Assembly: GCA_934365155.1 (NCBI GenBank) | Contig: CAKRMZ010000031.1 | Location: forward strand, 1 to 19,651 | Length of the DNA: 19,651 bases | Origin: an uncultured Eubacteriales bacterium | Lineage (GTDB): Bacteria; Bacillota; Clostridia; Oscillospirales; CAG-272 | Direction of reading: 5' to 3' | In this document: positions 1 through 19,651 of the stretch, piece by piece | How positions within the stretch are numbered: the stretch's first letter is position 1 | How the letters are laid out: each line of letters opens with the position of its first letter | Translations under genes and position numbers: made by a program | The notes under the pieces: model-generated | Seen by the model: only the letters and a program-made list of their open reading frames with translations | Told to the model about the DNA's origin: nothing | Database searches by the model: none

Positions 1-15
1 CTTATTAGCAGACAT
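1..15 (-). CDS. First 5 codons (MSANK...) of a minus-strand gene that leaves the window; product unknown
   Basis: ATG is the reverse complement of 13-15. GGAG (revcomp of 23-26) lies 7 nt upstream. Too short to identify. Confidence 0.3.
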
Positions 16-31
16 TTTTGAACTCCGTATA

Positions 32-70
32 TAAAAACGCACCGACAGGGAAATTTCCCCATCGGTGCGT
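32..70 (-). terminator. Rho-independent terminator downstream of the adhesin gene
   Basis: Imperfect GC-rich hairpin, ACGCACCGACAGGG (37-50) with CCCCATCGGTGCGT (57-70). In minus sense it is followed by TTTTT (complement of 33-37). Confidence 0.6.
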
Positions 71-140
71 TCTGTCACAGCGCAAAAATTAACTTTTTGA
101 TCCAATCCAAAAGAAAGGAATCCAATGCTTGATCTTCTGC

Positions 141-3077
141 TCAGTTGCTTTTGCGTTTTTTGTTGCTGACAGCATATGCACTGATTGCTGCACCGCCGCT
201 TACCAAGAGCAGCGAAATCCACAGCAGCAGATTGTTTCTGTCGCCGGTTTTCGGGGCGTCCGTCAACTTCTTGATTACGGTATCCGCCTTGGTGATTTCT
301 TTGGTTGCCGCAGCGTCACCGTAAACTTTGCCGCAAGCCTTGCAATACCAGTATTCGATATTCCCCTCGGCATCTTTGGTTGCCGCTTTGGCGGGAACGT
401 GTTTGAGGTCTGCATGATTGGTTGCGTCAAGATCGCCGTAAGCTTTGCCGCAGTCTTCGCAGATCGCTTTGTCTTTGCAGCTCGCTTTGCCGCCGCTGTG
501 CTCTGCTTTGATTTCGGCAATACTGCAGTTTTCATTTTGGCATTCGTGCCAATGACTGTTTTCATCGCTGTGCCAAGCACCGGTAAAATCATGGTGCTTC
601 GCCGCGACGGCTTCCTCATTGCAGAATCTGCAATAAACGGGAGTTGTGCAATCGCCGTCGTCCGCAAGTGCTGTATGCCCGTTGTTGACCGTCACGGTCA
701 TTTCGGCGGTGTTGCCCGCTTTGTCTTTTACGATGATTTTCTGCTCGCCGTCTGCCGGAGAGAGGACAAAGCGGCCATTTTTGTCGAGTCTGACCTCTGT
801 TCCGTTTATTACGGTGACGGTATCAATATACTCCTCGTCAATGGTGACGGTTTGTGCCTCGCAATAGGTCTTGCCGCTCTCAACGCCGCGGATTATGGGT
901 TTTATGCTGTCCATCACAATGCCGTTTGAGGAAATATAAGTCACATTGTCCGCTTTGTCCGTCAGTTTAACGTAAACAATAACGCGGCTCATATTCTCCT
1001 GAACCGGAGTGATGTTAAACGGATCGGTATACTCTGTGAAAACAGCGCTTGCAAGCTCTGCATCGCTAAGCTTTTTATCGGACAGCAAATATTCAATCTT
1101 GACCGGCTCTTTGCTGCTGTCGGATGCAGTAATTGTAACCTTCTGCGCATCTTTGAAGAACAAACCGAAGATGATTTCATCGGGGATGCTTTCCCACTGA
1201 TACTTATCGATCTCAATTTTGCCTGTCGGCTTTTCATTGTCCTGCCACTCGGCCTTCAGGATAATGGTCGTTACGTTGTCATCCACCGCAAGATCGGCGT
1301 AAGTGGTATCTTTTGTGATGGTTCTATCGCCGCACTTCCAGCCATTGAAGTCATAACCGATTTTTTGGGGATCGGTTATGCCCTCAAGCACTTTATCCGT
1401 CCATTTTACCCCCAATTTATCGGAAATGACTGTGCCGCCGACCGTATCAAACTTTACGGTATAGCTCTTTTCCGTCCAGTCGGCGGTCAGCGTGATACTC
1501 GTTACGTTATCATCAGCCGCAAGGTCGGCATAAGTGGTATCCGCAGATACCATCTTGCCGTCGCACTTCCAACCAATGAAATCATAGCCGATTCTTTCGG
1601 GATCGGTAACGCCGTCGAGTACTTTATCTATCAATTGCACATTTGTTTTATCGGCAATGGTCGTGCCGCCGACCGTGTCAAATTTTACGGTATAGCTCCT
1701 TACCGTCCAGTCGGCAGTCAGCGTGATACTCGTTACGTTATCATCAGTCGCAAGGTCGGCATAGGTAGTATTCGTAGATATGGTTCTTCCGCCGCACTTC
1801 CAGCCATTGAAATCATAGCCGACTTTTGAAGGCGCGGAAATGCCGTTTAAAACCTTATCGCTCCAGCTAAGAGGTTTATCGGTAATGGCCGTGCCGCCCG
1901 CCGTGTCAAATTTTACGGTATAGCTCTTTGCCGTCCAATCAGCGGTCAGCGATATGTTTTGCGTGACATCCTGTGTGAAATCATAGGGTGTGCCGTCCTT
2001 AAGCCAACACTTAAAAGTGTAGCCTTTTCGGGTCGGCGCGACCGGTGCTGTCGCGGGAGCGTTTGCTCGTATCTGCGAAGGCACGCCCGAATCAAAGGTA
2101 ACAGTGTATATTCCGGTTGTGGTGCCGTTGAAGGTGCCTCCGGTAACGACGCGGGTATTGTCTACGGTGCCGTTAAATATGCCGTCATTGATAGTACCGC
2201 CTGAGGTAACTGTACCGTTAAATATGCCGCCTGTAATAATTCCGTAATTTTCGACAGGATAATTGTATGTGCCTCCGGAAATCGTCCCCATCCCCGTATT
2301 TGAAACATTACAGTAAAAAACAGTGGCATTTTTTCCGGTGCTTTGAATCGTCGCGTAATTTGTGCACAATTGCCCGGTCTGAACGGTGCCGCCGTTTGCG
2401 TTCAATGTACCTGCATTGCAAACAGCAACCCCATTGCTGCTGGTATATTTGGTCTTGCTTCCGGAAATGGTTGCATTTCCGCTCATTGTGAATGTTCCGT
2501 AGTTTACCACTCCTGCGGCGCAAAGAAGATTACTTCCGGTACAGCCGGTGATGATTCCGCCGGCCATTTCAAACGAGGCATTTTCCGAAACATAAATTCC
2601 TCCGGCCGCACTGATTTGGCCCGAATCATCAACGCAATTGGTAAGCCAACCGGAATTCATAACAAGTTTCCCGCCGCTTGCAACCAAAATACCGCCTGCT
2701 TTTTGGTCAACCGCTTTACCGTTTTTGATGTTTCCGGTGATAGGGCCTGCGCCGACCCCTATGGGGCCCGCAAGATCCGCACCGCTGTTTTTTATGGTCA
2801 GCGTACCGTTTACCACAATTACGGTGCCGTTATTTTGAGCGTCTATCGCCTTGCCGTTTAAATCCAGTGTCACGGTTTTACCGGCAGGAACCGTCAATGG
2901 GCTTCCGCCCCAGGAAATATCACTTGAAAGACTTACCGAAAGATTGTCGGTACTGTTTATAAGGTTTTGCAGTCCGCTCCAACTGCCGGCCGTCTGAGTC
3001 GCCGCAAACACCGCAGTCGGTACAAGGCAGATCACCGTACAAAGAGTGAGCAGAATGCTGAGTATTCGTTTATTCAT
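141..3077 (-). CDS. Large cell-wall-anchored repeat adhesin (978 aa)
   Basis: ATG at 3075-3077, with GGAGG 9 nt upstream. Domain order:
- signal peptide MNKRILSILLTLCTVICLVPTAVFA;
- Gly/Asn/Thr-rich segment resembling a parallel beta-helix;
- four Listeria-Bacteroides (Flg_new-type) repeats, YTV(K/T)FD...GY.F.GW...LTADW;
- two Ig-like segments;
- Cys/His-rich modules;
- C-terminal APKTG, a hydrophobic helix and a KKRKSN tail, i.e. an LPXTG-class sorting signal. Confidence 0.9.
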   Translation of the reverse strand: MNKRILSILLTLCTVICLVPTAVFAATQTAGSWSGLQNLINSTDNLSVSLSSDISWGGSPLTVPAGKTVTLDLNGKAIDAQNNGTVIVVNGTLTIKNSGADLAGPIGVGAGPITGNIKNGKAVDQKAGGILVASGGKLVMNSGWLTNCVDDSGQISAAGGIYVSENASFEMAGGIITGCTGSNLLCAAGVVNYGTFTMSGNATISGSKTKYTSSNGVAVCNAGTLNANGGTVQTGQLCTNYATIQSTGKNATVFYCNVSNTGMGTISGGTYNYPVENYGIITGGIFNGTVTSGGTINDGIFNGTVDNTRVVTGGTFNGTTTGIYTVTFDSGVPSQIRANAPATAPVAPTRKGYTFKCWLKDGTPYDFTQDVTQNISLTADWTAKSYTVKFDTAGGTAITDKPLSWSDKVLNGISAPSKVGYDFNGWKCGGRTISTNTTYADLATDDNVTSITLTADWTVRSYTVKFDTVGGTTIADKTNVQLIDKVLDGVTDPERIGYDFIGWKCDGKMVSADTTYADLAADDNVTSITLTADWTEKSYTVKFDTVGGTVISDKLGVKWTDKVLEGITDPQKIGYDFNGWKCGDRTITKDTTYADLAVDDNVTTIILKAEWQDNEKPTGKIEIDKYQWESIPDEIIFGLFFKDAQKVTITASDSSKEPVKIEYLLSDKKLSDAELASAVFTEYTDPFNITPVQENMSRVIVYVKLTDKADNVTYISSNGIVMDSIKPIIRGVESGKTYCEAQTVTIDEEYIDTVTVINGTEVRLDKNGRFVLSPADGEQKIIVKDKAGNTAEMTVTVNNGHTALADDGDCTTPVYCRFCNEEAVAAKHHDFTGAWHSDENSHWHECQNENCSIAEIKAEHSGGKASCKDKAICEDCGKAYGDLDATNHADLKHVPAKAATKDAEGNIEYWYCKACGKVYGDAAATKEITKADTVIKKLTDAPKTGDRNNLLLWISLLLVSGGAAISAYAVSNKKRKSN
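1215..1960 (-). repeat. In-frame tandem repeat, period 228 bp (76 aa), about 3 copies, encoding the Flg_new-type modules
   Basis: The motif GCCGACCGTxTCAAAxTTTACGGTATAGCTC recurs at about 1438 and about 1666 (228 bp apart). A third, more diverged copy (GCCCGCCGTGTC...) lies at about 1894. Long near-identical stretches follow the first two copies (..GTCAGCGTGATACTCGTTACGTTATCATCAG..). Confidence 0.85.
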
Positions 3078-3108
3078 TTCGCGTTACCTCCGTCTTGTAT
3101 GTATCGGC

Positions 3109-4584
3109 TCAGTCAAGGGCAATAATGGTTATGCTGTACTGACTATCGTTGAAATTCGTATCCTGGAAGAGCATATCTATGTATTGAAATGTCAAAGTAA
3201 TATCCTCTTCTGCCGTGTATATGGTGTTATATGACATAGTCAGTCTTACGCTTTGACTATCCTTCGGTATAATCACATAGCTTCGCGTCTCCAATGCCAT
3301 TTCAGAACTGTTGTATCCGTCAATGAGTGATGCACCGCACGACTTATCATCGCCCTTAGCGCTGACCGTAACCGTTCCGCTGAACACCAAGCTATATGTA
3401 TGACCTTTTGAAAGGGTGATTTTATTGCTCGATGAATTATAGGAAATCAAATTTCCGCTTTCTTTTTTCACAGTGAACGGAAGCGATGTTCGCCAGCTAT
3501 ATACTTTTCCGCTCGCAGCAAAATATCCGGCACAGGCACCGTCTTTTCCATCTTTTCCGTCTTTTCCGGCTGCACCGTCTTTTCCGTTGATGCCGTCTTT
3601 GCCGTCAATACCGTCGGTACCCGCGGCTTTTACACCGGTGTCGTTTGTACCGATCCACCAGTTGCCGTTTTCACCGATAAAGGGAGTTTTTCCGTCTTCG
3701 CCGTTGGTTCCGTTTATCCCGTCTTTACCGGCTGCGCCATCTTTACCGTTGATTCCGTCTTTGCCGTCAATACCGTCGGTACCCGCGGCCTTTACACCGG
3801 TGTCGTTTTCTCCGATCCACCAGTTGCCGTTTTCACCGATAAAGGGAGTTTTTCCGTCTTCGCCGTTGGTTCCGTTTATCCCGTCTTTACCGGTTGCGCC
3901 ATCTTTACCGTTGATTCCGTCTTTGCCGTCAATACCGTCGGTACCCGCGGCCTTTACGCCGGTGTCGTTTTCTCCGATCCACCAGTTGCCGTTTTCACCG
4001 ATAAAAGGGGTTTTCCCGTCTTCGCCGTTGATGCCGTCTTTACCATTAAGTCCCTGAAGCGTCGAAAGGTCGTATAGGTTCAGCCATATTTCGTCGCCTG
4101 CATAACGCCATTGCAGAGTGTTTACATTAACTCGGAACTCCGGCGTTTTTCCGTTTGCTCCGTCCGCACCCTTTTGTCCGGAGGGGCCTGTAATATCGGC
4201 AAGAGCCACAAGATTCTGCCAATCTTCTCCCTCATAGCACCACTGTATGTATAAATCAGCCTTTTGAACCTTTACTGTTTTACCGTTGATACCATCTTTA
4301 CCGTCGATGCCATTCGTCCCATCCTTGCCGTCAATTCCATCGATGCCATTCTTGCCGTCGGCACCGTTTTCTCCCATAGCACCGGAAAGTTCGGCAAGCG
4401 ACACCAGATCATTCCAGTCGGTGTCATCACTGTATTTCCACTGGATAGCAGTGCCATTGTTCCGCACCTCCAACCGATCCTTCGCCGTACTTGCTTGTTG
4501 TGTTCTGCTGCATCCGGCAAAAAATGCAATCCCCAGCGTCACCGCCACAAGCAGGCAGGCAATCCCATACAACCATTTTCTCAT
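3109..4584 (-). CDS. Collagen-like surface lipoprotein with a C1q/BclA-like C-terminal head (491 aa)
   Basis: ATG at 4582-4584, with GGAGG 9 nt upstream. Lipoprotein signal MRKWLYGIACLLVAVTLGIAFFAG|C. Many G-X-Y triplet runs (GKDGINGKDGATGKDGINGTNGEDGKT) are interrupted by Trp-containing modules. The last ~140 aa are non-collagenous and beta-rich, ending ITIIALD. Confidence 0.9.
   Translation of the reverse strand: MRKWLYGIACLLVAVTLGIAFFAGCSRTQQASTAKDRLEVRNNGTAIQWKYSDDTDWNDLVSLAELSGAMGENGADGKNGIDGIDGKDGTNGIDGKDGINGKTVKVQKADLYIQWCYEGEDWQNLVALADITGPSGQKGADGANGKTPEFRVNVNTLQWRYAGDEIWLNLYDLSTLQGLNGKDGINGEDGKTPFIGENGNWWIGENDTGVKAAGTDGIDGKDGINGKDGATGKDGINGTNGEDGKTPFIGENGNWWIGENDTGVKAAGTDGIDGKDGINGKDGAAGKDGINGTNGEDGKTPFIGENGNWWIGTNDTGVKAAGTDGIDGKDGINGKDGAAGKDGKDGKDGACAGYFAASGKVYSWRTSLPFTVKKESGNLISYNSSSNKITLSKGHTYSLVFSGTVTVSAKGDDKSCGASLIDGYNSSEMALETRSYVIIPKDSQSVRLTMSYNTIYTAEEDITLTFQYIDMLFQDTNFNDSQYSITIIALD
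3540..4035 (-). repeat. Near-identical in-frame tandem repeat, period 162 bp (54 aa), about 3 copies
   Basis: GGTACCCGCGGC starts at 3616, 3778 and 3940, exactly 162 bp apart. The protein unit GEDGKTPFIGENGNWWIGENDTGVKAAGTDGIDGKDGINGKDGA(T/A)GKDGINGTN occurs three times. Confidence 0.9.
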
Positions 4585-4609
4585 TCTTCGTTACCTCCGT
4601 TATATAGAC

Positions 4610-5797
4610 TTAATCAAGAGCGGTTATTGTAATTGTTCCGTTGAAGCCGAGAAGCATAGTTTTATAGCTTGACTGCTCAATGATAAATCGCAGAGAAACA
4701 TCTTCCTCCGACGCGACATATATCCGGCTAAAACTGAAATGGTGCTGATCCTTTGAATACGGCAGTTTTACGCCGTCTCTCTTTATGCGCGTAGCCTCTC
4801 TGCAATAGTTGTTATCGTAATTGTCCGTCATCTGAACAGAATAATTGCCGCTGCTGTCTTCATGCGATTGCAGCTCAATCGAGCCGCTGATGCTGACGCT
4901 GTAGGAGTGGCCGCGTTTCAATGTAATTTCATCCCTATAGATTGAAACAAGGCCGCCGCTTTCGGTTTCTTTATAAACCTTTATTCCGACAGGACGTTCG
5001 GCTCCGTTCTCTTTATAAAGCTCACCTTTTGCCCACAGTGTGCCGTAGAACCAGCCCGAACAGCTGCCGTTCTGACCGGCATCGCCTTTGTCGCCTTTAT
5101 CCCCCTTGTCGCCCTTTTCGCCCTGAGATCCTGTGGCTTTCACACCGGTGTCGGTTTCACCGATCCACCAGTTGCCGTTTTCACCGACAAAAGGTGTATC
5201 ACCGTTTTTTCCGTCGGCTCCGTCTATGCCGTCTATACCATTCCTACCATTGACACCGTCAATACCGTTGACACCATCTTTGCCATCTTTGCCGTCAAGC
5301 CCTTTCAGGGTCGAAAGATCATAAAGATTCAGCCATATTCCGTCGCCGCTATAACGCCATTGCAGGGTATCTTCGTTCACTCGGAACTCCGGTGTTTTCC
5401 CGTCAGCTCCGTCCGCACCGTTCTGCCCGGAGGGACCCGAAATATCGGCAATAGCTACAAGATTCTGCCACTGATCACCCTCATAGCGCCACTGTATGTA
5501 AGAATCTGTTCTTTTTACTTCTATGTTTTCGGCATCAGCGCCATTCTTTCCGTCAATTCCGTCTTTGCCGTTTTCTCCGGCAACACCTCTAAGTTCGGTA
5601 AGAGCCACAAGGTCGTGCCACTCCTGCTCGTCGGCATATTTCCATTGGATAGCCGTGCCGTTGTTTTGCACTCTTGGCAGCATAGCGGTTGTTTTTTTCG
5701 CTTTGCCCCATCCGACAGCAAGCACAATGCAAAGCGCCGAAAGGACAATGCAGAGTGCCGCAAGCACCGCTGTGAAAAGTTTTTTCTTTTTTTTCAT
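4610..5797 (-). CDS. Collagen-like surface protein, paralog of 3109-4584, with an N-terminal signal-anchor and a divergent C1q/BclA-like head (395 aa)
   Basis: Same module order as its neighbour: NNGTAIQWKY..W.DLV.L.EL.G, collagen triplets, TPFVGENGNWWIGETDTGVKA, and a head ending ITITALD. Start moved from the track's 5851 to the ATG at 5795-5797 (MKKKKKLF...), which has GGAG 9 nt upstream. Confidence 0.85.
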   Translation of the reverse strand: MKKKKKLFTAVLAALCIVLSALCIVLAVGWGKAKKTTAMLPRVQNNGTAIQWKYADEQEWHDLVALTELRGVAGENGKDGIDGKNGADAENIEVKRTDSYIQWRYEGDQWQNLVAIADISGPSGQNGADGADGKTPEFRVNEDTLQWRYSGDGIWLNLYDLSTLKGLDGKDGKDGVNGIDGVNGRNGIDGIDGADGKNGDTPFVGENGNWWIGETDTGVKATGSQGEKGDKGDKGDKGDAGQNGSCSGWFYGTLWAKGELYKENGAERPVGIKVYKETESGGLVSIYRDEITLKRGHSYSVSISGSIELQSHEDSSGNYSVQMTDNYDNNYCREATRIKRDGVKLPYSKDQHHFSFSRIYVASEEDVSLRFIIEQSSYKTMLLGFNGTITITALD

Positions 5798-5834
5798 CTT
5801 CTTTTCTCCGTTTGGAATCGTTATTACGGCGAAA

Positions 5835-5843
5835 ATTCTACCA
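5835..5843 (-). promoter_or_regulatory. Candidate extended -10 promoter (TGgTAGAAT) for the collagen/adhesin genes
   Basis: Minus-sense TGGTAGAAT lies about 38 nt upstream of the 5797 start, in the 81-nt gap after the tetR stop. No good -35 hexamer. Confidence 0.3.
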
Positions 5844-5878
5844 AAGCCCACGCCGTGAATGGGCAGCGCTTGACGGGT

Positions 5879-6469
5879 TTACGCTTTGTCAGTATCTTTT
5901 GTCTTGTATCTATCAATAAACATAGTAACCCCTTGCTTTAAAATCGCCATCTGAGATTTTAAATAGTATTCATCCTCAAACATCGCATAGTGCACACAAG
6001 CACGGACGAATATAAAAATAAGCGATGTGATTACAGTATACGGTATGCCGATCTTCGGCTCCAATAATTTAGCATATGCCGTATAACGCTCATTCACGCC
6101 TTCAAAAAACTTTTTTCCGTGTTCTATGTATTTCGGCAAAGTATAAACCTGATACATCAAGCGATATTTTTTGCCGTGTTTTTTTGCCGTCCAATACGGT
6201 ACTTCTTCGATGAACCTCATAGCATCCTTCGGGTCGCTCGGCGCCTTCGCCATAAAATCCTCTTCTACTTTGGACATACAATAAGCGGTCGACTGAATAA
6301 TGAGCTCATCAAGATCTTTGAAATAGCAATAAAGGTTTCCCGTCGTGCAACCGCACGCATCCGCCAATGCTTTAATTCCCGTTCCGGTCAGTCCGTTTTC
6401 GGCATAGCACTCAAAGCATTTTTCCATGATTTCCTGCTTTCGATCATTGTGCTGCTGTTCCGTTCTCAT
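5879..6469 (-). CDS. TetR/AcrR-family transcriptional regulator (196 aa)
   Basis: N-terminal TetR-type HTH (GIKALADACGCTTGNLYCYFKDLDELI) followed by a helical ligand-binding-type C-terminal half. ATG at 6467-6469, with GGAGG 13 nt upstream. Confidence 0.9.
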   Translation of the reverse strand: MRTEQQHNDRKQEIMEKCFECYAENGLTGTGIKALADACGCTTGNLYCYFKDLDELIIQSTAYCMSKVEEDFMAKAPSDPKDAMRFIEEVPYWTAKKHGKKYRLMYQVYTLPKYIEHGKKFFEGVNERYTAYAKLLEPKIGIPYTVITSLIFIFVRACVHYAMFEDEYYLKSQMAILKQGVTMFIDRYKTKDTDKA

Positions 6470-6500
6470 ATTGATATATCGGCCTCCTGTGCTCTTATAT

Positions 6501-6553
6501 ATATCTGATCGTTTATTCAGATATAGTATAACATACTATTGAAGAAAAGGCAA
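6501..6553 (-). promoter_or_regulatory. tetR promoter with two adjacent palindromes (candidate operators)
   Basis: Minus sense: -35 TTGCCT (6548-6553), 17-nt spacer, -10 TATACT (6525-6530). The palindrome ATAGTAT-aac-ATACTAT (6523-6539) overlaps the -10. A second palindrome, ATATCTGA-n8-TCAGATAT (6501-6524), lies just downstream. Confidence 0.55.
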
Positions 6554-6670
6554 TTAAATTTGACGATATTTGTCGCCGAATGAAGGATTCAATCAGCAAT
6601 ATCGAAAGAAAAAAAGAAGCCTGTTTCAAAACCGCATTTTATGGCAAAATTAAAGTCTCTTTTGGGGAAG

Positions 6671-6713
6671 AAAAATAAAAAAGGCAGACGGATTTTAAAA
6701 ATCCGTCTGCCTT
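6671..6713 (-). terminator. Strong hairpin terminator (minus sense; possibly bidirectional)
   Basis: GGCAGACGGAT (6683-6693) pairs with ATCCGTCTGCC (6701-6711). In minus sense it is followed by a T-rich run (complement of 6671-6682). Confidence 0.6.
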
Positions 6714-6821
6714 GTATACCGCTATTTGGTCGCAATAAATTTCGGGGTTTCATATAAAAATGCTGCTTTAAGCTAAATGACCTTTGCCTCAACAGTCATT
6801 CGTTTTTTCTTGATTTGCGTG

Positions 6822-6863
6822 AGTGAAAAAGAACCGCCCGCACCTTGCAATAAAGGTGCGGGC
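6822..6863 (-). terminator. Rho-independent terminator of the zinc-ribbon protein gene
   Basis: GCCCGCACCTT (6836-6846) pairs with AAGGTGCGGGC (6853-6863), 10 nt after the stop at 6874. In minus sense GGTTCTTTTT follows. Confidence 0.7.
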
Positions 6864-6873
6864 ATCCGTTCGA

Positions 6874-7668
6874 TCAGGAAAGATACAATTTCATTTTATC
6901 AAATGATTTAGAGGTTTCATGATCTGCATTTTTAAAGTCGGCCGAAAACGAATTATAACTTCCGTCCGTTCTTATGACTATATTTGTCAGCGACAAATAG
7001 TTTTCGTAAAATGCTTTCAAAGCCGAATAGGCTTCCGTATATTCGTCCGGAGGGTTTTTGAGCTGCTTCATCAGTTCCAGAACCTCATCCTGATTATTTG
7101 AAATCGCCGACAAACTGCTCGAAAAATCCTTATCGGAAAGCAAATTATAGAGAGCATCGTTAAAATCGCTTACAAATTTGCCGTTTTCCATTGTGTATTT
7201 GTCTGTTTCCGAATCCCGCTTTTCGTGAATTGCATTATACCAAACGGCCAGTATTAAATTGCCTGCCGTTTCTGCTTCCGCCGCGCCGTCAAGCATTTTG
7301 TATGTAACCGTTTTTAAATTATCGTCATACTTTTTCAAATTTTCCGAATATATTTTTAAATTTTCCGCATCAATCGCCGCCTTTCTCTTACTGACAGCAA
7401 ATGCCCCGATCAATCCGATAAGTATGACGGCCGATAGAATAATTGCAGTAATCATAATACCTTTATGCTTTTTCTTTTTCGGGATATCGACACCGTTAGA
7501 GGCGCCGCAAGCAGGGCATGTGTCCTGTTCCTTCGGATATTGTCCTCCGCATTCGGGACAGGTTATAGCAGTGGTGGAAATAGTATCGTTTTGGTAATTG
7601 CAGTGCGGGCAAACAGCGGCTTTATCGCTGATGGATTGTCCGCAATTCGGGCAGTGAATCAATGCCAT
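6874..7668 (-). CDS. Double zinc-ribbon, single-pass membrane protein with an extracytoplasmic helical domain (264 aa)
   Basis: CPNCG..x11..CPHC and CPECG..x10..CPAC motifs, then a KKKKHK stop-transfer and the TM helix GIMITAIILSAVILIGLIGAFAV, then about 160 aa rich in Lys/Asp/Asn. Start moved from the track's 7767 to the ATG at 7666-7668, which has an AGGAGA SD. Confidence 0.8.
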   Translation of the reverse strand: MALIHCPNCGQSISDKAAVCPHCNYQNDTISTTAITCPECGGQYPKEQDTCPACGASNGVDIPKKKKHKGIMITAIILSAVILIGLIGAFAVSKRKAAIDAENLKIYSENLKKYDDNLKTVTYKMLDGAAEAETAGNLILAVWYNAIHEKRDSETDKYTMENGKFVSDFNDALYNLLSDKDFSSSLSAISNNQDEVLELMKQLKNPPDEYTEAYSALKAFYENYLSLTNIVIRTDGSYNSFSADFKNADHETSKSFDKMKLYLS

Positions 7669-7684
7669 TTTGATTTCTCCTTTC

Positions 7685-7867
7685 TTAATCGTCCTCGTCC
7701 TCGTCGTTTGGCCACGACGAGATAAAATGAATATCCCCGCTGTCCATATCCATGGCCATATTGTCACCCATGCGCATCAGCATATTACCGTCGGAGTCAA
7801 TTGCCATGTTGTCGGAAACGGTGTACGCAAAATCACCATCGTCATAGTCGAAGAAACGCTTGCTCAT
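7685..7867 (-). CDS. Hyper-acidic Asp/Met-rich microprotein (60 aa), function unknown
   Basis: ATG at 7865-7867 with a GGAG SD, 12 nt after the HNH stop and 16 nt before the next start. Hand count: 15 Asp, 2 Glu, 3 Lys/Arg, 8 Met. Internal repeat DNMAIDSDG / DNMAMDMDSG. C-terminus DEDEDD. Confidence 0.65.
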   Translation of the reverse strand: MSKRFFDYDDGDFAYTVSDNMAIDSDGNMLMRMGDNMAMDMDSGDIHFISSWPNDEDEDD

Positions 7868-7879
7868 AGAGATTTCTCC

Positions 7880-8191
7880 TCAATCTTCAATAATCTTGTA
7901 TTCCATACGGGAGCCTTTGACTCTGCGTGCGTGGTAGTGGGTGCCGTTCGCTTTCCAGTGCGGAAAGCGATCTGCTTTTTCCTCGTTGGTATCACGATGG
8001 CAAATGATAATGTTTTCGGGGACGTTGCAACCGCCGGCGGAAAGCGGACGGATGTGGTCGATCGTCGGGTGATAAGCACTGTTCGGATTCCCGCAAGCGG
8101 ATTTTTTCATCAGCCGTCCGGTATAATCATACGCCTCTTGCTTTGTACCGAAAAACCGGCTCCATACATCGATGGTCTTATACTTTGACAT
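7880..8191 (-). CDS. Compact stand-alone HNH endonuclease-fold protein (103 aa)
   Basis: HNH core IDHIRPLSAGG...ENIIICHRDTNEEKAD (His-Asn-Asn/His spacing). ATG at 8189-8191, with AGGAGG 8 nt upstream. Confidence 0.85.
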   Translation of the reverse strand: MSKYKTIDVWSRFFGTKQEAYDYTGRLMKKSACGNPNSAYHPTIDHIRPLSAGGCNVPENIIICHRDTNEEKADRFPHWKANGTHYHARRVKGSRMEYKIIED

Positions 8192-8222
8192 TTTAAGTAC
8201 CTCCTTTTCAGTTGTTATTTAT

Positions 8223-8267
8223 ATTCTATAATCCAAACGGATAACTGTCGATGAACCGCATGGTTCA
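8223..8267 (-). promoter_or_regulatory. Candidate promoter of the HNH operon with an abutting inverted repeat
   Basis: Minus sense: -35 TCGACA (8246-8251), 17-nt spacer, -10 TAGAAT (8223-8228). The inverted repeat TGAACC-gcat-GGTTCA (8252-8267) sits immediately upstream of the -35. No T-tract follows it, so it is not a convincing terminator. Confidence 0.4.
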
Positions 8268-8276
8268 AGATACCCT

Positions 8277-9524
8277 TTAATAATTTGATGTGTCCGGTTT
8301 TACTTTGCGTATGGCATCATAGGAAGCATTTAGCTCTTTTATCAGACGGTCAATCGTCAGATTGCTTGATTGACTGTGAACTTTAACGGTATTGGAACAG
8401 AATTTCATGCAGTCATGTTTTGCTCGAGAAAAGAAGTATGACACAAAATCATTGTCATAATCAAAGTTAAAAAAGTCCATGGCGTTTCGAACAACATCAT
8501 CTACAGGTGCCTTAAAGGAATCTGAGGCAAAATACCTCTTTGCTGAATCAAAAGCCTCGTCAACCATGGATTGCAGTTTGTTTAAAACCTTTGTATTATG
8601 AGCGATCGCTTTTTTGAGTAATACCTCGGAATATTTATTTTTTGCTTGTATCATTCGGTCAAGAAGCATTGACAAATAAGGATACACAAATATATGCTTG
8701 TTGCCGAATTGATCTACAATCTCAAATTCTTCCGAGAAGTAGCCTAATACTTTATCGCTTGATTTTTCAATTTCAGATATGACATTTTCATTGTAATAGT
8801 CTTTGCAGCAAGTCATCGGGCTTGTATAAACGCATAGCTGATATAAAGTGGGGATTTCCCGTGCACGCAAACTTGTAAGTATGTCAAAATCGTTATTTTC
8901 CATAGCCAATGCAATCATTTTTTGACGCAGACCTCGTTCCTCACAATGAGATCCGAGCTCTGTATCAAGAGAGTCGATCAAACCTCGGCGTTTAATGCTC
9001 GTTCCCGCTCCAAATCCAAGAATGTATCTGGTACAATCATGTTCGCTGTCATCAACAAACCAAATATAACGGTTATCCATCAGATATTTCATAAATTCAT
9101 AGTTTTTGAATTCAAGTGCATAGTCTATAACGGTTTTATTGTATTCATCCGGATTTAGAAATAATTTGTCTTCTCTTTTGATATATCGATCCCACATTTC
9201 GGGGTCATGAGAAAAGGCTATTTCATAATTTGTAACATGATTGCTGATTGGTTGATAGTGTTTACCTGCGCTTAAAATTTCCTCACAAGAAACCCCTAAT
9301 AATTCACAGAATAGCGGCAAATCGTAGGTTTGGATCGCTTTGCTGCCTTTTATAATTTGAGACATCCTATTCTGCATTTTTGCAATCTCTCCATTGGAGG
9401 CATCCAGCTTTGCAAGTTTCAAATAAGCAATACAAAACTGCCTGACATTCGGATAATCGCTTTTTTCAATCAGCATATTTAAATAACGCCCAACCTTTTC
9501 ATTGTTCCTTTCTAAATAGAACAT
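8277..9524 (-). CDS. XRE-type HTH protein fused to about 330 aa with no motif I recognise (415 aa)
   Basis: The N-terminus matches the XRE HTH pattern (NRMSQIIKGSKAIQTYDLPLFCELLGVSCEEIL). The rest is rich in Lys/Asp/Phe/Tyr and probably helical. The track start at 9533 is a GTG sitting inside the SD, so I call the ATG at 9522-9524, which has GGAGG 8 nt upstream. Confidence 0.8.
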   Translation of the reverse strand: MFYLERNNEKVGRYLNMLIEKSDYPNVRQFCIAYLKLAKLDASNGEIAKMQNRMSQIIKGSKAIQTYDLPLFCELLGVSCEEILSAGKHYQPISNHVTNYEIAFSHDPEMWDRYIKREDKLFLNPDEYNKTVIDYALEFKNYEFMKYLMDNRYIWFVDDSEHDCTRYILGFGAGTSIKRRGLIDSLDTELGSHCEERGLRQKMIALAMENNDFDILTSLRAREIPTLYQLCVYTSPMTCCKDYYNENVISEIEKSSDKVLGYFSEEFEIVDQFGNKHIFVYPYLSMLLDRMIQAKNKYSEVLLKKAIAHNTKVLNKLQSMVDEAFDSAKRYFASDSFKAPVDDVVRNAMDFFNFDYDNDFVSYFFSRAKHDCMKFCSNTVKVHSQSSNLTIDRLIKELNASYDAIRKVKPDTSNY

Positions 9525-9651
9525 ATATTGCACCTCCGTATTCTATTTTTATTTTACTTCAATTCGATCAAACAGTCTATTACCTATTTGTGTATGAAAA
9601 AAGACTATTGCAGTTATTTAATTTATTTATGTATGCTTTTGGCATATATTT

Positions 9652-9680
9652 ATTATAATAGCCCTTGCTGTTGCCGACAA
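9652..9680 (-). promoter_or_regulatory. Candidate promoter of the HTH gene
   Basis: Minus sense: -35 TTGTCG (9675-9680), 17-nt spacer, perfect -10 TATAAT (9652-9657). Confidence 0.4.
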
Positions 9681-9830
9681 ACGGTTTTGCAGGATACATA
9701 GTTTATCCTCCGCTGAGGTATACGTCCGACACAAGCACAGCATTTTGAATTTTCCGGCAAACAGTCTACTTGTCAAAAGGATTCCGCCAAAATTCTCTTG
9801 CTCATAAAAACAAGAAATCCGAGTTTCATA

Positions 9831-9868
9831 AAACAAAAAGTCCTTGAAAACTCAATGTTTTCAAGGAC
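9831..9868 (-). terminator. Rho-independent terminator after tRNA-Ser
   Basis: GTCCTTGAAAAC (9840-9851) pairs with GTTTTCAAGGAC (9857-9868). In minus sense TTTTTGTTT follows. Confidence 0.75.
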
Positions 9869-9873
9869 TTCGT

Positions 9874-9965
9874 TGGCGGAGAAGGAGAGATTCGAACTCT
9901 CGAACCGCTTTTGACGGTTACACGATTTCCAGTCGTGCGCCCTCGACCAGCTAGGCGACTTCTCC
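9874..9965 (-). tRNA. tRNA-Ser, anticodon GGA (92 nt, long variable arm, encoded CCA)
   Basis: Folded by hand:
- acceptor stem GGAGAAG/CTTCTCC;
- anticodon stem CACGA/TCGTG with loop CT-GGA-AA;
- variable arm AACCG/CGGTT;
- T arm GAGAG-TTCGAAT-CTCTC;
- discriminator G, then CCA. Confidence 0.93.
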
Positions 9966-9990
9966 ATGCAACTTATGCAAGTACTTGAAT

Positions 9991-10019
9991 AGTATATCAC
10001 TTTTAAAGAATAAAATCAA
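9991..10019 (-). promoter_or_regulatory. Candidate promoter of tRNA-Ser
   Basis: Minus sense: -35 TTGATT (10014-10019), 17-nt spacer, -10 TATACT (9991-9996), about 25 nt before the mature 5' end. Confidence 0.5.
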
Positions 10020-10212
10020 GGGTATTTTTTATTTTTCATTATATTTTTGCTTTTTTCTCGATTGCAATATTTAATTGAACGGTATCAAAAAAATTTACAC
10101 GGCAAATACAAATGAAGATTTTTAAAAAAGCATTCTCTCCGATCGGTTGAATATGCATCGCGAAAACACAATGTCTCAATCGAATAAATTTCGTTTTGCC
10201 TCCGTAATAAAA

Positions 10213-10250
10213 CGGGAGAAACGGATCACTGAATATAAAAACGTTTCTCC
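10213..10250 (-). terminator. Possible terminator after ymdB (large loop)
   Basis: GGGAGAAACG (10213-10222) pairs with CGTTTCTCCC (10241-10250) around an 18-nt loop. In minus sense GTTTTATT follows. Confidence 0.4.
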
Positions 10251-10263
10251 CCATATATTCCGA

Positions 10264-11046
10264 TTAAAATCGAACCCGTTTGACCGACAGACACCTTCCC
10301 TTTTTTTCGTCCACCTCAAAAACGGCTCCGCTACACTGCCATTCTCCGTGGCTTGCCACCTGGAATCTCACAGGACGCTTTGTCAAAAAACGCTCGATCG
10401 CCCGGTCGGAATCCATTCCCAATACCGAATCAACGGGACCGCACATTCCGATATCCGTAATAAATCCCGTGCCGCCCGGGAGTATACGTTCATCCGCGGT
10501 CGGAACATGAGTATGCGTTCCGAAAAAAACAGCGAGCTTTGGAAATAGGGAATCAAGATATTGTGCCAGAGCGGCTTTTTCGGCGGTTGCCTCCGCATGA
10601 AAATCGATAATTGCAAAATCAAATGCATCCTTCTCATTTTCTAAAATTGATTTTGCACAGTAAAAGGGATGGTCTACCGCTTCCATAAAAGCAGTACCCA
10701 AAAGATTTAATACCAAAATCCGATACTGATTGTGCTCAAAAATAACATATCCGTTTCCCGGAGCAGTTCCGGGATAATTTGCCGGACGCAACACATTTTT
10801 ATTTTCAGCCAATAATTCACACACATTTTTGCCTTGCCATGTGTGATTTCCTCCGGTCAAAACATCGACACCGGCCCAAAAAAGTCGATTCGCCCCGGAT
10901 TCATCCACACCGTTTTGCTTGGCACTGTTTTCGGCATTGGCTACGCAAAAATCGATCGCTTCTTCTTTTCTCAATTTTCCCAAACGTCGTTCAAGATATG
11001 CAATGGATTCTTCTCCGACAACATCACCGATCGCCAATATTTTCAT
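10264..11046 (-). CDS. ymdB: YmdB-type metallophosphoesterase (TIGR00282 family; 2',3'-cyclic-nucleotide 2'-phosphodiesterase)
   Basis: MKILAIGDVVG, GGNH, DFHAEATAEK and GTHTHVPTADERILPGGTGFITDIGMCG motifs. Sits directly downstream of rny, as in Bacillus. Start moved from the track's 11070 to the ATG at 11044-11046, which has a GGAG SD. Confidence 0.9.
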   Translation of the reverse strand: MKILAIGDVVGEESIAYLERRLGKLRKEEAIDFCVANAENSAKQNGVDESGANRLFWAGVDVLTGGNHTWQGKNVCELLAENKNVLRPANYPGTAPGNGYVIFEHNQYRILVLNLLGTAFMEAVDHPFYCAKSILENEKDAFDFAIIDFHAEATAEKAALAQYLDSLFPKLAVFFGTHTHVPTADERILPGGTGFITDIGMCGPVDSVLGMDSDRAIERFLTKRPVRFQVASHGEWQCSGAVFEVDEKKGRCLSVKRVRF

Positions 11047-11065
11047 AAAAACTCCGTTCTTCCGA

Positions 11066-11100
11066 TACAAAAACGGAGTGCGGTTGATGCCTCACTCCGT
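11066..11100 (-). terminator. Hairpin plus T-tract between rny and ymdB (terminator or attenuator)
   Basis: In minus sense: ACGGAGTG, 12-nt loop, CACTCCGT, then TTTTT. Confidence 0.55.
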
Positions 11101-11144
11101 TCATTTGTCAATGGTCAATGAATATCCTCAAAAGAGCTTACAGA

Positions 11145-12692
11145 CTACTTTGCAAAATCGGTAACTCGGCTCTCGCGAATCAGGTTTACTTTAATCTGTC
11201 CGGGATATTCCAACTCTTCTTCAATTTTCTTAACAATATCTCTGGCGATAACCACCATCTGATCGTCGTTCACTTTTTCCGGCTTCACCATAATGCGAAT
11301 TTCGCGTCCGGCTTGGACGGCGAAGGACTTCTCAACGCCGGCAAAGCTGTTGGATATTTCCTCAAGCTTTTGCAAGCGCTTAATGTAATTCTCTAAATCT
11401 TCACGACGGGCACCGGGGCGTGCTGCAGAAATATCGTCTGCCGCATCGACAATCAAAGCCACTAAAGTATGCGGCTCCACGTCGCCGTGGTGAGATTCTA
11501 TTGCATGGATAACCTCACGGTTTTCCTTGTACTTTTTCGCAATATCGACACCGAGCTGTACATGTGAGCCTTCGACTTCTTGCGTTAAGGACTTTCCGAT
11601 ATCATGCAAAAGTCCGGCACGCTTAGCCATTGTAGAATCAATTCCGATTTCATCCGCAATCATTCCGGAAAGCAATGCCACCTCAATCGAATGGTTAAGC
11701 ACATTTTGTCCGTAGCTGGTACGGAATTTCAAACGTCCCAAAAGTTTTACTAAATCCGGATGTATTCCGTGGATCCCAACCTCAAACACAGCACGCTCGC
11801 CGGCTTGTTTGATAACAGCCTCAACCTCTCGGCGGGATTTATCCACCATTTCCTCAATGCGGGAAGGATGAATCCGTCCGTCCGAAATCAATTTTTCCAA
11901 GGAAAGCCTTGCAATCTCTCGGCGGATCGGATCAAAACTGGAAATAGTAATGGCTTCCGGTGTATCGTCAATAATCAAATCAACACCGGTCAATGTCTCG
12001 ATCGCACGGATGTTGCGTCCTTCGCGACCGATAATCCGTCCTTTCATCTCATCGTTCGGCAGCGGAACTACCGAAACCGTTACTTCAGAAACCAGATCAG
12101 ACGCCAAACGCTGGATTGCCAAGGTAACAATATTGCGCGCTTTATCGTCCGCCTCTTCCTTAATTTGCTGCTCAATTTCAATAATCTTCGCAGCCGCTTC
12201 GTGCTTCACATCGTCTTCAATCTTGGAGAGCAACTGCTGTCTGGCCTGTTCAATCGTCAATGCTGAAATTTGCTCCAAGGTCGTTAACTGCTGTGCCTTG
12301 ATTTTTTCGATTTCTTCTGTTAAGTCGGAATTCTCCCGAATCTTACGATTCAGTGTTTCCTCCTTTTTTTCTATGTTTTCAATCTTACGGTCCAAAGCTT
12401 CTTCTTTAGAAACAGCACGCCGTTCAAGGCGAGATACTTCATTACGACGCTCTTTAATTTCACGCTCTGCATCGTTTTTGGTTCGCAAAACCTCTTCTTT
12501 GGCCTCTAAAAGTGCCTCTTTTTTCTTGGTCTCCGCCAGTTTAATTCCGTCATCGATAATTTTTTTGGCTTGCTCTTCCGCTGAACCGATTTCGGCTTCA
12601 GATACTTTCTTGCGATAGAGAATACCGCCTGCAACGCCGAGCGGAATCGCTATGATTATCGTGATTAACGCTGTAATTACAATTTCGATCAT
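11145..12692 (-). CDS. rny: Ribonuclease Y (515 aa)
   Basis: N-terminal TM helix, a long Lys/Glu coiled-coil, a KH domain ([26 protein letters not shown]) and an HD domain (LLHDIGK...HH). ATG at 12690-12692, with AAGGAGG upstream. Confidence 0.95.
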
Positions 12693-12866
12693 AAAACACC
12701 TCCTTAATATGTTCTGAAAATCCTGTACTTTTCATTTTTAAACATAAGTTTAAACATAAGGTCAATTTAATAATTTAATGATAGATAACTATATACCTAT
12801 GAAATAAAAGGCAAGCAAAAAAACATCTTACCTCTTAAAATTACAATACCATTATGCCATAATAAT

Positions 12867-12895
12867 ATTTTAATAAAAAAAGACTGCTGTGTCAA
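12867..12895 (-). promoter_or_regulatory. Candidate rny promoter
   Basis: Minus sense: -35 TTGACA (12890-12895), 17-nt spacer, -10 TAAAAT (12867-12872). Implies a leader of roughly 170 nt. Confidence 0.55.
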
Positions 12896-12933
12896 TATCA
12901 AATATAATAAATCTCGGTATTTCTGATTGCCTT

Positions 12934-12973
12934 GAAAAAGAGACCGAAAAGCTTAGCGCTTTTCGATCTCTTT
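12934..12973 (-). terminator. Rho-independent terminator after thiI
   Basis: 16-nt arms at 12937-12952 and 12958-12973 (one G-U/mismatch) around a 5-nt loop. A T-run follows in minus sense. Begins 5 nt after the stop. Confidence 0.7.
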
Positions 12974-12977
12974 AAAC

Positions 12978-14162
12978 TTACAAAATCTCATTCTTAATTT
13001 CGACGGTTTCAAGCGTTGAGAATGCATCACGCAGCAATTCATCATAGTTTTCAAGCTTTGCCTCCTGAAGTTCTACCTTTGCGGCCTCCGGCTTCGTACG
13101 AGGATGCCGGGGAGTAAACACCGTACAGCAGTCTTCATAAGGCAGGATTGAGGTTTCAAACGTATCAATCTTTCTGGATACGGAAATAATCTCCTCTTTA
13201 TCCAAGCCGATACAGGGGCGAAACACCGGGATCGACACGACGCTGTCCGTTACGGCAAGCGCCCGCATTGTCTGACTTGCCACCTGTCCCAAGCTCTCAC
13301 CGGTCGTCAGTGCATCGCAGCCGAATCGCTCCGCGGTCATTTGCGCCAAACGCATCATAAACCGACGGAGCAGAATGGTGAAATAATCTTCGTCGCAGCA
13401 GTCGCGCAGCGCTTCTTGAATTTTGGTAACCGATATAACATGCAGTTGGATATCTCCGCAATATCGCGCCATCTTTTTGGCCAAAGCAAATACTTTTTCT
13501 TTTGCCCGTTCGCTCGTATACGGATAGGATTCAAAATGCAGAGCCTCGGTAATTACGCCGCGTTTTGCCATCATATATCCCGCAACCGGGCTGTCGATTC
13601 CGCCGGACAGCAAGAGCAGTGAGCGACCGTTTGAACCGATCGGCATTCCTCCCGCCGCACGCTCGCTTTGCGAGGCAATATATGCTTTATAATCCCGTAT
13701 TTCAATACGCAAAACAACATCGGGATGATGCACATCCACCGCGATATGCGGAACAGCCTCCAACACTGCCTCACCGGCCATCGCGCTGATTTGCATGGAA
13801 TTATATGCAAAGCTTTTATCCGAGCGCTTGGTTTCAATTTTAAAAGTTTTTTTATTGGCAAGATACGTCGGTGCTAACGCGCACAGTGCCGTCAAAATGG
13901 CATCCATATCTTTTTCTGCTTCGACGGCGCGATTCACCATTGATATGCCGAAAACTTTTTTTGCTTCTTCAAAAAGAACATCCATTGAAATTTCTGTTTG
14001 AATCGGTTCAATATAAATGGTGCTCTGTACAGTATAAATTTCAAATTTACCGAAAAACGAAAAACGATACCGCAGCGAACGCAGCAACAAATTTTCAAAC
14101 TGTCTCCGGTTTGCGCCTTTCAAGGCAATTTCACCGTACTTGCACAAAATAACTTCTTTCAT
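12978..14162 (-). CDS. thiI: tRNA 4-thiouridine(8) synthase ThiI (394 aa, no rhodanese domain)
   Basis: N-terminal ferredoxin-like/THUMP region followed by the PP-loop LLLSGGIDSPVAGYMMAKRG. ATG at 14160-14162, with an AGGAG SD. Confidence 0.92.
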   Translation of the reverse strand: MKEVILCKYGEIALKGANRRQFENLLLRSLRYRFSFFGKFEIYTVQSTIYIEPIQTEISMDVLFEEAKKVFGISMVNRAVEAEKDMDAILTALCALAPTYLANKKTFKIETKRSDKSFAYNSMQISAMAGEAVLEAVPHIAVDVHHPDVVLRIEIRDYKAYIASQSERAAGGMPIGSNGRSLLLLSGGIDSPVAGYMMAKRGVITEALHFESYPYTSERAKEKVFALAKKMARYCGDIQLHVISVTKIQEALRDCCDEDYFTILLRRFMMRLAQMTAERFGCDALTTGESLGQVASQTMRALAVTDSVVSIPVFRPCIGLDKEEIISVSRKIDTFETSILPYEDCCTVFTPRHPRTKPEAAKVELQEAKLENYDELLRDAFSTLETVEIKNEIL

Positions 14163-14191
14163 AGAAAACTCCTAAAAATTAATTCCGCGTC

Positions 14192-15460
14192 TCACTGACG
14201 AATCTGACCGTCACCGCAAACCAGATATTTTACGGTCGTAAGCTCCCGAAGTCCCATCGGCCCTCTTGCATGTAATTTTTGAGTGGAAATACCGATTTCC
14301 GCGCCGAAGCCGAACTCCTCCCCGTCTGTAAAGCGAGTGGAAGCGTTCACATACACAGCGGCACAATCCACTTGTGCCTGAAATTTCCGAGCCGTTTTAA
14401 TATTCTCTGTAATAATGCATTCACTGTGCCCGGTCGTATATTCTCGAATATGCGCAATCGCCTCATCCACCGAGTCAACAATCTTTACCGCAATAATATA
14501 ATCGTTATATTCCGTCGCATAATCCTCTGCGGAAGCCGCTGTCGCTTGACTTAACACGGCACGGGTACGCTCACATCCGCGGATTTCAAGATTGAACGGA
14601 CGGGTTTGTTCATAAAATTTCGGCAAAAACTTTTCTGCAACCGACGCATGGCAAAGCAAGGTTTCAATCGCATTGCAAACAGACGGACGTTGCGTCTTTG
14701 CGTTTACGGCTACCCGCACCGCCATGTCCAAATCGGCATCGGCATCCACATAAAGATGACAATTCCCCGCCCCTGTTTCAATCACGGGTACCTTTGAATT
14801 TTCCACAACGGAACGGATTAATCCCGCGCCGCCCCGCGGAATCAGCACATCAATCAATCCGCGCATCTTCATCAAAGCCTCCGAGCTTTCGCGGGTAGTA
14901 TTATCAATAAATCCGATTGCACTTCCCGGCAATCCGACGCGCTCGAGAGAATCACGCATAATTTTAATCAAACAGCGATTGGAACAAATGGCCTCTTTTC
15001 CGCCGCGCAGTACCACTGCGTTACCCGCTTTAAGGCAAAGCACCGCCGCATCTACCGTAACATTCGGCCGAGCCTCATAGATCATTGCGCAAACGCCGAG
15101 CGGAACACGTATCGCCGTGATTTCCAAACCGTTCGGGCGTTCCGTGCGCGTGCCTTCGCCGAGCGGATCCGGCAGTGCCGCAACCTTCTCAGCCGCATTG
15201 GCAATAGCATTGATACGCGCATGATCCAGTCTCAGGCGATCCACCATGGAAGTTTTCATACCGTTTGCTTCTGCAGCGGCGATATCCCGCGCATTCTCGG
15301 CAATAATCTCATCACTATGTTCCCGTAGCGAACGGGCAATTTCTTCAAGAGCCTTGACCTTTTGATACTTGGATGCCTGCGCGACCAAAACCGATGCTTC
15401 CTTCGCCGCACGACACTCCTTCTGAACATAATCAAAAATGTCCTGTCCCATCACACTCAT
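14192..15460 (-). CDS. proA: Glutamate-5-semialdehyde dehydrogenase (gamma-glutamyl phosphate reductase)
   Basis: Full-length aldehyde-dehydrogenase fold with the catalytic-Cys motif PSVCNAIETLL. C-terminal region is typical of ProA (TQKLHARGPMGLRELTT.KY). The SD is weak and the exact start is uncertain by 3 codons. Confidence 0.92.
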   Translation of the reverse strand: MSVMGQDIFDYVQKECRAAKEASVLVAQASKYQKVKALEEIARSLREHSDEIIAENARDIAAAEANGMKTSMVDRLRLDHARINAIANAAEKVAALPDPLGEGTRTERPNGLEITAIRVPLGVCAMIYEARPNVTVDAAVLCLKAGNAVVLRGGKEAICSNRCLIKIMRDSLERVGLPGSAIGFIDNTTRESSEALMKMRGLIDVLIPRGGAGLIRSVVENSKVPVIETGAGNCHLYVDADADLDMAVRVAVNAKTQRPSVCNAIETLLCHASVAEKFLPKFYEQTRPFNLEIRGCERTRAVLSQATAASAEDYATEYNDYIIAVKIVDSVDEAIAHIREYTTGHSECIITENIKTARKFQAQVDCAAVYVNASTRFTDGEEFGFGAEIGISTQKLHARGPMGLRELTTVKYLVCGDGQIRQ

Positions 15461-15481
15461 CTCACTTTCGTTTGTTATGAC

Positions 15482-16159
15482 TCAAAGCAATAACGCTTTC
15501 AGCTCCGATAAACGGTCGATTGCACAGATAAAATCTCGCCGTTCATCTTCAAAAATATTTCGCCGATAAAAACATGCTTGCATTTCAGCGGACAGCGGTC
15601 CTTCTATATCCCATTCAAAACGATCGCCGACGTATAAGCAATTTTGCGGCTTATAATTTAACCGCTCGGCGGCAAGCTGAAAAATACGGGGGTCCGGCTT
15701 TGCATATCCCACTGCTTCCGAAACCAGAATGATATCCATTTGCGGTTCAAGTTTTGCCCTTTTGATTTTTTCGCTTTGAAGCACAGTACGTCCGTTTGTA
15801 ATAATTCCCAAACGATATCCACCGTTTTTGAGTGCACATAAGGTATCCATTGTATCGTCAAATACAACCGTATACCGACGGTAATCCTTTTCATAGCTTT
15901 GTGCAATTTCTTCCGTCAAGATTTTTTGACCGGCCTGTTCCAGTTTTATGACAAAATGAGAAAACACCTCGTCCCGCGGAGTCGCCCCACGGCGTTCAAA
16001 GCGAACAAGGTCCTCAATCGCATCTTTGATAAAAGTCTCATCGGAAACCGAATGCGCTATCATAAAATCCGTTGCCCAGTTTCGAAACATCCGGTTGCGA
16101 TCAATTAAGGTATCGTCCAAATCAAAAAGCACCGCATAAATATCATTTCGATTTTTCAT
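15482..16159 (-). CDS. HAD-superfamily (subfamily IA) hydrolase/phosphatase
   Basis: Motif I is FDLDDTL, motif II is GIITNG, motif III is the Lys in GYAKPDP, motif IV is YVGDRFEWD. I prefer the ATG at 16157-16159, which overlaps the proB stop (TGATG), over the track's GTG at 16171. Confidence 0.85.
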   Translation of the reverse strand: MKNRNDIYAVLFDLDDTLIDRNRMFRNWATDFMIAHSVSDETFIKDAIEDLVRFERRGATPRDEVFSHFVIKLEQAGQKILTEEIAQSYEKDYRRYTVVFDDTMDTLCALKNGGYRLGIITNGRTVLQSEKIKRAKLEPQMDIILVSEAVGYAKPDPRIFQLAAERLNYKPQNCLYVGDRFEWDIEGPLSAEMQACFYRRNIFEDERRDFICAIDRLSELKALLL

Positions 16160-16947
16160 CACTGACCCCACCGAAAATATGTTCCCACTTTTTTTCCGTC
16201 AAAAATATCATAAAGGATATCCGGATTCTCTCCATTCACAATGATCATGGGGATATCCGCAGCGCACACCATGCTGGCTGCACGCAATTTTGTTGCCATG
16301 CCTCCGGTCCCGCGGGAAGAGCCGATTCCTCCGGCCATCGAAAGAATTTCATCCGTCAGTGTATCCACCACGTCAATCTTTTTGGCATCGGCACAAACAC
16401 GCGGATCCGCCGAAAACAAACCTTCTACATCGCTCATATTAATCAGGATATCCGCATTGCATAAAATAGCTACATAAGCGGAAAGCGTGTCGTTTCCGCC
16501 AAAATTCACGCCTTCAATTGAAATGGAATCATTTTCATTCACAATCGGCACACAGTTCATTTTTAGCAATGTGCGGAATGTATTGCATGCATTGTGCCGA
16601 AGCGTTTCGTCATCCACAACGTCTTTCGTAATCAATACCTGCGCTACCGTATGTCCAAACGAAGCAAACAGTTCCCCGTAGATACGCATCAATTCACTTT
16701 GTCCCACCGCGGCCATCGCCTGTTTTTCCTCTGTGCTCATCGGATAATGATGCAAACCGATCTTTGCCGAGCCGGCGGATACCGCTCCGGAGCTCACCAC
16801 AACAATTTCCTTTCCGCTGTTTTTCAAATCGGCAAGAACATGCACAAAGCGCTCCAAGCGTCTCAAATTGATTAAACCGGTCTGATATGTCAGCGTTGAC
16901 GAACCGATTTTCACGACAACGCGCTTGGCATTTTTGATGCGATCCAT
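16159..16947 (-). CDS. proB: Glutamate 5-kinase (262 aa, no PUA domain)
   Basis: Amino-acid-kinase fold: RVVVKIGSSTLT, VVSSGAV, VNENDS and GGMATKL motifs. ATG at 16945-16947, with an AGGAG SD. Confidence 0.92.
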   Translation of the reverse strand: MDRIKNAKRVVVKIGSSTLTYQTGLINLRRLERFVHVLADLKNSGKEIVVVSSGAVSAGSAKIGLHHYPMSTEEKQAMAAVGQSELMRIYGELFASFGHTVAQVLITKDVVDDETLRHNACNTFRTLLKMNCVPIVNENDSISIEGVNFGGNDTLSAYVAILCNADILINMSDVEGLFSADPRVCADAKKIDVVDTLTDEILSMAGGIGSSRGTGGMATKLRAASMVCAADIPMIIVNGENPDILYDIFDGKKVGTYFRWGQ

Positions 16948-17084
16948 GATATTTTTACTCCTAATTTAGTCAAAAAAATAAAAAAAGACTTTTCTTGTTT
17001 CGTGTTTTATATTATAATTATAAATATTATACTTCTAACTTACAAAAATTTCAACCTTAAAACCGAAATTAAGGAGGAATCATC

Positions 17085-17384
17085 GTGAAAAACAAATGCA
17101 AAGTGGAGATTTCCGGAATTCAACTCACTATGCTTTCGGATAACAGTCCCGAAGAAATCAAATCCATGGCAGACGCATTGGATAAAAAGCTCCGCGAGTT
17201 AACAATCGATCAGTATCACTATAACAAAACCGAAGCGGCTATCATATGCGCACTGGATTTTTTAGAGGAAAACAAAAGGCTTGAAAAATCCCTTGCCCAA
17301 TTAAAGCATCAATTGGAAACACAAAAATTAGATCTTGAAATTTTGAAGATTGAAAACGAAAAGCTTAGAAACAAAAAAGAATAA
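17085..17384 (+). CDS. zapA: Cell division protein ZapA (99 aa)
   Basis: GTG start, with AAGGAGG 7 nt upstream. ZapA-like N-terminal domain (VEISGIQLTMLSDNSPEEIKSMADALDKKL...TEAAIICALD) and a C-terminal coiled coil. Confidence 0.85.
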   Translation: MKNKCKVEISGIQLTMLSDNSPEEIKSMADALDKKLRELTIDQYHYNKTEAAIICALDFLEENKRLEKSLAQLKHQLETQKLDLEILKIENEKLRNKKE

Positions 17385-17400
17385 GGCGGGTTGATCACAA

Positions 17401-19509
17401 ATGAAATTTTTGCAGCATCCCGAGCTGCTCGTTCCCGCAGGATCGGCGGACGCACTTTCCGCAGCAATCAACGGCGGCGCGGATGCCGTTTATTTTGGCG
17501 GCACCGCTTTTAATGCCCGTCAAAACGCGAAAAATTTTGATAGAAGCGCCATGCGCAACGCCATTGACCGCTGCCATTTTTACGGTGTGCGAACCAACAT
17601 TACGTTTAATACGCTACTTTACGAAAAGGAATATCCTGAAGCACTGCGTTATGCCGAATTCCTGTACAATGCCGGAGCAGACGCCTTGATTGTCGCCGAT
17701 TTCGGATTGGCCTCCGCAATCAAAGCCTACTTCCCGCAAATGGAGCTGCACGCCAGTACACAGGCAAGTATCCACAACACTGACGGTGTCGCTGCCGCCA
17801 AAGCTCTCGGATTTTCCCGTACGGTTCTCGCACGGGAGTTACCGGAACACGATGTGCGTGAAATTTGCAAAAGAGCATCCGAAATCGGCATGGAAACGGA
17901 AATGTTTATCCATGGTGCCCTTTGTGTATCCGTTTCCGGGCAATGCCTGTTTTCATCCTTGGTCGGCGGACGCAGCGGCAATCGCGGTGAATGTGCGCAG
18001 CCATGCCGGCTCCCCTATCAGGGCGTTCCCGGGTGTTCTTATCCGCTGAGTCTCAAAGATCTTTCCCTCGCGGACCGCATTCCGGAAATCCTGTCTTTAG
18101 GAGTCTCTTCTCTGAAAATCGAGGGGCGGATGCGCAGCCCGGAATATGTTTATACCGTAACACGCATCTACCGCCGTCTTTTGGACGAAGAACGCGCCGC
18201 GGAGGAAAGCGAAAAAAATATACTCCGTGCCGCTTTTTCGCGCAGCGGCTTCACCGATGCATATTTTACATCCCGTATATCCGACGCAATGTGCGGCACC
18301 CGAACCGAAAAAGACAAAAAGCAAGGAGCTGAATTTGAAAAAAGCGTTGCGATTTCAGAACGCAAGCTTCCCGTTCAAATCGATGCTCGGTTTCGCTCCG
18401 ATTGCCCGACAAGAATTTGTATGCAGCTCGGCAACCTCCGCGCTGAAGCCACCGGCGCGACACCGATGCTGGCGCGCTCCGCACCGATTACAAAGGAGGA
18501 TTTCAAATCGTCCGTCTTAAAGCTCGGCTCCACCCCGTTTTCCGCCGGCCATCTGAATATCGATTTTGAGGACGGACTGTTCCTGCCGAAGGCAGAGCTG
18601 AATCGGCTCCGCCGGAATGCGACCGAGGAGCTGTATGAACAAAGAATTCAAGAAAGTCAAAAGCGACGTCCGATTTTGCATCCGGAGTTTTCAGTGCCGT
18701 TCCCGGTTTTCGCCGACAAGCATTTCCGTGTTTCCAATATTGCCGTATTTTCTTCATGCGACAATTTGCCGGGCAGCCAAGTGCTTTCCTTTTTTGACGA
18801 AATCTATATCAGCGCATATGCATATGCCGAAGCCGAGAAAAAGCAGTTACCCCTTAAGGGGATTACGGGCATTGTCATGCCTGCGGCCTTTTTTGATCAT
18901 GAAAAAAGCAGGTTTGATTCTCTTTTGCGTCGGGCCAAAGCAAACGGTATAAAACATGCCGTCTGTGAAAACATCGGTCAAATTGCGCTGTTGAGAGAAA
19001 TCGGATTTCAAATTCATGGGGGATTTCGGCTCAATGTTTACAGTGCGGCTTCGTCCGATGCTCTGCTCACTCTTGGGGTGTCGGATATCTGTCTTTCGCC
19101 GGAGCTGTGCCTTGCCGCCATGCGTGATATATCGCTCCCCTGCCCGAAAGGTGCCATCGTATACGGAAGCATTCCGTTGATGACTCTGGAAAAATGCATC
19201 TTCCGATGCTTTGAAAATTACTCTGACAGCGCCGATACGCACCGAAATTGTCCGTTTCACCGCAATTCTCCGCCAAACCTTGTGGATCGGAGAGGAGTCC
19301 GTTTCCCGGTTCTCCGCGATTTTTCCCATCGCAATGTGATTCTCAACAGCGTTCCTGTTTATATGGCGGATCGCAGCGACGAGCTTTTAGCGGCAAACAT
19401 TCAAAACCGCTGGTTCCTTTTCAACCGTGAAACGGAATCTGCAATCGAGAACATTGTTCATTCTTACCGCACTTACAGCCCGGCAAACTTTCCCATTCGT
19501 CGCATGTAA
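17401..19509 (+). CDS. U32-family protein (annotated family name: peptidase U32/collagenase-like), long 702-aa form
   Basis: U32 signature EMFIHGALCVSVSGQCLFSS, followed by RGECAQPCRLPY. The extended C-terminal region carries a further Cys/His cluster (CIFRC...HRNCPFH). Confidence 0.9.
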   Translation: MKFLQHPELLVPAGSADALSAAINGGADAVYFGGTAFNARQNAKNFDRSAMRNAIDRCHFYGVRTNITFNTLLYEKEYPEALRYAEFLYNAGADALIVADFGLASAIKAYFPQMELHASTQASIHNTDGVAAAKALGFSRTVLARELPEHDVREICKRASEIGMETEMFIHGALCVSVSGQCLFSSLVGGRSGNRGECAQPCRLPYQGVPGCSYPLSLKDLSLADRIPEILSLGVSSLKIEGRMRSPEYVYTVTRIYRRLLDEERAAEESEKNILRAAFSRSGFTDAYFTSRISDAMCGTRTEKDKKQGAEFEKSVAISERKLPVQIDARFRSDCPTRICMQLGNLRAEATGATPMLARSAPITKEDFKSSVLKLGSTPFSAGHLNIDFEDGLFLPKAELNRLRRNATEELYEQRIQESQKRRPILHPEFSVPFPVFADKHFRVSNIAVFSSCDNLPGSQVLSFFDEIYISAYAYAEAEKKQLPLKGITGIVMPAAFFDHEKSRFDSLLRRAKANGIKHAVCENIGQIALLREIGFQIHGGFRLNVYSAASSDALLTLGVSDICLSPELCLAAMRDISLPCPKGAIVYGSIPLMTLEKCIFRCFENYSDSADTHRNCPFHRNSPPNLVDRRGVRFPVLRDFSHRNVILNSVPVYMADRSDELLAANIQNRWFLFNRETESAIENIVHSYRTYSPANFPIRRM

Positions 19510-19570
19510 TGCCCATTGTTATATCTATTTTTATTTTCCCCTGTACTTCTTATCAGAAAGGACCTTTCCC

Positions 19571-19651
19571 ATGCGAAAAAATTTTTGGCTGAATCTCTTT
19601 CTTATCTGCGCCGGCATTGTGATCGGCACGTTAATCGCAAAGCTCACAGCA
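19571..19651 (+). CDS. 5' end (27 codons) of a small membrane protein, possibly DUF4321-like; truncated by the window edge
   Basis: ATG at 19571. MRKNFWLNLFLICAGIVIGTLIAKLTA has a basic N-terminus followed by a TM helix. The SD is weak (AAAGGA). The family assignment is from memory of similar N-termini. Confidence 0.4.
   Translation, partial: MRKNFWLNLFLICAGIVIGTLIAKLTA

Follow-up and report, generated by a model that had tools for sequence, protein, structure and literature searches.

The four co-directional genes downstream of tRNA-Ser(GGA) in the window, the 19,651-nt stretch of DNA analysed here, appear from sequence comparison to form a composite accessory locus and no four-gene system. 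The links between the genes are apparently combinatorial and centred on a hyper-acidic microprotein, and comparison with other loci shows recurrent gene pairings, a conserved operator-like site and the company of defence or mobile-element genes. We tentatively favour, without rating it as probable, the explanation of a composite conflict locus that combines an HNH effector, an acidic protein acting as a promiscuous and possibly DNA-mimicking binder of nucleic-acid-binding proteins, and an autorepressor with a helix-turn-helix (HTH) domain and ankyrin-like repeats (HTH-ANK).

Layout of the tRNA-Ser locus and the inserted unit

tRNA-Ser(GGA) (9,874–9,965, minus strand; found by ARAGORN and by the Rfam tRNA model with 56 bits) marks the border between core genes (rny, ymdB) and accessory genes. 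It is followed by its intrinsic terminator (9,837–9,871, minus strand), a 15-bp stem with a T-run that forms inverted repeat I9. Next come, all on the minus strand, the HTH-ANK gene (8,277–9,524; 415 aa from ATG), the HNH nuclease gene (7,880–8,191; 103 aa, pI 9.2), the acidic microprotein gene (7,685–7,867; 60 aa, pI 4.05) and the gene for a membrane protein with a double zinc ribbon (ZNR; 6,874–7,668; 264 aa). A strong intrinsic terminator (6,835–6,864, minus strand; a 12-bp stem with eight GC pairs, then a T-run) ends the operon. The layout agrees with the first-pass annotation, which had described co-directional genes with intergenic gaps of 85, 12 and 16 nt and a Shine-Dalgarno sequence for each gene; these sequences are of the GGAGG type. 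Its identification of the components was also right, as judged by Pfam for the HNH and ZNR proteins, Foldseek for the HTH domain and composition for the acidic protein.

The GC content by gene bears out the mosaic composition that had been proposed: 36.5% in the HTH-ANK gene, 49.7% in the HNH gene and 48.1% in the acidic gene, with 45.5% for the whole window. Within the ZNR gene it is 47% in the 5' part and 38% in the 3' part. The annotation's four counts over single 60-nt lines are exact (20/60 at 8,641–8,700, 19/60 at 7,141–7,200, 34/60 at 7,921–7,980, and 35/60 at 3,601–3,660 in the collagen gene). As it had also stated, integrases and transposases are missing: a Pfam scan of large ORFs of the window revealed none, and the tRNA 3' end is not repeated, even with up to three mismatches in 28 nt. 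No direct repeats were found flanking the four-gene cassette. tRNA-Ser genes with other anticodons lie 365–572 nt upstream of HTH-ANK homologues at three loci (L017, L026, L031), and at L097 another is upstream of ATPase, HNH and acidic genes.

DNA comparison shows a mobile unit of ~590 bp (7,681–8,268, minus strand), consisting of a leader, the HNH gene, the 12-nt gap and the acidic gene. With its own promoter, it is inserted exactly where the HTH-ANK stop codon would otherwise be followed by the ribosome-binding site of ZNR. The full unit is 87–89% identical at the DNA level to L094–L096, and its part 7,681–8,207 is 87–89% identical to L097–L106, the flanking DNA being unrelated in both sets; the left boundary is thus context-dependent (8,268 vs 8,207). 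Homology begins 9 nt past the HTH-ANK stop codon and ends 4 nt past that of the acidic gene, and the GC content jumps from 36.5% to 48–50% at the HTH-ANK/unit junction. The promoter in the leader (TCGACA-17-TAGAAT; 8,223–8,251, minus strand) has 10/12 matches in a consensus scan, and the palindrome GAACCATGCGGTTC (8,253–8,266) adjoins its upstream side. The leader is conserved in L094 and L096, where it lies downstream of a 71-aa HTH_3 gene. Elsewhere, copies of the unit follow AriA/PtuA-like ABC ATPases or short HTH genes, some of them at the integrase-proximal end of mobile elements. The loci of the nearest HTH-ANK relatives (L009, L010) have no unit, and their ZNR gene starts 16–22 nt after the HTH-ANK stop codon. 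The insertion is recent. Metagenome contigs of the same species break at the unit, at least eight same-species contigs revealed no variation in its presence or absence, and apart from a few G-rich bases the junctions show no shared target sequence.

The acidic microprotein and its HNH neighbour

The acidic gene is real and under purifying selection, with 12–17 synonymous vs 4–6 non-synonymous codon differences in 52 codons. Its product contains 17 Asp/Glu and three Lys/Arg residues and consists of three D-x-D-G β-hairpin repeats and an acidic tail. It looks folded and all-β in the AlphaFold2 model, which has six short strands and a pLDDT of 83.6. Searches of the sequence against Pfam, NCBIfam, PHROG and PADLOC gave no hit, the model has no significant match in the PDB, and the viral protein that it matches best is uncharacterised. 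The family seems to be large and undescribed (977 clusters at 90% identity, 447 at 50%); its members are 42–104 aa long throughout, with no fusions among the 150 matches listed, and are encoded immediately behind a wide variety of genes, in gut Clostridia as well as in their mobile elements and phages.

Besides HTH-ANK, these upstream genes encode the 103-aa HNH protein (L089, L094–L106, L113), a second type of HNH protein (26% identical; L118, L144–L149), a CD-NTase-like protein matching a CBASS cyclase model (7.8e-7), and basic NPNN proteins (L107–L116, L119, L122, L138–L143 and Dorea phage PV036443). Away from any HTH-ANK gene, acidic relatives with 75–97% identity follow HNH, NTase-like and NPNN genes. 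At one chromosomal site, near-identical acidic proteins are found behind different partners, ATPase-HNH in L097 vs NPNN in L107, which argues against partner-specific co-evolution. The acidic gene occupies moron positions in Dorea phage PV036443 and in IMG/VR contigs, and elements with a tyrosine integrase or a serine recombinase, inserted at many chromosomal sites, carry HNH/acidic genes at their ends; in mobilisable elements these genes are integrase-proximal. In one gut species the acidic gene is chromosomal and outside integrating elements; it follows a defence-type ATPase-HNH pair and lies between an attR-like tRNA-Ser remnant and gapdh. A second, Tyr/Glu-rich type of acidic partner gave an hhalign probability of 19% with the first, at which homology is not demonstrable.

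The 103-aa protein can be assigned as a compact HNH nuclease of the Cas9/IscB/PtuB HNH type, presumably active. It matches Pfam HNH_4 (7.8e-6) and HNH (5.3e-5), both above the gathering cut-offs, has local NCBIfam matches to Cas9d, Cas9 and IscB, and finds AceCas9 (8d2k) as its best PDB sequence match. The DH...N...N motif is intact, and the protein has no extra DNA-recognition domain; PADLOC gave only weak local matches to Cas9 models. Homologues with 70–89% identity form 562 clusters. In other genomes, the gene directly 5' of HNH encodes an AriA/PtuA-like ABC ATPase (PADLOC AriA, 6e-27), and HNH/acidic genes share islands with genes of the AbiH, AbiL-like (AAA_21 plus RloB), SIR2, Schlafen-type helicase and DUF4238 types. 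HNH genes with an intact catalytic motif also occur with no small gene downstream (L126–L130, L062) or with other small partners (L090–L093, L131–L134); the acidic protein is therefore no obligatory antitoxin for HNH. Exact eight-residue patterns of the window protein found no HNH match in viral contigs, nor was there a match in phage records. At none of 80 genome loci with an HTH homologue is the 103-aa HNH its downstream neighbour.

The putative HTH-ANK regulator and the ZNR membrane protein

The HTH-ANK protein consists of an XRE HTH domain, ankyrin-like repeats and an α/β C-terminal domain. It has no Pfam domain hit, but weak Ank_2 matches were obtained for 7/24 family members. The AlphaFold2 model has a pLDDT of 84, and Foldseek matches its N-terminus to XRE/cI-type HTH domains (ClgR, C.BclI, lambda cI) with a probability of 1.0. 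All 1,261 homologous clusters are from Clostridia, and none of 2.9 million viral contigs contains a member of the family. HTH-ANK is an accessory gene whose genomic location varies between species, mostly among ordinary chromosomal neighbours.

A σA-type promoter (TTGTCG-17-TATAAT; 9,652–9,680, minus strand; 10/12 matches in a consensus scan) precedes the HTH-ANK operon, and its position is kept in the alignment with L009, L010, L011 and L017. Just 3' of the -10 hexamer is an operator-like site, TATATGC-N5-GCATA(C)A (9,630–9,648), one mismatch from a perfect palindrome and present in a single copy within the window. With up to two mismatches permitted, the core ATATGC-N5-GCATAT was found upstream in 53/80 HTH-ANK family loci, mostly 104–140 nt before the start codon, vs 2/80 control regions. 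It often occurs in two or three copies ~39 nt apart, and is retained down to 40% HTH-ANK protein identity. Most likely, HTH-ANK represses its own promoter through this palindrome.

The sole conserved neighbour of HTH-ANK genes is the acidic microprotein gene, which starts between -37 and +24 nt from the HTH-ANK stop codon in 46/76 loci; the pairing spans at least 14 HTH-ANK clades. The payload downstream differs by clade and is ZNR, lipoprotein-like or NPNN. ZNR matches Pfam Zn_Ribbon_1, Zn_ribbon_3 and DZR above cut-off. Behind its N-terminal, cytoplasmic ribbons come one hydrophobic segment, the transmembrane helix, and ~170 aa that make up a helical outer domain. It matches PHROG 4852 (1.3e-18), and residues 63–261 resemble phi3T_133. 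ZNR homologues directly after HTH-ANK are 57% identical in L009 and L010 and 37% identical in L042 and L067. A full-length homologue (249–292 aa) directly follows the HTH gene in only 4/80 loci, with shorter zinc-ribbon ORFs in a few further loci.

Competing explanations and known systems

The explanation that we favour has two layers. One would be a regulator operon, in which HTH-ANK represses its own promoter and which in this lineage also includes ZNR. The other would be the inserted mobile unit, bringing a promoter, HNH and the acidic microprotein. HNH may be the effector nuclease of a conflict system, and the acidic microprotein may promiscuously bind or inhibit nucleic-acid-binding proteins, perhaps by mimicking DNA. 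Co-translated after its upstream protein, be it either type of HNH, a CD-NTase-like enzyme, a basic NPNN protein or HTH-ANK, it would restrain that protein until titrated or removed, for instance when a phage infects the cell or the genes move to a new host. There is precedent for neutraliser domains that are promiscuous, each pairing with many families of toxins (Panacea, PMC8832971; NetFlax, PMC10440598). A defence phenotype, like acidic-protein binding, is a conjecture from these associations.

The first-pass annotation had read the four genes as typical parts of defence, abortive-infection or toxin-immunity modules, which would make all four proteins work as one co-evolved system. Tight spacing, a Shine-Dalgarno sequence per gene, the single closing terminator and an identical arrangement in all contigs of this species fit such a reading, but the synteny data contradict it: the quartet is syntenic only in same-species contigs (L001–L008, L135–L137) and absent from every other locus examined, only pairs recurring elsewhere, and every gene is found elsewhere without the other three. 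Given also the recent insertion of a unit with different GC content and its own promoter, we consider a four-component system highly improbable. A conflict-system character is supported for the HNH and acidic genes by the company they keep elsewhere, but not for the quartet as one system. It is distinctly improbable, too, that the HNH-acidic unit is a free-standing selfish cassette, with HNH cutting empty intergenic targets, repair copying the unit and the acidic protein protecting the carrier. In favour of such a cassette are a precise insertion between genes, sharp limits of homology, the unit's own promoter and the presence of 87–89% identical DNA behind HTH-ANK, short HTH or ATPase genes in unrelated genomes. 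Homing is difficult to reconcile, however, with an HNH protein that has no extra DNA-recognition domain and no viral or phage match by the searches above, with a variable left boundary and junctions sharing only a few G-rich bases, and with uniform presence of the unit in the same-species contigs.

HTH-ANK and the acidic protein could instead be a repressor/anti-repressor pair like SinR/SinI, controlling a small regulon or the downstream payload (ZNR, lipoprotein or NPNN gene), with the HNH unit an accidental insertion. The dominance of this pairing across clades, the conserved operator-like site, the mostly ordinary neighbours and the clade-dependent payload speak for such a switch. Against it are close acidic relatives following HNH, NTase-like and NPNN genes on mobile elements and phages without HTH-ANK, the shifting location of the accessory HTH-ANK gene, and the single operator-like site, which leaves no regulon visible in the window; we regard it as quite unlikely. 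Anti-defence is unlikely too, though less so: the acidic microprotein, carried by mobile elements and phages, would mimic DNA and thereby inhibit restriction, CRISPR or some other nuclease of the host, the HTH genes upstream of it, whatever their length, would encode Aca-like autorepressors limiting its expression, and HNH, NPNN and NTase-like genes would be cargo. The protein is tiny and hyper-acidic; its gene lies ~1.25 kb inwards from the end in integrase/relaxase elements at many sites, adjoins a serine recombinase and takes moron positions; the HTH-ANK promoter is overlapped by one to three inverted repeats, as in Aca operators; and an ArdA-like gene is on the same island in L090 and L091. 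Yet the gene order is opposite to that of acr-aca operons, HTH-ANK has a large conserved non-HTH part in its 415 aa and is mostly chromosomal and absent from viral contigs, the one gut species has its acidic gene outside integrating elements, and the acidic model has no structural match to known DNA mimics.

No PADLOC defence model convincingly matched any of the four proteins. Septu consists of the ABC ATPase PtuA and the HNH nuclease PtuB, and includes the PtuAB of retron Eco7/Ec78. Similarly, in other genomes the 103-aa HNH (83–90% identical) directly follows a ~600-aa ABC ATPase, which matches AriA, Old, PtuA and GajA in PADLOC and, locally, PtuA in NCBIfam. The active site of PtuB was reported to be similar to the HNH domain of AceCas9 (PMC12819146), also the best PDB match of the window HNH. 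Unlike Septu, the window has no ATPase and has an extra acidic gene; its HNH is matched by no PtuB model and, at about half the size of PtuB, has little room for a PtuA-binding C-terminal helical domain.

An HNH gene with a downstream acidic gene recalls colicin DNase and immunity genes (colicin E9, acidic Im9). A small acidic gene that overlaps a putative enzyme gene or starts 0–24 nt behind it, and one conserved small partner with several unrelated upstream families, resemble promiscuous type II toxin-antitoxin systems (Panacea/PanA, PMC8832971; NetFlax, PMC10440598). In contrast to such pairs, HNH persists without the partner in several genomes, and the acidic protein lacks a DNA-binding domain and varies in sequence independently of partner type. 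Its predicted all-β repeat also differs from the Panacea domain and from Im9, which is helical.

RRNPP regulators (PrgX, ComR, PlcR) likewise combine an XRE HTH with a helical-repeat domain, followed by an ORF of 50–60 aa, and PrgX and ComR are the best whole-protein Foldseek matches of HTH-ANK. These fold matches are weak, however (E 6e-3, TM 0.2, r.m.s.d. 16 Å), the HTH-ANK repeats look ankyrin-like and not TPR-like, and the acidic protein is a predicted folded cytoplasmic β-protein with no signal or export sequence. Compared with acr-aca operons, the gene order is reversed and acidic copies beside HTH-ANK are mostly chromosomal; the acidic protein resembles no known small acidic DNA mimic (Ocr, ArdA, Ugi, phi29 p56) in sequence or structure. 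What is shared with these systems is a tiny acidic protein on phages and integrative elements, adjoining a putative HTH autoregulator with inverted-repeat operators at its promoter. A link to PARIS, whose trigger is the DNA mimic Ocr (PMC11464382), comes from AriA being the best PADLOC match of the HNH partner ATPase.

A mosaic locus downstream of tRNA-Ser

All genes of interest in the window lie on the minus strand. The tRNA-Ser(GGA) gene (9874-9965) and its terminator (9837-9871) are followed by four open reading frames: HTH-ANK (8277-9524; 415 residues counted from the ATG), which encodes an XRE-type helix-turn-helix (HTH) protein with ankyrin-like repeats; HNH (7880-8191; 103 residues); the gene for an acidic microprotein (7685-7867; 60 residues); and ZNR, which encodes a double-zinc-ribbon membrane protein (6874-7668; 264 residues). 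A strong terminator (6835-6864) lies beyond ZNR. Core genes are found upstream of the tRNA gene (U32 peptidase, proB-like, proA-like, thiI, RNase Y and ymdB), and a TetR gene, two collagen-like genes and a gene for a surface protein with Listeria-Bacteroides repeats lie downstream of the four ORFs. The tight layout described in the first-pass annotation was borne out, with gaps of 85, 12 and 16 nt and a GGAGG-type ribosome-binding site on each ORF. Its four GC counts of single 60-nt lines were all exact on recount, and the mosaic composition it had pointed out is apparent in the GC content of the HTH-ANK (36.5%), HNH (49.7%) and acidic (48.1%) genes, compared with 45.5% for the window; the GC content of the ZNR gene is 47%, dropping to 38%. 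We also agree that the locus lacks the features of a classical tRNA-integrated island: no integrase or transposase was found among the large window ORFs scanned against Pfam, and the tRNA 3' end is not repeated in the window. No flanking direct repeats were found around the cassette, and an Rfam scan of the window returned the tRNA and no other family.

ZNR contains a double zinc ribbon scoring above the Pfam cut-offs and a single transmembrane helix; its outer domain matches PHROG 4852 (1.3e-18), a family of unknown function. This outer domain is common to SPbeta-like Bacillus phages; residues 63-261 of ZNR are 27% identical to the hypothetical protein phi3T_133 (KY030782.1, 89449-90075). The collagen-like gene at 3109-4584 encodes 491 residues in the window and in two contigs of the same species (L001, L136), 383 residues in a third (L002) and 437 residues in a fourth (L135), a polymorphism between strains in the length of the Gly-X-Y repeat tract.

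A tRNA-Ser gene is located ~340-570 nt upstream of, and on the same strand as, HTH-ANK or an ATPase-HNH-acidic gene set in the window and in loci L017, L026, L031 and L097. The anticodon is GGA in the window, CGA in L017 and L097, and TGA in L026 and L031; tRNA genes of other types were not seen at this position. Like tRNA-Tyr, tRNA-Ser belongs to class II, the tRNAs whose variable arm is long. The recurrent upstream tRNA-Ser may mark a hot spot for integration, or it may have a functional role. Septu and the retron-Eco7 PtuAB proteins are reported to target tRNA-Tyr (PMC13096335, PMC12673091).

The first-pass annotation had read the four genes as a possible defence, abortive-infection or toxin-immunity cassette, and had proposed conserved gene order in unrelated genomes as the test. 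The cassette stands as it was described; the idea of a fixed, recurring quartet does not. A tblastn comparison of the window proteins with 80 genome loci containing an HTH-ANK homologue showed that the quartet is syntenic only in the window's own species, because the 103-residue HNH protein directly follows HTH-ANK only in contigs of that species and a full-length ZNR homologue (249-292 residues) is found directly 3' of HTH-ANK in just four loci (L009, L010, L042, L067). Locus L062 contains an HNH homologue 8 kb from HTH-ANK on the opposite strand, and five loci (L014, L016, L019, L020, L022) have shorter zinc-ribbon ORFs of 62-116 residues after HTH-ANK.

The sole consistent neighbour of HTH-ANK is a small acidic gene, which starts -37 to +24 nt from the HTH-ANK stop codon in 46 of the 76 loci with sufficient downstream DNA. 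The protein is of the window type in 24 of these and of a second, Tyr/Glu-rich type in the other 22; homology between the two types could not be demonstrated (hhalign probability, 19%). When HTH-ANK sequences are clustered, the downstream partner is mostly clade-specific. Turnover is evident within the window's own clade, where HTH-ANK is followed by the acidic gene (L011, L014), by ZNR (L009, L010), by HNH, acidic gene and ZNR (the window), or by no recognised partner (L012, L013, L015). In another clade (L068, L076, L080, L085), the stop codon of HTH-ANK is overlapped by a gene for a 265-286-residue protein with a lipoprotein-type signal peptide, and not by that of an acidic microprotein.

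The locus is a mosaic, and its HNH-acidic unit is mobile. Window positions 7681-8268 share 87-89% DNA identity with loci L094-L096, and positions 7681-8207 are equally similar (87-89%) to L097-L106; the flanks are unrelated in both sets. The homology begins 9 nt past the HTH-ANK stop codon and ends 4 nt past that of the acidic gene, and includes a shared 77-nt leader with a near-consensus promoter (TCGACA-17-TAGAAT, 8251-8223, minus strand) and the palindrome GAACCATGCGGTTC. In the two loci with the nearest HTH-ANK relatives, L009 (74% identity) and L010 (68%), ZNR starts 22 and 16 nt past the HTH-ANK stop codon, respectively; in L011, which has the TetR and collagen-like genes downstream in common with the window, the acidic gene on its own comes after HTH-ANK. 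The unit is thus present in the window and missing at the equivalent junction in these three loci, which come from different species; no presence/absence polymorphism was seen among contigs of the same species. Five metagenome contigs of the window's species (L002, L003, L135, L136, L137) begin inside the unit or within ~125 nt of it, as assemblers are expected to do with a sequence common to several genomes in one sample. The simplest history is that the unit was inserted into the HTH-ANK operon, or recombined into it through a resident acidic gene. For annotation, the lesson is that a tidy-looking operon can be a recent mosaic.

The acidic microprotein as a hub of gene pairs

The acidic microprotein contains 17 Asp/Glu among its 60 residues (pI 4.05). 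Three D-x-D-G hairpin repeats make up the protein together with a tail that is acidic; in one family member there is an extra 16-residue repeat. Its AlphaFold2 model consists of six short strands (pLDDT 83.6). We consider the ORF a real gene because synonymous codon changes outnumber non-synonymous ones. The family comprises 977 clusters at 90% identity and 447 at 50%, with lengths of 42-104 residues among the matches listed; a search of 1.84 billion representative proteins showed no fusion of the acidic domain to a larger protein among the 150 matches listed. The model gave nothing significant against PDB structures and matched just one uncharacterised 49-residue phage protein in BFVD. No match to the gene was found among plasmids. 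Two other identities were considered and rejected: a Met-rich copper-binding peptide, given that its Met residues occupy alternating positions as the hydrophobic residues of strands and give way to Tyr/Phe in the second acidic type, and a secreted peptide or RiPP precursor, given that there is no leader sequence.

The microprotein is the hub of a combinatorial set of gene pairs, all tightly coupled, in which the partner protein handles nucleic acids or nucleotides; many copies of its gene are found in defence islands, at mobile-element ends and in phage moron positions. It directly follows the 103-residue HNH in L089, L094-L106 and L113. A second HNH type (113 residues in L144), 26% identical to the first over its full length (E 1e-11), precedes the acidic gene in MT836178 (L118) and in L144-L149, where the pair is located at one end of an element with a serine recombinase. 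In five IMG/VR contigs (L120, L121, L123-L125) the preceding gene encodes a ~225-residue protein with a GS...DxD motif, which matches a CBASS cyclase model at 7.8e-7. A further partner is the small NPNN protein: the NPNN-acidic pair is a moron between the tail genes of Dorea phage PV036443, and is also present in IMG/VR contigs L119 and L122, on the chromosome of one gut species (L107-L116), and at six different chromosomal sites (L138-L143) in an element family with a tyrosine integrase and usually a relaxase. The same end of these integrase/relaxase elements carries either NPNN-acidic (L138) or genes for a 371-residue protein, an HTH protein, HNH, the acidic protein and Fic (L094). Similarly, at a site between tRNA-Ser(CGA) and gapdh in the gut species, either ATPase-HNH or NPNN precedes a nearly identical acidic gene; mobile elements integrate in the tRNA-Ser to the left of this site, leaving a partial tRNA copy.

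The NPNN proteins are basic and Asn/Gln-rich, with repeated NQxNPNN motifs (L107-L116; L117, 5776-5976; L119, 4702-4983; L131, 4350-4511; L019, 11233-11541), and have no match in Pfam, NCBIfam, PHROG or PADLOC. Their gene is found directly before the acidic gene, directly after HNH or directly after HTH-ANK.

The HNH protein scores above the Pfam cut-offs for HNH_4 and HNH, retains the DH...N...N motif (the His of DH is residue 46) and has no extra DNA-recognition domain in Pfam. It is similar to HNH domains from Cas9, Cas9d and IscB, and the top sequence match in the PDB is AceCas9. The family contains at least 562 clusters (at 90% identity) that are 70-89% identical. No relatives were found in viral contigs with exact eight-residue patterns of the window protein, and phage records gave no match; the sole match in the plasmid collection, a Mycoplasmopsis record, turned out to be a chromosome.

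Outside the window's species, two kinds of gene are found directly upstream of HNH. In L089, L090, L093, L097-L106 and L113 it is a ~600-residue ABC ATPase, with AriA (6e-27), AbiLi, Old, PtuA and GajA as top PADLOC matches. In L062, L091, L092, L094-L096 and L126-L134 it is a 66-81-residue HTH-like protein, itself preceded by a variable protein of 371-507 residues; a 71-residue representative of the short HTH proteins has no detectable similarity to the HTH-ANK N-terminus. The trio of variable protein (without family match), HTH-like protein and 103-residue HNH in L062, L094-L096 and L126-L134 is found in defence islands and beside integrases, with or without a small fourth gene, and may be a system in its own right. 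The gene downstream of HNH also varies: apart from the acidic gene, it can encode a Glu-rich 55-residue protein (L090-L093) or an NPNN protein (L131-L134), and in L062 and L126-L130 there is no small gene although the HNH motif is intact. In L089 (5370-5564) the acidic protein has lost its C-terminal part, acidic tail included, to an unrelated basic sequence, probably through a frameshift, next to an intact HNH. The wider neighbourhoods of HNH include AbiH, an AbiL-like AAA_21/RloB pair, SIR2, a Schlafen-type helicase, DUF4238, Fic, integrases and relaxases.

The HTH-ANK family and its operator-like site

HTH-ANK belongs to a family of at least 1,261 clusters at 90% identity, conserved over the full length down to ~40% identity. 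A scan of species-representative genomes located 161 loci, of which 80 were retrieved, every one from Clostridia (Oscillospiraceae/Ruminococcaceae, Acutalibacteraceae, Lachnospiraceae, Eubacteriales and Anaerofustis); IMG/VR viral contigs contained no relatives. In the AlphaFold2 model (pLDDT 84), the N-terminus matches XRE/cI-type HTH domains (Foldseek probability 1.0) and is followed by helical repeats and an α/β C-terminal domain. The top whole-chain Foldseek matches, PrgX and ComR, are weak (E 6e-3, TM ~0.2), and the HTH-ANK profile retrieved nothing when searched against PDB sequences.

The promoter upstream of HTH-ANK (TTGTCG-17-TATAAT, 9680-9652, minus strand) is followed, directly past the -10 hexamer, by the palindrome TATATGC-N5-GCATA (9630-9648). 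Its core, ATATGC-N5-GCATAT, was found with up to two mismatches within 260 nt upstream of HTH-ANK in 53 of the 80 loci, compared with 2 of 80 control regions. The sites are mostly 104-140 nt ahead of the start codon and are kept among members sharing just ~40% protein identity. Two or three copies ~39 nt apart are frequent; in multi-copy loci such as L040, L047, L064 and L077 they are located at about -111, -72 and -44, a spacing of ~39 and then ~28 nt, and this regularity suggests cooperative binding by an oligomer. The window contains no further copies above chance. From the pattern of these sites, HTH-ANK looks like an autorepressor.

Interpretation and comparison with known systems

The finding is broader than the cassette: it takes in an undescribed acidic hub, a mobile HNH-acidic unit, and the large and putatively autoregulated HTH-ANK family. 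The three protein families concerned are large and unnamed, with ~450 (acidic, at 50% identity), >1,200 (HTH-ANK, at 90%) and >560 clusters (HNH, at 90%), mainly from human and animal gut Clostridia. The acidic protein and HTH-ANK correspond to no family in Pfam, NCBIfam, PADLOC or PHROG, and HNH matches generic HNH models only. The combinatorial gene network extends to defence-type ATPases and nucleases as well as to integrative elements and temperate phages, and we would class the locus with modular conflict or toxin-antitoxin-like gene pairs on mobile elements.

We lean, with slightly less than even confidence, towards a combination of a conflict-effector HNH, a promiscuous acidic binder or inhibitor and an HTH-ANK autorepressor. 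HNH would be the effector nuclease, in some genomes as part of a Septu-like ATPase-nuclease pair. The acidic β-protein, possibly a DNA mimic, would be co-produced with whichever protein it controls, and the autorepressed HTH-ANK operon would supply read-through transcription; the DNA-binding domain of HTH-ANK may be a further target of the acidic protein. Our confidence is limited because HNH can exist without the acidic gene and because the acidic sequence is independent of partner type. A bolder proposal, unlikely as it stands, is that the microprotein is a hyper-promiscuous protein DNA mimic, acting as safety catch or bait for many conflict effectors of gut Clostridia and their mobile elements: two HNH types, ABC-ATPase/HNH pairs, the CD-NTase-like enzyme, NPNN proteins and HTH-ANK. 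It would fill the DNA-binding groove and keep the nuclease inactive until removed by a phage protein; in ATPase-HNH-acidic operons it would take the role of msDNA in retron-Septu. If the acidic protein were a general neutraliser or DNA mimic, it would represent a new and compact principle by which nuclease-based immunity or counter-immunity is regulated, and could serve as a useful 60-residue inhibitor scaffold.

Of the rivals, an anti-defence DNA mimic under Aca-like HTH control is doubtful. The palindrome just past the -10 hexamer, kept in 53 of 80 loci, may correspond to the inverted-repeat operators of Aca autorepressors; however, Acr/Aca operons have the inhibitor upstream of aca, whereas in the window the HTH gene is upstream of the small gene, and they are located on phages or mobile elements, whereas the window has no mobile-element genes and IMG/VR viral contigs gave no HTH-ANK relatives. 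A plain regulator/anti-regulator switch, with the HNH insertion an accident, strikes us as unlikely: the acidic gene is the regular neighbour of HTH-ANK, but elsewhere it follows nuclease genes with no HTH-ANK nearby. Still less likely is a homing-type selfish unit. The unit is mobile and encodes an HNH nuclease, but its presence was seen to differ only between species, and the nuclease lacks the added DNA-recognition module expected of a free-standing HNH homing endonuclease. Finally, a true four-component system, for which the compact layout would speak, is highly improbable in view of the synteny data.

As the first-pass annotation had suggested, the four proteins were checked against known defence families with PADLOC, and no convincing match was obtained; adding NCBIfam and PHROG gave only generic HNH matches and PHROG 4852 for ZNR. 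Text searches of the literature for motif strings and descriptions of such a three-gene system found nothing.

In Septu a PtuA-type ATPase adjoins the HNH protein, whereas the window has HTH-ANK upstream instead; the ATPase-HNH-acidic operons of other genomes (L097 type) are Septu-like in architecture. PADLOC gave weak Cas9 matches only, and no PtuB match, for the window HNH and its L097 and L090 homologues. Thus, the window is not a Septu locus, as it lacks both the ATPase and a PtuB model match. The active-site geometry of PtuB is reported to be common to AceCas9 (PMC12819146), which is also the top PDB sequence match of the window HNH. An RRNPP module is likewise not a good description, because the small acidic protein has no export signal: RRNPP systems export a pro-peptide, whereas the acidic protein has an N-terminus (MSKRFFDYDDGDF...) that is not hydrophobic and six predicted β-strands. 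RRNPP regulators are HTH-TPR fusions; the HTH of HTH-ANK is confirmed, its whole-protein likeness to PrgX and ComR is weak, and the weak Pfam matches in 7 of 24 family members are to Ank_2, not TPR. The tight spacing of type II toxin-antitoxin genes is present, both between HNH and the acidic gene (12 nt in the window, 10-13 nt elsewhere) and between HTH-ANK and the acidic gene (-37 to +24 nt). However, a type II toxin is not expected to occur without its antitoxin, whereas HNH lacks a small downstream gene in L126-L130 and L062 and has other small partners in L090-L093 and L131-L134; as the acidic partner is dispensable, HNH-acidic is not a standard type II pair. The hub behaviour of the acidic protein does bring to mind the Panacea antitoxin domain, with its promiscuous pairing, and the NetFlax network (PMC8832971, PMC10440598).

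Follow-up and report, generated by a model that had tools for sequence, protein, structure and literature searches.

A small acidic protein encoded behind many unrelated genes in gut Clostridia and their mobile elements

The acidic microprotein described here, which we call ACID, is encoded on the minus strand of a 19,651-nucleotide stretch of DNA from an uncultured Eubacteriales bacterium (the window) and lies at the centre of operons assembled in many combinations, in which at least eight unrelated gene families are found directly ahead of it. ACID is a genuine gene under strong purifying selection, with conservation far beyond chance, and its family is unannotated. The explanation that we favour, although we would give it somewhat less than an even chance, is that ACID, translated together with its various partners, may use its acidity to neutralise proteins that bind nucleic acids, or may act as their adaptor, and that in this promiscuity it would be closer to the Panacea antitoxins than to colicin/Im pairs.

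The ACID gene and its family

The ACID gene (7685..7867, minus strand) encodes a 60-residue protein, MSKRFFDYDDGDFAYTVSDNMAIDSDGNMLMRMGDNMAMDMDSGDIHFISSWPNDEDEDD, has its own Shine-Dalgarno (SD) sequence and is translationally coupled to the gene before it, a predicted HNH nuclease. The initial annotation placed the start of this small reading frame 12 nt past the HNH stop with a GGAG SD, and this is borne out on the minus strand, where the TGA stop codon of HNH is followed by the 12 nt GGAGAAATCTCT, containing GGAG, and then by the ATG at 7867. A recount agrees with its 17 acidic residues against 3 basic ones and 8 methionines (net charge -14, pI 4.05), while the two-fold repeat that it read in the protein (DNMAIDSDG / DNMAMDMDSG) and the DEDEDD end are both present. 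Conservation of the small reading frame in relatives, the absence of which the initial annotation would have counted against its reading, is likewise established, with homologues forming 977 clusters at 90% identity (E ≤ 0.01) and 443 at 50% identity and a median dN/dS of 0.063 at a median dS of 0.9 (1003 pairs). Residues H47 and W52 do not vary, and the protein contains repeated Asp-Gly turns. The family is confined to stand-alone proteins of about 45-104 aa, and its hosts are mostly gut Clostridia, their mobile elements and phages.

ACID has no family match in Pfam (E ≤ 0.01), NCBIfam, PHROG or PADLOC, and neither a hydrophobic N-terminal segment nor a signal peptide was found in it. The best 150 matches of an exhaustive profile search are all stand-alone proteins of 43-104 aa, with no domain fusion among them, and fusions therefore provide no functional hint within this set. 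The AF2 model (pLDDT 81) presents six short β-strands and an acidic C-terminal tail of lower confidence with a short predicted helix at its end. A Foldseek comparison of this model with the PDB returned nothing at E ≤ 0.001, the SH3 and WWE matches being dismissed as noise, and the sequence search of the PDB gave only a non-significant match to the Muskelin kelch domain (E 0.55). In BFVD the model matches only two uncharacterised phage proteins (TM 0.67 and 0.80, E 7e-3).

Genes standing ahead of ACID

A coupled upstream gene, separated from ACID by -25 to +25 nt, is found in 67 of 74 species-level loci, usually at a gap of 11-21 nt (modal values 12 and 20 nt) and with ACID retaining its own SD. 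A terminator-like hairpin lies 3' of ACID in 53 of 78 cases, and ACID is almost never found alone with a promoter of its own. The gene directly ahead of 95 ACID genes is most often HNH (26), followed by the zinc-ribbon membrane protein c7 (15), c8 (14), c4 (10) and ZNR, or c9 (9), with c3 (3), RNase III (2) and P418 (2) encountered more rarely. These partners comprise the HNH nuclease, which an ABC ATPase may accompany; an XRE-HTH/ankyrin-like protein, either P418 or c4, to which it is distantly related; two kinds of zinc-ribbon membrane protein; the small, basic, Asn-rich c8; the NTase-like c3; and RNase III. The c3, c4, c8 and c40 proteins have no match in the family libraries. ZNR is itself a recurrent partner, in arrangements such as P418-ACID-ZNR, c4-ZNR-ACID and HNH-ACID-ZNR-ACID, while other operons (ATPase-HNH-ACID, c8-ACID, c3-ACID and RNase III-ACID) contain none of P418, c4 or ZNR.

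The same ACID serves different neighbours. Identical 52-aa cores occur with ZNR and with HNH, or with c4 and with c7, and an identical full-length allele (P0028) stands behind c8 in loci L007-L011 and behind HNH in L012. Partner-specific co-evolution was sought and not found: for just 40 of the 95 ACID genes does the nearest-neighbour ACID belong to an operon of the same partner class. An integron-like (attC) nature of the cassette junctions was considered and set aside, as they consist of an SD and a stop codon only and no shared repeat is seen at them.

HNH and P418 as partners in the window

The operon of the window has the order P418-HNH-ACID-ZNR on the minus strand. HNH (7880..8191, minus strand) is a stand-alone protein of 103 aa and pI 9.2, of the ββα-Me fold and the Cas9-HNH type, which scores above the gathering cut-offs of two Pfam families (HNH_4, 26.2 bits where the cut-off is 22, and HNH, 23.7 where it is 21.4) and matches the HNH region of Cas9d in NCBIfam at 1e-8. 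Its motif is the Cas9-type D-H...N...N, with H46, N60 and N69 unchanged in homologues as distant as 36% identity, and the protein looks catalytically intact. Homologues form 562 clusters, and no relatives were found in viral contigs.

The initial annotation proposed a survey of whether HNH homologues carry an acidic reading frame immediately downstream, and they do: ACID lies 12-18 nt downstream in 78 of 80 close homologues, be the usual ABC ATPase present or absent, and again comes next in a more remote clade of HNH proteins, 121-134 aa long and about 35% identical. A single intact HNH (L171) is without ACID, and in three loci (L040, L047 and L057) HNH has decayed and ACID is intact. The reverse linkage is weak, HNH being ahead of only 26 of the 95 ACID genes.

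An ATPase followed by an HNH protein is the layout of Septu, which consists of the ABC ATPase PtuA and the HNH protein PtuB (PMC12819146, PMC13376987). In the likeness of Septu and of the PtuAB of type I-A retrons, an AAA_15/AAA_21 ATPase of about 605 aa precedes HNH in roughly 60% of the related loci. The window differs in having no ATPase, P418 being upstream of HNH instead, and HNH differs in having no PtuB among its PADLOC matches at E ≤ 0.1, where only a weak Cas9 match (0.0045) appears. The ATPase of the related loci scores best with the AriA, AbiLi and Old models and reaches PtuA only at 2e-15, and the third, acidic gene, which is nearly invariant here, has no place in Septu as described, a two-gene system.

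The operon opens with P418 (8277..9524, minus strand), which encodes 415 aa with an N-terminal XRE-type HTH, ankyrin-like helical pairs and an α/β C-terminal domain (AF2 pLDDT 89). P418 belongs to no family in Pfam, NCBIfam or PADLOC; its homologues form 1265 clusters, with none found in viral contigs. The sequence has no match in the PDB, and in the Foldseek comparison with PDB structures the HTH alone matches; the list is led by PrgX, ComR and PlcR, all of them weak (E ≥ 0.016, TM 0.14-0.20). A reading of P418-ACID as an RRNPP quorum-sensing pair, with a TPR-type peptide-binding domain behind the HTH and a small secreted pro-peptide, was set aside, as only the HTH aligns well and ACID lacks an export signal; nor does ACID look like such a pro-peptide, being a predicted folded β protein of net charge -14.

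Homologues of P418 at 38-47% identity directly precede ACID homologues at about 50% identity, which makes P418-ACID(-ZNR) the partnership traced to the greatest divergence examined. Because of this persistence we read it as probably the older arrangement. A 409-bp block (7868..8276, minus strand), comprising a promoter-like region, the HNH gene and the 12-nt spacer, fills exactly the interval from the stop codon of P418 to the start codon of ACID in a three-way DNA alignment. The block is absent from L036 and L090, where P418 abuts ACID, and is homologous to HNH cassettes elsewhere, such as that of L013 (blastn of the window against the loci). A putative σ70-like promoter within it (8223..8251, minus strand; TCGACA-17-TAGAAT, 10 of 12 consensus matches) would serve HNH-ACID-ZNR; it is preceded by an inverted repeat, GAACC-N4-GGTTC, at 8253-8266, and promoter-like sequence is kept in L013, L038 and L047.

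A shared neutraliser or adaptor

In the explanation that we favour, ACID would be made in step with whatever gene stands ahead of it and would bind that product, acting as a neutraliser or safety catch on nucleic-acid-binding partners, for which mimicry of nucleic acid through an acidic, methionine-rich surface offers a possible route. The partner in the window would be HNH, and probably the HTH of P418 too. Such a protein would be hyperpromiscuous and antitoxin-like, as opposed to a lock-and-key immunity protein, and the activity of its partners would be freed upon its release or loss. The basic or nucleic-acid-binding nature of several partners was counted for this explanation: HNH, c8 and c3 have pI values of 9.2, 9.4 and 8.8, and HTH domains, the dsRBD of RNase III and zinc ribbons are represented among the partners. 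Counted for it as well were the strong selection on ACID, its coupling to an upstream reading frame, the diversity of its partners, the linkage of HNH to ACID and the decay of HNH beside intact ACID, the divergence over which P418-ACID can be followed, with the HNH block as an indel, the mobile setting of the operons and the precedent of Panacea. Several observations count against it. P418, c4 and full-length ZNR are acidic overall (pI 5.3-5.7) and do not look like toxins, although it is these partners that persist to the greatest divergence; the fold of ACID matches neither a known DNA mimic nor an antitoxin; and L171 presents an intact HNH from which ACID is missing. That one unchanged 52-aa core occurs with partners of unrelated structure speaks against neutralisation through specific protein-protein contacts, and an autonomous function would account for it equally well. 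The stronger form, in which ACID would be a universal neutraliser of new β fold whose near-invariant 52-residue core silences HNH, RNase III, NTase-like, basic, XRE-HTH and zinc-ribbon proteins by nucleic-acid mimicry, we consider improbable.

The closest parallel is Panacea, in which one antitoxin domain serves dozens of toxin families. In the Panacea/NetFlax network a single family of small partners is combined with many unrelated families, nucleases, NTases and membrane proteins among them, in two-gene cassettes that are mobile and associated with phages (PMC8832971, PMC10440598). Like such type II toxin-antitoxin pairs with a promiscuous antitoxin, the ACID family occurs in compact, coupled gene pairs on mobile DNA beside many unrelated families. 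It differs from PanA (DUF4065) in bearing no sequence or Pfam relation to it and in standing second in the gene order, and whereas PanA adapts its sequence to each toxin, identical ACID cores are found across partners, whose toxicity is only supposed. A second comparison is with inhibitors of the AcrIIC1 and AcrIIA1 type, small proteins that bind the HNH domain of Cas9 and block its active site (PMC10576004, bioRxiv 10.1101/787200). Their target is of the same Cas9-like HNH subtype that the HNH of the window resembles; however, these inhibitors are encoded by an invader against a nuclease of the host and are not co-transcribed with it, and no sequence or structure similarity between ACID and Acr proteins was detected.

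If ACID is indeed a partner shared in this way, it would provide a second, independent case of hyperpromiscuous neutralisation after Panacea, accomplished by a 60-aa protein of new fold without sequence adaptation, and a general lesson on how mobile elements build and exchange cargo that is toxic or defensive. A guild of unannotated families abundant in human and animal gut Clostridia would also become more accessible to study, among them P418/c4, Asn-rich c8, NTase-like c3 and the two zinc-ribbon membrane proteins. Were the universal form true, mobile elements of gut Clostridia could plug any effector of this kind ahead of a shared safety-catch gene, a generic module for cassettes of the toxin-antitoxin or abortive-infection type. 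Should ACID prove to inhibit Cas9-type HNH domains broadly, so small an inhibitor would be of practical interest.

Alternative explanations

A first alternative, which we regard as a possible though rather unlikely one, is that ACID is an autonomous factor of the mobile element directed against a target in the host or a competitor, such as an anti-restriction or anti-defence protein or a DNA-repair inhibitor, in the manner of the mimics Ugi, p56 and Ocr. ACID would then do no more than close a cargo hotspot at its 3' end, as a conserved anchor with its terminator, and HNH, P418 and the others would be exchangeable and have no physical link to it. Its setting is consistent with this: at one chromosomal site the cargo ahead of a given allele varies (L007-L011 against L012; L003 against L009), the operons are flanked by genes of mobile-element type (TnpV, DUF6809, HTH_17 and integrases, as well as Fic), ACID occurs on phage contigs and, as c8-ACID, in a moron of a Dorea phage, and ACID outlasts the decay of HNH. 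The high nucleotide conservation (70-89%) would favour the swapping of cassettes by recombination. No match to ACID was found in the plasmid collection. Ugi, phi29 p56, Ocr, ArdA, CarS and DMP19 are small, highly acidic mimics, of which Ugi, p56 and CarS are β-rich; CarS and DMP19 target HTH regulators and some others nucleases, and many are carried by phages or mobile elements. ACID resembles them in being small and strongly negative (net -14 in 60 aa, pI 4.05), but it is without structural likeness to them, its Foldseek comparison with the PDB matching none of the six at E ≤ 0.001. Furthermore, it would be surprising for a simple anchor to keep a coupling of 11-21 nt to eight unrelated genes, as seen across the 67 of 74 loci; ACID is found alone with its own promoter only exceptionally, and some operons contain two diverged ACID copies, each behind a different gene. 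Even as an autonomous protein ACID would mark a recombination hotspot that could be mined for new defence and counter-defence genes.

Alternatively, ACID could be the dedicated cofactor, an anti-repressor or partner-switch protein, of a regulatory or signalling module formed by P418/c4 and ZNR, inside which the HNH cassette has landed as an unrelated nuclease of defensive or selfish character; this we judge to be unlikely. The recurrence of P418-ACID, P418-ACID-ZNR, c4-ZNR-ACID and c4-ACID, up to the greatest ACID/P418 divergence examined, points in this direction, as do the bona fide XRE HTH of P418 and the behaviour of the HNH block as a clean indel between P418 and ACID with a promoter-like site of its own. 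Against this, many ACID operons are without P418, c4 or ZNR, ACID is missing beside the P418 homologues of L197 and L202, and an accidental insertion is hard to square with HNH-ACID in 78 of 80 loci and in relatives at about 35% identity.

The initial annotation had suggested a nuclease and its inhibitor, as in the colicin E DNase/Im pairs, for which ACID would be a specific, high-affinity and co-evolved inhibitor of HNH. As in colicins E2, E7 and E9, only a few nucleotides separate an HNH gene from a downstream gene for a small, strongly acidic protein, and the HNH of the window shares with the colicin DNase the ββα-Me fold, the catalytic His and the metal-binding Asn. The tight coupling, the presence of ACID beside 78 of 80 close HNH homologues, the complementary charges (pI 9.2 against 4.05) and the apparently intact active site all stand in favour of such a pair; what does not stand is its exclusivity, as the gene ahead of ACID is something other than HNH in 69 of 95 cases, identical cores are common to ZNR and HNH or to c4 and c7, and allele P0028 is found behind both c8 and HNH. 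In colicins the DNase forms the C-terminal part of a large toxin that is secreted, and Im proteins are four-helix bundles of about 85 aa that co-vary with their own nuclease. Here, in contrast, HNH is a stand-alone reading frame of 103 aa and not the toxic domain of a larger secreted bacteriocin, ACID is predicted to be all-β with no match in Pfam, including Colicin_Pyocin, or in the PDB, and its sequence is unchanged beside many unrelated partners. The distribution of ACID largely refutes the cognate-pair reading, which we now hold to be very improbable.

The other suggestion of the initial annotation, that ACID binds metal, has become scarcely credible. Loops rich in Met, Asp, His and Trp would bind Cu(I)/Ag(I), as in a CusF-like Met2His site with Trp, or Ca2+, as in DxDxDG-like loops, with no relation to the nuclease. 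We hold this to be most improbable, for the evidence in its favour is compositional (8 Met, the invariant H47 and W52 and the repeated Asp-Gly turns), Met-rich copper sites are typically extracytoplasmic while ACID has no signal peptide, about 190 ACID neighbourhoods contain no metal-homeostasis genes, and no structural match to CusF, EF-hand or Excalibur proteins was obtained.

Boundaries of the operon

ACID is not the final gene of the operon in the window, the initial annotation having overlooked ZNR (6874..7668, minus strand), which starts, with its own SD, 16 nt past the ACID stop. ZNR is a protein of 264 aa with a double zinc ribbon, one transmembrane helix and a helical C-terminal domain, and matches Zn_Ribbon_1 and DZR in Pfam and PHROG 4852 at 1e-18. 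An intrinsic-terminator-like hairpin (6835..6864, minus strand; 12 bp, of which 8 are GC, and a T run) lies 10 nt past the ZNR stop and marks the end of the operon. At the other end, a tRNA-Ser(GGA) gene (9874..9965, minus strand; found by ARAGORN and by the Rfam tRNA model at 56 bits) stands at the head of the low-GC islet, seen as a dip in GC, that bears the operon, and in related loci a tRNA-Ser(CGA), complete or represented by a copy of part of its 3' end, lies upstream of the same cassettes (blastn and tRNA scans).

The operon in the window

On the minus strand the 103-aa HNH ORF (8191..7880) is separated from the 60-aa acidic microprotein ORF, here ACID (7867..7685), by a spacer of 12 nt between stop and ATG (GGAGAAATCTCT), the tight arrangement described in the initial annotation. 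The composition claimed there for the small protein was likewise confirmed (17 Asp+Glu, 3 Lys+Arg and 8 Met, with a computed pI of 4.05), and both its internal repeat and its acidic tail are present. A point absent from that annotation is that the operon runs on beyond ACID: 16 nt past its end, with an SD of its own, starts ZNR (7668..6874, minus strand), which encodes a 264-aa protein. The protein has a double zinc ribbon and a single TM helix, its C-terminal domain is helical, and a strong terminator-like hairpin (6864-6835, minus strand) lies 3' of the gene. The ORF upstream of HNH, P418 (9524..8277, minus strand; 415 aa), is without family assignment. Directly upstream of P418-HNH-ACID-ZNR, tRNA-Ser(GGA) (9965..9874, minus strand), with its own terminator at 9837-9871, heads the low-GC stretch containing the operon and lies at the edge of the GC dip (0.37-0.44 versus about 0.48). 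The remaining genes of the window are those of an ordinary Clostridia-type chromosome (RNase Y, YmdB, ThiI, proA/proB, ZapA, U32 peptidase). Three further minus-strand genes, downstream of that for TetR, probably encode surface proteins and bear no relation to the HNH/ACID finding: two of the products have collagen triple helix repeats (3109-4584 and 4610-5851), and the third, of 978 aa, has Listeria-Bacteroides (Flg_new) repeats (141-3077).

ACID and HNH as genes

Homologues of ACID form 977 clusters at 90% identity (E<=0.01), and an exhaustive profile search returned 443 clusters at 50% identity, of which the best 150 contained only stand-alone proteins of 43-104 aa and no domain fusions. 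ACID evolves as a protein, since the median dN/dS is 0.063 at a dS of about 0.9 (78 distinct nucleotide sequences), and both HNH and ACID are real genes. G27, R32, N36, D40, G44, H47 and W52 are invariant. The AlphaFold2 model (pLDDT 81) presents six four-residue beta strands and a lower-confidence acidic tail closed by a short helix. ACID has no significant PDB match by structure or by sequence and none in Pfam, NCBIfam, PHROGs or PADLOC, its sole structural neighbours being two uncharacterised phage proteins; as a microprotein family it is unannotated, and its fold is predicted to be new.

The 103-aa HNH protein passes the Pfam HNH_4 and HNH thresholds and is most like the HNH domains found in Cas9 and IscB (NCBIfam Cas9d, 1e-8); within its motif (...TIDHIRPLS...N...TNEEK...) H46, N60 and N69 are invariant, also in relatives at 36% identity. 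A metagenome scan with HNH as query gave 80 loci of 75-92% identity, and in 78 of these ACID lies 12-18 nt downstream, so that the acidic ORF accompanies HNH almost but not quite always: in one exception (L162) ACID is truncated to 14 codons and followed by ZNR and a second ACID, and in the other (L171) a small Asn-rich protein stands in its place. More remote HNH proteins, a clade of 121-134 aa at about 35% identity, likewise have ACID 12 nt behind them. An AAA_15/AAA_21 ABC ATPase of about 605 aa lies directly upstream of HNH in about 60% of the 80 loci, the others carrying an uncharacterised 372-aa protein and a 70-aa XRE HTH protein. In three loci (L047, L040, L057) an intact ACID is kept behind a frameshifted or truncated HNH.

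Upstream partners of ACID

When one genome per species was scanned, 147 species proved to contain ACID, and 80 loci were kept. In 67 of the 74 loci whose upstream sequence was long enough, an ORF in the same direction has its end no more than 25 nt from the start of ACID, the modal gaps being 12 and 20 nt, and a hairpin with a T-tract follows ACID in 53 of 78 cases. The gene in front varies greatly. Among 95 ACID genes it encodes HNH in 26, a Zn-ribbon/TM protein (c7) in 15, a basic Asn-rich protein of about 50-130 aa (c8) in 14, a distant P418 relative of 361-392 aa (c4) in 10, ZNR (c9) in nine, an NTase-like protein (c3) in three, and RNase III-dsRBD and P418 in two each. The nuclease/inhibitor pair proposed initially survives in part: HNH and ACID may plausibly be linked in function, but an exclusive link is refuted.

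The same 52-aa ACID core occurs behind HNH and ZNR, and another behind c4 and c7. An identical allele, P0028, occupies one and the same chromosomal site behind c8 in five loci (L007-L011) and behind HNH in L012. Five loci (L031, L060, L143, L149, L152) have the order ATPase-HNH-ACID-ZNR-ACID; the two ACID copies of L031 (6001-6177 and 6967-7143) are 73% identical, and the core of the second is identical to that behind ZNR in L073 and behind a 121-aa HNH in L042. Such identical cores with different partners, together with the two-copy operons, indicate that units of ACID and its upstream gene move as blocks; partner-specific alleles are absent and ACID is not tuned to the gene in front.

Two of these partners have further features. 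In c8, which matched nothing in any library searched, an 'ANQxNPNN(x)AY' motif is repeated, often with an acidic W/Y-rich tail (L007, 5716-5979), and it is found with ACID, with HNH (L171, about 4330-4485) and with P418-ACID (L203, 5013-5165). The c3 proteins (L085, 4606-5286; L180-L182), about 220-250 aa long, match no family and contain a nucleotidyltransferase-like motif (GSG...DLD); they occur as c3-ZnR/TM-ACID or c3-ACID, some adjoining a terminase large subunit in viral contigs.

Proposed role and mobile context

Our preferred, if tentative, reading is that synthesis of ACID would keep pace with that of the protein encoded just upstream and that ACID would bind this protein, its general role being that of an acidic neutraliser or adaptor of partners that bind nucleic acids. 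Candidate partners are HNH (pI 9.2), c8 (9.4), c3 (8.8), the HTH of P418 and c4, the RNase III dsRBD and the Zn ribbons. A surface rich in Met and Asp is the type of plastic, promiscuous binding surface that calmodulin and the SRP54 M domain display. For a promiscuous, TA-like partner, Panacea, a single antitoxin domain serving dozens of toxin families (PMC8832971, PMC10440598), provides a precedent.

Within gut Clostridia, ACID stands at the centre of a guild of mobile genes that are joined in varying combinations. Bordering its operons are genes for TnpV, DUF6809 and HTH_17 proteins, Fic proteins, ParAB, and recombinases of the tyrosine and serine types. Among relatives of the window, the same cassettes stand behind tRNA-Ser(CGA) or behind a partial copy of its 3' end (about 68 nt), a location typical of integration, which points to mobile elements having inserted at tRNA-Ser more than once. 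Behind c3 or c8, ACID is also present in ten IMG/VR contigs, with terminase adjoining in three. In Dorea phage NatCom_31361, c8 (L201, PV036443.1, 5776-5976) and ACID form a moron that has the tail chaperone genes on one side and the tape measure gene on the other, preceded by a 205-nt gap assumed to contain a promoter. With such phage carriage in view, ACID might instead be a factor with an anti-defence or DNA-mimic function of its own, its tie to the cargo hotspot being no more than that of an anchor; given the short, co-directional spacing to the gene in front, we regard this as the less likely explanation.

P418 and the origin of the arrangement

Homologues of P418 form 1265 clusters, and no Pfam family covers it. 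In its AlphaFold2 model (pLDDT 89) residues to about 85 match XRE-type HTH domains (C.BclI, ClgR, lambda cI; TM 0.6-0.74 on target), followed by ankyrin-like helical pairs and an alpha/beta C-terminal domain; beyond the HTH, the only part with a PDB counterpart, there is no significant structural match. One homologue is labelled 'ankyrin repeat protein' in one source. RRNPP regulators headed the structure list only nominally (E at least 0.016, TM 0.14-0.20), and P418 is not classed with them here.

The association of P418 with ACID is the partnership kept at the greatest divergence examined. ACID homologues at about 50% identity (P0327, P0312) follow, overlapping or 3 nt off, proteins of 416-423 aa that are full-length P418 homologues (38-43% identity, E about 1e-90). 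Where the P418 homologue has 47% identity, ACID and then a ZNR homologue come next (L194-L196), and one of 44% identity stands ahead of ACID and c8 on an element that also encodes a serine recombinase and a relaxase (L203); others (L197, L202) are without ACID. Behind a further P418 homologue (55% identity), a 56-aa acidic protein (L200, 5268-5438), which the ACID profile did not pick up, shares with ACID an N-terminal MSKYxFNYExGEY pattern and a Trp/acidic tail; it has either diverged very far from ACID or replaced it as an analogue.

Syntenic relatives sharing the TetR gene have P418 directly before ACID (L036) or ATPase-HNH-ACID (L017). In a three-way alignment, the match between the window and the L013 HNH cassette begins 8 nt past the P418 stop and extends through HNH into ACID, while L036 joins P418 to ACID without this 409-bp block. 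These alignments and the P418-ACID contexts are the reason that the window is best read as a P418-ACID-ZNR operon that took up a promoter-HNH cassette by recombination, for which ACID probably served as a homologous arm. Within the block, before HNH, is a promoter-like site (TCGACA-17-TAGAAT, 8251-8223, minus strand), and immediately upstream of it an inverted repeat (GAACC-N4-GGTTC, 8253-8266, minus strand) that may be an operator and is conserved in HNH cassettes behind a 70-aa XRE HTH gene (L013, L038, L047, L110). Such an origin would also suit ACID as a dedicated cofactor of a P418/ZNR module with HNH an unrelated insertion, a main rival of the neutraliser reading that the recurrence of ACID behind HNH and other partners makes less likely.

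Comparison with known systems

The colicin E-type DNase/Im arrangement invoked initially is matched in gene order and charge only: ACID has neither the Im fold nor cognate specificity and HNH is not a secreted toxin, making a strict cognate pair improbable. Metal binding, suggested earlier from the Asp/Met-rich composition of ACID, is poorly supported and the most improbable of the readings. AcrIIC1 and AcrIIA1 are small proteins able to block Cas9-type HNH sites (PMC10576004; bioRxiv 10.1101/787200), but are unrelated to ACID and invader-encoded. The ATPase-HNH order of relatives resembles the Septu layout; however, HNH matches no PtuB model, the relatives' ATPase is generic with AriA as its best match, and the window has no ATPase. 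Septu has no third gene (PMC12819146), and the related loci are set apart by one of the ACID type.
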